DNA of 56,311 nucleotides from a virus (Duplodnaviria; Caudoviricetes), in IMG/VR virus record IMGVR_UViG_3300021420_000314, positions 1 through 56,311 of that record. The stretch is one strand, 5' to 3'. Each line of letters starts with the position of its first letter. Position 1 is the stretch's first letter. Under the pieces are notes generated by a model that saw only the letters and a program-made list of their open reading frames with translations, ran no database searches and was not told the origin of the DNA. Position numbers and translations under genes: made by a program. Below are positions 1 through 56,311 of the stretch, one piece after another.

Positions 1-841
1 CTGTGGCACCGGTAGGACCTGTGGCACCGATGGGGCCTGTCGGCCCAGTGGCACCTGTGGCTCCTGGGGAGCCTGTAGCACCAGCTGCCCCAGCAGGGCC
101 AGCTACGCCAGCAGGACCGGCTACACCGGCAGGACCGGCGGCACCAGTGGCGCCTCCCGGGCCCTCGGGGCCGACCGCCCCAGTGGCTCCTGGGGAGCCC
201 GTTGCACCAGCGGGGCCAGCGACTCCAGCGGGACCGGCAGGGCCTTCCAGGCCGACAGCACCTTGAGGTCCAGTGGGGCCGACAGCTCCTGGGGAGCCCG
301 TTGCGCCAGCGGCGCCTGGTGCGCCATCTGTGCCTGCTGCTCCAGCGGGACCTGCAGGTCCGGCAGAACCCTGTGCACCGGTGGCGCCGGTGGGTCCAGC
401 GGGACCGATCGGACCTACATTACCTTGGGGACCTTCCGCGCCGGCGGGACCGGCCACACCAGCGGGGCCAGAAGCACCTTGAGGTCCAGTCGGACCGACA
501 GCGCCATCCGCGCCGGCGGCGCCGGGGGCACCGTCTGTGCCTGCGGCTCCCGCGGGACCGGCCACACCAGCGACGCCCTGGGGTCCGGTCGGACCGACAG
601 CGCCGACTGCTCCTGGGGAGCCTGTTGCACCAGGGGGGCCTGCTGGGCCCATATCTCCCTGTGGACCTTGAGCACCAGTGGCACCCACTGGCCCACTTGC
701 CCCTTGTGGGCCAGTGGGACCGGCAGGGCCAGTAGGTCCAGGGGTACCCCCACCGCCAGTACCAGCGGGGCCGGGAGGACCAGGAGGTCCTGCAGGGCCG
801 CGTGGGCCGATAGGGCCAGCGATGAAGGTAGTAACAGTCAT
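1..841 (-). CDS. Collagen-like (Gly-X-Y) fibre protein, 3'-truncated by the window edge
   Basis: Missing from the ORF track because it has no stop in the window. ATG at 841 after GAGGTG reads [27 protein letters not shown]..., then near-continuous GPT/GPA/GAT/GPQ triplets to position 1. Confidence 0.85.
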
Positions 842-851
842 GACCACCTCA

Positions 852-884
852 CAAGAAGACTGCCCCGGCTTAATCGCCGGGGCA
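852..884 (-). terminator. Putative intrinsic terminator after the DUF3494 gene
   Basis: 9-bp stem TGCCCCGGC/GCCGGGGCA (861-884) followed on the minus strand by GTCTTCTTG. Confidence 0.5.
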
Positions 885-899
885 TTCCCCAAACTCGCC

Positions 900-2294
900 C
901 TAGTCTTCCGACACCACCGAGGGGTTGGTAGGTGCCGCCGGAGGCGCGGGCGGGGTGTTGGGCGGTGACGGAGGCAGCCCAGTGGTCACAGTCACGAGCG
1001 GCGGATCCAGCGACACCCACGTTACGCTGCCGTCCTGAGTCAGGACACCGGCAACATCGCTGAACGTGGGACGCGTGGCGCCAGTCGTACCAGCCACAGA
1101 GACCTGCTGGTAACTGTTCGTGGCGCAGTCGTAGATGATCGTGCCGAGCCTGAAGAACGTGTTGCTCGCGTAGACAGCGAGGGCCGCGGCCAGGAACATC
1201 TGGACCGTGTCGGTGTCGAGCGTGACCGCACCGGTCATCGCCAGCAGCCGGCCGTTCACGTTGACGCCTGTGCCGACCGTGATCGACGCCTGCGCCATGA
1301 TCGTTCCGACGAAGTTCGTTCCGCCATTCAGCGTGGCGCTGGAGCCGACGGCCCAGTACACGTTCTGTGCCTGTGCTCCATTCAGCAGCAGCACGTCGCT
1401 GTTGTTGACGGCAGTCGTCAGCGTTGACCCGATCTGGATTATCCAGACCGCGTCGGGATTGCCCTGCGCATCCAGCACCAGGGTGCCGGTGATGGCAAGC
1501 GAGCTGGCAGCGTTGTAGACGCCAGGACGTAGAGTCGTGCCGCCGATATCAGCCGCGAGAGTCACGGCGCCCGTGCGACCCTGTGCATCGGTGTACGCAG
1601 TGTGGAGCGCGCTCTGAGCAGCTGCGGCGACGAAGTCGTTCATGTGCAGCACGCCGCTGAACAGGGCCGGGGGACCGAAGCCAGTGATGGACGTACCCGG
1701 GGACACGCCGACGTCACCGCCGACTATGGTCGCACCGGTATTCGTGATCGTTGAGCCGGCCAGAATCTCGAAGCTGCTCGCCAGAGCAACGTCCACAGCA
1801 TCCGGTACCGGATCGAACGGAACCGGGGGACTGATGATCTCGACCGAGTCTGCGCTCGACACGCCACCGACCACTGCCGTGATCTCGTAGCTGTAGATGT
1901 GACCCGGGATCACAGCGTTGTCGATGAAGTACGGACGCGAGCGGGCGTTGGCCGATGCACTCTCAGCGGTGGCGCCGGTGTTCGCCAGCGTCAGCGAGGT
2001 GGCCGTGGAGGCCATGCACACGAACCTGCCGTTGTTGCCAGCGTTCAGGAATCCCGTGACCGTGAACGTCAGGCCGATGAAAGCGTTGCTGTCGCCACCA
2101 GTGATGGTGCCGGTATACACCGCGTTCCCGGAGACCGAAGCGGTCACGCTCGAGAGAGCCAGGAGCGGCGCATCGAGGACGTTCGTAGCGTAGGGGGTGG
2201 CGGCTTCGTTGCCGGGAGCGGTACCTCGAAAGATATTGTACGAGGCGCCGGGGGTCGGGCTGCGATCCCAAGAAATCGTGATTTCGTGCGACAT
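900..2294 (-). CDS. DUF3494 (IBP-1 fold) ice-binding-family protein with N-terminal FN3-like domain
   Basis: Family motifs [97 protein letters not shown]3-like ITISW...YNIFRG...YSYEITAV. Likely start MSHEITISW at 2294. Confidence 0.9.
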
Positions 2295-2397
2295 GAGGAG
2301 GTACCTTGTGAACGTGACGTCACAACCCCCCACTCACTATATACACCTTTTTTCGCCGCTATGTGCGCTGGCCCACATATAAACCTGATTTTTTTGT

Positions 2398-2434
2398 GAA
2401 AAGAAAAGGGCCGACCCCTTTCGGAGCCGGCCCT
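2398..2434 (-). terminator. Rho-independent terminator after the major capsid gene
   Basis: Minus strand AGGGCCGGCTCC-GAAA-GGGGTCGGCCCT followed by TTTCTTTT. Confidence 0.85.
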
Positions 2435-2450
2435 AGGTTTCACTCAGCCT

Positions 2451-3629
2451 TTACAGACCGGAGTTCGAGACCACCGCATACCCGACGAGGGTCGGGTTGA
2501 TGACCTGGAATCCCCAGACCTGCAGACCGCGCATCAAGGTGCCGAAGGTGCTCTCCGAGCGGAGAGTCTCGACCTTCGTCATCTGCGACGCGAACGTCAG
2601 ACCCAGCGCGTGGCCGAAGTACACACCGTACTCACCGGCTGCGAGGGTCGCGGCAAGACCAGCCGCGGCGGCGCTCGTCGCACCAGCGGTACCCGCACCC
2701 GCGCCGCTGCCGATGGGCAGCAGGTTGGACACGTACACCGTGAAGCGATCGATCATGCCCAGGCGCCCGTTGCGCGCGATGGACACTGCGTCACCGGTCA
2801 AGTACGCCTGCTGGAACGCAGACCGCTTGACCATGGCCGCTGCCCAGGCGGGCAGAACGATCCAGCGGCCCGTCTCCGGGACGCGCTGTTCGTCGAGCGC
2901 CTGACCAGCGTCGATGATGAAGTCGAGCACAGCCTTCGCCGAGCTCTTGCTGTAGCCCACGCCCTGCGTCTCCGCGACGCCGTAGAACGTGCCGGGCGAT
3001 CCCGGGGTCTGGGTCGAACGGGCCAGCCAGAGCGGAGCTCCGACGTACTTCTGCGTGCCAGCGGCGCCGAAGAAGATGACCGAGTTCGTCGAAGCGCCGA
3101 AGTTCAGCGTCTGCGACAGACGTCCCGCCTGCGGGCCGAGGTTGGCGCTCACGCCGCCGGCGCTGACCACGATGGTCGTGGCTCCGGAGACCTGGTTGCC
3201 GATGCTCGTTGCAGCGAGGATCTGGCCGTCGACGTAAACCTTCATCTGCTCAGAGGCGTTGTCCGCCCAGTTGCTCAGCAGGTCGACGTCCGCCTGGATC
3301 TCCATCACGTCGTCGAGGACGGTGTTGAAGTAGGCGCCCTGGTTGATGAACAGCTGCACGAGGTTCGAGCTCGGCCGCTGAACGGTCAGTGCCTGGTCCG
3401 TGGTGTAGGCCAGGATGTTGATCGTCGGATGGGTACGGATGTTGACGGTGTCGCCAAAGTTCCGGATCTCACCCTCGTAGTCGGTCGAGGCGATCGCGCC
3501 GAGGACGGTCGCGTCGTAGAACTTCTCGACGAACTTGCCCGACCAGATTGTCGGGATGAAAATGCCTGAGTAGGCCGGATTGGCGCTTGAGCCAAGGTAC
3601 GGCGTACCGACGGGATATACGGTCGTCAT
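2451..3629 (-). CDS. Major capsid protein
   Basis: FIPTIWSGK, TDYEGEI..GDTVNIR and LDEQRVPETGRW motifs typical of P22-coat-like HK97-fold capsids. Lies after the scaffold, with GGAG RBS and a downstream terminator. Confidence 0.88.
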   Translation of the reverse strand: MTTVYPVGTPYLGSSANPAYSGIFIPTIWSGKFVEKFYDATVLGAIASTDYEGEIRNFGDTVNIRTHPTINILAYTTDQALTVQRPSSNLVQLFINQGAYFNTVLDDVMEIQADVDLLSNWADNASEQMKVYVDGQILAATSIGNQVSGATTIVVSAGGVSANLGPQAGRLSQTLNFGASTNSVIFFGAAGTQKYVGAPLWLARSTQTPGSPGTFYGVAETQGVGYSKSSAKAVLDFIIDAGQALDEQRVPETGRWIVLPAWAAAMVKRSAFQQAYLTGDAVSIARNGRLGMIDRFTVYVSNLLPIGSGAGAGTAGATSAAAAGLAATLAAGEYGVYFGHALGLTFASQMTKVETLRSESTFGTLMRGLQVWGFQVINPTLVGYAVVSNSGL

Positions 3630-3694
3630 GTCATGCTCCTGCCGGCTTGGTGACCGGTCTTATGTCCGACGCCGTGACAGCGGCGTGGGACTGG

Positions 3695-4804
3695 TTACGC
3701 GTTGTTCAGCAAGTGCGAATTCGTGCGGTCAGGTCGGACTCGTCCGTCCTTGATGGCCGCTCTCAGGTCCGCTTCGAGAGTTGCCTTCTCTGCGGGCGAG
3801 ATGCGATTTCGCTGCACACGGGAGTAAAAGTCTCTGACCTCTTGTTCAGACCAGATTCTTCCACTGGCGTTACCAGGAGCTGCCGCGCCATCCGTCCGGC
3901 CTTGGCCGGGGGCGAGTAGTGTTGCCGGATCGAGCTGCGCGGTGCGCGGCGGATCAGCAGTTACTCGGCGCTGAGCGTCTTCCTCAGCCTTGAATGCCTT
4001 GAACATCGCGACGACCCGTGTGGAATCGCCTGATTCAAACGCATTCATCAACCCCACTTTGCGGGGTACACCAGAGAATATATCGATCTGACTGGCCCAG
4101 TCAAGGAACTCCTGACTGCCGTTGATCAGTACAGCGTCAGCTCCGAAGGCTTCATGGAGGGCTTCCCAGACACGGCCCTGTGAGTCCGCGGCAGCGCGCT
4201 GCACGGCAGCGCCGGCCAGCTGCGCGGCCTGACCAGCCTGTTGCGCGACGGGGGCAACAGCCTGCTGGGCGGCGCGAGCGGCAACGTTGCCGATCAGCTC
4301 CACCAGATCAGGACCGAAGTCAGACATCTGCTTGTCGGAAACACCGAACGAGCGCGCCATGTCGGCGGCCGTCGGCGCGGGGGCAGGGGCGGGCGCGACG
4401 GGAGCCGGCACAGAGCGCATCTGCTCGATCAGGCGAGCCTGTTCCTGGATCAGCCGATTGCGTTCGGCCATCTCCTGGTTGTACTTGCCCTGCAGCACCT
4501 TGTAGCGCTGCTCGAATTCGTTCACCGGTGCCGCGGACACGGCGGGCTGAGCTGTCGCGCTCGGGCCGGGCGCCTGGGGCGGGGGATTCGCGGGCGGTGC
4601 GGCGGCCTGCGGCGGCGCCGGAACAGCGTCGGGCGGCGGTGCAGCACCGACGTTCGGCAGGTTCGGAGGCGGCGCGGACGGCGCCTGGCCCTGCTGCGGC
4701 ATACCGGGGATCGGCTCGCCGGCGGCGAAGGCTTTGATCTGAGCGTTGGCCTGCTTCACCTGGCGGCGAGCGGCGGCGGGCATGTTCGACTGCGGAGCGT
4801 TCAT
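3695..4804 (-). CDS. Capsid scaffolding protein (putative)
   Basis: Pro/Ala-rich N-terminus, coiled coil (FEQRYKVLQGKYNQE), C-terminal AAIKDGRV; immediately upstream of the major capsid gene. Confidence 0.7.
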   Translation of the reverse strand: MNAPQSNMPAAARRQVKQANAQIKAFAAGEPIPGMPQQGQAPSAPPPNLPNVGAAPPPDAVPAPPQAAAPPANPPPQAPGPSATAQPAVSAAPVNEFEQRYKVLQGKYNQEMAERNRLIQEQARLIEQMRSVPAPVAPAPAPAPTAADMARSFGVSDKQMSDFGPDLVELIGNVAARAAQQAVAPVAQQAGQAAQLAGAAVQRAAADSQGRVWEALHEAFGADAVLINGSQEFLDWASQIDIFSGVPRKVGLMNAFESGDSTRVVAMFKAFKAEEDAQRRVTADPPRTAQLDPATLLAPGQGRTDGAAAPGNASGRIWSEQEVRDFYSRVQRNRISPAEKATLEADLRAAIKDGRVRPDRTNSHLLNNA

Positions 4805-5007
4805 GAGTTCTCGTTCTTCACTAGGAGGTTGAGGAGGATATCGTATGCGCGGGCCTCGCCAATGTTGGCTTCCCGGTCGAGCGCATCGTAGAGGATCTTG
4901 TGCACAGCATCGTCACGTTTGACCTGTAACATCACCACGTAATCCCTGTAGACGGGTGTCTGTCTGAACTGCGCGACGAGGCGCACCATGTCTGTTCGGG
5001 AAGCCAT
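4801..5007 (-). CDS. Small head-module protein
   Basis: 68-aa ORF translationally coupled to its neighbours. Confidence 0.6.
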   Translation of the reverse strand: MASRTDMVRLVAQFRQTPVYRDYVVMLQVKRDDAVHKILYDALDREANIGEARAYDILLNLLVKNENS

Positions 5008-5261
5008 TACCAGCGCAGCGGGTTGCCCAGGGCCTCAGTGACGGTGTCGGAATCTTCCTTGTCCGGCCCCTTCTTGAGGTAGTCCTTGGTGTAAACGCGG
5101 GAGGGCGGAGCGCCCTCGCCGCCATGACGACGCCCGAGGTCGGCAGCTTGGCCCATGCGAATGTCCTGAGTTTTCAGGACCTTTGTGCCGGCTGACTGCT
5201 CTTCTTTTGTGTGGGCGTCGGGCTTCTGAACGTGGTCTGTTGGTGCGTTGGTGAAGCTCAT
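5007..5261 (-). CDS. Hypothetical protein
   Basis: 84-aa hydrophilic ORF with overlapping start/stop codons. Confidence 0.55.
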   Translation of the reverse strand: MSFTNAPTDHVQKPDAHTKEEQSAGTKVLKTQDIRMGQAADLGRRHGGEGAPPSRVYTKDYLKKGPDKEDSDTVTEALGNPLRW

Positions 5262-5560
5262 TTGCTGTTACCACGCCGGGTGTTGAGGTGGTTGGGACGG
5301 TTCGGCTTCGAGGGGCGCCCCTCGATGTGGACAGGCCCCGTGGTGCGCAGCGCGTCACGGCGCCCAGGGAAGTCCACGGCGGGAGAATTGATAATCGCGG
5401 TCGGCGCCGGCGGCAGCGGGACGATCGTGTCCTTGCTGAAGTGTTTGCCGTGCTCTTTGCCACGATGCACATCCTTGCGGAACTCGGGGATGTGCGTCGT
5501 CGAGTTCTGGAAGGTCGTGCCGAAGGAGGCACCGCTTGTCGGTGGCTTCTTGTGCTTCAT
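5258..5560 (-). CDS. Hypothetical basic protein
   Basis: 100-aa ORF coupled to its neighbours by ATGA overlaps. Confidence 0.55.
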   Translation of the reverse strand: MKHKKPPTSGASFGTTFQNSTTHIPEFRKDVHRGKEHGKHFSKDTIVPLPPAPTAIINSPAVDFPGRRDALRTTGPVHIEGRPSKPNRPNHLNTRRGNSK

Positions 5561-6090
5561 TTGGTGTCGAATCCGTGATCCGGGTGGCTGTTGTTGCCCC
5601 CGCGTACCGGCTTGCCCTTCTTCTCGTAGGACTTCTTCAGGCCGTAGCCCTCGCGTCCACCGCCATCGTCGGTGTCGCCGACCGTCTTGATGCGGTCCGC
5701 CGTCAGACGCCGCATGTTCGAGGCGATGACCTTGCCAGTTGAGTCCGGCAGACCATGCTGAAGATCGTTGACCGGCTTGTGGATCGGTGACTCACCGTAC
5801 GGGAAGTCGATGGCCGGGTCATTGCAGGTGATCGTCGGGCCAGCCTTCTCGGGGACGATCGTGCGAGCGCCGACATCTTTGTGCGCGCCATGGCTGGGCT
5901 GAGTCTTGCCGCGGTTGTCCTTGCCACGCATGAGCTTGTTGTGCCCACTCGTATTGGTCTCGCCAATGACAGGATCGTTGCAGGTGAAGGTCGGGCCTTG
6001 CTTCTGCGGGACGATCTGCGCGCTACCGGAAACTTTGCCGGCGTGGGTGACGTTGCGTGGGTTGGCCATGTTGTTGTTCCTGGGGGGCAT
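5557..6090 (-). CDS. Hypothetical protein with internal repeat
   Basis: 177 aa; two copies of IVPxKxGPTxTCNDPxI. Confidence 0.6.
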   Translation of the reverse strand: MPPRNNNMANPRNVTHAGKVSGSAQIVPQKQGPTFTCNDPVIGETNTSGHNKLMRGKDNRGKTQPSHGAHKDVGARTIVPEKAGPTITCNDPAIDFPYGESPIHKPVNDLQHGLPDSTGKVIASNMRRLTADRIKTVGDTDDGGGREGYGLKKSYEKKGKPVRGGNNSHPDHGFDTK

Positions 6091-6104
6091 AGTGCCCCGT
6101 AAGC

Positions 6105-6133
6105 ATCATACGGTGGGTTTACCCACCAGGCAA
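6105..6133 (-). promoter_or_regulatory. Putative sigma70-type promoter with a palindromic spacer
   Basis: Minus strand TTGCCT-N17-TATGAT; the spacer contains the inverted repeat GGTGGGT-AA-ACCCACC. Confidence 0.45.
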
Positions 6134-8509
6134 GTGTGTAGAGACGTTGTTCATTGGAGTGACCTGTGGCGCCACAGGTATGCCCTGCACGCCGCCAGCG
6201 CCCTGCGGCGCGGCGCCAGAGGGTGCAGGCTGATTGTTTCCAGTCGGATTCTGCCCCACGCCTGGCATGCCCAGCAGCGCACCGGTCGCACCCGGGGGCA
6301 CGTTCCCCTTGAACTGCACGTTCACACGCGGCGGCGGTGGGGGTGGCGGAGGCGGGGGTGGGGGCGGAGGCGGCGGCGGCCCGAAAACGTTCCCAGGGGG
6401 TCCCGGCTGAACACCAGGAGCCAGTCCCGGAGGCGGCGAAGTAGGCGCGTCATCCGGGTTCTTGATCTTGAGCTCGATCCCGAGGTTGTCCGCGATGGTC
6501 TGGACGAGGGTTGCGATCTCCCCTTGGCCGAGTAGCGGAGCCAGCGCAGGATTGCTGACCAGGTTGAGGAACTGGAGCTGCTTGGTGAGGTCCTGTTCTT
6601 GCTTCGCGGCATTTCGTACCCCGTCGACCACGATCTCTTCGTCACCACGGAGCATCCCCGTGTTGTCGGTGAGCATGATCATATCGTAGAGCATGTGGAG
6701 CATCGGCGTGAAGACGTCCTTGTCGATGTTATCAGCGACATTCTGGAGCGTCTTGTTGGCGTTGTTGATCAACATCGAGAGGCCGGACGCAGTGCGTCCA
6801 GCTCCGCCGGCCGGCCCCTGGCCCGTCAAATAACGCGGGATGGTCGATACGTCATCGAGCATCACCGAGAACTTATCCAGGACGGCCATTAGCTCCTGGG
6901 AGTTGGAGGTGGGCTGGTAGAACTCGACAGGCTTACGGTTAGGGTTAGCTGGATCCCCGATGTATTTCCACCGTTTCCACGGGTAAAGAGCATCAGTCTC
7001 AGTCGGCGAAATAAGGTCTTCATCGTAGATCACCTGGGGACCCGAGGCGATCGACATGTTGTTCACGAGCGCGCGCAGCGTCGCGTTGATGACGTCGGTC
7101 AGGTCATTCGCGAGCGCGGGGATGCCGTTGCCGTAGAGCGAGCCGGGCTGCTTGTCGAAACTCGTGACGTAGTACGGCACGCGCTTGCGCGGGGAGGGAT
7201 TCAGCATCACCTTGAAGATGTGTTTGTCGACCATCCACGCCGTGATCATGTACGGTTTGTAGTCGTCCTTAACACCCGGGACACCAAATTCCTTGAGATA
7301 TAGGCCCAGAACGGGACCGTGAAACTCGATAGCGTTGATGTACGTGTCATCGAGTATGTTGTTCCGTCCTTCCATGAACGCCCGCTCATAATCGAAAATC
7401 TGTATCCATTCCTTGAAACCGCGTGCCTGATAATTTTGAATGATCTGTTTGATGTCCTCGTCTCGATACCCAGGGAGACCGATGAGGTTGTAGAGGTCAT
7501 CAACAGAGAGGCGCTGACGTTCAAAAACCTCAGTCTGCGTAATATGGGTAGCGCCCGGGGAAAACCAAATATCCCACGGACTGACGCGGTCCCAGAAGAA
7601 CCGAGCCTCTTCATGTGCGGAGATGTCACCTGCTTTGCTCCACTTCAGGGCGGTGTGCCGGCGGGTGACCGGACCCTTGATGACCGCGTACTTGTAGACG
7701 GGCAGGTCGGACAGGAACTCCGACAACGCGTCGTAGAAGCGGCCCTTCTCCAAGATCTCATCCACCTTGCGCATCGCGTCGTGCGCCTCCTCGCCGGCCT
7801 TGCGGCGCTCGGAGAGCTTCACGGCCTCGTAGAGCTGCTCGAGCCGGTCCTTGATCATGTGCTGGGGAACCATCATCCCCTGCTGGTTGACCGACTGAAC
7901 CTCGGTCATTACCAACCGCTTGATTTTCAAGTCGATCGCATCGGGCACGACGGGGTCAGCGGTCGGCTCGAAGCTCCAGGGGCGGTCCGAGTTCATATAC
8001 ACATTGCGCAGAAGAGCAGTCGCTCCTCGGCACTTCATCGTCATAAGACGCGAGTACACCGCGGAACCGCCGAAGCTCTTGATCTCCTGCAACTTTGTTG
8101 CGTCATACTGGCCGTTGTATGCACGCATGTCCCGGATGAGCTCGTCATCCACCAGGATGACGCGGCGGTGTCGAACCGCCTTCTCGAAGCGCGAGCGGAT
8201 GTACCGCGCGAGCTCCGACATCGCCTCTTCGGGGAGTTCGGACAGGCTCTGCGACTTGCGCTCGGCCGCGTCCATCTCGTCGTTGCCGACCACGCGCAAC
8301 AGTCCGCGCCCCTGGTGCCTCATGGGCTGGGACTTCTCGTCACCAAAGACGCCAGGTAGCGGCGACGCGGCGCGGGCCGAGTTGCCCATGATGGCAATCT
8401 GGCCCAAACCAGGCGTCTGGCCGTTCGGGAACCCTGTTCCGCCGCGGCCGGCGTTACTCGTTCCCTGACCTGTGTCGATGGTGCCTTGCGGGATCGGCAG
8501 GACAGCCAT
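6119..8509 (-). CDS. Portal protein
   Basis: 796 aa between terminase and scaffold; portal-type segments (VSPWDIWFSPGAT, PGSLYGNGIP, RALVNNMSIASGPQV, GRTASGLSML); disordered Pro-rich C-terminus. Confidence 0.85.
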   Translation of the reverse strand: MAVLPIPQGTIDTGQGTSNAGRGGTGFPNGQTPGLGQIAIMGNSARAASPLPGVFGDEKSQPMRHQGRGLLRVVGNDEMDAAERKSQSLSELPEEAMSELARYIRSRFEKAVRHRRVILVDDELIRDMRAYNGQYDATKLQEIKSFGGSAVYSRLMTMKCRGATALLRNVYMNSDRPWSFEPTADPVVPDAIDLKIKRLVMTEVQSVNQQGMMVPQHMIKDRLEQLYEAVKLSERRKAGEEAHDAMRKVDEILEKGRFYDALSEFLSDLPVYKYAVIKGPVTRRHTALKWSKAGDISAHEEARFFWDRVSPWDIWFSPGATHITQTEVFERQRLSVDDLYNLIGLPGYRDEDIKQIIQNYQARGFKEWIQIFDYERAFMEGRNNILDDTYINAIEFHGPVLGLYLKEFGVPGVKDDYKPYMITAWMVDKHIFKVMLNPSPRKRVPYYVTSFDKQPGSLYGNGIPALANDLTDVINATLRALVNNMSIASGPQVIYDEDLISPTETDALYPWKRWKYIGDPANPNRKPVEFYQPTSNSQELMAVLDKFSVMLDDVSTIPRYLTGQGPAGGAGRTASGLSMLINNANKTLQNVADNIDKDVFTPMLHMLYDMIMLTDNTGMLRGDEEIVVDGVRNAAKQEQDLTKQLQFLNLVSNPALAPLLGQGEIATLVQTIADNLGIELKIKNPDDAPTSPPPGLAPGVQPGPPGNVFGPPPPPPPPPPPPPPPPPRVNVQFKGNVPPGATGALLGMPGVGQNPTGNNQPAPSGAAPQGAGGVQGIPVAPQVTPMNNVSTHLPGG

Positions 8510-8517
8510 CTATCACC

Positions 8518-8946
8518 TTAGCTCGGAACGCGCGGCACCGTGAACCACTGGCCAGCGATGGTGCACATGAAGGACGCCGAGGTCAGCGCGCCCATCGTGA
8601 TCTTGTTGTTGGCACCAAGGGCGTTGATCGCATCACCGGAGGCCGGGAACACGTCAACCGCGTTGGAGGCCGTTGCCAGGGCAATGGTGATCGTCAGGCC
8701 GGGCTTTGACGCGGGCAGCGTTACCGCCTGCGAGGCACCGGTGGACGTCACGTGGTTGTTCATTGCCGTGATCGCCGTGCCACCGACCTGCGTGTCCGTC
8801 GCGCTTGCGGCAACTACCGCGGACGACAGGGTTTCCGAACCCGTGACGGTCAGGTTCTTGACAGTCGGAGACTCCGCGCTGGTCTGCTGCGCAAGGCGGA
8901 AGGCCAGTGCTTGAATGTCGATGTCGTCGAGTGAAACGTTAGCCAT
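8518..8946 (-). CDS. Putative virion structural protein
   Basis: Ala/Thr-rich beta protein (VTLPA..G, VFPASGDAIN); start MANVSL at 8946 after AAGGA. Confidence 0.55.
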   Translation of the reverse strand: MANVSLDDIDIQALAFRLAQQTSAESPTVKNLTVTGSETLSSAVVAASATDTQVGGTAITAMNNHVTSTGASQAVTLPASKPGLTITIALATASNAVDVFPASGDAINALGANNKITMGALTSASFMCTIAGQWFTVPRVPS

Positions 8947-8963
8947 GGGAAAGAGTCCTTTGT

Positions 8964-9356
8964 TTATTCGATGATGGAGCCGCCGACAGTCATCGACGTG
9001 GAGGCGCCCACGGTCGTGACCGAGATCCGCCACGTGCGTGGCAGTTGATCATTCGCTGAGACGTTCGCAGCTACGGGGGCGCCGCGGAACACAAAAAGTC
9101 GGGTGAACGCAGCCGCCGCAAGGGCCGTCGACGCGAGAATGGTGTAGTACGTACCGGAGACCGGGTCCTTACCCTGGATCGTCACAGTGGCAGATGTCGT
9201 GACCGCGGTGATGTTGATGTACAAATTCAGGCCGGCGCACGACGGATTGTCCTGATCCGGCGAGACGTACGTATTAGCCGCCGCAGCAACCAAAGTGAGC
9301 AACGCCGCCAGGTTCACGTTCTGCGTTGGGATTGTCGGATCAATGCCTGTGGCCAT
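8964..9356 (-). CDS. Putative virion beta-sandwich protein
   Basis: 130 aa; TVTIQGKDPVSGTYYTIL and LPRTWRI segments of a common small phage structural family. Confidence 0.55.
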   Translation of the reverse strand: MATGIDPTIPTQNVNLAALLTLVAAAANTYVSPDQDNPSCAGLNLYINITAVTTSATVTIQGKDPVSGTYYTILASTALAAAAFTRLFVFRGAPVAANVSANDQLPRTWRISVTTVGASTSMTVGGSIIE

Positions 9357-9370
9357 GGGTAGCCCTTCTA

Positions 9371-10783
9371 TTATGTCCAGCCGGCGGCCGAGGGAGCGCC
9401 CTTACTATACGCATTCCGCCTGACTCGCACCAGTCTGGCGAGAACATTGCCCGAATATCCCAGGCAGGCGTACTGGAATGCGTCAGCTATGTCCGACCAC
9501 GGATGGGTCTTATCAGGGACCGGATGAAGCTCCCCATCCTTCTTACGGGTGTACCGGTACTTGGATCGGAGCGCGCGTATGAGTGTACTGCAGACGGGCG
9601 AGACGAGCACCGCGGCGGAACCATCACGCTGCTGTAATAGCCACTTCTCCACCGCGCGGAGGCGTGGATCGATGTCATTGGTCTGGGCCGGCTGTGCTGA
9701 TAGTCCCAGGCGTTTGAGAGCCGCAAATACGGACTCCTCCCCAATCTGACTGCGCGCAATCCCGGAAGGGTCACCCACCACACCAACGGGCAGGCGTTGA
9801 TACTCAGGACGAGCCAGGACAGGACGGAGTTGTGTGGACACGAATTGTTCGACACCTATGTTCTCCCCGATGACCTCGTCCAGGACCACAAGACGCCCTC
9901 TTGCATCCATTTGGCAGAGTACGCACGCAGGATGGCGTCCGAAGTCCATCCCGACAAGAACCATGGTCCCCGGTATCGGGACCAACGGCTCTTTCGCCAC
10001 ATGAAACGAGTCGCGGAAGGACGCCCTAAATACAGCCTCACCTGCAAGAGAAGGTGCAATTCTGTTATCGACGTACTGATCCACCCACGCTTGAGAGTTG
10101 TTTTCAATGAGCTCATCGTAGTATCCCCGGACCAGGTTCTCGATGTTCTCTGCGTTGGCTTCGCGGGCGCCCGGCTGTACGAAGTATCCCCAGGTAGTGG
10201 GAAGCGGCTTGTCGTCGAGAATCCTGTCCTCGAGTATCTTATTCCAAGCCGAGTCCTCGTCGAAGCTGTTGGTTTCGCCGATGAGACCATGCCACGTCGG
10301 GCCACCGTGAGCCATTGAAGGATAGCGTCCGCAACGCGAAAGCACGTCCATGAGAATGCGCGGTTGCAGCTCACGCAATTCTGACATCCACGCCATCGTG
10401 ATATCCAGGGACAGAAGCCTCTGAACATTCTCGGGGGTATCCAGGGGCATGAAGATCCACTCGGACTCGATGTCATTGAACTTGATCCAGATGGTTTTGT
10501 CGGCCTCCTTCCAGAGTACCATGGGGCCGATCAGCTCCAGGATCGTCTTGAGGCAAGTAGTCTTGAGCTGAGGCAGCGTATTACGAACAATGACCGCGCG
10601 CGTGCGCCGTATACCATCAGATGGATCGGGCGCTTGCTGCTGTGCGCGACAAAGAAGCTCCATGACCATGCCACTCGATTTGCCACTCCCAACGGGGCCT
10701 CGCACGATTCGGACACGCTGATCCGAGGCCATGAACGTTTGGATGGTTGCGGGCGCGTTGTAGGTAAAATTGCGCTCAGCCAC
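9371..10783 (-). CDS. terL: Terminase large subunit
   Basis: Walker A GPVGSGKS, RNTLPQL, nuclease motif VGMDFG, C-terminal SDIADAFQY. Confidence 0.92.
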   Translation of the reverse strand: MAERNFTYNAPATIQTFMASDQRVRIVRGPVGSGKSSGMVMELLCRAQQQAPDPSDGIRRTRAVIVRNTLPQLKTTCLKTILELIGPMVLWKEADKTIWIKFNDIESEWIFMPLDTPENVQRLLSLDITMAWMSELRELQPRILMDVLSRCGRYPSMAHGGPTWHGLIGETNSFDEDSAWNKILEDRILDDKPLPTTWGYFVQPGAREANAENIENLVRGYYDELIENNSQAWVDQYVDNRIAPSLAGEAVFRASFRDSFHVAKEPLVPIPGTMVLVGMDFGRHPACVLCQMDARGRLVVLDEVIGENIGVEQFVSTQLRPVLARPEYQRLPVGVVGDPSGIARSQIGEESVFAALKRLGLSAQPAQTNDIDPRLRAVEKWLLQQRDGSAAVLVSPVCSTLIRALRSKYRYTRKKDGELHPVPDKTHPWSDIADAFQYACLGYSGNVLARLVRVRRNAYSKGAPSAAGWT

Positions 10784-11039
10784 CGACCTTCCCCAGCTGC
10801 TCGCATGCTTCCTCCCAGCCGTCGTCCCCGAACGGCAGCTCGATCACATCCCCGACTGCATTCACGATCTCGTAGCAGTTGTTGCCGGTGCGCACCGTGA
10901 AGTTATACTCAGCCAACAGACTGAGTATGCGGGGCTCCTGGATCTCCGGCTTGTCGGACGGCTTGCCGCCCGGCCAGTTGATCCTGGGGCTGTCCTTGAC
11001 GCGGGGGTCCTTGAAGAAATCGTCTTTGCTGAAGGCCAT
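10776..11039 (-). CDS. Hypothetical protein
   Basis: ORF from MAFSKDD overlapping the TerL start. Confidence 0.5.
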   Translation of the reverse strand: MAFSKDDFFKDPRVKDSPRINWPGGKPSDKPEIQEPRILSLLAEYNFTVRTGNNCYEIVNAVGDVIELPFGDDGWEEACEQLGKVGG

Positions 11040-11157
11040 GGCGGTGTCCGCTCTTATTAGAAGCGGGGGATTTTGCCGTGCTCCCCCATACACGCCTGTT
11101 ACTTGATGGCTCGCGACAGGTGGCGCGAGTATTCAGTTCAGAGGCAGCCGATATCGC

Positions 11158-11505
11158 TTACGCAGTAGCGCCACTGTCGTTTGCGACAGCCGGTACTTCG
11201 ACAGCTCCGGCGTTATCACTCGCTTGAGTGGCGGCGCCATTTCCCCCAACCACTGCTGCAGGGCCAGCTGGGGGAGCCGTAAGAGGGAGCTTGTTCGCAT
11301 GCTCGTGCTGCTGTTCCACGGCCGACAACACGTTGTGGTCAGCGATGGAGATCTGCAGGGCGGCGATCACGGCATCGAACTTGCCGACTTCACCGCGCAT
11401 GCTCACGAGCTGCTTCTCCTGCTCGGCGATGTTCTTCACGAGACCCGCGCGGTTTGACTGGATCTGATCCAGCACGGCCACCAGGTTGTCTTTCAAAGTC
11501 ACCAT
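11158..11505 (-). CDS. Coiled-coil hypothetical protein
   Basis: 115 aa with heptad pattern and AAGGA RBS. Confidence 0.6.
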   Translation of the reverse strand: MVTLKDNLVAVLDQIQSNRAGLVKNIAEQEKQLVSMRGEVGKFDAVIAALQISIADHNVLSAVEQQHEHANKLPLTAPPAGPAAVVGGNGAATQASDNAGAVEVPAVANDSGATA

Positions 11506-11506
11506 G

Positions 11507-11974
11507 TTACTTTCCTTTGTCGAGTGAAAACCGGGTGTCCCCGGGGGTAATCAAACCTTGCTCGAGCTCCGCGCGCTTTTCCCGGCGACGGACCTCTCGC
11601 ACGTTGTTGAGACGTTGTTCAGCGTCAACGGCCGCGTGTTGAGCCACCGCGAGTTCGCCCAGCAGCTCCTTGATCCGGGCATCCTGGGACTTCGCAGTTC
11701 GACGTAGCGCTTCAGTATGTGTACCCATGACGGTCCAAGTATGAACCGTGAGGGCCACCATTTTCGCGCCAGTGTTTGGACAGTCGAAGCCATACGCCTG
11801 CATATCCTCGGGCTGCGCGTTCGGCCAACAAGCGGGAACGACGGCGGCGTCGCGTCCATCAGTATCCGACGGATTGCCTCCCAGTCCTGCGTCGTTAATT
11901 GAGGGCCCTTTTGCACCTGCCATCAAGTTCCAGTCAGGCCGGCTCGGAGGCGGCGTCGATGATTCGTCGGCCAT
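11507..11974 (-). CDS. Hypothetical protein
   Basis: 155-aa ORF with C-terminal coiled coil. Confidence 0.55.
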   Translation of the reverse strand: MADESSTPPPSRPDWNLMAGAKGPSINDAGLGGNPSDTDGRDAAVVPACWPNAQPEDMQAYGFDCPNTGAKMVALTVHTWTVMGTHTEALRRTAKSQDARIKELLGELAVAQHAAVDAEQRLNNVREVRRREKRAELEQGLITPGDTRFSLDKGK

Positions 11975-12398
11975 TGATCTCTACCTTTTCTGTGGGACCC
12001 TTGTTGATTGTCAGGTTGAACTGTACACCCATCTGGTTGCCAGTGTCTTTCGGCTTGCCCATGCCGCCGAGTTGCTTGAACGCTTCCAGCTTGTTGCTGT
12101 CGCCGGTGCTGTCGCGCTGCGCGATCTGGAAGATCGTCGGCAGCAGCTCCTCGGTCAGCATCGCGGACTTGAACCTGATCCGCTCATGCACGTTCATGTC
12201 GGAGTTCCAGAATTTCTTGACCTCTTTGTACATCGTGCGGAACATCGGGTTCTTGAGCTTCTGCCGCAGCATGTCCTCGGTCAGGTTATGCCGCTCGAGG
12301 ATTTCCGACGCGGGCCGCGCGGCGGCGATCAGGTCCACGATAAGGAGTCCGTCCGTTCCCCGGTCGATGAGCTGCTGTGTGATCTCCGGCGGGAACAT
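11934..12398 (-). CDS. Putative terminase small subunit
   Basis: 154-aa helical protein with HTH-like N-part and C-terminal beta strand (VQFNLTIN), upstream of TerL. Inferred from shape and position only. Confidence 0.5.
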   Translation of the reverse strand: MFPPEITQQLIDRGTDGLLIVDLIAAARPASEILERHNLTEDMLRQKLKNPMFRTMYKEVKKFWNSDMNVHERIRFKSAMLTEELLPTIFQIAQRDSTGDSNKLEAFKQLGGMGKPKDTGNQMGVQFNLTINKGPTEKVEINGRRIIDAASEPA

Positions 12399-12658
12399 CA
12401 GACGACCGTCCGGGTGATGAGGAGGTGCTTCGCGACCTCGCAGAGGGCTATTACGCTCCCACGGCTATCAGCCCGGTACGTAACGGAGATCTTGCCCTCG
12501 TCGCACTCGCAGATGAACACGGCCGAGTGCGGCTTCTGCGCCAGACCCTCGGTGACGTTCTTCAGGAACATCTCGAACGTGTCTTCCTGCTTCTCGGCGT
12601 TGAGCTCCGCCTTGGTCTTGAAGACCGTGATCTTGGCATCGGGACTTTCCTCGGTCAC
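12398..12658 (-). CDS. Hypothetical protein
   Basis: GTG start overlapping the upstream TGA. Confidence 0.5.
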   Translation of the reverse strand: MTEESPDAKITVFKTKAELNAEKQEDTFEMFLKNVTEGLAQKPHSAVFICECDEGKISVTYRADSRGSVIALCEVAKHLLITRTVV

Positions 12659-12852
12659 TGGTTCATCTCCTTCAGCGCGCGCTCCTCGGCGAGGATTTCG
12701 CGCCCCTTGGTGAGAACGTACTCCCGACAGGCGTCGCGGAGCAACTCTGAGTACGCGCACCCGCGGCGCAGTGCCAGGCGCTTGATGGCGTCCAGCACCT
12801 GCCGATTCAGGTACACGTTGACCTTGACGGAGTCTGTGTCGGTTCGAGACAT
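12655..12852 (-). CDS. Ribbon-helix-helix (CopG/Arc-like) DNA-binding protein
   Basis: VKVNVYLNRQVLDAIKRLALRRGCAYSELLRDACREYV fits the RHH pattern. Confidence 0.75.
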   Translation of the reverse strand: MSRTDTDSVKVNVYLNRQVLDAIKRLALRRGCAYSELLRDACREYVLTKGREILAEERALKEMNQ

Positions 12853-12858
12853 GGTGAT

Positions 12859-12888
12859 ATTATAGGCTGTAATGACGCACAACGTCTA
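12859..12888 (-). promoter_or_regulatory. Putative sigma70 promoter giving a leaderless RHH mRNA
   Basis: TAGACG-N18-TATAAT, then 6 nt to the ATG at 12852; no RBS. Confidence 0.55.
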
Positions 12889-13210
12889 CAGCTTTCTTCC
12901 ACTCATCCATCCCGGCGAAGTACCCAACGATGATCAGTATGTGCTCGCGGTTCGGCGCCTCGCCCTTGCTCGTGATCACGTAGCCACCAGCCGACTGGTT
13001 CCAGTGGACGTCGACGTTGGCGATGTTCGCGAACGCCATGACCTCTTCCTTGGGCACGATCTCCCACTTCTTCTGCCAGTCCTCCGGCGTGCGGCGCCCC
13101 TTGACGCGGAACGTCTTCCAGTCCTCGAACCAGACGGTTACGAAGATGAAGGCCAGCGTGAGGATGATACCGGCGAGTATCCAGAGCCCGGGGACAAGTA
13201 TGTGGTGCAT
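12860..13210 (-). CDS. Hypothetical membrane-anchored protein
   Basis: N-terminal hydrophobic helix. Confidence 0.55.
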   Translation of the reverse strand: MHHILVPGLWILAGIILTLAFIFVTVWFEDWKTFRVKGRRTPEDWQKKWEIVPKEEVMAFANIANVDVHWNQSAGGYVITSKGEAPNREHILIIVGYFAGMDEWKKAVDVVRHYSL

Positions 13211-13319
13211 TCGGCTTCCCTTTCAATGTCATAGATGCGCTGTACGAGCGCGCGATACTCGGGCGACCATTGGATTATGTCACCCGAGCGTATCAAATCT
13301 CTCTCTGCCTGAGCCAGTG

Positions 13320-13565
13320 TCACACTGCGCGTCCCTGTCGCTTCGGGCGCTTCTTCTCGCGGGTCTTCATGAACGTGTCCGGGTCGCTCACGTATTTCTG
13401 GAGCACCAGGATGAACTCATCGATCCCGATCTCCTCTGGGAAGGTCAGCTGGATCGACCCCCGGATCGTCTGGATCATGCCACCCATGTGGTTCAACGCA
13501 AAGCCCGCGATGCCCGCGACGGCTTGCAGCGAGTTGATGTGATCAGCGAGCTCTGCCTTGTTCAT
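13320..13565 (-). CDS. Hypothetical protein
   Basis: Start MNKAEL after GGGAG. Confidence 0.55.
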   Translation of the reverse strand: MNKAELADHINSLQAVAGIAGFALNHMGGMIQTIRGSIQLTFPEEIGIDEFILVLQKYVSDPDTFMKTREKKRPKRQGRAV

Positions 13566-13858
13566 GCCGGTCTCCCCTTCAGGATCCACTCCAGGTGCGC
13601 GCGCCAGTGCTCGAGCGGCGCATCGGCATCCACGAACGTCACACGTTCGGCCTTATCCCCGAACGTCTGCCCATGACCGTCTTCTAGTATGCACATCCTT
13701 CTGATGATGTACTGCCACTTCTTCCCCGCGGGCTTGGCGGGCATGTCGAACGGTCCGGTAAGATTCACGTCCTCGGGTATGAGCTTCAGGAGCTCGAGCA
13801 GCCCGTCGGGCACGGCGCCGTGCACGGTCAGCTGTCCGGTGGTCTTGTCGGTGATCAT
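13562..13858 (-). CDS. Hypothetical protein
   Basis: Start MITDK, ATGA-coupled. Confidence 0.5.
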   Translation of the reverse strand: MITDKTTGQLTVHGAVPDGLLELLKLIPEDVNLTGPFDMPAKPAGKKWQYIIRRMCILEDGHGQTFGDKAERVTFVDADAPLEHWRAHLEWILKGRPA

Positions 13859-14337
13859 GACCGCGGCGCGATCTGTCCTATGATCCGGCCCTGGGTCAGC
13901 CACAGGCCGTCCATCACCGCCTCGTTGCTCGGCGGATCTATCGTCCAGTCGAACTCGTGGACCTTGCCGGTGCACAGGTCGACCATGACGGACACCAGGT
14001 GCTGGGTGATCGCGGTGGCGAGATCGATGTCGGAGAAGTACGCGTTCAGGTGAAACGGCTGGCACGGATGGGTGTGGTAGATCCCGATGAGCTTCCAGTC
14101 GAACGGCACGGTGACGTCGAGCTCAATCCCGTCGGTCTGCCCGCTCGTCTTGGGATCACTGACGATGTACCGGCCATTCGGCATCAGGGCGATGTTCCCG
14201 CCGTACTCGAGCTTGGCCGATTTCCTGGCCGATATCTCGGCCGCGTGCACCGCCGCCTCGTTGAACGTCTCATATCCTAACTGCGCCGGTATCGGCGTGT
14301 TCGCGGTCAGTAGAATTGAGGCGATGAGAGCGAGCAT
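13855..14337 (-). CDS. DUF4329/JAB-like domain protein with signal peptide
   Basis: MLALIASILLTA leader; EYGGNI, YHTHP and FSDID motifs. Confidence 0.6.
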   Translation of the reverse strand: MLALIASILLTANTPIPAQLGYETFNEAAVHAAEISARKSAKLEYGGNIALMPNGRYIVSDPKTSGQTDGIELDVTVPFDWKLIGIYHTHPCQPFHLNAYFSDIDLATAITQHLVSVMVDLCTGKVHEFDWTIDPPSNEAVMDGLWLTQGRIIGQIAPRS

Positions 14338-14342
14338 GCCCC

Positions 14343-14372
14343 ACTCTACGATTGAAGCGGGCCTCACGTCAA
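14343..14372 (-). promoter_or_regulatory. Putative sigma70 promoter (leaderless) for the leftward arm
   Basis: TTGACG-N18-TAGAGT, then 5 nt to the ATG at 14337. Confidence 0.55.
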
Positions 14373-14400
14373 TGTTTATTGGGCTATAAATGTTGACGTC

Positions 14401-14460
14401 AAAAATTTTCCAGGAACTATTTGCGAAGGGGATAGGCGCCCGCGCCGGGGGGTACCCCCC
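14401..14460. other. Candidate genome terminus / packaging-initiation site
   Basis: Perfect palindrome GGGGGGTACCCCCC (14447-14460) plus an AAAAATTTT tract at the strand-divergence point, upstream of the TerS/TerL arm. Confidence 0.4.
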
Positions 14461-14514
14461 TTGTCCATGTGCCCATGGGGTGGTCATAACGTATTAACAT
14501 AATGGGCCAAAAAC

Positions 14515-14940
14515 CCCTATGTTTGAGGCGAACCGCCGCACGTCGAGCCCGCAAGGCCCGCCCGGTCACTAACCTCTAGGTGCAAGCCTACCGCGTGAAT
14601 GCGCACAGGGTATCTGACATAAGTCGTTACGAGCCTAACGGGCTGGTCCGCCTCAGAGAGAGTAAGCGCGGCGAAGTAGCGCGGCTTAAGCGCCGAACAT
14701 AGCAGCGGGTCCGCACGCGCCGCTATCCGGGTACCCGCGCACGGTTGCGCGTAGGTGGTACGCTGGTCTCGCCGTACATGTCTGCCTCGTTTGGCATTCT
14801 ATCGGGAGAACGGTAATACGTGCACATACTGGCGTGTGATAGCAGTATGAGGGGCAGATTATTTAGAATAGGCCTGCGTGGTATGTAAGGTTGTGAACGA
14901 TAGTACCTTAGTGCCTCGCAGGCCTAGATTTTGGCGAGTA
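14515..14940 (+). ncRNA. Candidate large structured non-coding RNA
   Basis: No ORF of 60 aa or more; at least nine nested or serial stems; most imperfect pairs read as G-U on the + strand. Confidence 0.55.
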
Positions 14941-15190
14941 AGCGTCACATGTGGAACGCAAGCGTCACGTCCAAGCCCATGAAAGCTAAGACTAATGACT
15001 CTTATGACTCTTGTGACTCTTATAAACCAATTGTAGATAGACTCTTAAAGTAGATTGAGGACAAGAGAGGCCAAGCGGGCCTTCCCCCCGCCTCTGGAGA
15101 ATTGACTTTCTGCTGTCTCAAGCGTCGCATGAGTCATTCGTCAATGTTTTCAATAACATGGCGGTGACGCTTATGACCCTTGTGACGCTT
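14940..15190. repeat. Inverted array of 9-mer iterons (RTGACNCTT)
   Basis: Reverse copies at 14940, 14960, 15120 and 15129; tandem triplets at 14995-15021 and 15164-15190. Confidence 0.8.
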
Positions 15191-15236
15191 GTCTGTAAGC
15201 CCGCGAGGCCCGCATCTACCATACATGGAGACGTTC

Positions 15237-15410
15237 ATGCTTATCCGCGTGCAAGCGCCAAGCTCGCGCAAGGGTAAAGCGTTGATTATCAAGCGTAATC
15301 GGAAGCATAACGCGGTTATGCGCCGGATGCGCGCGATCATGGCAATCTGGGGCCGGGGCGATTCGCCCGGCGTCCGATGCCTGTCAACGCATTACAGGCC
15401 GAGAGCGTAG
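15237..15410 (+). CDS. Small basic early protein
   Basis: GGAG RBS, ATG at 15237. Confidence 0.45.
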   Translation: MLIRVQAPSSRKGKALIIKRNRKHNAVMRRMRAIMAIWGRGDSPGVRCLSTHYRPRA

Positions 15411-15487
15411 CGCGACTGTGCAGCCCGCGAGAGGCTGTGCAGTCCGATGCACTCTCGCATCATTTCTGTCCTATAGGGGTTAGTCAC

Positions 15488-16027
15488 ATGACTATCGTTA
15501 GAAAGTCGATCGAAGCCATCGTAGAGGCGATTGGACAGGTGGCGGCCACGGGTGCGGCATTTCAGGTGCTCGTCCATGAGACCGCTGTCCAGACGCTCTT
15601 GCTCGTTCGCGAGGAGGGCGATTGGGGTCCGGCACGGGATCTCATGAACGCGATGCCCAAGGGCGCGCGCCGTGAGGCTCTGGCGATCTGGTTCAAGCGC
15701 TTCTCGAACGACAAGCTGCGATTCAGCACGGTCAAGGAGACCGGCCTGTACAAGGGTCATCTCTCCAGCGACCGCGCGTTGTCGGATTTCGACGTTGACG
15801 GCGCTGCCGCTGTCAACTTCGCTGATCTGACCACGGAGCCGAAGGCGAGCACGTTCACCTTGGAGCAGCTCATAAAGACGCTGCAAGCGAAAGCGACCAA
15901 TACCAAGGTCAACGACGATGGCACGCCGAAAGTCGATGAGCGCGCGCGGGCAATGGCCAGCAAGCTCCTCGCGGCGATCTATGGCGGCGGCATCCCCGCC
16001 CCGGTCGCGGCACCCACGGTTCAGTAG
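15488..16027 (+). CDS. Early hypothetical protein
   Basis: AGGGG RBS; helical protein with GDW...LMNAMPKGARREALAIWF, resembling early proteins of other podoviruses. Confidence 0.7.
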   Translation: MTIVRKSIEAIVEAIGQVAATGAAFQVLVHETAVQTLLLVREEGDWGPARDLMNAMPKGARREALAIWFKRFSNDKLRFSTVKETGLYKGHLSSDRALSDFDVDGAAAVNFADLTTEPKASTFTLEQLIKTLQAKATNTKVNDDGTPKVDERARAMASKLLAAIYGGGIPAPVAAPTVQ

Positions 16028-16091
16028 TCCGAAGCTGAGCCTTCCACAGAGCCCCGGAGACCGATCCGGGGCTCGATGGAGGGTTTACACA

Positions 16092-19000
16092 ATGACCATT
16101 CCGATTGCAAACCCGCATGGGCGGCCGTACAACCATCGCTACGCCGAGCAGGTGAGCGAGTTGCGCTGGCACGTATTCATCCGTCGATTCTGGGTAGCTC
16201 TGGGCATGGACGACAAGAGTCGCGAGGCCCGTGCTGCCCGCTGGCACGCAGGAGAGTGAGATGCCGAATCCTGACCTGATCGACGCGCCGCCCGAGTGGC
16301 GCGTATGGGAGCAAATCACAGGCGATGAGCCGCGTGAGCACGCAGCCCGCGTGGCCCGTGAATCCCGCGCGTATCGCGCAGGTGAGCCGCTGAGCCGTTC
16401 TTTGCCACAACACATGCCGGGCTCGCAGCGTGGCCGGTGTTACTGGTGTACGCTGCCGCAAGGAGAGTAACCATGATCCCGCTGAGTGTCTTGCTCTGCT
16501 GGTGGCTGGCAGCGCACCGAAACCGTTCATGGTGGTTCGCATGGTGGGGTCTGTTAGGCCCGCTTGCGCTCATTTGGATGTTGTTCTTCCTTGAGAGGAA
16601 AGTAAAATGACAATCTATCTTCTGGTCCTGATGCTGCAAGGGCAGCTTGCCCTGACAACCGAGCCCGTGGGGTATTCAAGCGCGTCTGAGTGCATCAAGA
16701 CTGCGGACAAGCTGAATGCGAATCTAGGCCATCACTCGGCCGTGTGCGTGGCCGTGAAGGTGCTGTGATGTTCACACTGAATATCATGCTCGCCATGTCG
16801 TGTGCGAGCGTGCTTGTTGGTGGCTGGCGATGCTACCGCTGGTGGGTGAACTATGGACACCTGTTCCGGGTCTGAGGTCTTAAGCTGGACGCCCGCGGTG
16901 GTTGCGAACTACCTGATCGTGTCTCACTACGGTTACGTGCGAGACACGTTTTTGGTCAACAGCGTGAGGCCGTTGCCGCCGCGAGGTGCTGCGCACTTCG
17001 GACACATGGCGAAGCTCCTTGGCCTTTCTCCTAACAACCACGACGAGTTCCTGTTCGATGTGTGGTGCGCGCTCGCGGCCAAGCTGGACGTGACGCTGCA
17101 TACCGTGGATTGATTAACTGATTTTTTGGCCCGCGAGGCCCGATTAGGGAGAGTCTATGACAGACATAACGCGCGCCACGGAGGATTCGCAGCCCGATAG
17201 CCCAGAGCCTGACAGCTCCACGAAAGCACTGCGACCCTTACCTGTGTGGTTGGTGACGCTGAACGCGCTGCACTCCATTGAGTGGCGCTTCGAGCGAGAG
17301 TGCCTTGATAGCACCAGCGCCGACTGCTATTACAGTCTTCGCTGCACCCAATGTGGTGCAGTGTTGAATACCTCTTTCTGGCACCCGGATTACTCGAATT
17401 GGAGCGTGCCCGATGAGTACATCGAAGCCTATGAGAACATGCGCAAGCGGCATGAACACCACGCGCACAAGAAGTCCAACACCTAAGCAACGAGCCCGCG
17501 CAGCCCGTGAGGCTGCTAGACTCGCGTACTTCAAGTCGCTGCCCAATGCGCCGAGGGACCGTGTATGAACGAGCGTGAGCTAGTGGCGTTTGTCGCGCTG
17601 TACGGCATAGAGGTGCGCAGGAAGCGCGAGGGTGTTCGCTACGACGCAGACTATATTCTGGTCAAGAGACTGAAGCGATACCGAGGCCACAAGAAAGACT
17701 GGTGGCCCAAAGAGCCATACATGCCCGGCGAGAAAGACCGCGAATGGCGTTGTCGGTATATCCACGACGGCACGAAGTGGAGCTTGGAAAGCCTGAAGCA
17801 CGTATGCGAGACCATACTGGAGAGCGGCTGGCAGTCGATCAACCACGCCGATATCCAGTTCGATCTTGTGGAGCCAACACATGAAGACTGATCCGTGGAC
17901 AGCGCGTGAGCTAGCGCTGACGCTGCTGTTGTTTCCCGGAGTGCCGCGTGTTCCACCGAGCTCCCAGACGCTGGCCGACTGGTGGAATGACCGCACAGCG
18001 ACCAGATCGCGTAAGTGGTGGGCTAAGCGTTTTAACCAGTCCCATGCTAGGACGTTCGCGCTGTCGAACTTTGGCAAGGCAATCGCGCGCGCCGGCATCG
18101 AGCCGACGCTTGAGAATTACCGGCACTTGGTCAACGCGGCGCGTAAGAGGCACATGCCGAGGAGCAAGCCGATATGAAGCAGCAGCCATACTTGCCGCCT
18201 GTCACAGTCCAAGAAGAGGCTGGCGACCACGCCGACGAAGAGTTCGTGCGTTGCGCGCATGTGGATTGGCGCGTAAATTGCTGCCGCGAGGCAACGTGCG
18301 AGCAGGAGCGCCTGTTATTCGCGATGCTGTGTCTCGACCATGAGATGGCATTCTGGGCCGCATACGGCGTGAGCAGCGCACTGTCAGATCGGTTTAATGA
18401 TGTAGCCGATGTGTGGGACGAAGAGAGTTACCAGCAGAGGAGCGCCCGAGATGAGGAAGCACGATCCAAGCGACGCGATGCGTACGCCCGAAGCAAGCGC
18501 GCTGCTAAAAGCCGAGCGCGCAAAGGCCCGCGCAGCCCGTAAGGAGATAAACCGTGAGCGTTACAAGCGGCGGTACAAAGCTCGCATGGTCTAAGAGCGA
18601 GATGGCGAAGCCCGCGGGGCCTGAGCGGCTGGCGCAGATCGACACCGCATGGTCGTATTACACTCCCAAACATCCGCAGTACAAACACTGGAGGGTTGTC
18701 CCATGGAAGTCCGAATCGATACTCGCTGCTACCGTGAACGCCGCAAAGTCCGGAGAATCACATGGCTAGGAGTCGCGCTAAGCGTATTCGTGATCCTGTA
18801 CGGCTGCCTGATGGGGTGGCTGTTGCACACGGCGTGGCTGTACGTAAGCCTCGTAAAGTAAAGCCCGACTATGAGGCACTGGCGAACGCATTCTCGTTCA
18901 CCAACCCACAGGTCTTCATGCGGTGGGGCAGCAAAGAGACACTGCGCGTGCTGGCAGTAAACAGCAAGGGCAAATCGCCGCGCGTGAACAGGGCCTTCAA

Positions 19001-21325
19001 CGAGGATGGCATCTACGCCATGTTCCTGCGCGACGCTGGTGTGACCACGACATTCGGCAGCCAGTGTCTGCTGGACGATGAAATTTGCGCGCTGTATCAC
19101 AAGCTCAAGCGCGAAGGGCAGCTTCCGGGTCCGGAGGAGTCGAAATGAAGCGCAGATACCCGGCGCTCCCAATCAAGATCAAGACACTGCTGCTGCTGCA
19201 CGGCCTTGAGTGGGACGTGCACTATCCGTACGGGCGCAACAAAAAGCCCAAGTTTCGTGGCTCACCGCCGCAGTTTGTAGGCTGGGAAGATATTCCTTGG
19301 CGCGCAGACCATAACTGGACGTGGCTCGTGAAGCGCAACGACAAGGCACAGTTCACGATGGAACGTAACGCTGCACTCGAACAGTGGGTGGAGGTAGTGA
19401 GGAATTATGAAGCATGGTGACACGTACTACATTCGCAACTACAGCTTTCCCGACGGCGAGTCGGCGCAAGTGTTCGTGTACTCGCTTCCGGCATCTCCTC
19501 CTGCGACGCGAAAGGAAATCAGGACACTCTGTAACCTGTATAGTTACGCGCTGCACCAGCCCAAGCACACAGTGCTTTATGAGCTGCGCAAGCGCGGCGA
19601 GTATCGCGATTACCGGGTTCTGTATGCCTCTCCTGAGTGGACAGCCGAGCAGTGGGCATATTTTCTCAAGGAGACTGAACGCAATGGGCACCCCCCGCAG
19701 ATGCCCGGACCTGCCTATGACCGTGGACGGCTTCCGGGCCTTCATGCTTAGCCTCAAGATCATGCTGCGGCAAGATTCGCACCGTTACGCCACTCTGGAG
19801 CAGATCCGCGCAGCACGGTTGCATGAGCAGCGTGGGTGGCGTAGGCTCAAGCACCGATGGGGCTACACCTTGAGGATCAACCATGCTCGCATATCTCAAC
19901 AAAGCAAAGGCACTCGTCCAGTCGAACTGGAAGCCCGTTAGCGTCGGCTACGCGCTGGCCTATGTCGTCCCGTTCGTGCTCAAGCACGTTCTGTGACACC
20001 TCCCTTCAAGTGGACGCTCTGGGCGCTGGCGCTAGTCGCTGGCGCCCTGTATGCGTGCGTGACGTACGCAGATGATGTGAAGTTCCCGCACTGGGAATTG
20101 CACGCTGTCTCCACCAAGGACGGCGAGATAGTGAAGGATGTCCGCATCTCAGACACTGATTACCCAGACGATGAAGCGTGCATACGCTTCGCGTTGCTTC
20201 TCCCGGCGCCGCCCGCCGCGCACGATGGATACATCTATTCGTACGCCTGCGAGACGGTGATGCCAATCAAGCCCGGCAAGCCCGGTCCGAATTGGCACCC
20301 AACCAACAAATCGTAAGATGGCAAGCCTGATCCGGTGTTACGCGTGCGGCAACTATGTCTGCATCGGGCCGGATTGTCCGTATTGCAAAAGGAGGCACGA
20401 TGACCAGACGCATCGGCGCACCGATAGGCCCGCGAGGCCCGAACAAGGGCGTCACGTCCGAGATCAAGAAGACCTACAACCACAGGTCGTACGCCCGCCG
20501 GCATCTCCGGCAGAGTGCTGAAGCCGAACTAAGGAGCGCACTGGTCAAGTTCTGCGCGATGCCGGTGGTTCATGAATGACTGGAAGGAAGCGACCGACCA
20601 AGACGTGCTCATGCTGGTATCCAAGCTCGTGCTGCTGCGGCCGGACTACATCAGGGACGTGCCGCGCTTCGATCTAGGAGTCAAGGAATTCAACATCACC
20701 GCTGAAGCTCTGCAGTCTATTGGCGTGAATGTAGGCCAGCTGCACCCGCTATGCAGGCGCGTGCGAGCGGCAATTCAAGAGGAGTTCCCCGATGACGAAA
20801 GGTTCGGCTTCGGCTGTCAAGAGGGCAAACGCAAACTATTACCGATCCCACGCTGAGCAGATCAAGGCTGCACAGCGGAAGCGATGGCACAGGAGTAAAT
20901 GCAAATGCTGCCGACCAAACCCCGCGGCGCCGGTGGTCGTGTAATCAACGATCCGTGCGGCTGCCAGCACTGGGAACACATGTGGCTGCGGCTGTGTCCG
21001 CAGCACCAAGCCGAAGTAGACGCGCGCCACAAGCGCGCGATGGAGGACTACCGTGCCGACCAGCAAGCAAAGAAAGGCGACAAAGAACCTGCGCAAGCGC
21101 CGTCGCAAGGAGTTCCAGCTGCTGGCAGCGAAAGCGATCCTGCTGCATCCTGAGTGGGCGCGGCAGATAGCGTTTCCAACGCTGATCTCACCTTGGCACA
21201 AGGCTTATCAGGACACTGACTTCGTGCTTGCCATGATTGGCTACACAGGCCGACGCAACAGCAAGGCAAAGACCCGACTTCGAGATTACGTTCACGATGC
21301 ACTGAGAGAAAAGGAGACAGGATGA
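16092..21325 (+). other. Cluster of small, tightly packed early hypothetical genes
   Basis: Coupled ORFs, e.g. 16092-16259, 16261-16470, 17157-17486, 17565-17891, 17881-18177, 18174-18542, 18762-19148, 19145-19420, 19407-19751, 19993-20316, 20400-20579, 20572-20856, 20899-21153, 21053-21325. No families recognised. Confidence 0.6.
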
Positions 21326-22419
21326 AACTGATTGATTTCCAGAAGAGCGCGCTCATGATGTACAAACAGCGCAAGGCTGTGCATCTGGTCGGTCCGCCCG
21401 GTGTGGGCAAGACCGACGTGATCAAGCACGACGTGCGCGCGCTCCTGTCGGAGGCGCACAAGTGTACGTTCGGCTATGCCGACGTGCTCTTGCCGACCAT
21501 CGACGCCCCGGACCTTCGCGGTTTCTTGGTTCCGACCAAAGACGCGGACGGACACCCGACGAGCTTCTTCACTCGTTCAGCGGTGCTCCCGTCCAAGGCG
21601 TACCTGGCGGAGCACCCGCGAGGGATCATGTTCCTCGACGAGCGCAGTCAGGCTGATATGCTGACGCAGAAGGCTGTCGCTCCAATCGTGCTGGACAAGC
21701 GCTTCGGTGAAGAGTACCTGCCGGAAGGCTGGTGGGTGCTGTCTGCCAGCAACAGGCTGGAAGACAAGGCCGGAACGATTCGTCCCCCGACTCACCTCGT
21801 GAATCGGGAGCGCACGATCTATATCGATCCGGACATCACAAGCTGGGCGATCTGGGCTGAGGCGCACGACGTTCACCCGATGATGGTGGCGTTTGCGAAG
21901 CAGTTCCCCGGCGTGGTGTTCCAAGACCATGTGCCGAAGTCTGCCGGTGACGGCAGCCCCTTCTGCACACCGAGGTCATTCGTGTCCGCGGCCGAGATGG
22001 TCGCAGATGCGGCTGGCGTGGACGACAAGGGCCGTCCCAACATGAGCATCCCGGTCTCATCGCTCCTGTCGCAGATTGTGCAGGGAGACATCGGTGAGGG
22101 CGCGTGTGCCCAGTTGTTCGGGTTCCTGAAGGTTGGCGACCAGTTGCCGACCATCGACCAGATCGAGAAAGATCCCATGAAGGCGAAGTGTCCCGAAGAC
22201 CTGTCCGCGGCGTATGCAGCGATGCAGCTGTGCATCCATCACGCTCAGCCGGTCAACGTGGACAAGCTCTGGACGTACACCGAACGGCTGCCCAAGGAGC
22301 TGCAGGTGTCGGCCGCCAAGTCCCTCGTGGACAAGGGCAAGGGCGTACTGCTGAACTCGCAGGCGCTCAACAAGTGGATCATGAACAACCGGGCGCTGAT
22401 CAACGCGAGCAACAAGTGA
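21322..22419 (+). CDS. AAA+ ATPase (MoxR/AAA_5-like)
   Basis: Walker A GPPGVGKT, Walker B MFLDE, ASNR, TPRS. Confidence 0.9.
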   Translation: MKLIDFQKSALMMYKQRKAVHLVGPPGVGKTDVIKHDVRALLSEAHKCTFGYADVLLPTIDAPDLRGFLVPTKDADGHPTSFFTRSAVLPSKAYLAEHPRGIMFLDERSQADMLTQKAVAPIVLDKRFGEEYLPEGWWVLSASNRLEDKAGTIRPPTHLVNRERTIYIDPDITSWAIWAEAHDVHPMMVAFAKQFPGVVFQDHVPKSAGDGSPFCTPRSFVSAAEMVADAAGVDDKGRPNMSIPVSSLLSQIVQGDIGEGACAQLFGFLKVGDQLPTIDQIEKDPMKAKCPEDLSAAYAAMQLCIHHAQPVNVDKLWTYTERLPKELQVSAAKSLVDKGKGVLLNSQALNKWIMNNRALINASNK

Positions 22420-22563
22420 GCGCGGTACTGATAGGGATGATTGTGGCGCTGTCACCAGTCGTGGTGCTCGCCATTATCCTAGCAGTGCGCTCATGATGCT
22501 GCTCGTGACGGCAGCGTTCCTGATGTGCGTGATCTTGGTTTCCAAAGCGAAAGGAGGACGAAG

Positions 22564-23475
22564 ATGACAGAAAGCAGCGATCTAGGCGCTGCGCTGTCCA
22601 GCAACTACCTCTTGGTCGATGTGCAGATCCACTCGTGGTCTGGCAAGAAGACCGATCAAGAGGCATCGTCTGAACTGCTTGTGTCCAAGCAGGCGACCCG
22701 CGACGGTGGGGCGTTCGTGAAGAACCTTTTGGCATCGGCGAATGCCGAGCTGAAAGCGGTGCAGACGCACCAAGGCGCCTTGCGCCGGTTCGTTTACGAG
22801 CGCACACTGCCGTGGTCAACCTCAGCAGGACTCAAGCGCGGGGACCGTATCTTGGCGACCACAGCCACGATGCAGTTCCTGACCGATCTCAAGCCGTACA
22901 TTCAGGACACCCGAAATGCGGTCAAGGATCTCCAGACGGTCTGGCAGCAGCGCGTGGCGCAGGCAATGTGCAATCTCGGCACTTTGGCTGACGCAAGCGA
23001 TTACCCCGATGCAAGTACCCTCCCCGAACTTTTCGGCGTCTCAGTCGATCTCAAGCCGTTACCTGCGATTACTGACTTTGGCAGGCTCAACGTCCCAGGG
23101 GATCTCGCCGCAAGGCTCGGCCAAAGGTATGAGCAAAGGGCACAGGAGCAGTTCAAAGTCGCGATGGGCGACCTGCGGGACAGATTCATCGCAGAGCTAG
23201 AGCGGATGCACGGCCAGCTGGCTAAGCATGCTAGCGGTGAGAAGACCCGGCTCCACGAATCCATGGCAACCAATCTCCAGATGCTCGTCGATCTGGCGCA
23301 CAGCATGGACCTCGGCAACAACCCCCAGTTCACCGAACTCGTCGCGATCATCGAGCATGAGCTCCTGCGGACACCCGTGGGCGCGCTCAAGCAGGATCTC
23401 CGCCGGGCCGGGGAAGTGGCAGATGCGGCCAAGACCATCGCGGTCAAGGCTGCGGAAGAGGCAATCTGGCAATGA
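22564..23475 (+). CDS. DUF3150-like protein
   Basis: LLVDVQIHSWSGKKTD, TLPW and DYP motifs; usual partner of phage AAA/VWA modules. Confidence 0.6.
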   Translation: MTESSDLGAALSSNYLLVDVQIHSWSGKKTDQEASSELLVSKQATRDGGAFVKNLLASANAELKAVQTHQGALRRFVYERTLPWSTSAGLKRGDRILATTATMQFLTDLKPYIQDTRNAVKDLQTVWQQRVAQAMCNLGTLADASDYPDASTLPELFGVSVDLKPLPAITDFGRLNVPGDLAARLGQRYEQRAQEQFKVAMGDLRDRFIAELERMHGQLAKHASGEKTRLHESMATNLQMLVDLAHSMDLGNNPQFTELVAIIEHELLRTPVGALKQDLRRAGEVADAAKTIAVKAAEEAIWQ

Positions 23476-23809
23476 ACATCATCGACCGAATTGGGCGGGT
23501 ACCCAACTGGGTGAATCTGGCTTTCTCGGCCATCAACTTCACAATGTTCGTACTGAATCTTGCTGTGGGCAACTACAAGATGGCGGCCCTAAGCTGGTTC
23601 TGCTCCGCATTCTGTGGAGCTGTGTGGTACATTCGCCGGAATGGCTAATCCACTGATCGCACCAAGCTCGAGGGCGTACGGGCCGCCCTCGAAGGCGAAG
23701 ATGTCCGAGCCCGAGACACGAATCGTCGCCAGCTACGGTTATGGAGACTTCAAGTTCAACCATCCAAAGCTGGCCGACATCATCGAGCGAGACCAAAGGA
23801 AACAGCGAA

Positions 23810-24961
23810 ATGAGCAAACCGAGGTCGAATGAACTGACCGAGGCTATCTCAGCGCTGATTGTGCAGCAGCCGTTCTTTGCGAGCCTGCTGTTCGACATGT
23901 TGACCATCGAAGAGACCGAAGCGCTGCCCACGGCAGCGACGGACGGGCGCCGGATCATGGTCAACCCCAAGTTCTTCAAGAAACTGGACGTGAAGGAGCG
24001 CATCTTCGTGCTCGCGCACGAAATCACCCACGTCATCCTCCAGCATCCGGCCCGCATGAAGGGGTACATGGATCTGGGGTATGGCCCGGACTTGAAGAAG
24101 TGGTCGAACAATCGGTACAACAAGGCGGCTGACTACGTGATCAATGCCTACCTCACCGAACTCGCGGTGGGTAAGCAACCGCTGAATAGCCTCTCGAACC
24201 CGCACATCACCTCGAAGGATCTGGTGGATGAAGTCTACCTGAAGATCCCCGAGGACGAGGACGACCCCAAGGGACAAGGCTGGGACCAGCACATGCCTCA
24301 AGCGGGGGACGAGATCGATAAGGCCACCATACAGCGTAGCGTGGCTCAGGCGGCGACGGCCCAGAAAATGATGGGCAAGCTGCCGGGGAGCCTCCAGCGC
24401 CTCGTAGACGAGATCTGCGAGCCCCAGGTGACGTGGCAGGACTATCTCCGGAGGGTCATCGTGACCACCCAGGGGTCCGACCAGTCCACCTGGAATCGCC
24501 CGAACCGGCGCCGGCTGGCCGCGCCGCCGCACATCTACTGGCCGGGGCGCTGTGGCAGCCGGTCTGGTGCGGTCGCAGTCGAGCTGGACACGTCGGGGTC
24601 CATCTCGGACGCCGAGCTGAAGACGTTCCTGAGCGAGCTGTCTGGCATCTTGTCGGACGTGCAGCCTGAGTGCGTCTATGCGATGTTCGTGGATGCCACC
24701 CTGCAAGGGGACGTCCATGAGATCCATGACGTGGCTGAGCTGCTGGATCTGGGCAAGAAGGCAGCCGGTGGCGGCGGCACCGATATGACCGTGGTCTTCA
24801 GGGTCATCGAGGAGCAGCAGCTGCCGGTCGAGTACGTGGTCGTGCTCACGGATGGGTACACCCCGTTCGGCGAGGACTGCGGCATCCCGACCGTCTGGTG
24901 CATCACGTCTGACCAGAAGGCGCCGTGGGGCGTGACGGTCAACGTGAAGATCGCGAAGTAA
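23810..24961 (+). CDS. Metallopeptidase-VWA protein (DUF2201-like)
   Basis: TAATDG, zincin HEITH, MIDAS DTSGSIS, GGGGTD, LTDGY. Confidence 0.88.
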   Translation: MSKPRSNELTEAISALIVQQPFFASLLFDMLTIEETEALPTAATDGRRIMVNPKFFKKLDVKERIFVLAHEITHVILQHPARMKGYMDLGYGPDLKKWSNNRYNKAADYVINAYLTELAVGKQPLNSLSNPHITSKDLVDEVYLKIPEDEDDPKGQGWDQHMPQAGDEIDKATIQRSVAQAATAQKMMGKLPGSLQRLVDEICEPQVTWQDYLRRVIVTTQGSDQSTWNRPNRRRLAAPPHIYWPGRCGSRSGAVAVELDTSGSISDAELKTFLSELSGILSDVQPECVYAMFVDATLQGDVHEIHDVAELLDLGKKAAGGGGTDMTVVFRVIEEQQLPVEYVVVLTDGYTPFGEDCGIPTVWCITSDQKAPWGVTVNVKIAK

Positions 24962-24976
24962 ACCAACGGAGGTCAA

Positions 24977-25243
24977 ATGCAACCCCATAAAGAACATGGG
25001 TTCATCAGCTTTTATATGGATGGATGGTCGCGGTGGGGCGATGTCAGGCCAAGTGAAGAGGATCAGAAGCGCCACGCGAGCCTGTGGATCAAGCTGCGCA
25101 AGGCGATGCCCGCGCCGCCCGGCTGGAAGCTGAAACGCCAACACGCGTACATCACAGTGAGCTGCAGGCACGTCGAGTACTTCGGCAACCTCACACCCGA
25201 GTGGGTCGAGATGTTCGCCGCGAAACTCAACCTGATCAAGTAA
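24977..25243 (+). CDS. Hypothetical protein
   Basis: GGAGG RBS, 88 aa. Confidence 0.6.
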   Translation: MQPHKEHGFISFYMDGWSRWGDVRPSEEDQKRHASLWIKLRKAMPAPPGWKLKRQHAYITVSCRHVEYFGNLTPEWVEMFAAKLNLIK

Positions 25244-25249
25244 GGAGGG

Positions 25250-26035
25250 ATGATGGCGTCGAATCAAATGACCGGCGTCGAGCGCCGGGAGATCACCAGC
25301 GCAGTCGAGGAGCTGTTGGGCCGCGGCGTGCTGTTCTACCGCTGCCCACTTGTCAGCCGACAGGAGCTGGATGATGTTTGGATGTCCATGCTGCGTCCTG
25401 ACGTCGCAGCCGCCATACGCACGATGCGCAGGGCAGGCTACGGTCTTCGCGGAGACGTTCAGGAGTACTCCGAGTTCACGTGGGACGAGATGGGCGCGTG
25501 TATCGGTTTCCACATCCGAAACTGGCCCGATCCGGGGCCACTATACTTCGTCGAGTCACCCCGAAACAGCCGTATGCACATGCAAAAGTCGCAGCACGAG
25601 CTGGAGGTTCTGTTCCAGACATTCAAGGGCGACGGCACCGACACCCATCCCCTGAAGCTGTTCCGCACATGGGTCAAGGATTCAATGGCCTTCCACAACG
25701 AGGCTACCCGCGCGCTGAGCTGCTTTGGCGACATCATGAAGCTCGCCAGCACGCCGGGGCAGGTGTTCCGGATGGTCCCGGACCTCGTGCAGTACATGAC
25801 CCCCAGCATGAAGAACAAGGTCGGGGACAGGTCCAGCCCGGTCCCGGTCCGAATACTGGACTCGGACGGTACAGTTAGGCGGGAAGGTTGGGCAGAATAT
25901 GACAAGGACAAGGTGCTAGCTATGTGCCATACTTTGGCGAAGTGCTATCTCCTACCCAAACCGGACTCAGCCATTGAGTTCACCAACGCCCTCGGCTGGA
26001 ACCCATGGTGCAGCCCTCGTCGATCTGGGACTTGA
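25250..26035 (+). CDS. Hypothetical protein
   Basis: AAGGAGG RBS, 261 aa. Confidence 0.7.
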   Translation: MMASNQMTGVERREITSAVEELLGRGVLFYRCPLVSRQELDDVWMSMLRPDVAAAIRTMRRAGYGLRGDVQEYSEFTWDEMGACIGFHIRNWPDPGPLYFVESPRNSRMHMQKSQHELEVLFQTFKGDGTDTHPLKLFRTWVKDSMAFHNEATRALSCFGDIMKLASTPGQVFRMVPDLVQYMTPSMKNKVGDRSSPVPVRILDSDGTVRREGWAEYDKDKVLAMCHTLAKCYLLPKPDSAIEFTNALGWNPWCSPRRSGT

Positions 26036-27872
26036 CTTCGAGACGTACTACGACTCGGATTACACCCTCAAGAAGTTCACCACCACCGAGTACCTGTTAG
26101 ACCCGCGCTTCGAGATCATCGGCGTAGGGTTAGTCTCGGGCAAACAAAAAGTCTGGTTTAGCGGCCCGCTGGATTACATCCGGCTCATGCTCAACCCGCT
26201 CCCCTGGCACCGCATTCGTGTGGTAGCGCACAACGCGATTTTCGATGGCGGTATCTTAGAGTGGAAGCTCGGCATCAAGCCCGCGAAGTATATGTGCACG
26301 ATGATGGGAGTGCGCCCCTATGTCACGCCGTACACGGGTCGTTCCGACTTGGGTTCCACCCTTAAATTCCTTGATCTTGGCGAAAAAGGAACTGACGTCC
26401 AGAACCATGTCGGGCGTAAGCGAGCAGATTTTACTGTTGAGCAGCTTGCCTCCTACGGTGAGTATTGCAAAGGTGACGCACTGGGCTCGCTGCGCATTGC
26501 GCAGTGGCTGTCTAGCAAACTTCCGGAGGACGAGCAGGAGCTGATCGACCTGACCATCAAGAAGTTCCTGCATCCGAAGCTACATGTCAACACTGACATA
26601 ATCGACCACCACCTGAACCGGATCAATCTCTCGAAGGCCGCCCTGGTTGGCGCGCTTGCGAAGTGCAACATCACCGCCGAGCAGATCCGTTCAAGACCCC
26701 AGTTCAGGAAGCTGCTAGAGAGCAAGGGCGTCGCGGCGCCGCTCAAGACCAGCATACGGACCGGACAACTCACTGAGGCGTTCTCCAAGCAGGACGCGCC
26801 GTTCCTTGCGCTGCAGAACGACCCCAAGGTAGGGTGGCTGATCGAGGCCCGCTTGGCGCTAGCCTCGAACATGGAAGAGACGCGTCTAACCAGGGTCCGT
26901 GCAGTCGCGAAGGCGACCGGCGGGTCTCTGCCGGTGCCGTTACTGTACTATGGCGCACATCCCGGCCGATTCTCGGGGCTGGACAAGATCAACTTACAGA
27001 ACCTGCCGCGGCTCAAGAAGCTCCCTGATGACACGATTGACCCAAACAGCGGCTCGTTGCGCCGCGCGCTGGTGGCTCCTCCCGGAAGTACGGTTATCGC
27101 AGCTGACCTCGCTCAGATCGAGGCGCGGATCACCGCCGTACTGGCAGGATGCGTTGAACTCATTACTGCATTCCGGGAAAATCGTGACGTCTACAGCGCG
27201 TTCGCGAGTGAGATCTACGGACGACGAATCACTAAGGCCGACCTCATTGAGAGGTTCGTTGGCAAGACGTGCATCCTTGGCCTTGGGTTCGGTATGGGCT
27301 GGGGGAAATTTCACAAGCAGATGGCGCTCGCCAAGGTAGCGATGTCGCCGAAGAAAGCTGCTGACGTCGTGTATCTATACCGGCGCATGTACGCCAAGAT
27401 CCCGGACCTCTGGGCGATGATGGAGTTCTACGTCAACCAGATGCGCGACCCGCGTTGCCTTGAGATCCGCGGCCCGCTGACGCTCATGCATGAACGTATC
27501 GTGTTGCCCAACGGGATGCCGATCATCTATCCCGAGCTGGATGTGACACCCGGTCAAGGGTTCACATTCAAAGACAGGAGAGCCTATGACGGAGAAACAC
27601 GAGTACATCTTTGGGGCGGTGCGGTTACGGAAAACGTCGTGCAAGCTCTTGCTCGAATCATTCTCACGCGAGCCGAGCTGCGACTGGCGAAGGCTGGTCT
27701 GCGAGCTGCTCTGCAGGTCCACGATGAGCTGGTATTTGTGGTGCGCGACAAGAAGGTGGGGATCGCGACTCAAGCCATCCGCCTTGCAATGGAAGCGCCG
27801 GTGGACTTCCTCCCAGAACTGCCGGTCAAAGTTGAGATAAGCCACGGTAAGTCATACGGAGAAGCGAAATGA
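25974..27872 (+). CDS. polA: DNA polymerase family A with 3'-5' exonuclease
   Basis: DFETYY, AHNAIFD, GRFSG..INLQNLP, motif A ADLAQIEAR, motif B RFVGKTCILGLGFG, motif C VHDE. Start uncertain: the only nearby in-frame starts are TTG/CTG. Confidence 0.93.
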   Translation: MSSPTPSAGTHGAALVDLGLDFETYYDSDYTLKKFTTTEYLLDPRFEIIGVGLVSGKQKVWFSGPLDYIRLMLNPLPWHRIRVVAHNAIFDGGILEWKLGIKPAKYMCTMMGVRPYVTPYTGRSDLGSTLKFLDLGEKGTDVQNHVGRKRADFTVEQLASYGEYCKGDALGSLRIAQWLSSKLPEDEQELIDLTIKKFLHPKLHVNTDIIDHHLNRINLSKAALVGALAKCNITAEQIRSRPQFRKLLESKGVAAPLKTSIRTGQLTEAFSKQDAPFLALQNDPKVGWLIEARLALASNMEETRLTRVRAVAKATGGSLPVPLLYYGAHPGRFSGLDKINLQNLPRLKKLPDDTIDPNSGSLRRALVAPPGSTVIAADLAQIEARITAVLAGCVELITAFRENRDVYSAFASEIYGRRITKADLIERFVGKTCILGLGFGMGWGKFHKQMALAKVAMSPKKAADVVYLYRRMYAKIPDLWAMMEFYVNQMRDPRCLEIRGPLTLMHERIVLPNGMPIIYPELDVTPGQGFTFKDRRAYDGETRVHLWGGAVTENVVQALARIILTRAELRLAKAGLRAALQVHDELVFVVRDKKVGIATQAIRLAMEAPVDFLPELPVKVEISHGKSYGEAK

Positions 27873-28522
27873 CACCCTGGTCTTACAGTCGGCTGACCAA
27901 GTTTGAGACGTGCCCGAAGCAGCACTGGGCGCTGAACATTAGCAAGACCGTCAAGGAGACGCCGAATGAGAAGACGAATTATGGCAACGATCTCCACCTT
28001 GCGTTCGCGGCCAACCTGCGCTCTGGGAAGGCCCTGCCCCTGGCAATGCGCCAGTATCAGAGCATGCTTGATCCGATACGTGCACAACCTGGAGAGCACG
28101 TCATCGAACAGAAAATTGCAATCACACAGGGACTACAACCCACAGACTGGTTCGCCCATGACGTCTGGCTTCGAGTCATCTCGGACCTGACCATCCTCAA
28201 GGACACCCGCGCCGCAATCTTCGACTGGAAAACGGGCAAGATGTATGACGACTTCACGCAGCTGCGCCTCACTGGCGCGGTACTTTTCCTCCTCGCTCCT
28301 GAAGTGGAGCAGGTTTCTCTCTCGTACGTATGGACCCAGACAAAAAAGGTTACATCTGAGCGACTTGTGAAGGCCGACGTACTGAAGGTCTGGACAGGGC
28401 TTGCGCCGCGGATCAGGGCATACCAGAATGCTCACGACCTCGAAGCGTTCCCCGTCAGGCCCGGCGTCCACTGCAAGTGGTGCCCGCTCAAGTCGTGTCC
28501 CTACAATGAGAACAAACGATGA
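27869..28522 (+). CDS. Cas4-like PD-(D/E)XK exonuclease
   Basis: WSYSRL..FETCP, DWKTGK, C-terminal CKWCPLKSC. Confidence 0.85.
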   Translation: MTPWSYSRLTKFETCPKQHWALNISKTVKETPNEKTNYGNDLHLAFAANLRSGKALPLAMRQYQSMLDPIRAQPGEHVIEQKIAITQGLQPTDWFAHDVWLRVISDLTILKDTRAAIFDWKTGKMYDDFTQLRLTGAVLFLLAPEVEQVSLSYVWTQTKKVTSERLVKADVLKVWTGLAPRIRAYQNAHDLEAFPVRPGVHCKWCPLKSCPYNENKR

Positions 28523-28624
28523 CGACTACTGGCGAGAGTTCGCGCTGGCTCTGTGGGATACGCTCATGCTCGCGGCCGGTGTGCTCGCGTTCTTCATCTG
28601 GGTGATGACCCTGGCAGGTATGGG

Positions 28625-29086
28625 ATGATTCGCATCGCCCGCTCCGAAGACATCGACGAGTCGCGCGAGATTCACTCACTGGCGTTTGAAGGTGACCCAT
28701 GGGTTGGAGACGACCACGAATACTGGTTCGCTTACGATGGCACTACGCCCGTCGGGTGGGCGTCCGCCATCTACTGGCCGTCGATCAGTACAGTGTTTCT
28801 GTCGCGGGCAGCAGTTGCCAAGTGCGCAACCGGGAAGGGACTACATCGACGCCTTATCCAGGCTCGTATCCGTTGGGCGCAGAAATGCGGAGCAACGCAC
28901 GTTATTACATACACCGCGCCCTACAACTACGAGTCGTTCATCAACCTCCTCAAGTGCGGGTTCCGGTTCAGTGACTACCGATTCCGGTTGGGCGGACGTC
29001 GTTGGCACGTGTTGCTGAAGTCGAGCCCGCCACTAGCCGCGCCGGCTCAGCGTAAGTTGTTGCGTGCCGCCGCGAAGCTCATGTAG
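28625..29086 (+). CDS. GNAT-family N-acetyltransferase
   Basis: LSRAAV...GKGLHRRLI (motif A), TYT...N..S..NLLKCGF. Confidence 0.8.
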   Translation: MIRIARSEDIDESREIHSLAFEGDPWVGDDHEYWFAYDGTTPVGWASAIYWPSISTVFLSRAAVAKCATGKGLHRRLIQARIRWAQKCGATHVITYTAPYNYESFINLLKCGFRFSDYRFRLGGRRWHVLLKSSPPLAAPAQRKLLRAAAKLM

Positions 29087-29095
29087 GATCGCCGC

Positions 29096-30691
29096 GTGTC
29101 AGCTTTCCAGACAACCGATGGACCTATTTGCCCGCGCTGTAAGACGCGCCGCATGACCAAAGCCAACAAGACCAAGGCCGGCAAGCAGCGTTGGGAGTGC
29201 AAGAAGCTGCATGGCAGGGGCAAGGGCTCTACCTACTGCTACTCCACAGTGAACCCGGCCCTACCGTCACGCTCGCGGTCCAACCAGACTACTGAACAGC
29301 TCGTCTTCAAGCGAAAGCTCGAAGAGACCAAGCGGTACATCATCACGGCCGCGCAGAACGCGACGCCCGTACATCTCCATTTTATGGAGACGTTAAAAAA
29401 CGCATCAAAAAAATTAAGCGCAAATTTGGTCATCATTCCTCTGCGCTACCAGAATCCGACCTCGGTCTGGTCTAAGCGCATGGACAACCAGGAGTGGTGG
29501 GCGCCCGAGGTGCTGCCGTACCTGCACAACCAGCGGCTGGTGATCAATGAAAACCTCATGGTGCTGGGTGATATCAAAACGGTTCCTACGGCTAGCAGCC
29601 CCCTCACTGGGTTCGATGTTATCTCCGGGCTTAGGAGCGCCATACTTGGGCATGCCAAAGTACAGCTGCGTACAATTGCGACACCCCAGAACAAGATGGC
29701 AAAGATTCTTACGACGACCGGGGTCTGTACGAAAGCAAACTACACAGACAGTCGAGCCGGCAAGCTGGGTGAGTTCCACCACTCCCTCTCGGCTGTCATC
29801 GTGGAAGTCCAGGGCAAGATCTTTCACCTACGTCATGTGCACGCCGATAAGACGACTGGTGAGTTCACTGACTTGGAAACTCGCTATGCGCCGGATGGGT
29901 CGCGCCGCGCTGAGCGTCCCCTGGCATTGGTGATGGGAGATACGCATGTTGACTTCATCGATCCTAAAGTGGAGCGCGCAACCTTTGCTGATGGCGGGAT
30001 GGTGGATGTCCTTCGGCCTAAGACCCTCGTGTGGCACGACCTACTTGATGCGTACTCTGTCAACCCGCATCACTACGGAAATCCGTTTGCGTCGGTCGCC
30101 AAGCGAACGTCTGGACGTGACAATGCAAGAGCCGAGGTCCTGCGCGCGATCCGGTTTGTCGAAGCGCATGCTCCTCGGGGTACTGATTCGGTAATAGTCG
30201 CGAGCAACCACGATGACTTCCTGCGCCGCTGGATCTGCTCGGCCGACTGGAAACAGGACCCAACCAATGCAGAGTTCTACCTTGAGACGGCACTGGCGAT
30301 GGTTCGTGGGACGCGCCTTGGTCCTGGCGGTACGGAATACCCGTCACCATTCCCTTACTGGGTGTCCCGACTCAGCCGATCTGGCATTCGATGTCTGGCT
30401 GGCCGGGAGCCGTACGTGCTCGGTCAAGTCGAGCTGGGAATGCACGGAGACCGAGGGCCAAATGGCGCTCGGGGGTCCATCCGAAACCTACGGAGGATTG
30501 GGGTCCGGAGTATTATCGGGCACACTCATTCACCGGGCATTGACGAGGGCTGCTACCAGGTTGGCACGTCTACGGCCCTATCACTAGAGTACAACTCTGG
30601 TCCTAGCGGCTGGCTCAATACACACTGTATACTGCACGCCGATGGGAAGCGGCAGCTGATCAACATCATCAACGGAGAGTGGCGACTATGA
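29096..30691 (+). CDS. T5 A1-like metallophosphoesterase/nuclease with N-terminal zinc ribbon
   Basis: YIITAAQNAT, TTGVCTKANY..AGKLGEFHH, GDTH, SNHD, HGDRGPNGARGS, GHTHS, YQVG, SGWLNTH...GKRQLI...GEW recall the T5 A1 family; CPRC...C...C at the N-terminus. Confidence 0.78.
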   Translation: MSAFQTTDGPICPRCKTRRMTKANKTKAGKQRWECKKLHGRGKGSTYCYSTVNPALPSRSRSNQTTEQLVFKRKLEETKRYIITAAQNATPVHLHFMETLKNASKKLSANLVIIPLRYQNPTSVWSKRMDNQEWWAPEVLPYLHNQRLVINENLMVLGDIKTVPTASSPLTGFDVISGLRSAILGHAKVQLRTIATPQNKMAKILTTTGVCTKANYTDSRAGKLGEFHHSLSAVIVEVQGKIFHLRHVHADKTTGEFTDLETRYAPDGSRRAERPLALVMGDTHVDFIDPKVERATFADGGMVDVLRPKTLVWHDLLDAYSVNPHHYGNPFASVAKRTSGRDNARAEVLRAIRFVEAHAPRGTDSVIVASNHDDFLRRWICSADWKQDPTNAEFYLETALAMVRGTRLGPGGTEYPSPFPYWVSRLSRSGIRCLAGREPYVLGQVELGMHGDRGPNGARGSIRNLRRIGVRSIIGHTHSPGIDEGCYQVGTSTALSLEYNSGPSGWLNTHCILHADGKRQLINIINGEWRL

Positions 30692-30873
30692 AATCGGATG
30701 TGATTATCGGGACTGTACTGCTTACCTTGTTCGCAGCTGCGGTCTTGGGTATGGTCATACTCATGACCAACATCGTGACGCTGAATGCCGTCAGACACGA
30801 GTGCAATCTCTACGGCAAGACTGACCTCAGCGGCTACGTCTTCAACTGCAAGGCAGCCGATGCCGTACATTGA
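30688..30873 (+). CDS. Small membrane protein
   Basis: One transmembrane helix; ATGA-coupled. Confidence 0.5.
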   Translation: MKSDVIIGTVLLTLFAAAVLGMVILMTNIVTLNAVRHECNLYGKTDLSGYVFNCKAADAVH

Positions 30874-31111
30874 CAAAGCCGCGCGTGAGCGGGTGGCCCG
30901 CGAGGGTCCTTCGTCCGCTGGCGAACTGAACTACGAGATCACCCAGCTGCTGAACCGTTACGTCGGGCCCGCGCAGTCGTACGCCAAGTACAACGAGGTG
31001 ATTGGTGTGCTGGAGTGCGCGAAGATGGAGTTCTATCGCCGCGCCGTGGCGCCCTACGAGAACCTGAAGTGCAAGGAGAACGGTGATGTCTATCGTCCCA
31101 CTCGGAAATAA
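30860..31111 (+). CDS. Conserved small phage protein (DUF6899-like)
   Basis: MPYI, GELNY, GVLECAKMEFYRRAVAPYE, NGDVY. Confidence 0.75.
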   Translation: MPYIDKAARERVAREGPSSAGELNYEITQLLNRYVGPAQSYAKYNEVIGVLECAKMEFYRRAVAPYENLKCKENGDVYRPTRK

Positions 31112-31589
31112 GAGCAAGGTCAAGCTCGTCCTGCTCATCGCAGTCGCCGTGTTCCTCGGCGGCTTCTTCATCAAGAAGTGCCAGGGCGCAGAGCGCATGG
31201 ACTTCGTAGCCGGCAGCGCCGTGGTGCGAGGCCCGGCAGGCGCGTTCGGTCTGAACGTATGCGAGGTGAAAGCCATCGCAAATTTCGCCGATCTGTGTGG
31301 CGGATTCCTGCTCGTCGGAGACTCAACATGGCAGGGCGCGTACAGTGGGTACCAAGCCATCGTCCACGGTCAGGTAGTAGCCCACACGTGGGGCGGCTTC
31401 GAGCTTGGCATCGGCGTGGCCCACCTGCAGCACGCTGATGCATACAACAGCGGGGACATCGACTTCTCGCTGTCCCTGCAGCGCCGCGTCTACAAGAACT
31501 TTTACCTGCGGTACCAGCACTTCTCAAACGCAGGGACCAGCTCGCCCAACCAAGGGCGAGACATCATCGGAGGCGCGTGGCGATGGTAA
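31086..31589 (+). CDS. pagL: PagL-like lipid A 3-O-deacylase (outer-membrane beta barrel)
   Basis: Signal-peptide-like N-terminus, amphipathic beta strands, YQHFSNAGTSSPNQGRD (His-Ser-acid triad spacing of PagL), terminal aromatic residue. Confidence 0.75.
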   Translation: MSIVPLGNKSKVKLVLLIAVAVFLGGFFIKKCQGAERMDFVAGSAVVRGPAGAFGLNVCEVKAIANFADLCGGFLLVGDSTWQGAYSGYQAIVHGQVVAHTWGGFELGIGVAHLQHADAYNSGDIDFSLSLQRRVYKNFYLRYQHFSNAGTSSPNQGRDIIGGAWRW

Positions 31590-32035
31590 CCAAGTACTAT
31601 CTGGCCGGCCCGATGTCGGGCATTCCTCAGTACAACTTCCCGCTGTTCCACGAGGTGGCTCGGCTGCTTCGTGGGCAGGGCTTCACGATCGTAAGTCCCG
31701 CGGAGCAGGACTCCCCCGCCGTGCAGAAGGCTGCGATGGCGAGCAAGGACGGCAAGCTGGTTGGCAAGGACAACCGCGTCGAGGGCACCAAGGAAACCTG
31801 GGGCGACATCCTGTCCAAGGACGTGAAGCTCGTCGCCGATGGGGTGGATGGGATCATCCTCCTTCCCGGGTGGCAGAGCTCGAGGGGCGCGTGCCTCGAA
31901 GTGACGGTCGGCCTGCTCGTGGACAAGCGGCCGTTCAGGTTCTTCCGATGGGACACCGATGACAGCGAGGCAGTCCCGATGTCCAAGCTGACGATCACCC
32001 TGCAGGTTCACGACGCGCTGGTGAACAGGCTGTGA
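31583..32035 (+). CDS. DUF4406 / nucleoside 2-deoxyribosyltransferase-like protein
   Basis: YLAGPMSG.PQYNFPLF, SPAE, ILLPGWQSSRGACLE. Confidence 0.85.
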   Translation: MVTKYYLAGPMSGIPQYNFPLFHEVARLLRGQGFTIVSPAEQDSPAVQKAAMASKDGKLVGKDNRVEGTKETWGDILSKDVKLVADGVDGIILLPGWQSSRGACLEVTVGLLVDKRPFRFFRWDTDDSEAVPMSKLTITLQVHDALVNRL

Positions 32036-32697
32036 AACCTCGTGACAGTAAACTTACGAACCCCAAGGATGCGATTGGATCCGATAAGCTCCCGCTGCAT
32101 CTCGTGCCAGACACCCTCGTGGTGTTCGCGTCACTTGGATTCCTTGAGGGTGCGCTTAAGTACGGTCAGTACAACTGGCGTGTGGCGGGGGTCAGGCTGT
32201 CCATATATTGGTCTGCTCTCGAACGTCATCGGATCAAGTTCTGTGCAGGCGAATGGTGCGACCCAACAACTCAGGTACCTCACCTTGCTTCCATGGTGGC
32301 TTGCCTGGCGATTATCCTGGATGCACACGTCAAGGGTAAGCTACGCGATGATCGCCCGCCCGCAAACCTTGCGCTGTCGAAGCTGATCGACGGCCTTACA
32401 CAGCAGGTTAAGGACCTCAAGGTGCTCTTTAAGGATCACCATCCGCACCAGTACACAAGGGATGACGACGATGGCACTGACACCCGAAGGGCGCGTAAAG
32501 GAACAGGTAGACGGCCTGCTAAAGCAGCACGACGCGTACTACCTAAAGCCCGTGCAGAACGGGATGGGCTCTCCAGCGCTGGACTATCACGGGTGTCACA
32601 AGGGCTTCGCGTTCGTCGTCGAGACGAAGAAGCCGGGCGGTCTACCCACGACACGACAAACCGCCACCGCCCGGGCGATACACGCTCGTGGTGGTAG
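32032..32697 (+). CDS. DUF5664 dATP/dGTP diphosphohydrolase-domain protein
   Basis: TNPKDAIG..K.PL.LVP, GALKYG.YNWR..GV, HLA...ACLAIILDA, DDRP. Confidence 0.85.
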   Translation: MKPRDSKLTNPKDAIGSDKLPLHLVPDTLVVFASLGFLEGALKYGQYNWRVAGVRLSIYWSALERHRIKFCAGEWCDPTTQVPHLASMVACLAIILDAHVKGKLRDDRPPANLALSKLIDGLTQQVKDLKVLFKDHHPHQYTRDDDDGTDTRRARKGTGRRPAKAARRVLPKARAERDGLSSAGLSRVSQGLRVRRRDEEAGRSTHDTTNRHRPGDTRSWW

Positions 32698-32800
32698 CAT
32701 CTTCCTGGTCAACAGCTTCGATAGCCTGATGCGGCTTCAGAACTGGCTGCACTTTCCTGTGATCGGCTTCGACGGTTGGATATGGATGGAGGATAAGTAA
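32471..32800 (+). CDS. VRR-NUC nuclease / Holliday junction resolvase
   Basis: MALTPEGRVK, D...C..G....VETK, T.RQ. Confidence 0.82.
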   Translation: MALTPEGRVKEQVDGLLKQHDAYYLKPVQNGMGSPALDYHGCHKGFAFVVETKKPGGLPTTRQTATARAIHARGGSIFLVNSFDSLMRLQNWLHFPVIGFDGWIWMEDK

Positions 32801-33177
32801 TGTCAGTGCCACCGCCTGATTGGAACCTGTATCCAGCCGTGCTCCAGAGATACGAGGACATGAAGCGAGGACAAATGCCAGCACCAGCACCAGCACCTCC
32901 GCCTCCATGGACAAGAGCCATGGAGGATCTGATGCGGGCACAGGACGTGAGCATGTACGACATGAACTACGACCGGCCGAAATCCATCGAGAAGATCGCC
33001 GAAGAGCTGCGCTCCGCGGCCGAGTGGCACGCGGCCATGATGAAGGTCGTTGACTACGTGACCGCGCAGATGTCGCTCGATATGTTCAAAGACGATCCCA
33101 AGGCGAAGGCGCTCTACGAGCGCATCCTGCGTTACGGGGTCACACACGTTCTCAAGAAAGAAAAGGACGCGAAGTGA
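32800..33177 (+). CDS. Hypothetical protein
   Basis: 125-aa coupled ORF. Confidence 0.55.
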   Translation: MSVPPPDWNLYPAVLQRYEDMKRGQMPAPAPAPPPPWTRAMEDLMRAQDVSMYDMNYDRPKSIEKIAEELRSAAEWHAAMMKVVDYVTAQMSLDMFKDDPKAKALYERILRYGVTHVLKKEKDAK

Positions 33178-33410
33178 AATATATTTTGCTCGTTAGCACT
33201 CTGGCCCTGGCCGGTTGTGCATCGAGTGGTCTCTACACCATGTCGGATGACTGGTGCAGTGCGCACCCCGAGGCGTCGCCCGCGAGGTGTAACCGCAATC
33301 CGCTGCATGAGGTTGACGTTCAGGGTCATCAGCAATCGTGCGGCGACAACATCATGTACTACGCAGGGGGTACTCCCATCCTCTGCATGCCCATCAGGAG
33401 AGGTGAATGA
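33174..33410 (+). CDS. Small Cys-rich lipoprotein
   Basis: MKYILLVSTLALAG-C lipobox. Confidence 0.65.
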   Translation: MKYILLVSTLALAGCASSGLYTMSDDWCSAHPEASPARCNRNPLHEVDVQGHQQSCGDNIMYYAGGTPILCMPIRRGE

Positions 33411-33949
33411 AGTCTGTAATGATCGACATCGAGACGTTGAGCACGCAGAAGGACGCGATGGTGATCTCCATCGGCGCCGCCGTGTTCGACATGGTTCGGG
33501 GCGTGAGCGACACGTTCCACTGGCGGCTGAAGTTCGGTTGCTGGGAAGGCCACGTGGACCCCAAGACCATCCGCTGGTGGATGGAGCAGTCGCAGGAGGC
33601 CCGCGAGGCGACCTTCCTCGGAGACGATGACCTGCGTGTCGCCTCGCATGAGGTGGCGATCCAGCTGCATGCGCTGACCAAGAACGCCGACGAGGTATGG
33701 GCGAACGATCCGACGTTCGACATAGTGATCCTCCGGGCGTGGTGGGAGAGGCTTGGAGTGCAGGCGCCGTTCCCGATACACTACCGCGCCGAGCGCTCGT
33801 GCCGGACGCTGTTCGCGCTCGCCCGCGAGCGGCAGATTGATCTCACTCCTGCCTTCGTGGGGGTGACTTCACATAACGCAGTCGAGGATGCAGCCGCCCA
33901 AGCACGCGCCGTGATCCTCGCCAAGAAAGGACTGTGGCCGACGTCATGA
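33407..33949 (+). CDS. DEDDh 3'-5' exonuclease (DUF5051/Rv2179c-like)
   Basis: MIDIETL, ISIGAAVF, WAN.PTFD, HNAVEDAAAQA. Confidence 0.85.
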   Translation: MKSVMIDIETLSTQKDAMVISIGAAVFDMVRGVSDTFHWRLKFGCWEGHVDPKTIRWWMEQSQEAREATFLGDDDLRVASHEVAIQLHALTKNADEVWANDPTFDIVILRAWWERLGVQAPFPIHYRAERSCRTLFALARERQIDLTPAFVGVTSHNAVEDAAAQARAVILAKKGLWPTS

Positions 33950-34503
33950 AGTGGAAGTCCCGGAAGACTCGTCGCGCTGAGCGACGAGTTGCATTAGCCA
34001 AGTGGCACATACTTGACTGCCCCAAGTGGCCGGTCGAGGCCACTGCTGCGCGCACCGGGACGCACCCCATGGGCACCGTGATCTGGCTGGAGCCAGTGGC
34101 GTGCCGCATCGATGACGATGGCCTGTACCTCGCGCCGCTCACGATCCTGCTGACGGACCCGTGGGTAGCGGAAGAGGCCGAGCGATACCAGCAGCGGATG
34201 CGAATGGCGCAGGGCTTCGGACAGGCTGGAATCCCAGGGCCGCCCGGCCCGATGGGCCCGATGGGCCCGCCCGGTCAGGCTGGATGGACAATCGGTATGG
34301 GCCATCAGGGTATCGCCGGCAACATGCAGCAGTACGCTCAGCACCAGGCGGCGCAAGCAGGACTCTTCAATCCATTAGGAGGAATCGGTGGTCAAATTTC
34401 CAACCAAGGAACCTGTGCCCCGATGGGAACCCTTCACGGTCCCCTGGTACAGAACAATCAAAACGCGAAGCCACTATCCGTCACTGTACCCAAAACTCCA
34501 TGA
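33946..34503 (+). CDS. Hypothetical protein with short collagen and Gln-rich segments
   Basis: GIPGPPGPMGPMGPPGQAG followed by a Q/G-rich tail. Confidence 0.55.
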   Translation: MKWKSRKTRRAERRVALAKWHILDCPKWPVEATAARTGTHPMGTVIWLEPVACRIDDDGLYLAPLTILLTDPWVAEEAERYQQRMRMAQGFGQAGIPGPPGPMGPMGPPGQAGWTIGMGHQGIAGNMQQYAQHQAAQAGLFNPLGGIGGQISNQGTCAPMGTLHGPLVQNNQNAKPLSVTVPKTP

Positions 34504-34671
34504 CGACCCAGGTGTCATAATCTATCCTGCCGGGACGCTGATCCGCGGCGAACGTGTGGCCCGCGTCCGCATGTGCTACATCAGCGGCGGCGAAGTGATG
34601 CACCAGAACTACTACGGTCCCCTGGCCAACGTGGTGACACAGCAACCGGGCGGCTATGAGCCGTTGATACG

Positions 34672-36216
34672 ATGAAGATCTACCCGGACCACAGAGCTAT
34701 CGTCCTACCCTTCCGGCCAGACATAGAGCAGATCGCGCCCAAGGCGAAGCGCTTCGAGGCGGACGGGCAGTGGTGGCTAGCGCTCCCGCACCGGCTCGAG
34801 ATCGTGCAGCTGCTGCGGAACATGGGCATCGAGGCACCGTCGCCGATCCTGAACTACTACGACTGGAACAAGGGGCACCCGTTTGAATCCCAGAAGATCA
34901 CTGCTGACCTGCTTACAGTCAGCAAGCGTGCGTATGTTCTTTCGGAGATGGGCGTGGGGAAGACTCGGGCAGTGCTATACGCATATGACTACTTGCGATC
35001 CCTGGGAGTGCTCACTCGGCTGCTTGTCGCAGCACCCCTCTCTACTCTCACGACTGTATGGGAGAATGAGATCTTCGAGAACTTTCCTCACCTGGTAACC
35101 GGAGTGTTGTATGGCGATAGGAAAAAAAGAACTCGAGTCCTTGCTCAGCCGGCTGACGTCTACATCATTAACCATGATGGAGTGCAGGTACTTCATAAAG
35201 AATTGTTTGAGCGATCCGATATCAATGGACTTGTTGTCGACGAGCTTGCCGTCTATCGGAATTCGCGTTCTGCTCGCTGGCGCTTCATGCGGCCAATTGT
35301 CGAACGATCTGAATATGCTTGGGGCCTTACTGGCGCACCAACTCCCAACGCTCCAACCGATGCCTACGGGCAAGTCAAGCTGCTCACTCCCCGGCGTGTT
35401 GGCTTCACGTTCAAGTCCTTCCGAGACGCCACCATGCGGCAGGTCACTACATTTAAGTGGGTACCCCGTAAGGACGCCCTCGATCACGTCCACACCGCTA
35501 TGCAGCCAGCCGTTAGATTCACACGTGAGGAGTGCTTCGACCTCCCTGAGACTACATACTCCACCCGAGCAGTCGCCCTTGGAGCTGCAACTCAAGCAGC
35601 GTACAAAAAGATGCTCAATGAATTCCAAGTCCAGATCCGACGGAAAGAAATCACGGCCGCGAACGAAGGCGTGAAGCTCGGCAAGCTACTCCAGCTCAGC
35701 GCCGGCTTCGCATACGACTCGCAGGGGCAGGGGCAGTACATCGGCGGCGTGGAACGGATCAAGGAGATAGTCGCGTGCATCGAGCAGACAGAGCACAAGG
35801 TAATCATCTTCGCTGGCTACAGGTACTTGGTAGAGCTGCTCGGCGGTGTGCTTGGCAAACTCTATACCGTTGGGATGGTGCACGGCGACGTGCCCAAAGG
35901 GCAACGCGACCAGATCTTTATGGCTTTCCAGAAATCTTCAGCTCCGCGGTTGTTGGTCGCACATCCCGGGACCATGGCTCACGGACTGACGCTCACCGAG
36001 GCCGCGACCATTATCTGGGCGTCTCCTCTACCGTCACTGGAAATCTACGAGCAGGCGAACGCCCGCATCACTCGTAGCGGACAGAAGAATAAGACTCACA
36101 TCATTCACATTCAGGCAACCGACGCGGAGAAGCAGGTCTATGACCGACTCAGACGGAAAGCAAAGCTCCAAGGCGCGCTCCTTGAACTCTTCGAGGAAGA
36201 CGGATCCAAACTGTAA
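34672..36216 (+). CDS. SNF2-family (SF2) helicase
   Basis: EMGVGKT, VVDE, LTGAPTPN, HGLTL, QANARITRSGQ. Confidence 0.9.
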   Translation: MKIYPDHRAIVLPFRPDIEQIAPKAKRFEADGQWWLALPHRLEIVQLLRNMGIEAPSPILNYYDWNKGHPFESQKITADLLTVSKRAYVLSEMGVGKTRAVLYAYDYLRSLGVLTRLLVAAPLSTLTTVWENEIFENFPHLVTGVLYGDRKKRTRVLAQPADVYIINHDGVQVLHKELFERSDINGLVVDELAVYRNSRSARWRFMRPIVERSEYAWGLTGAPTPNAPTDAYGQVKLLTPRRVGFTFKSFRDATMRQVTTFKWVPRKDALDHVHTAMQPAVRFTREECFDLPETTYSTRAVALGAATQAAYKKMLNEFQVQIRRKEITAANEGVKLGKLLQLSAGFAYDSQGQGQYIGGVERIKEIVACIEQTEHKVIIFAGYRYLVELLGGVLGKLYTVGMVHGDVPKGQRDQIFMAFQKSSAPRLLVAHPGTMAHGLTLTEAATIIWASPLPSLEIYEQANARITRSGQKNKTHIIHIQATDAEKQVYDRLRRKAKLQGALLELFEEDGSKL

Positions 36217-36219
36217 CTC

Positions 36220-36388
36220 ACCCCCGCTGGCGGGGCCCGCTCAGTCGGGATAGCCAGATGTGGATCAGCCGGCCAGTACCACAATCGCGATAAACCCCGG
36301 CAGTCGGAGCTCGTCGTACTTGCGCTCGCGGCAAAACCTCCCGGCGGGTGATCCGTCCGGCGGGGTCGAAAGGCCCCGTTGTTTCTTA
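36220..36388 (+). ncRNA. Candidate structured RNA element ending in a terminator-like hairpin
   Basis: Nested stems 36253-36361, then CGGGGTC-GAAA-GGCCCCG and TTGTTTCTT. Confidence 0.4.
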
Positions 36389-36406
36389 CATCAACATAGG
36401 AGATAG

Positions 36407-36799
36407 ATGATGGCTATAAAGATGGATGACGCAATCGGTGCGTACCTGAAGCTGCGCACTGCACTGGCGGCACTCAAGGACCAGCACAAGGTCTCTGAGG
36501 GAGAGCTGCAGAGCAAGCTCAATAAGCTCGAAGCGTTCTTTCTGGACTTCCTAAACAAGTCAGGTACTGATAACATCGCCGTCCGCGATGTCGGTACCGT
36601 CTTCAAACAGGATGTGCATAGTGTCAAGATCAACGACTGGGATGCTGCCCTCACCTGGATCAAAGACAACGGCGCCTGGGAATTCCTAGAGAAACGCCTC
36701 GCCAAATCAGCCGTGCAAGACTTCGCTCAATCAACCAACGAACTGCCTCCCGGCGTGGAACTGTCCACGACCGTAGAGGTTCGCATTCGTAAATCGTAG
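36407..36799 (+). CDS. Conserved replication-region protein
   Basis: AGGAG RBS; coiled coil, GTVF, DW....WI, LEKRLAK, LPPGV. Confidence 0.7.
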   Translation: MMAIKMDDAIGAYLKLRTALAALKDQHKVSEGELQSKLNKLEAFFLDFLNKSGTDNIAVRDVGTVFKQDVHSVKINDWDAALTWIKDNGAWEFLEKRLAKSAVQDFAQSTNELPPGVELSTTVEVRIRKS

Positions 36800-36808
36800 G
36801 AGTATTCA

Positions 36809-37873
36809 ATGTCTCAGGAAGTCCAGGTGTTTCAAGAGAACACCTCACTCGCGCCCACCGAAGCGATGAAGGCCCTCGCGGCCACGCAGATGGTGGACGA
36901 TCTCGCCGGCGGTATGTCCGGCAACTACGCCATCGTCTCCATACGTGGGGGCAAGTGGCGCATCAAGTTCCACGGCGACGAGAACCCCATCGTGGATCGC
37001 AACGGCGAGCCGGTGCCCAGTCTCGAGGCTGTGATCATCAAAGCCAACCCGTTCCTCACCAAGCAGTACTTCAAGGGCGGTTACGAAGATGGCGACGCCT
37101 CTGCGCCGGTATGCTACTCGACTGATGGCAAGGTGCCGGCGGCTGGCGCACCTGAGAAGCAACATACCAATTGCGCTCTATGCCCTCAGAACAAGTTCGG
37201 CAGCCGGGTCACAGACACTGGTGTGGAAGTTAAGGCGTGTCAGGACAACCGTAAACTGGCTGTCGTCCCCCTGGCCGACATCGAGAACACCGCGTTTGGT
37301 GGCCCTATGCTGTTCCGTGTCCCCGCCTCGGCCCTCAAGGGCCTGGTTACGCTGGGGCAAACGATGAAGTCCCGCGGCTACCCGTACAACGGCGTGGCTG
37401 TGCGGCTCGGGTTCGACATGGACGTGAGCTACCCCAAGCCGACTTTCAAGGCGATTAGACCGCTGACTGAGGCTGAATTCGCCAAGGTAGCCGAGTTGTA
37501 CAGCTCGGCGGCAGTCGAGCAGGTGCTCGGCGGCGAGGCGGCGGCTTCGGGGGCAACTGCTACTACACCGACTGCCCCGGAACAGGCCAAGGTCGACCCG
37601 GACTTCGAGCAGCCGGTGGCTACTCCCATCCCGGTAGCGACTGCTCCCGCTCCGGTAGCAGCCGCAGCGCCCGCGAAGCCCGCGAAGCCGGCCTCCAAGC
37701 CACGTACGAAGCCCGAGGCGCCCAAGACGAATGGGATCACCCTTGGTGCCGCGGCTCCTGCAGCGACCTCCCAGCCGGCTCCTGTGCAGCCTGTGGCAGC
37801 AGCAAGTCCGGCAGCGACACCGAACCTGCAGGACGACATCTCAAGCATCCTGGCCGAACTCAATGCTGAGTAA
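36809..37873 (+). CDS. Putative ssDNA-binding/annealing protein
   Basis: VSIRGGKW, PVCYSTDG, C..CPQN.FGS, KAC; flexible Ala/Pro tail with an acidic end; between helicase and primase. Confidence 0.65.
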   Translation: MSQEVQVFQENTSLAPTEAMKALAATQMVDDLAGGMSGNYAIVSIRGGKWRIKFHGDENPIVDRNGEPVPSLEAVIIKANPFLTKQYFKGGYEDGDASAPVCYSTDGKVPAAGAPEKQHTNCALCPQNKFGSRVTDTGVEVKACQDNRKLAVVPLADIENTAFGGPMLFRVPASALKGLVTLGQTMKSRGYPYNGVAVRLGFDMDVSYPKPTFKAIRPLTEAEFAKVAELYSSAAVEQVLGGEAAASGATATTPTAPEQAKVDPDFEQPVATPIPVATAPAPVAAAAPAKPAKPASKPRTKPEAPKTNGITLGAAAPAATSQPAPVQPVAAASPAATPNLQDDISSILAELNAE

Positions 37874-37875
37874 CA

Positions 37876-40245
37876 ATGAAAAAGTTCTTCGAGCGGGTCC
37901 TGCCAGATGGGGGGTCGTATAGCCTACTCGCGCTGAGCAAGGGGTCACCGCCGCTAGAGCTGAACGGGATACCCACGTTCGATGCCCTGGTGCACCGGGC
38001 TACCCAGGCCAGCACGAGTCCGCTAGACGTCTACTATGCGGTTGGTTCCTACAAGCCATCTGGACGGCGGGGTGAAGAGGCGCTTGCGAAACGCGCCCTC
38101 TTTCTCGATCTCGATGCTAAGGACTTCGGTTCTAAAGCTGGCACCCTTACGGCACTTAACACATTCGTACGCAGTGTGGGCCTACCAGCTCCGGCCATCG
38201 TGGTCGATTCGGGTGGTGGATACCATGTCTACTGGCCGTTTGCGGAACCTCTGGAGGTGGCCGCTTGGCGAGCTCTGGCCCTGGCGCTCAAAGCGGCATG
38301 TAAGTCAACTGGCTTCGACGCCGATCCTACCGCTACCGCAGACGCTGCGCGCGTTCTACGGATACCCGGGACCCTTAATCACAAATACATACCGCCGCGT
38401 CCTGTTCAAGTGCTACAGGATACTGGCGCGGTGTTTGAACCCGCGGATCTTTTTCGTGCCCTCCAGCCCCAACAAGTTGCCCTGGCCGATACCGCCCTCC
38501 CCGTACCAAAGAGTGCACTCGATACAAGTATCAACGACGACCTCGCAGGGGGGACATCGTATGACCCGCTTACTAGCACCGAAGTAGAGTCGATGCTGAA
38601 GGCGATCGTTATCCCCTCGACGGGTAACGAGCGCCGCAATACGTGGACTCTGGTGCTCGCGGCCCTGAAAGACTGGGACCAGGGCGAGGAAGGTTTCAAG
38701 CTGGCAGACGCTTGGAGTTCGTCCCAGGCTGCGTACCGCGGCACCGCCGACGTGCGCAAGACCTGGGACTCTTTTGTCCGTTCCGATGGACCCAAGGTCA
38801 CGATTGGAACCATCGTCAAGATGGCGAAGGACGCTGGCTGGTCGGGACCTGTCGCGGAGGATGATCATGACGTCGTCGATGTCAGCTCTCAAGGGTTCAT
38901 TGCGGAGGCTGTACGCGCTGATGTTCGCGCGCAGGAGTCTCTGGCGCGAGGCCGCAATCGCCTTACGATTGAAGAAGCCCGATCAACTCTCACCTCCGAT
39001 TTTATATATGTCGAAAACCAAGGAACTTATTACTCTATCGGCAGACGGAACTGTCTGGGTAAGGAAGTCATCGACGACCTCAACGCCTGGCGCATGCCAC
39101 GAAGCAGCAACGGAGCATCGCTCTCTGCGGTCACCATCCTCAAGAATTCTCCCAACACTCGGCAGGTGGACTCACTGGGCTTCGCGCCTGGTCAGAGCTT
39201 TGTGTTCTCTGAGAACAACCGTCGTTACGTCAATCGGTATGTGGATCCGCCACCTGAAGTGGTCCCGGCAAAAGCAGAGGCTGAACTGTTTCGAGATCTC
39301 TGCGATTACCTTTTTCCCCGCCCGGGGGATCAAGCCTTCAAGCGCTATTGGCTGCAGTATATGGGGCACGTCGTACAGAAACCGCAGACCAAGATCGCTA
39401 CGGCGCTTCTTTTCATCTCTGAGAAGGAAGGTATCGGCAAGACCCTCGCCCTCTACGACATCCCCCGTCTCCTGGTGGGAGTAGACAATGCTACGAAGGT
39501 TACAAATGATGACCTTGAAGGTCGTTTTACAGGCTACCTGGGAAACGCCCACCTCCTCCATCTTGAGGAGATCCACGTCAACGGTCACTGGAGCTCTTCT
39601 AAGATTGCCAACAAGCTCAAGGCTGTTATTACAGACGCTACTGTGCGAGTTGAGCAGAAGGGACTCGACGTGTACAACATACCGAATCGTCTTGTCGTTA
39701 CTGCCACGTCGAACTATAACGATGCTATGTTCATCTCCTCCAGACAGGAGCGACGATGGGGAATCTATGAGCTTTCACCCGATCGCGCCTATAGTGAATC
39801 CCAGCACCGCAAATACTTTGACCTCATCCACCGTTTCCTGGCGAGCGACCGGGCGGCAGGAGTTCTACGTTTCATCTTTGGACGTATCAACCTCGCTGGC
39901 TTCAACCCACAAACCCCCCCACCGATGACGCTGGCCAAGCAGCGCATGAGCGTGCTGTCGATGTCAGAGGAATGCCAGGTGATTCATGATGCTATGGCAA
40001 ATGGTCTCACACCGTTTCATCGTGACCTATTTCAAATCGATGAGGTGCGCGGACTGCTTAAGACGGAACTCAATAAAGTTGTTTCCTCCAAGTGGGCCGC
40101 CCAGCAGCTTCTGCGAGTCGTGCCGGATGCAACGATGACACGTACACGAATTGGCCAGGGAGTAGTTCGAGTCTGGTGCTGGAAGAATCAGTCCCAGTGG
40201 AGGGGCGTTATCGGTGACACCATTAAGAAAGAGCTCGAGCGTTAG
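37876..40245 (+). CDS. Primase-helicase (RepB/AEP-type primase, PriCT-2, SF3 helicase)
   Basis: FLDLD, DSGGGYHVYW, RVLRIPGTLNHK; WSS...Y..W.SF (PriCT-2); Walker A EGIGKT; TSN. Confidence 0.88.
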   Translation: MKKFFERVLPDGGSYSLLALSKGSPPLELNGIPTFDALVHRATQASTSPLDVYYAVGSYKPSGRRGEEALAKRALFLDLDAKDFGSKAGTLTALNTFVRSVGLPAPAIVVDSGGGYHVYWPFAEPLEVAAWRALALALKAACKSTGFDADPTATADAARVLRIPGTLNHKYIPPRPVQVLQDTGAVFEPADLFRALQPQQVALADTALPVPKSALDTSINDDLAGGTSYDPLTSTEVESMLKAIVIPSTGNERRNTWTLVLAALKDWDQGEEGFKLADAWSSSQAAYRGTADVRKTWDSFVRSDGPKVTIGTIVKMAKDAGWSGPVAEDDHDVVDVSSQGFIAEAVRADVRAQESLARGRNRLTIEEARSTLTSDFIYVENQGTYYSIGRRNCLGKEVIDDLNAWRMPRSSNGASLSAVTILKNSPNTRQVDSLGFAPGQSFVFSENNRRYVNRYVDPPPEVVPAKAEAELFRDLCDYLFPRPGDQAFKRYWLQYMGHVVQKPQTKIATALLFISEKEGIGKTLALYDIPRLLVGVDNATKVTNDDLEGRFTGYLGNAHLLHLEEIHVNGHWSSSKIANKLKAVITDATVRVEQKGLDVYNIPNRLVVTATSNYNDAMFISSRQERRWGIYELSPDRAYSESQHRKYFDLIHRFLASDRAAGVLRFIFGRINLAGFNPQTPPPMTLAKQRMSVLSMSEECQVIHDAMANGLTPFHRDLFQIDEVRGLLKTELNKVVSSKWAAQQLLRVVPDATMTRTRIGQGVVRVWCWKNQSQWRGVIGDTIKKELER

Positions 40246-43200
40246 TAGTTCACGAGCTCGTTTGCGCGCGGATCCCGCGTAGGCTGTCCGGTCGCAACTG
40301 CTTCCTGTCCCTTCACTCCCACCTGGGCCCGGCGGAAATCCGAGTAGGAGATCTTGTGACCCGGGTTCAACGTGTTGAAGTGTTGTATCCGATCCATGAT
40401 CGAACCCTTCTGACCCTCGGGCGAAGTCATGTACTGGCTGATCAGCTCGAACTTGCGCTGATCCTCCCATGCCTTGTACCCGCGCACTGTCCCCTCACGC
40501 TCCTGCACATTGGCCACACCCGATGGCTTGAGGCCGAGCGCCTGCCACACCGCGGCGCCGGCTGACGGCGGCGTGAGCTGCGCACCCAGGGTAGATTGAC
40601 GTCCGCTGGAGTAGAGCTGCCAGGCTTTCTGCACGTCGTGCATCGCCTTGATGGGCACCATGTGCATGAAGCCGCCGAGCATGTCGCCACGCTCAAAGGC
40701 GTCCCGCGCACTGGTGTACTGATCGGCAACCATCTGAGGCATCGGGCCCAGCATGGTGCCGGCGAACGCCATCAGCTTGTCCTTCGTCGAGCCTAGGAGG
40801 TCAGGAGGATCATGTAGGAACAGATCCGATAGACCCATGCGTGACGAAAGATCGAAGCCAAGCAGACGAGGTAGGCCGCCAGTGATTGCTTGTACCGCAG
40901 CTGGGCCCACCAGATCAGAGACGAAGTGACGAATCGAAGTGTCGAGGTCAAAGTAGTTATCGGGGTCATTGAAGAGCTTGTTGTATGCGTAGACAGCCAG
41001 GCGCACCGGCTCGAGTACTGCACCCTTGATCACGCCGGCGAAGATCGACGTGCCGAGCACCATGCCCGCCACAGTCTTCGCCGCCTCAGCGCGCGACTTG
41101 GTCTCAGCATACACCATGTTCTTGATGTTGGAGTACAGCAGGTGCGCCATGCCCTGGGTGTAGGTCCGGAACATCGTGATCGAGTTGAAGTTGCGCCCCA
41201 CCATCTTGAAGACCCGGCTCTTGTTCCCCTGGCCGTAGTCCATGTGGGTCTCCTTTACGAAGTCCAGCGCCTTACTGAGGTCACCACCAGTAAGCTCAAG
41301 ACCCGCCAGACCCGTGGAGATGCGATTGAATACATCCGCCATGTGAGGTAGTAGGCGGGCATAGTCGAACGCACGCGTTCCCACATTGCCAAAGAGTCCC
41401 TTACCCTGAGCCATGTTTCCAAGCTCAGCGTAGAACGAGGACTGTAGGAGGCCCCGGTCCATGAGTTGCGCGAGATGGGAATTCTCACCCTTGGCCCACT
41501 TAGCCAGGCGCGGATCTTTCTGAACTGCACGGAGCACCGCCTCTTCAATCCGATTACCGTTGAAGTGCGCGTCAGTTCCCGGAAGCCCATAGAGGTGCTC
41601 CATAAAAGCCTGGTGGAATGCAGGGCCCGAGACTACTCGCATCGCGTGTCCGAAGGAACTGAACGTCTTGCCGTAGCCCCAGCGGGCGCCTGCCACAGGC
41701 ATGGCGGTTGTAAAATTCTGCGTCATCCAGATCCCTGCGTGGGACGGACTCGCGAGGAAGTTCATGAACCCCAGCTTCGCCATGGCACTGTTGAGCGCCG
41801 ACTTCGGCTGGCCGTACTGCGAGATGTCCTGGGTGAGCCGCTTGTTGAGCTCGTCCATCACCTGGCCGCGGCGGGTAACGGTCTTCTGATCGACGCCGCC
41901 CTCCGGGTTCTTCGCCATGTCGCGGATCTTGCCGAGCGCCTCGCCGGCCTTGAACATGGTCGACAGGTGGCTGGTGTTCCATGCCAGTGACTGGGCATGC
42001 TCCGCGAAGTTGCGTCCCATCTCCTCGGGTTTCACACCACCGCTACCCTTGCGGGCGAGCTTGGAGGCTGCGTAGGCAGACCGGCTGGCCAGGATAGACG
42101 TGTAGGTCTTCTTCAGCGCGGCCACCAGGGCGTCAGTCTCCGGGCCAGCGCCATTGCGAGTGAGCCGGCGGGTGGCTTCGGCAACAACGTTCTGGACTCC
42201 ACCAGCAAGTGGGGTGGAATTCTCTGAAAGAACTTTCTGTGTGACGGGGCCAACATCGAAGCCCTGACGGCGCAGTGCCTCAGCGTGCTCCTGAGCCTCC
42301 ACAGCGTTCGAGTGCATGCTGACGTAATCAGCCTTGTAGTTGACATTGAACTTGCCTCCGAGCTCCTCGATCTTGGCGGTGCTCTTTGGCGACAGCGCGC
42401 GGATCTTATCAGAGAACGCCTGGGCCTCGGCCTTGGTACCGAATGACCGGTCACCTTCTGGCTTGACCTGCACTACGAGATCTCCGTGCCGCCCCAGGTG
42501 GAAGTACGGCCCGTCGATCTGGTGGAGACTCGCGGTGTTGTTGAGCGAGTCGATCAGCCCCTTGTTGCGGTCGCCAACATCAATCAGCTTGCCCGTGCCT
42601 ACCAGCGACTCATAGTCACCCGGGCTGCGCGCAGAATACAGGAGCGCGCGTTGCGCCTGAGTAACATCCCGGTCACTGTAGCTGTCCAGCGATACGTCAA
42701 TAGCAGCGCGACGCATCTGTTTCGTAGCCCATTCATTCCAGTCGCGCTCCTTCGTGTAGACGCCCTGCGCCTCGGGCGAGAGCTTGTTCCACCGCGCCGT
42801 GAAGTCGTCGTAGCGAGCCTGGAACTTCGGCTCAGCCTGGATGCTCACAGACTGCAGATGCGGTGCCTTGGTGGGATCGATCCCCCAGATGGTGGTGTCC
42901 CGCTGTAGTGCGCCAAGGCGGCTGTCCTCGTCCTTTCCCAGGAAAGAACGGTCCCTGGAAATTTCACCGGCACGACCCAGCATCTTGCCCGAGATAACGG
43001 CCTTCTGCTGCTCGGTGTTAGCCAGTTGGTTCATCGGATTCAGGTGGTCGTCGCTGCCGAACCAGTGCGAGTTGGTTCTCAGGATCTGGTCGTGAGTCTC
43101 ATCCGCAAGGACGACACGGCGGACCGCAGCCGGCACCCGGCCGCGTACAGAGCGATTGAAGTCCCGTGCAGTATCTGCGGCCCTGTCTCCAACCGTGCGA

Positions 43201-46200
43201 CGTAGCTCCCCTTCATGAGGTAGCGCCCTCTGAGGTTTATCAGCCATCGCATGCTGAATGACCTGGAGCGCAGCTGCCGTACGACTCGGATGATTGAGTG
43301 GGATTGCTTCACCGTTGAACTCCTTGTCGGCGCCCATAATCTTCCCGGTGACATCCAGGATGTTGTCGAACAGCTGTCCCTGGCGGCCAGACTTCATACC
43401 GAACAGGCCGCGGATCGCATCCGCCAGCTGGTGCAATATCGGACGCAGCTTCTCTCCGGGCTGCCGATAGTTCTCGGAGTCCATCAGGAACTTTTTGAAG
43501 CTCGGGTTCGTCAGCGCCTCGGACATAAACTCGTACGGATTCTCCATGCCGTACATGTCATAGATCTTTTCCAGGGGTCCCTGCTCGAGATGCATGTAGA
43601 CCTCGCGCTCCTTCGCGATCTGATGTAGACGCTCGATCTCCTTGGTGAATGGATGATTCGGGTTGGCGCGCATGAAGCGTACGGTTGCGCCGTGCACTGC
43701 TTCATGCAGGAGGATTTGGTACGGCGGTATGCCCTTGCTATTCTCGCCGGCGCGGATCTGAATTTCTTGTCGTCCATCGCCGGGAAAGTACGAGTGCATA
43801 CCCAGGTCTTCGGTGGGACCTGCCTGCGCATCCAGGACGCGGCTTCGCGAGTAAACCGCCATGTCAGGTACGACATTGCGTATCGCCTTCGCGATGCTGC
43901 CAATGATGGCGCTATCCTGGTGCCCCTCCGCAGTGCCGATGATCTGGTCCAGCAGGCGGTGCAGGCTCATCGGCGTGTTGAGATCCATCACGTCGTGCAG
44001 CATCCCGTGGAACCCTGATTGATCCAGACGCGTGGCGAGCGGAGTCACCAGGCGCTGTGCGGAGGCAGGTGCCGTGCGCATCGGATTGTCATATCGTTGA
44101 TCGTTGAATTCTTCGTCGACTTCTTCGTCTCGAGTCTTCGGCCGAGCGCGATCGCGGGCCTCTCCTTCATGATAGGCAACCATGGTCTCGACGTCGTCGG
44201 TGCTCAGGTGCGGCTGCACTTCCTGTATGAGCTTCGTCAGACGATCACGCGCCACCTTGCGTGCAGGCTCATCTTCAGCCTTGACCAGTGCATCGCCGGC
44301 AGCCTTGAGCTTCACCACCTCGCCGGCGGTAACTTTGCGCGGCTTGGTCTCATCGGGGACATCCTCGATGACCTTGACCTTCGGCTCATTTGATTTTGTT
44401 TCTGATTTCGTAGCTGCACTACGATTCTCGCGTTCTTTCAAAACGCGCGCCTTGATCTTCTCGCTCTTGTTGGGCAGCTCCGGAGGCGACGGTGTGTGCT
44501 TGGGGTTCATCAACCCCTCAGCGGCATCCAACATATTCTTGGCATGCCAGTCCATCATGGAGTGGCCGATGCCCTGCCCCTTACCCATGGCCTCTTCGGA
44601 CTTCAGGTCGAGCCGCGCCACTGCGCGCGCAGCGTCGGCCGCTGCCTGCACACGCGACTCATCGGCGAGACCGCCCTCGTGCGCGGCCTTGGCAGCAGCC
44701 ATGAGCTGCCGCGCGAACGCTGCGATGTTGCCAGCGCGATCTTTCACCGAGCCTGCGCGCTTCTTTCCTTCAGGCGGGACTTCGCTCTGCTTGAACTCTG
44801 CGCGCACCTGGTCAAGGTGTTGGAACGCAACTGGTATGTTGTTAGTATTTTCGGTATTGCTCGCGGGCTGCTCTCGTATATCTTCGTGCCCACGAACGGA
44901 TTCGGCTTGTGGTGCAGAAGCCACAGGCTCAGCCGGGGATTGTCGCACGGGCTCGGGAGCAGGTGCAGTCTTGACGGGCGCTTCGGGGGGCGCCTCTTCC
45001 TTGACAGTCTGCCCACGAACGATAGCTTCCTCCGGAACGTGTACCACAGTGCCGGTAGGCTCCCCCTCGTGATCGACCAGCATCACCGGCCGCTTCCCTT
45101 CCTTGGCCTCGCCCTGGACTATGGCCGCGCGCTCGCCGCCGCCCGTCCGGATGATCACCCGTTCTGGGCCTGCAGCTGGCTTTTGTAACTCTTCTGGTGC
45201 GGCCGTAACCGGTTTGGGCTTCTCAGCGGCCTCTGGCGCCACCGGAACGGCCCCCTCACTCGGCCCCGGAGCGACGCCGATCTCGGCAGGTGGGGCTTCT
45301 GGTGAAGCAACTCCAGCCTCCCGACGGGCCAAAGCCTCTGGCATGGTCGTGACTACGGGGGTCTTGCCCTCCTGAGCCATCTCCTGGGCGCGAGCCTGGA
45401 CCTCCTCGGGCTTGACCAGGCTCTCGGACGCCACGGCGCCCTCGGGCGTCTTGCCCTGCACAACCATGGTCGCTTCGTTCGTCTTGCCGCCACCAGCGCC
45501 GGTGAGCTCACCCAGCACGGCCTGCATGTCGGGGTTGGACTTCTTCAGCGCGCGAGCCGCCTTGGCGCCTTCAGGTCCATCGACCAGGAGCACGCCGCCC
45601 TTGCCGTCGAAGTTCCGCATCTGCTGGGTGCCCTGAGCCAGGTCAGCCAGACCGTCGGGGCCGAGCGCCACCCTGTTCTCTGGGCTCAGGTACACCGCCT
45701 TGCGCGCGGTCTTCGGATCTTTCATGTCCGCGACCTGAGCCTTGAGGTCAGCTATCGGTTCCGCAGTCGGATGGTCGGCGGGGCGCGCGCCGGTGAACTG
45801 CACCGGGCTCCCCGTATTGTCGATGGCAATGCCACCACCAATATCAGCGGGCGGCGGTGGCTCCGCGCCCACCTTGCCAGGCTCGCCCTCCGGGGGAGGC
45901 ATGAGCTCGGGCGGCAGCGTGCCGCCACGATCAATGAATCCTTTGGAGTTCTTCGGCTTAGCGAGCCAGCCGAAGATACCGCCCATCAAGCCAGAGGTGA
46001 TCAGGCTCGCAGGATCAGTCGGGTCGATCTTGTCAGCTGCATCTCGATATCCACCGCTACGCAGGATTCCCTGTGCGGCCCACTCGGACGCTGCACTCAC
46101 GCCCGCGGCGAATGTCCCGTTGGCGAGCACACGCTTGATTACGCTGGGGCTCTTGAACGGCACGGACATGCCGGCCGCGTTCGCGATAAGATTGGTCGCC

Positions 46201-46934
46201 ACCAAGGCATAGGTCGTCTTGAGGTCCTGCCCAGCGTCCACCGATTCGGTGCCGGCATTCATCGCCGCCTGGCCCATGTAGGCTTCCGGGCCTAGGGCCA
46301 GGGGCGCGAGGCCGGCGATACCACCGGCAACAATCTTCGCACCCTCACTCGTCTGCTCCGCGTTGCGTGCGGAGTTCTCCTGGTAGTATTTGATCGCAGG
46401 ATCGTACGTGTCGGCGATGGCCTTGAAGCCGGCGTCGGCGCGCGCGTCTGAGTCACCGGGGAGCAGGCGGTTGCCGGTGTTGGCAAACACACCCCAGCCG
46501 AGATTGCTCAGACCCTTGCCAGTGGCGGCCAGACCCTCGCCGAGCTTGTTGCCGAACTCATCCCAGAAGCCCTGCATGGTGCCGGGTGTCTTCTGCTCGG
46601 TCTTCGTCTTTACCGGGCCATGCCACTGCATCTCCTGAGCGTTAGCTGATGGGCCTTCGTCACCAGGCGCTTGAGCGGTCGGGGACGGCCCCGCACCCAT
46701 GACGCCAACCACAGAGGCGTTGGGACTCGGACCCATGGTCGGGGGAGCGAGCTGGGCATCGGTGAATCCTTCGGATTTGAGGTCGCTGACGGAACGGGCT
46801 CGAGCCTCGCCGGTCGTCTTCGGACCGCCCGTAAGAGCCTGGTGGGCTACCGCCTCAGCACCGCTCAGGAGCTGCTGCGAGCCTTCGTCAGGGAGAGGGA
46901 CTGCTACCACTTGACCCACCTTGATCAGCGGCAT
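40242..46934 (-). CDS. Large internal virion (ejection) protein with zincin metallopeptidase motif
   Basis: 2230 aa, helical; LLHEAVH...EFMSEALTNP; last gene of the late block. Confidence 0.75.
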   Translation of the reverse strand: MPLIKVGQVVAVPLPDEGSQQLLSGAEAVAHQALTGGPKTTGEARARSVSDLKSEGFTDAQLAPPTMGPSPNASVVGVMGAGPSPTAQAPGDEGPSANAQEMQWHGPVKTKTEQKTPGTMQGFWDEFGNKLGEGLAATGKGLSNLGWGVFANTGNRLLPGDSDARADAGFKAIADTYDPAIKYYQENSARNAEQTSEGAKIVAGGIAGLAPLALGPEAYMGQAAMNAGTESVDAGQDLKTTYALVATNLIANAAGMSVPFKSPSVIKRVLANGTFAAGVSAASEWAAQGILRSGGYRDAADKIDPTDPASLITSGLMGGIFGWLAKPKNSKGFIDRGGTLPPELMPPPEGEPGKVGAEPPPPADIGGGIAIDNTGSPVQFTGARPADHPTAEPIADLKAQVADMKDPKTARKAVYLSPENRVALGPDGLADLAQGTQQMRNFDGKGGVLLVDGPEGAKAARALKKSNPDMQAVLGELTGAGGGKTNEATMVVQGKTPEGAVASESLVKPEEVQARAQEMAQEGKTPVVTTMPEALARREAGVASPEAPPAEIGVAPGPSEGAVPVAPEAAEKPKPVTAAPEELQKPAAGPERVIIRTGGGERAAIVQGEAKEGKRPVMLVDHEGEPTGTVVHVPEEAIVRGQTVKEEAPPEAPVKTAPAPEPVRQSPAEPVASAPQAESVRGHEDIREQPASNTENTNNIPVAFQHLDQVRAEFKQSEVPPEGKKRAGSVKDRAGNIAAFARQLMAAAKAAHEGGLADESRVQAAADAARAVARLDLKSEEAMGKGQGIGHSMMDWHAKNMLDAAEGLMNPKHTPSPPELPNKSEKIKARVLKERENRSAATKSETKSNEPKVKVIEDVPDETKPRKVTAGEVVKLKAAGDALVKAEDEPARKVARDRLTKLIQEVQPHLSTDDVETMVAYHEGEARDRARPKTRDEEVDEEFNDQRYDNPMRTAPASAQRLVTPLATRLDQSGFHGMLHDVMDLNTPMSLHRLLDQIIGTAEGHQDSAIIGSIAKAIRNVVPDMAVYSRSRVLDAQAGPTEDLGMHSYFPGDGRQEIQIRAGENSKGIPPYQILLHEAVHGATVRFMRANPNHPFTKEIERLHQIAKEREVYMHLEQGPLEKIYDMYGMENPYEFMSEALTNPSFKKFLMDSENYRQPGEKLRPILHQLADAIRGLFGMKSGRQGQLFDNILDVTGKIMGADKEFNGEAIPLNHPSRTAAALQVIQHAMADKPQRALPHEGELRRTVGDRAADTARDFNRSVRGRVPAAVRRVVLADETHDQILRTNSHWFGSDDHLNPMNQLANTEQQKAVISGKMLGRAGEISRDRSFLGKDEDSRLGALQRDTTIWGIDPTKAPHLQSVSIQAEPKFQARYDDFTARWNKLSPEAQGVYTKERDWNEWATKQMRRAAIDVSLDSYSDRDVTQAQRALLYSARSPGDYESLVGTGKLIDVGDRNKGLIDSLNNTASLHQIDGPYFHLGRHGDLVVQVKPEGDRSFGTKAEAQAFSDKIRALSPKSTAKIEELGGKFNVNYKADYVSMHSNAVEAQEHAEALRRQGFDVGPVTQKVLSENSTPLAGGVQNVVAEATRRLTRNGAGPETDALVAALKKTYTSILASRSAYAASKLARKGSGGVKPEEMGRNFAEHAQSLAWNTSHLSTMFKAGEALGKIRDMAKNPEGGVDQKTVTRRGQVMDELNKRLTQDISQYGQPKSALNSAMAKLGFMNFLASPSHAGIWMTQNFTTAMPVAGARWGYGKTFSSFGHAMRVVSGPAFHQAFMEHLYGLPGTDAHFNGNRIEEAVLRAVQKDPRLAKWAKGENSHLAQLMDRGLLQSSFYAELGNMAQGKGLFGNVGTRAFDYARLLPHMADVFNRISTGLAGLELTGGDLSKALDFVKETHMDYGQGNKSRVFKMVGRNFNSITMFRTYTQGMAHLLYSNIKNMVYAETKSRAEAAKTVAGMVLGTSIFAGVIKGAVLEPVRLAVYAYNKLFNDPDNYFDLDTSIRHFVSDLVGPAAVQAITGGLPRLLGFDLSSRMGLSDLFLHDPPDLLGSTKDKLMAFAGTMLGPMPQMVADQYTSARDAFERGDMLGGFMHMVPIKAMHDVQKAWQLYSSGRQSTLGAQLTPPSAGAAVWQALGLKPSGVANVQEREGTVRGYKAWEDQRKFELISQYMTSPEGQKGSIMDRIQHFNTLNPGHKISYSDFRRAQVGVKGQEAVATGQPTRDPRANELVNY

Positions 46935-49395
46935 CCATCGCAGCCGTCTGGTCAGGTGCGCCGCCAGGGAGAACTTGATTCGGCTGTGATCCGCCGCCCA
47001 TTGTCGCGCCTAGGACAGCCAGCCACTGCTGCTTCGCGCGCTCGCCGCCAGCGAGAGCAGCACCGGAACCTTCATCCATCGGATAGGTCTGCCAGCCGCC
47101 GCCCTTCTCACCGCGGTTGATGACGCCGCCCTTGCCGCCTGACGGGCTGCCCGTCCAGATGTGCAGCACGCCGTTGCCCTGCGCGTCCCGGTCGACGAAC
47201 ACGTTCGGTACGTTGCCCTTGCCCTGCGCGCGTGCGGCGGGGCTCGGGTCGCCCTCGGCCGGATGCGTCTGGCCGGTGGCCTTGTATGCCTGCCACGCGA
47301 TCAGCGCAGCCTGCCGCGCGGGCACGCCCTTCGCGGCGAGGCCGGTTGCAGTCGCCTGCAGCTTGGCGTAGTCCTCACCGCTCACCTGCTGCGAGCCTTC
47401 CATCGCGCGCGTGTTATCGCGGACGTTCTTGCCAGCGGCAGGGCTGAGCGAATTCGGGTCCTGGGTCTTCAGCGGCCCGAGCAGGATGTCGTCCATGGCA
47501 GGACCGACCTGCTTCACGTTGGCCGACAGTGCCGGATCGAGGTTCTGACCGCGGAGCATCCTGATCGAGAACTGTGCCGCCGCAGCCTTGGCACGATCCA
47601 TATCGCCGGCAGCCAGGTCCTTGTAGTTCTGTGAGCTGACACGCTGGAGCTCGGCCTGCCCACGCTCGAGAGCTCCCTGACCGGAAGCCGCGATGCCTTG
47701 TCCGCGGTACAGCTGACCCTGCGCAGTCATCTTCTCGGCGGTCATCTTTGCGTATGCCGCACGCGAGTCCATGATGAGCCTGCCGATCGACAGCGGGTCG
47801 AGCGCGGCCTGTCCGATCATCGCTATGTGCTGTGCATCCACAGGCTGCATGTTGGGTTGCGCGCCAGCGCCGCCCTGATCAGTCGGCTGCCCGTTCTTGT
47901 CGAGGTACGGGAAGATCGGGTTCTGGTACATCAGCTGACCGCCGACCTTCTGAGTCTTCAACTCCTGGCCGTCGGGGATGTAGTAGTACATGTTCTTGAG
48001 GGCCTTCTCGACCGCAGGCATGTTGCCATTCTGCATGGCCACTGCCGCGGCGCCGGCCTCACGCATGATGTGCGTCTGGAGAAAGCTCGTCGTCATGTTG
48101 TTCATGGCGGCATAGACCGCCTGCGGATCGTGTCCGGCCATCGCAGCATGCGACGCTGCCAGGCTCGCGAGCTGATCCTGGTTGTCGTACCAGCTGGCCG
48201 ACAGTGAGTGCGCCGGCTTACCAGACTCCTCGGGGCTGTCCGACGGAACGCCCTTCATCGCAGCCGGGTTGTTCTGCGCATCCTGCATAGCAACGTTCGG
48301 GTTCGCTTGCGCCGACGGGACTGCCTCGCGCCCCTGCGGCTCGCCCTTGTCGTTCAGCGATGCACTCGCAAGTCCCTGGTAGTACTTCACACCGGCCGGG
48401 CCGAGGCCCATCATCATTTCCCGAGGGTCGACCTGTGGCGGCAGAGACCCGGGCGCACCGGCCATCCCGGGTGGAGTTCCCGGAGTGGCTTGTCCTTGCG
48501 GGGGTCCAGCCATGGGTTGGGGCGGAGCGACCTGACCGCCCGGCGGACCAACTCCAACCGAACCGCCATCGGCAAATCCACGCCAGCCGCCGCCCGCAGC
48601 AATATTAGGAGGCTGCTGACCCTGGGTGCCTGCGGAAGTGACTTGACCCAACGCTGGGTAAGCCGCGCTAGGAATGACTGGTCCGCCTTGAGCATAGCCA
48701 TGTCCCTGAGTGAACGTGTGTTCGTTGAAGGCGTTCGTCGGCACCGGGTCAATACCTGCCGGGCCGCCCATCTCAAGTCCCTGCGGCTGAGAGCCGGGAG
48801 CGCCTACTGCACCGGGTGTGCCAGGTGCGCCGCCAGTGGGTTCTTGTACCGGAGGTGCCTGCGGTCCCTGCGGCGCGGCCTGCGGCGCCTGCGGGGTGGG
48901 TATCGGTGCTCCAGGAAGCACGGTCTGTCCAGGATGACCGCTGAGGTGATGCACTGCCTCACCGATCTTGCTGAAGAAGCCAGCCAGACCCTGCGGTTGG
49001 CTGAGCGTGTTGAGCTGCTGCTGTGCGTCAGCGCGGTTCTGTTGGTCCTCTCCGTACCCTGGATCGCCACGATCCTTGGGGGCAACGGCTAGTACATGGC
49101 TCGCAGCTTGCCGCGCCTGGAGCCGCTTCTGCTGCTGACCCGCCTGGTATTCTTTGTCGACACGATACGCGCCCTTGATCTGCTGACCCGTGTTGAAGCC
49201 TCCCGATATGCCGGACATGAAGCCACCACTCGGGGTGCCGGTGTAACCAGCCTGTCCCAGGAGTGCATTGGGCTGTGTCTGGGCCGGCGGGAGTACGCCG
49301 TACTGCGTGTAGGTGTTGGGCGGAACATAGCCTGCCCACTGCGACGCATTCTGTTGCGCCAGAACTTGATTCGGTTCGGGAAGAGCGCCAGCCAT
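46888..49395 (-). CDS. Internal virion (ejection) protein
   Basis: 835 aa, Gln/Gly/Ala-rich, positioned before the largest virion gene. Confidence 0.65.
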   Translation of the reverse strand: MAGALPEPNQVLAQQNASQWAGYVPPNTYTQYGVLPPAQTQPNALLGQAGYTGTPSGGFMSGISGGFNTGQQIKGAYRVDKEYQAGQQQKRLQARQAASHVLAVAPKDRGDPGYGEDQQNRADAQQQLNTLSQPQGLAGFFSKIGEAVHHLSGHPGQTVLPGAPIPTPQAPQAAPQGPQAPPVQEPTGGAPGTPGAVGAPGSQPQGLEMGGPAGIDPVPTNAFNEHTFTQGHGYAQGGPVIPSAAYPALGQVTSAGTQGQQPPNIAAGGGWRGFADGGSVGVGPPGGQVAPPQPMAGPPQGQATPGTPPGMAGAPGSLPPQVDPREMMMGLGPAGVKYYQGLASASLNDKGEPQGREAVPSAQANPNVAMQDAQNNPAAMKGVPSDSPEESGKPAHSLSASWYDNQDQLASLAASHAAMAGHDPQAVYAAMNNMTTSFLQTHIMREAGAAAVAMQNGNMPAVEKALKNMYYYIPDGQELKTQKVGGQLMYQNPIFPYLDKNGQPTDQGGAGAQPNMQPVDAQHIAMIGQAALDPLSIGRLIMDSRAAYAKMTAEKMTAQGQLYRGQGIAASGQGALERGQAELQRVSSQNYKDLAAGDMDRAKAAAAQFSIRMLRGQNLDPALSANVKQVGPAMDDILLGPLKTQDPNSLSPAAGKNVRDNTRAMEGSQQVSGEDYAKLQATATGLAAKGVPARQAALIAWQAYKATGQTHPAEGDPSPAARAQGKGNVPNVFVDRDAQGNGVLHIWTGSPSGGKGGVINRGEKGGGWQTYPMDEGSGAALAGGERAKQQWLAVLGATMGGGSQPNQVLPGGAPDQTAAMDAADQGGSSGSSPSP

Positions 49396-49396
49396 C

Positions 49397-51004
49397 TCAG
49401 TGTCCTCGCGTCGTCATCGCCATGGGCGGAGGCGGCAGAGCACCGTGCTGCGCATGCATGTCGGCGCGGGCCTTGTCCATCTGCTTGTACCAGTACTCGT
49501 GGCCCTTCCACGCGGCGACGTCGTGCGGGATGACGAACTCACCCGGCGTGAGCCACGCGGGCTTGGTGTCGGTCGAGCCAGGGATTGGCGAATTCGGGAG
49601 CGCGCCCTGCTGAGCGACCGGGCCGCCGCGAGCCATCATGCCTGACATCATTCCGGCAGCAGCACCGCCGCCTCCGCCGCCGCCCTTGCCGGCGCCGAAT
49701 CCCTGGACGAAGTCCTGGTTGACGGCAGCCATGGGCGAACCCTGGAAGTTACCCAGCTGAGCGCCGCCGGCGCCCGGTGAGTTACCGCCGCCACCGCCGC
49801 CCTGCGACGGAGCGTTCGGAACCGCGTTCACTGGCATCGCGCCGCCATCCCAGTTACCAGATGCCTGATTGACCATCGGGTTGGCGTAGTTGCCTGCAAG
49901 CGGGCTGGGCGCGGAGCCGGGACTACCGATCGCGCCGGGCATCCCCGGAGCGTTGCCATACCCTGCGTTCGCGACGCCGGTCATGTCCATCATCGTGGGG
50001 CCCTGCATCCCGTAGTAGCCGCCCACGGGGCCGCCCATATCGTAGTTGTTGGGCAGCTGTCGCGGTAGAACTCCGCCACCCGAGAACGGTGCCACAGGAG
50101 GCTGCTGTGCCATACCCAGATGCTGAGATGGGTGGCCCACAGGGCCGCCGCGCGCGTAGCCGGGGACCACCCCGCCTCGCTGGAAGTTGCTCGCGAAGCC
50201 GCCCGCCATACCCAGGGCGGTACCGACCGCCGACCACTTGCCGTTGTCGCGGGCGGCGTTCGCCTGCTGCTCGGTGAGCTGCTCGTTGTACTGCTGGCCG
50301 GCGATACCTGCCGAAGACTGGTTGGCGTTGTTCGCGGTGCCAAGGTACGTGTTGGCTGCTGTGAGGTTGTTTATCCCAGCGGCGTTTGTCTGGTTCTGGT
50401 TGCCCACCATCTGGGTACCGATGCCCGAGCCCGCCTGCGCGCCGGTCGTGCCCGCCTGCCCGACCTGGAGGCCGAGCTGGTTCGCACCCTGTACTAGCCC
50501 TCGTCCGGTGGCCTGAGTCTGCAGGTAGGACTGGTTAGCCGCATTAGCATTGTTGGCAGCTCCCTGAATTCCCGCTTGCGTAGTGAGTGCGGAGCCGTGT
50601 ACGGATGCAGGATCCACACCCTCAGAGGCCAGAGCCGAGCGCTGATTCGCCAGCGAACTCTGCAGAGAAGCGTTCTGATCTGCGACCGCCATCCCCTGGA
50701 GCTGCTGGACATTCTGGTCATTGGTGTAGTCCTTCGCCTGCTGCACCTGCTGTTGCTGCAGGGGCATGAAGTTCTGGTTGTAGCTGTTGAGGTTAGCGCC
50801 AGCCGTCTGGTTGACCTGGTTCATCATCGGCGTGTTGGCGCCGTTGACCTGGCTCAGAGTGTTCTGAGCGTTCTGGTTGTAAGCCTGAGCGGTGTTGAAC
50901 GTCTGCCCGGCGTTGCTCGTGGCAGTGTTGAACGTCTGGTTGGCGTTCCCTATGTTCTTGGAAAGATCAGGTGCGCCCGGTGATTGGTTGCCGCTGCCGC
51001 TCAT
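49397..51004 (-). CDS. Internal virion / pilot protein
   Basis: Gln/Asn-rich helices, hydrophobic Gly segment, C-terminal ARGG...PGSTDTKPAWLTPGEFVIP domain. Confidence 0.7.
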   Translation of the reverse strand: MSGSGNQSPGAPDLSKNIGNANQTFNTATSNAGQTFNTAQAYNQNAQNTLSQVNGANTPMMNQVNQTAGANLNSYNQNFMPLQQQQVQQAKDYTNDQNVQQLQGMAVADQNASLQSSLANQRSALASEGVDPASVHGSALTTQAGIQGAANNANAANQSYLQTQATGRGLVQGANQLGLQVGQAGTTGAQAGSGIGTQMVGNQNQTNAAGINNLTAANTYLGTANNANQSSAGIAGQQYNEQLTEQQANAARDNGKWSAVGTALGMAGGFASNFQRGGVVPGYARGGPVGHPSQHLGMAQQPPVAPFSGGGVLPRQLPNNYDMGGPVGGYYGMQGPTMMDMTGVANAGYGNAPGMPGAIGSPGSAPSPLAGNYANPMVNQASGNWDGGAMPVNAVPNAPSQGGGGGGNSPGAGGAQLGNFQGSPMAAVNQDFVQGFGAGKGGGGGGGAAAGMMSGMMARGGPVAQQGALPNSPIPGSTDTKPAWLTPGEFVIPHDVAAWKGHEYWYKQMDKARADMHAQHGALPPPPMAMTTRGH

Positions 51005-51422
51005 TATTTTTGTTCTCGAAGAGCCAGGGACATTCGTTCCGGTACATCACGTACCAGTGCAGCGCACCACTAGGATGCGCGCCAGGGACGGCTAGACGTT
51101 CCGTGAAACCCAGTCTACCAGCGATTTCAAGGGACTGCACGTTCTTGGACTGGATGACACCGATGAGGCAGTTGTAGCCCCACTGGCAGTACGGAACCCA
51201 GAAGCCGCGGCGCAGGAGAGTCAGGTTGATCCCACCGGGCTCAGAGGCCACGTGGAACATGCAGCTCGAGTCTTGGTGGAAGTCGTAGCCGAAGGCTGCA
51301 ACCAGCTCACCATCGACCTCACGGGCAATCCCGTGGAAGTCCGCCACACGAACAAGCCCCGAGCGCGCCGCCATCCAGGTGTAGACGCGCTCGGGGTCTG
51401 CGATCAGTCGATCAGAAGCCAA
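50967..51422 (-). CDS. GNAT-fold morphogenesis protein (P22 gp14-like)
   Basis: N..SL....RLGFTE, YVM.RNECPWL; directly before the ejection proteins. Confidence 0.7.
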   Translation of the reverse strand: MASDRLIADPERVYTWMAARSGLVRVADFHGIAREVDGELVAAFGYDFHQDSSCMFHVASEPGGINLTLLRRGFWVPYCQWGYNCLIGVIQSKNVQSLEIAGRLGFTERLAVPGAHPSGALHWYVMYRNECPWLFENKNNERQRQPITGRT

Positions 51423-51816
51423 CGGCCATGAACGACACAGTGTCGCCTGAAACTACGGTGGCCGCATTCGAGCTGCAGCTGGTCGTAGTCGATGACGCCT
51501 GTCCGATATGGTCAGCCGGCGTGGTCAGGTCCTCGAACTCGCAGTGATACCCGTTCGGGGCAGCGACAGCGAATGTGAGTACCGTGGTGCACGTGGTCAC
51601 AGCACCGCCAACGATAGTGCCCGTAAAGGCGCCGCTGACGATGGTACCGCGCGTACCGCACGATCCAGAGACAACCGGGCCTGCCACGGCACCGCCGTCG
51701 ATCAGAACACCGTGGAGGGCTTCGCCGCCCGTCGCCGGGTTCCAGCCGAAGTACGAAGCAGCGCCGAAGGCCGACATGGCAATCAGGGCGGTGAGAGCAA
51801 GCAGGAAGCGTTTCAT
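51412..51816 (-). CDS. Signal-peptide-bearing Thr/Cys-rich beta protein
   Basis: MKRFLLALTALIAMSAFG leader; beta-rich mature part. Confidence 0.6.
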   Translation of the reverse strand: MKRFLLALTALIAMSAFGAASYFGWNPATGGEALHGVLIDGGAVAGPVVSGSCGTRGTIVSGAFTGTIVGGAVTTCTTVLTFAVAAPNGYHCEFEDLTTPADHIGQASSTTTSCSSNAATVVSGDTVSFMAVGF

Positions 51817-51870
51817 GGTCGAGTACCTTTGCAAAGGGGAATGGGGGTGTACGTACCGGTCAACTATACA

Positions 51871-52140
51871 TCAACGCATGAACGGAGGTCGAGACGGATA
51901 TGCCGGCTTGATCCCGGCGTCCTTAACTGCATGAGCCCGGGCCATATCCACGGGCGGGAGGTGGGCGCGGTCGGGAAGAACTGGGCCGCCCCGCTCGTAG
52001 CCGGCGGTGCTTCTTCCGTGGGCGCGGGCGATGTCCGCGGCGGCGAACTTCTTGCCCACGCTCTGGGGGATGCCCAGGGTGGAGTGCCCGCTGGCGGCGG
52101 CGAACATGGCCTTCTGCTGTTCTCGGCTGACGGTAGGCAT
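51871..52140 (-). CDS. Conserved small phage protein
   Basis: [32 protein letters not shown]. Confidence 0.65.
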
Positions 52141-52571
52141 CAGTGGTTCCCGGCAACGTTTTGTGATTTTTCGTACGTGCGCAAACTGAACCCCAGTCCC
52201 AGCATACCCGACATCGTCGCCTGCATCCATGGGTTGTTCAGGGCCGGCAGATCGACAGGGTGCCCGGAGAGGGCCGCTACCCAGTTGACCAGGGGACGAA
52301 CGATACAGTCCATCCCGAGCGCAGTCCCGCAGATCCAGCCGACGTAGGGACGCCAGCCGGCAACGAACAGCGACGTGCTCGCGGCCTCAACCTTGTTGAT
52401 GTCGGTCTGCGCCGAGGTGACAGCCTGGATCTGTGCCAGCTCTTCAGCGACAGCTCCCTGAGTGACCATCAACTGCAGTTGCGCCTGCGCAGCAGCCGCT
52501 GCCGCCTTGTCCGGGATCAGCTTGTTGATCATGCTGAGGATCGGACCGGCGATTATGTTCCAGATTGGCAC
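52140..52571 (-). CDS. Holin (3TM/GTA-holin type)
   Basis: [33 protein letters not shown]; adjacent to the endolysin. Confidence 0.82.
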
Positions 52572-53008
52572 GGGTATTGTCCTGTGAGTAGATAGTTCGA
52601 GAGACGAAGAGAACGGCGGGCGCCGACTTCGACAGCCCACTTGCTGGTGATTAGTTGGTCGGAGGCTTCCTTCCAATCTTGATTCGCGATAGCGGCCCGG
52701 CATAGGCGAAAGCCGAGCCAGTGCTTGACGCCCATATTGAACACAAGCTCGACCACCGCGTTTTGCCGGCAAGGGGTGTCAAGAAGCGACCAATCACTAA
52801 GGAGCTGCGTCTCTGCTTGTGCCTGCTCAAGATCCTGCGCGAGCAGTGCGTCAGCAGTAACCTGAGTGATCTCGTGTCCAGACCAGTCGATCGTCTGGTC
52901 AAGCTCGTGGCCATATCCAATGGTCCACAGGCCGAGCGAGTCTCTATACGCAACAAGACGGCAGCCCTCCGCACCCTTAACGTCCGTGATTAGCCGCGCG
53001 TCGATCAT
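52553..53008 (-). CDS. Endolysin, T4-lysozyme-like (GH24)
   Basis: EG.RL.AY.DSLG.WTIGYGH, ELVFNMG, SKWA. Confidence 0.9.
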   Translation of the reverse strand: MIDARLITDVKGAEGCRLVAYRDSLGLWTIGYGHELDQTIDWSGHEITQVTADALLAQDLEQAQAETQLLSDWSLLDTPCRQNAVVELVFNMGVKHWLGFRLCRAAIANQDWKEASDQLITSKWAVEVGARRSLRLSNYLLTGQYPCQSGT

Positions 53009-53261
53009 CGTCTATCTTCTGGTTGAGGACGTCGATCTTGCCGTCGATGCGAGTGACGGTGTTGACGACAGTCTGGATGTCGTTGTGAGTCTGACGCTGG
53101 CTGTCCCACAGAGCCTTGAGTTGCTGGGTGTGATTGTCCACTTCGATCCCGACGCTGTACGCCGAGAGCAAAGTATGACCGCCCCATCCGAGCAGTCCCA
53201 TGACGACCGGTATGATCAACCCCTTCACAGTGATCCTTTCGAGTGCCTTCTGCAGGTTCAT
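52977..53261 (-). CDS. Membrane protein with coiled coil (lysis-associated?)
   Basis: N-terminal transmembrane helix, then RIDGKIDVL heptads; upstream of the endolysin. Confidence 0.55.
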   Translation of the reverse strand: MNLQKALERITVKGLIIPVVMGLLGWGGHTLLSAYSVGIEVDNHTQQLKALWDSQRQTHNDIQTVVNTVTRIDGKIDVLNQKIDDDRRAANHGR

Positions 53262-53265
53262 GTTC

Positions 53266-55182
53266 TTATGTCTGTGTCGGCTGGACCATATCACGTCGAA
53301 GCTCATCGGCTGTCTCCGCCATCGTGAACGAGTAGACGGGGACGTTCCCTACAAGCCTCACCTGCCAGGCGTCGCTCTTGAAGCCGCTCGGCAGACGAAT
53401 GATCTGTTCCGTAGAGATAGTGTACTGGAAAAGGGTGTACCACGTCGAAGTCAAATCTCTGGCTTGAATCAATACGTTGACGCCGCCGGCGGAGTTCGAG
53501 TACTGGCCAAGATTGTAGAGCTCCGATCCACCCAAGGGGTTACGGATCTCGGGCGGCGGGATATACCCCGAAATAGGTGGGAAGGCAGGCTGCGCGAGCG
53601 TGCGCACACCGTTGATCGGGAATGAGTCGATCGGGCTCAGCTTCTTGAGGATGCGCCGGCCATTGTAGTTCGTGTAATCGCTCAGCTGTGAGGCCGAGAT
53701 CGTGATCGTGCTCGGCTGGAACTTCAGGCGGAACGCGCCGAAGTTCACTGGTTTCATCAGGTCGAACTGCTTCGACTGCCAGGTGTACGTATACGGAATG
53801 CTGGCTGGCGGGTCCCACAGACGCACCTGGTTCGACTGGAGCAGATACACATCTCCCGAGTACGCATCCTGTTGGATAGCCGTGACATTAGAGAACCGAT
53901 CAAGTTGCGTAAGTGGCGTAGAGCTGTCAGTCGGCGAAAAGATGAACCCTGTCGAAGTCGTGCTGAATCCGATGTACTCCACACCATAGGGCACCGCATA
54001 GACAGTCGTTGGGCTGAACAGGTTCTGCCACTCTTCGCGGGTGAACAGCTGCCGGGTCACCAGCTGGGTCTGTCCACCGGTATTCAGGATGATGCCCTGC
54101 GGACTGGCATAGTAGACACCGCTGATGGTGGTGACGATGCTGCGCCGGCTGACGCAAGGGTCCACAGAATCCAGCTTCTGGAGCGTGATATTGAGTGGGT
54201 TCATGCCTTCCGCGAAGTACGGATGGCTCGTCGTCATAACGAGAATGCAGTTCTGGTATACCGCCAGCCCAACGATTTCAGTTTGGCACGTCTGGATATA
54301 CTGCACAGGCCAGGCGTGCGGTTGGAACGGCTGCGACATCCATAGATCCCGGCCGGAGAAACCGACCAGAAATCCCCCTGGGTGCGCCACGAGACCTTGG
54401 AGCGTAGTCGGCGGACCGGTCCAAGTAAGTGACTGCATCGTGAAATTATTCGCCACAGTGACGTCAGTGTTGTTGTCATTGTAGGTTGTCGTCCCTATAG
54501 CAATGTCCGCAACGTGGAAGTACTGGTTCGTGGTGTTGCCAGTCACTGTCCGGTAGATGCGGATCGTGGTGACGTTCGTATTCGCAGGAACCGCCGTGTC
54601 AAAGTTTCCCAACACCCAAGTCCCGTTTTGCCCGGTGGCAACCGTTGCCGCACCAGGGGGGCCCTCCTCGCCGTAGGCAGACACAAACGTGTATGTATAT
54701 GAACGGGTCGTCGCAACTCCAGGAGGCGGAGTGACAGAGATCTGATTGACGGGGGCCGGAATGCCCAGAAGGAACGGCGCGTTGCCGCCGGTATTTCCAG
54801 CATTGATACGAGCGCGAGTGTTGTATTGAGGCGCCCCGCCAAGATTGAAGCTGTCGCCAGTCCAGTAGTACCGCTCGAAGCTATCCTGAAGAACCGGTGT
54901 ACGAACGAAGTCCACGTTTGCATCGAAGAATCCTAGCCAGGTGTCAGCGCCCCCGATCGGGATCGGCGCGTTGACACTCTGGGGCAGCCGGAACGCCCGG
55001 AGGATGGGATGCGCCGGGATGCTGGGGTTGAAATCGAAGAGCAGCTGGGTCTCATGGAAGCCGCGTAGCTCCCCGGAGAGGAGCTTTGCGTTTGCAGCCG
55101 TCGTCGCAGCGTTCGGAGGTAGCAGCCGCGCGGACCAGCGCGGCATGATACCGGTGAAGTTTTCAATCTTGAGGATGGTCAT
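53266..55182 (-). CDS. Tail nozzle / DNA stabilisation protein
   Basis: 638 aa, beta-rich; F.GIMPR.SARLLP, YTYTFVSAYGEEG, PHAWP, LPSGFK...W. Confidence 0.75.
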   Translation of the reverse strand: MTILKIENFTGIMPRWSARLLPPNAATTAANAKLLSGELRGFHETQLLFDFNPSIPAHPILRAFRLPQSVNAPIPIGGADTWLGFFDANVDFVRTPVLQDSFERYYWTGDSFNLGGAPQYNTRARINAGNTGGNAPFLLGIPAPVNQISVTPPPGVATTRSYTYTFVSAYGEEGPPGAATVATGQNGTWVLGNFDTAVPANTNVTTIRIYRTVTGNTTNQYFHVADIAIGTTTYNDNNTDVTVANNFTMQSLTWTGPPTTLQGLVAHPGGFLVGFSGRDLWMSQPFQPHAWPVQYIQTCQTEIVGLAVYQNCILVMTTSHPYFAEGMNPLNITLQKLDSVDPCVSRRSIVTTISGVYYASPQGIILNTGGQTQLVTRQLFTREEWQNLFSPTTVYAVPYGVEYIGFSTTSTGFIFSPTDSSTPLTQLDRFSNVTAIQQDAYSGDVYLLQSNQVRLWDPPASIPYTYTWQSKQFDLMKPVNFGAFRLKFQPSTITISASQLSDYTNYNGRRILKKLSPIDSFPINGVRTLAQPAFPPISGYIPPPEIRNPLGGSELYNLGQYSNSAGGVNVLIQARDLTSTWYTLFQYTISTEQIIRLPSGFKSDAWQVRLVGNVPVYSFTMAETADELRRDMVQPTQT

Positions 55183-55193
55183 TCGACCACCCC

Positions 55194-55565
55194 TTATGCG
55201 AAGCCGACTTCGCCTTCAGCCTCGAAGCTGAGCGCGGTCGTCGTTCCGGCTCCGCCGACCAGGAAGTCCGTCGAGTCCAGACGCAGCGCGCCGTACCAGT
55301 CGACGTAGGAGTTCGCTGGGATGATGGTCCCCTGGAACGCGAACTCGGTACCCGCGGTATTGGCGCCGGTGGCACCGACCCACATCGAACACGTCACGGC
55401 GCCAGCCGTCTTGTTCACGACGCGGATGTGCTTGAGCAGGAAGTACGGCTGCGTCAGCGTGAAGCCGACAGGTCCCGAGAGAGACGTGACCGTCGGATTG
55501 AGGATGTTCGTGGTGAGGGTAGTCGTCAGAGCGACCGGGCCAAACCGAACCGGTTTATTGAGCAT
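55194..55565 (-). CDS. Putative virion protein
   Basis: 123-aa beta protein with GGAG RBS. Confidence 0.6.
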   Translation of the reverse strand: MLNKPVRFGPVALTTTLTTNILNPTVTSLSGPVGFTLTQPYFLLKHIRVVNKTAGAVTCSMWVGATGANTAGTEFAFQGTIIPANSYVDWYGALRLDSTDFLVGGAGTTTALSFEAEGEVGFA

Positions 55566-55611
55566 TGTTTTTCTCCGGACCGCTCTGTGGCGGCTACTTA
55601 GGCATCATACA

Positions 55612-55830
55612 TCAAGAAGGTGGGTCAGTGACAGCCGGGTCTTTATCAGGAACCGAGGCAGCTGGAGGCGGCGTAGGTCCCTGCTGGGAGGCCATCTGGA
55701 CCATCCCGAAACTTACCGCGAGCTCGAGTCGCTGGATCAATTGGCCGACGCCGACCGCGTCGTCGACATCGATCTTCGCAGTCTTGGCGATACCGATGAT
55801 CGCCTGGAGATCTTCGATTTGCAGTTGCAT
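55612..55830 (-). CDS. Small protein after the tail fibre (possible chaperone)
   Basis: 72-aa helical ORF. Confidence 0.5.
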   Translation of the reverse strand: MQLQIEDLQAIIGIAKTAKIDVDDAVGVGQLIQRLELAVSFGMVQMASQQGPTPPPAASVPDKDPAVTDPPS

Positions 55831-55833
55831 GAC

Positions 55834-56310
55834 TTAACCTATGTGGTAGCAAAGAACAATGGGATTGGCGATACCTTTCTGGCTGGTAGTAGTGAAGCCA
55901 GCAGTGTTGCCGGCTATATCAAATGTGATCGTACCGCTTGCAGCAGCAAATCGAGCAGTGACGTTCGCTACTCCGGTGGTGCCGCCATTCTCCATAGCGC
56001 CATCGGAAACTGGAACAAACTGCGCCCTGGCAGGCTGGATGGCAGCCGGAAGCCCAGTGATAGTGAACGTGCCTCCGGTGCTGGTGATATTGCATGCTGG
56101 TATAACCAGCATCACCAGAGCACCGATGCGACGCCATACCGCCGTGGCGGTGATAGGAGTCGTGCCACCCGTCGGTGTCGCAGTAAATGTCCCTGAGTCC
56201 GGGGTCATATCCACGAGTGCAGCAGCCGTCGGGCCTCGCCCTTGCAGCTTCGGTGCGGCGTTGTTAGACCATTGAAAGACTGGCGTGCCCAGTGTTGCTA
56301 GTGCGTTGTT
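55834..56310 (-). CDS. Tail fibre C-terminal region, 5'-truncated by the window edge
   Basis: Frame stays open to the window end; SGTFTAT...W.RIG.LV...ITGLPAAIQP is a typical fibre-tip pattern. Confidence 0.7.
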   Translation of the reverse strand, partial: NNALATLGTPVFQWSNNAAPKLQGRGPTAAALVDMTPDSGTFTATPTGGTTPITATAVWRRIGALVMLVIPACNITSTGGTFTITGLPAAIQPARAQFVPVSDGAMENGGTTGVANVTARFAAASGTITFDIAGNTAGFTTTSQKGIANPIVLCYHIG

Positions 56311-56311
56311 A

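Follow-up and report, generated by a model that had tools for sequence, protein, structure and literature searches.

We propose that positions 14515-14940 of the phage DNA analyzed here are the cis-acting, structured 5′ leader of an early transcript, namely the promoter-proximal part of an untranslated leader of ~0.7 kb that heads the rightward block of early and replication genes, and we assign this reading a probability of roughly 0.45. Such a leader most likely represents a common type of regulatory region in phages, rather than an established novel RNA machine. Hereafter, the window denotes the whole stretch of DNA that was analyzed (56,311 nucleotides). Its record is classed as linear and 94% complete, with both ends within genes, and the phage belongs to a group of uncultured soil podophages without a cultured representative.

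Results

We investigated the composition and pairing of the stretch. The longest part of the window free of ORFs of at least 60 aa was 14488-15133 (646 nt; runner-up, 174 nt), as a preliminary description had noted, and 14515-14940 is non-coding. All 11 stems listed in that description were found in place. Stem CTATGTTTG/CGAACATAG (14517-14525/14694-14702) has eight Watson-Crick pairs and one G-U pair, and stem TGAGGCGAACC/GGTCCGCCTCA (14524-14534/14645-14655) has ten Watson-Crick pairs and one A.C, which becomes G-U on the - strand. The stems CGTTA/TAACG, GTACC/GGTAC, CGCGCA/TGCGCG, CTCGCC/GGCGAG, CATACTG/CAGTATG, and TAGGCCTGCG/CGCAGGCCTA are perfect, as is TAAGGT/ACCTTA (14886-14891 with 14905-14910), which was read by eye; GTCTGCCTC/GGGGCAGAT combines seven Watson-Crick with two G-U pairs, and GGTAT/GTGCC three with two. 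The claim that most imperfect pairs are G-U on the + strand is borne out in domain 3 (eight G-U pairs in the + fold vs. one in the - fold) and not in domain 1.

On the + strand, the 5′ part of the leader (domain 1, 14524-14702) has a closure pair probability of ~0.79 and includes a 5-bp GCAA-tetraloop hairpin at 14577-14590, found in a count of GNRA hairpins. The outermost stem of domain 1 shares bases with the -10 hexamer of the promoter-like site described below and may lie upstream of the RNA start. The middle hairpin (GTACC-CGCGCA/TGCGCG-GGTAC, 14731-14761) is built of perfect stems with pair probabilities of 0.57-0.91. The 3′ domain (domain 3, 14768-14938) folds robustly: in the full-leader ensemble, the branched hairpin 3a (14780-14859) and the long imperfect hairpin 3b (14869-14926) both reach pair probabilities of 0.95-1.0, and 3b is followed by a GATTTT run (14927-14932). 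Hairpin 3b spans 58 nt and consists of 10 bp, a mismatch, 5 bp, a bulge, and 6 bp, with internal loops and a GC-rich stem base. The closing stem of domain 3, CTCGCC/GGCGAG, has a pair probability of only 0.25 in the same ensemble.

Extensive folding had been described for the entire candidate; when compared with shuffles, it exceeded chance on the + strand in domain 3 only. The ~430-nt candidate as a whole folded no better on this strand than its dinucleotide shuffles, the very comparison that the preliminary description had put forward against itself (z = -0.80, with 19 of 100 shuffles at least as good; a second run of the leader gave -0.90). On the - strand, the corresponding values were z = -3.29, with 0 of 100 shuffles as good, and -4.2. 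Domain 1 behaved likewise, with z = -0.79 on the + strand (43 of 200 shuffles as good) and -3.08 on the - strand (1 of 200), and its windows were ordinary on the + strand relative to the genome’s own 170-nt windows (residual z, 0 to +1). The middle hairpin was significant on neither strand (z = -0.03 to -0.7 on +, -1.0 on -). Domain 3 reached z = -5.47 on the + strand and -5.02 on the - strand, scores matched by 0 of 200 shuffles on either strand, and the hairpin at 14865-14930 reached -7.2 and -6.6, respectively. Among the 4492 170-nt windows of the genome, that of domain 3 ranked 21st (+) and 23rd (-), within the top 0.5%; approximately eight other places in the window, mostly coding, fold more unusually.

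Directly upstream of the candidate, a consensus scan detected a sigma70-like promoter at 14494-14523 on the + strand (-35, TTAACA; 18-nt spacer; -10, TATGTT), which is the sole copy in the window and one of two promoter-like sites in 14200-15500. Its invariant core, CATAAYG-N9-11-CCC, occurs at the same place and in the same orientation in 12 of the 13 loci with divergent gene arrangement, and the rightward transcript is predicted to start somewhere in 14509-14531. Poor preservation of the -10 hexamer in 4 of the 12 loci nevertheless makes both the start site and the assignment as a promoter uncertain. Judged by consensus and conservation, a putative host-type promoter is thus present, facing the first early gene. 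The second promoter-like site (TTGACG, 18 nt, TAGAGT; 14343-14372, - strand), also from the consensus scan, would serve the genes of the leftward block; its end lies 5 nt short of the first leftward gene (ATG 14337), which may therefore use a leaderless mRNA. Between the divergent promoters lies a candidate operator, an inverted repeat of 14 nt whose two arms each contain TTGACG (14366-14399, 86% complementary), and TTGA(C/A)GTCAAAAAT is common to the window and the related locus L003. A conserved block of G and C runs, GGGGGGTACCCCCC TTGTCCAT GTG CCCATGGGG, occupies 14446-14485 and falls in the nhmmer match to L003.

Downstream of the candidate, 14940-15195 holds an iteron module of direct and inverted repeats (z = -4.8 on +, -4.1 on -), with three copies of AAGCGTCAC, the inverted copies of this word (GTGACGCTT), three tandem copies of TGACTCTTA, and a less G+C-rich core in between. 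With its direct and inverted copies of short words, its less G+C-rich core, and its place beside replication genes, this segment looks origin-like, in the manner of an iteron-type replication origin. Modules of the same kind, with clade-specific repeat words, occur in three related loci (L013, L022, and L034). In the window, the 27-nt arm at 15196-15222 is complementary (70%) to 14900-14926, the 3′ half of hairpin 3b, 269 nt apart, and the iteron module lies between the two arms of this inverted repeat. The three loci have stronger versions, in which arms of 26-30 nt with 86-88% complementarity likewise flank iteron or AT-rich modules. As RNA, pairing of 14914-14926 with 15196-15208 had an ensemble probability of 0.

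The first rightward ORF (15237-15410, + strand) is preceded by GGAGA and encodes 57 aa, of which 11 are Arg and 4 Lys by visual count. It shares 43% identity over 56 aa with a sequence in related locus L032 (tblastn, E = 3e-9), and it matched no Pfam family and nothing in the Atlas. The next gene (15488-16027, + strand) encodes a conserved early protein assigned to phrog_1448 (PHROG match, E = 2e-21) and was aligned with eight homologues; its true start is probably ATG 15488, giving 179 aa. It belongs to the same family as the Bruynoghevirus ‘conserved early protein’ U47_02, whose equivalent in LUZ24 we take to be gp2. In Cd1, Brevundimonas BC, and Pseudomonas U47, the homologue is the first or second gene beside the genome end and is preceded by 1.1-1.5 kb of non-coding DNA, in which sigma70 promoters are annotated in Cd1 and U47 and none in BC. 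A scan of 27 window ORFs revealed no RNA polymerase gene, and the phage looks virulent.

We found a long gene-free stretch from the promoter block to the first ORF with a ribosome-binding site (RBS) in 13 of 13 related loci. It measures ~340-440 nt in eight of them (L002, L003, L007, L015, L030, L032, L078, and L080) and 660-920 nt in those with an inserted iteron module, namely L013, L022, L034, and the window; the contig of L077 stops before any ORF. In five loci forming a sister clade (L003, L007, L030, L078, and L080), the stretch leads into a strong hairpin abutting the RBS and ATG; being continuous with the RBS of the first ORF, it is a 5′ UTR. No T-run follows the equivalent hairpin in the relatives, and the RBS lies immediately 3′ of it. 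In the L003 clade, the structured leader is present although >1 kb separates it from the iteron module, which is located 3′ of the early gene.

The five sister-clade leaders (~370 nt) were aligned. In their common fold, 84.3% of cells were paired vs. 75.2 ± 1.1 in shuffles (0 of 500 reached this value), and 32 of 94 pairs had changed on both sides vs. 14.1 ± 2.8 after shuffling (0 of 500; slid controls, 6-11), counts that are inflated because the structure was derived from the same five sequences. The alignment-fold z was -12.2 on the + strand vs. -9.8 on the - strand. Single-base indels occur throughout the leader in this clade and speak against hidden small genes. The fold cannot be transferred to the leader of the window: the profile HMM of the sister clade matched neither that leader nor other clades, nor did the covariance model of the 3′ half (R2; 0 matches), and the two best matches of the model of the 5′ half (R1; E ~0.9) fell in coding DNA. 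Across 12 leaders, single-sequence z ranged from +1.3 to -3.3 on the + strand, two being positive, a mixed picture that is not strand-specific. GNRA-tetraloop hairpins in these leaders numbered 18 on the + strand vs. 5 on the - strand (shuffles on +, 7.9 ± 2.7; 0 of 300 reached 18), or 14 vs. 5 when homologues among L003, L078, and L080 were counted once; the window contributes one, that at 14577-14590.

The candidate had not been recognized as a tRNA, tmRNA, riboswitch, or known ribozyme, and no Rfam 15 or ARAGORN match in the region contradicts this. The Rfam families covered include riboswitches, ribozymes, GOLLD, ROOL, phi29 pRNA, and tmRNA, each judged by its gathering score. At that threshold, the candidate had no match in a scan of the whole window, where the sole match was Proteo-phage-1 at 36221-36305. 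With E up to 10, 14200-15500 gave only sul1 (14419-14469, - strand; 15.8 bits vs. a gathering score of 36.2), five related loci gave one chance match with E up to 1 (20 bits vs. 233), and ARAGORN called 0 genes. Hidden small genes were rejected, the 31-40 aa ORFs of the candidate having no visible Shine-Dalgarno sequence.

Searches for homologues returned the promoter block and not the leader. No alignable homologue of 14530-14940 was found in 64 IMG/VR loci, six metagenome loci, and the phage collection. In particular, blastn with ‘distant’ settings against 50,697 phage records gave no match to the candidate, and blastn of 14338-15376 against the 64 TerL-linked IMG/VR loci gave none either; nhmmer found a single weak match in these loci (L003, E = 4.9e-4), limited to 14391-14532, the promoter block. 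A pattern scan for this block returned two IMG/VR contigs, both already known, and, built on the G/C-run block at 14446-14485, six loci in the metagenome collection, of which three were new sequences (L077, L078, and L080). A hairpin-arm pattern retrieved nine stretches in IMG/VR, comprising seven chance matches lacking the promoter block and two known ones. The early protein as a single query gave 0 confirmed loci in IMG/VR, and a four-sequence alignment of it gave no additional contigs. The leader of L032 was rejected as a relative of that of the window, its local alignment score falling below the shuffled mean.

Three contigs of a soil metatranscriptome lie truly on an 8-kb stretch of the window: 14549-14886, which is the deepest (4.3), 15099-15249, and 15850-16000. 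A fourth RNA-library record touched the stretch only by two 18-letter pieces and was left out. The run had been found using the same stretch, and its contigs carry neither strand nor ends and may include DNA. Since this is a contigs-only run chosen with that stretch, the gaps between contigs carry no weight.

Strains X1 and X2 differ at 3 of 976 positions in 14378-15353; their coding contigs further out differ by 1.6-3.2%, and two adjoining coding contigs are identical. The only known variant within a stem, T14875C in hairpin 3b, was present in all three other runs; it converts U-A to C.A on the + strand and to G.U on the - strand, and it makes the recurrent word GCCCGC. In run X2, the contig at 14378-14944 had a depth of 9.4, its neighbors 5.7-5.9, and those further out 2.8-4.2 (contig means). 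The source contig and related contigs of 59-65 kb were unbroken through the region, and a related record with a supposed ‘terminal repeat’ contained merely a 127-nt assembly overlap within coding-like sequence.

Discussion

If the candidate is a leader, transcription by the host RNA polymerase would begin at 14494-14523, the conserved sigma70-like promoter. The enzyme would transcribe the weakly structured 5′ part and then the stable 3′ domain with its two long hairpins (14768-14938), and cross the iteron, origin-like module into the Arg-rich ORF at 15237, followed by the conserved early gene at 15488. On this RNA, the hairpins would serve in cis as sites of RNase III-type double-strand processing or stabilization; alternatively, 3b plus UUUU may cause a partial stop, or the hairpins may keep Rho and nucleases off a long RNA that is not translated. 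What we observe are the stems, the local significance of folding, the promoter-like block with its conservation, the order of the genes, and the occurrence in an RNA library; the start site, the strand, the early timing, and all hairpin functions are what we infer. The preliminary description envisaged an undescribed phage ncRNA made first on infection. The timing is plausible because a promoter-like block that relatives share stands directly upstream of the candidate, and the RNA contig and the neighboring early gene agree with it; the discrete ncRNA was not supported. As to a separate trans-acting RNA, such as a decoy or a packaging RNA, nothing points there, and the equivalent stretch in relatives is a 5′ UTR.

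We also considered whether the inverted repeats act in the DNA itself, either in the adjacent origin, where hairpins or a cruciform would flank the iterons or single-strand priming signals would form, or in a terminal repeat or packaging site, a reading that we hold to be doubtful. Both strands fold alike in domain 3 (z = -5.5/-5.0) and in the iteron module, and the - strand gives the better score for the region as a whole; yet G-U pairs and GNRA loops are enriched on the + strand, and the promoter-like block faces into the stretch. The 3′ arm of 3b also serves as an arm of the inverted repeat across the iteron module, which fits a role in DNA, and the three iteron-bearing loci enclose their modules in the same way, whereas the L003 clade keeps a structured leader with its module over 1 kb off. 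T14875C, which leaves a G.T-type pair on just one of the strands and gives rise to GCCCGC, can be read in favor of DNA as well. A terminal repeat would give a doubling of depth such as that over 14378-14944 in X2, and the homologous early gene adjoins the genome end in the named relatives; however, several co-occurring strains sharing the segment explain the depth equally well, the source contig and its 59-65 kb relatives pass the region without a break, and the lone relative with a ‘terminal repeat’ reduces to an assembly overlap. It is also unlikely that the stretch is a spacer of no specific function between the promoter and the origin or first gene, with hairpins arising by chance or local duplication in a G+C-rich genome. 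The whole-region z of -0.8 on the + strand, the ordinary domain 1 and middle hairpin, the eight or so mostly coding places that fold more unusually than domain 3, and the lack of leader conservation between clades all suit a spacer. Against this stand the z of -5.5 for domain 3, equaled by 0 of 200 shuffles, the long leader kept in all 13 related loci, the sister-clade fold maintained through compensatory changes, and the near identity of X1 and X2 in 14378-15353 relative to farther coding contigs, although the adjoining coding contigs are identical too.

Closest to the idea of the preliminary description is a discrete ncRNA of ~400 nt, running from the conserved promoter to hairpin 3b plus UUUU (~14932), which would build up early and work in trans, or as an RNA derived from the leader with a regulatory role; we regard it as highly improbable. 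The promoter-like block, the GC-rich 10-bp stem base followed by GATTTT, and the deepest RNA-library contig, which lies inside the unit, would accord with it, and the abundant early long non-coding RNAs of phi14:2 are a precedent (bioRxiv 10.1101/2020.03.07.982082). However, the terminator scan did not call hairpin 3b plus four T as an intrinsic terminator, the hairpin being 58 nt long with internal loops, and a 3′ end at 14932 would bar the closing stem (GGCGAG, 14933-14938), itself weak. Relatives have no T-run at the equivalent place and proceed at once to the RBS, the RNA contigs at 15099-15249 and 15850-16000 lie downstream of such an end, and neither sequence nor structure is conserved between clades, which one would not usually expect of an RNA that has a partner in trans. 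We give equally little credence to a bolder version of the leader, in which it belongs to a fast-evolving class of structured RNAs of 0.3-0.4 kb heading the early operon of uncultured soil podophages and works as an N/nut-like antitermination or self-regulating module with the Arg-rich protein, or serves the neighboring origin as a pre-primer or activator resembling RNA II. Here, the fold would be re-invented in each clade while the promoter is retained, together with the hairpins capped by GNRA loops and the large one before the first ORF, and the RNA II-like role would apply where the leader reads straight into iterons, as in the window phage.

The cis-acting early leader, the reading that we prefer, has parallels in well-known phages. 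At the left end of T7, host promoters A1-A3 are followed by a long untranslated leader and the RNase III site R0.3 before the first gene. The window likewise has host-type promoter(s), several hundred untranslated bases, and then a small first early gene, with large imperfect hairpins before the first cistron and between cistrons, and its early protein family provides the first or second gene beside the genome end in Cd1 and Brevundimonas BC, both T7-like. The predicted shape of 14869-14926 would match a T7-type RNase III hairpin (roughly two turns of helix interrupted by an internal loop). Unlike T7, the window has no RNA polymerase gene among its 27 scanned ORFs, its layout is that of two divergent/convergent blocks, as in LUZ24, instead of a single direction, and an iteron module lies within its leader. 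In lambda, the pL-nutL-N leader carries a boxA/boxB antitermination site and an RNase III-sensitive hairpin before the Arg-rich N. The window shares the order of promoter, short GNRA-type hairpin (14577-14590), large hairpin before the RBS, and basic first ORF (15237-15410), but it has no sequence likeness to boxA/boxB (a boxA word was not recognized by eye), its ORF has no homology to N by Pfam or Atlas match, its leader is two to three times longer, and the phage looks virulent. The put antiterminator RNAs of HK022 are two defined stem-loops of ~70 nt in total; they, too, are cis hairpins in the nascent early RNA just after the promoter, an arrangement that the preliminary description had considered, whereas the first 180 nt of the window leader fold no better than chance on the + strand.

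Candidate ncRNAs derived from 5′ UTRs occur in virulent Pseudomonas phages, including LUZ24, where they are <250 nt long with mapped 5′ and 3′ ends and >90% identity within the genus (Putzeys et al. 2024, PMC10914365). The window resembles them in having a candidate structured RNA right after a phage promoter of the sigma70 type, possibly terminated early, and differs in a unit of ~400 nt with unmapped ends and no alignable relative (PMC10914365). The crAss-like phage phi14:2 makes abundant early long non-coding RNAs with a virion RNA polymerase; the long intergenic regions near the start of its early block, transcribed rightward from the earliest time point, recall the stretch in the window, although the phage group and the host differ and the passage on these RNAs describes no structure (bioRxiv 10.1101/2020.03.07.982082).

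If correct, our reading would add a further case of virulent phages that open infection with a long folded untranslated RNA, for which stability, processing, termination resistance, and coupling to replication are candidate roles. The ~370-nt leader of the sister clade, with its compensatory changes and no Rfam match, could, with more sequences, become the basis of a new RNA motif. For the window itself, the practical value lies in the annotation of its 1-kb gap, which, if the reading holds, consists of divergent promoters, a leader, an iteron, origin-like module, and a small basic first gene.

Results

The record, classed in IMG/VR as linear and 94% complete at 56,311 bases, carries its genes in two blocks, leftward and rightward, that diverge at 14338-15236. 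The leftward block comprises head and packaging genes, including those for the major head protein (2451-3629), portal/adaptor (6119-8509) and large terminase (9371-10783), and its last gene (13855-14337) matches DUF4329 weakly. The rightward block comprises early and replication genes (ATPase, HNH endonuclease, DNA polymerase, exonuclease, A1-like DNA transfer protein, helicase and primase), and further leftward virion genes lie beyond 40.2 kb. The candidate (14515-14940), proposed in the preliminary description as a ~430-nt multi-domain structured RNA, does lie in the longest ORF-free stretch, as claimed there (646 nt without an ORF of at least 60 aa vs 174 nt for the next longest). An Rfam Proteo-phage-1 RNA motif (36221-36305, + strand; 66.2 bits, E 8e-10) occupies the second-longest such stretch, flanked by the helicase gene and the following ORF. 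Adjoining the major head protein gene, a 477-aa protein (900-2333, − strand) matches an ice-binding-like domain strongly (PF11999, E 1.3e-61) and gave no match in a PHROG search. The word GCCCGC is polar with transcription, with 51 copies on the + strand, most of them in the rightward block (13.5-37.7 kb), and 35 copies of its complement GCGGGC, chiefly in leftward blocks; both totals are near expectation (~40 each).

The first rightward ORF (15237-15410, + strand) encodes 57 aa with 11 Arg, 4 Lys and one acidic residue only (counted by eye), and its product may bind nucleic acid; its only homologue found was in the related locus L032 (43% identity). The conserved early protein downstream (15488-16027; the true start is probably 15488) belongs to phrog_1448, with distant homologues in 86 phage records, three of which were inspected. 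Annotation places its gene first in Caulobacter phage Cd1 and in Brevundimonas phage BC, and second in Pseudomonas phage U47 (Bruynoghevirus). In all three it follows 1.1-1.5 kb of non-coding DNA; sigma70 promoters are annotated in this DNA in Cd1 and U47, U47 also has its terminal repeat there, and BC has no annotated features. A long gene-free, promoter-bearing stretch ahead of the early gene is therefore the normal layout.

Two promoter-like sites were found in 14200-15500. One (TTAACA, 18 nt, TATGTT; 14494-14523, + strand) points into the candidate, and the other (14372-14343, − strand) abuts the first leftward gene, stopping 5 nt short of its ATG at 14337 and suggesting that this gene is leaderless. 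Between the two divergent promoters (within 14337-14399) is an inverted repeat of 14 nt, each arm of which contains TTGACG. A large terminase search yielded 64 IMG/VR loci (best 66–71% identity), 9 of which keep the divergent arrangement. No alignment was obtained by blastn of 14338-15376 against these 64 loci, and nhmmer gave one weak match, to L003, limited to 14391-14532. This match revealed a conserved block consisting of a G/C run, GTCCAT..CCCAWGGG and then TTnACATAATG-N10-CCCTAT, and a pattern made from it retrieved six metagenome loci, which included three new sequences. Twelve of 13 loci carry the core CATAAYG-N9-11-CCC in the same position and orientation; L032 retains just its downstream half. 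Read as a promoter, the block has a well-kept −35 (TTGACA-like in 12/12) and a poorer −10, which departs from TAnnnT in 4/12, and the invariant CATAAT may itself serve as a −10. Because of the poorly kept −10 and this alternative, the RNA start is given only as 14509-14531; if it is near 14530, the outermost stem of the preliminary description (14517-14525) falls outside the RNA. The G/C runs and GTCCAT..CCCAWGGG (14446-14485), just upstream of the early promoter and kept in several relatives, are a possible binding site, or else a possible end or packaging signal.

All stems named in the preliminary description were found at the positions it gives, and its failure to recognise the candidate as a tRNA, tmRNA, riboswitch or known ribozyme agrees with our searches: Rfam at gathering thresholds matched only the Proteo-phage-1 motif in the whole window, a permissive Rfam scan of 14200-15500 returned one chance match only, and a tRNA/tmRNA search returned none. 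The folding is uneven. On the + strand, the minimum free energy of the 426-nt candidate was −168.6 kcal/mol vs −163.7 ± 6.2 in dinucleotide shuffles (z −0.80), 19 of 100 shuffles folding as well; on the − strand, z was −3.29. Domain 1 (~14524-14702) gave z −0.79 on + and −3.08 on −, and the middle hairpin (14731-14761) was not significant against shuffles. Domain 3 (14768-14938) gave −5.47 on + and −5.02 on −, with −7.2 and −6.6, respectively, for its long hairpin at 14865-14930. When all 170-nt windows of the record were ranked with energy regressed on composition (4492 strand-windows), domain 3 ranked 21st and 23rd, and domain 1 windows were average on +. About eight other places were more extreme than domain 3, mostly in coding DNA (e.g., 22376-22850, 15951-16170, 2351-2545 and 21326-21495). 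In the ensemble of the whole leader, the gene-free stretch from promoter to first ORF, hairpins 3a (14780-14859) and 3b (14869-14926) of domain 3 are well defined (pair probability 0.95–1.0). Domain 1 closes with moderate probability (0.79), and the closing stem of domain 3 is weak (0.25). The candidate therefore reduces to one robust 170-nt domain of two hairpins, and the remainder is ordinary sequence by these measures.

In every related locus, the promoter is followed by a long stretch that lacks a convincing ORF. In a sister clade of five loci, this stretch is ~370–400 nt long and ends in a strong conserved hairpin (GGGGGTTATTCTCTCAAG...CTTGAGAGAATAACCC) abutting the RBS and ATG of a small ORF, and is therefore a 5′ UTR there. 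The ~370-nt leader of this clade (L003:3870-4264, −; L078:6430-6830, +; L080:80-480, +; L007:5150-5548, −; L030:2370-2775, −; L003 is identical to L076 and L079 over the stretch compared, and L007 to L075) keeps a fold of several helices, in which compensatory changes and GNRA loops occur and a 25-bp hairpin adjoins the RBS; it matched no Rfam family. RNAalifold on the five leaders gave 106 pairs, 35 of them with a compensatory change, a clear case being CCTTG-TAACT-CAAGG to CGCGG-TAACT-CCGCG. At the 94 non-coding pairs, 84.3% of cells pair (75.2 ± 1.1 in shuffles) and 32 pairs change on both sides (14.1 ± 2.8 in shuffles, 6–11 with slid partners), figures that lean toward the structure, which was derived from the same five sequences. 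Against column-shuffled alignments, the alignment fold had z −12.2 on + and −9.8 on −. Within the limits of five sequences, the sister-clade leader is a structured RNA.

Two features that differ between the strands favour RNA on +. G-U vs A.C pairs numbered 11:0, 12:1, 7:4 and 10:6 in four sequences, counts that again lean toward a fold taken from the same sequences. GNRA-tetraloop hairpins, counted independently of any predicted fold, numbered 18 on + vs 5 on − in 12 leaders (14 vs 5 with homologous copies counted once); shuffled leaders had 7.9 ± 2.7, and 18 was reached in 0/300. The window's own GNRA hairpin is TAGGT[GCAA]GCCTA (14577-14590). Counting against the RNA reading, single-sequence z scores of the 12 leaders were mixed (+1.3 to −3.3 on +), with + no better than −. 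A profile HMM of the sister-clade leader, and one covariance model for each of its halves (5′ and 3′), had no match in the leaders of the window or other clades, and we rejected transferring its structural support to the window. The leader of L032 is unrelated to that of the window, despite the homologous small first ORF.

Discussion

We read the candidate as a cis-acting early leader, with a probability of about 0.45. Among the alternatives, a discrete RNA of ~400 nt is the least probable, a lack of function is unlikely, and a role at the DNA level, tied to an origin-like module or a genome end, is somewhat unlikely. In L013, L022 and L034, the two arms of an inverted repeat equivalent to the sister-clade hairpin (26–30 nt, 86–88% complementary, 194–388 nt apart; L013:3631-3925, L022:1091-1344, L034:2033-2476) enclose an iteron and AT-rich module whose repeat words differ by clade. 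In other relatives these arms pair as a hairpin with a short loop just ahead of the first ORF, as if an origin cassette sat in, or had been inserted into, the loop of this hairpin. The window is of the L013, L022 and L034 type: at 14940-15195, an iteron module has a core of lower G+C content, about which are arranged three copies of AAGCGTCAC, opposed by GTGACGCTT in inverted orientation, and a tandem triplet of TGACTCTTA. Modules of this kind in relatives use other repeat words (TGTAACAGT, CTTACAG, GTTATTCTGTTAT), often beside the word TAAGTCATTGAT, and a weaker inverted repeat in the window (14900-14926 with 15196-15222) spans the iteron repeats. By its repeats the module appears origin-like, and it begins exactly where the candidate ends. 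The putative genome end of the preliminary description has some basis by analogy with the layout in Cd1, BC and U47, but the source contig and related 59–65 kb contigs continue unbroken through the region, and what the sole related record classed with terminal repeats shows is an assembly overlap of 127 nt within coding-like DNA. In a DNA run, the contig over the promoter and candidate (14378-14944) has a depth of 9.4 vs 5.7–5.9 in its neighbours and 2.8–4.2 further out, which could reflect a terminal repeat, or a segment common to several co-occurring strains.

The stretch is present in four sequencing runs, all as contigs from which strand, ends and expression levels are not readable. A soil metatranscriptome from another study has three contigs truly on the 8-kb stretch searched, namely in the leader (14549-14886; 338 nt, the deepest), the iteron module (15099-15249) and the first early gene (15850-16000); a fourth record, touching it by two 18-letter pieces only, was left out of the count. 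These contigs hint that the region is transcribed, although the run was found with the same stretch and may contain DNA. The DNA run, from a third study, carries a close strain with three differences in 14378-15353, of which two are listed and the third probably lies near a contig end. T14875C, present in 3/3 other runs, replaces a U-A pair in hairpin 3b by C.A on + and by G.U on −, and A15073G falls within a hairpin loop. Contigs of that run further out are 1.6–3.2% different, and two adjoining coding contigs are identical.

For the cis-acting early leader, we infer the start site, the strand and all hairpin roles. Transcription would start at the conserved promoter and run through the leader, where the domain 3 hairpins may serve processing, stability or partial termination; hairpin 3b has an RNase III substrate-like shape followed by UUUU, and the overall folding of a long untranslated RNA may limit attack by Rho and nucleases. 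The layout resembles the T7 left-end leader, which carries an RNase III site, and the lambda pL-nutL-N leader. For virulent Pseudomonas phages, LUZ24 among them, ncRNA candidates derived from 5′ UTRs have been reported (PMC10914365), as have abundant early long non-coding RNAs for phage phi14:2 (bioRxiv 10.1101/2020.03.07.982082); no closer parallel was among the papers listed by our other literature searches. The preliminary observation is partly confirmed and its interpretation partly supported. What the leaders of these phages share is position, promoter and general style rather than a sequence or recognisable fold, and the sister-clade leader is a better candidate for a new RNA motif than that of the window.
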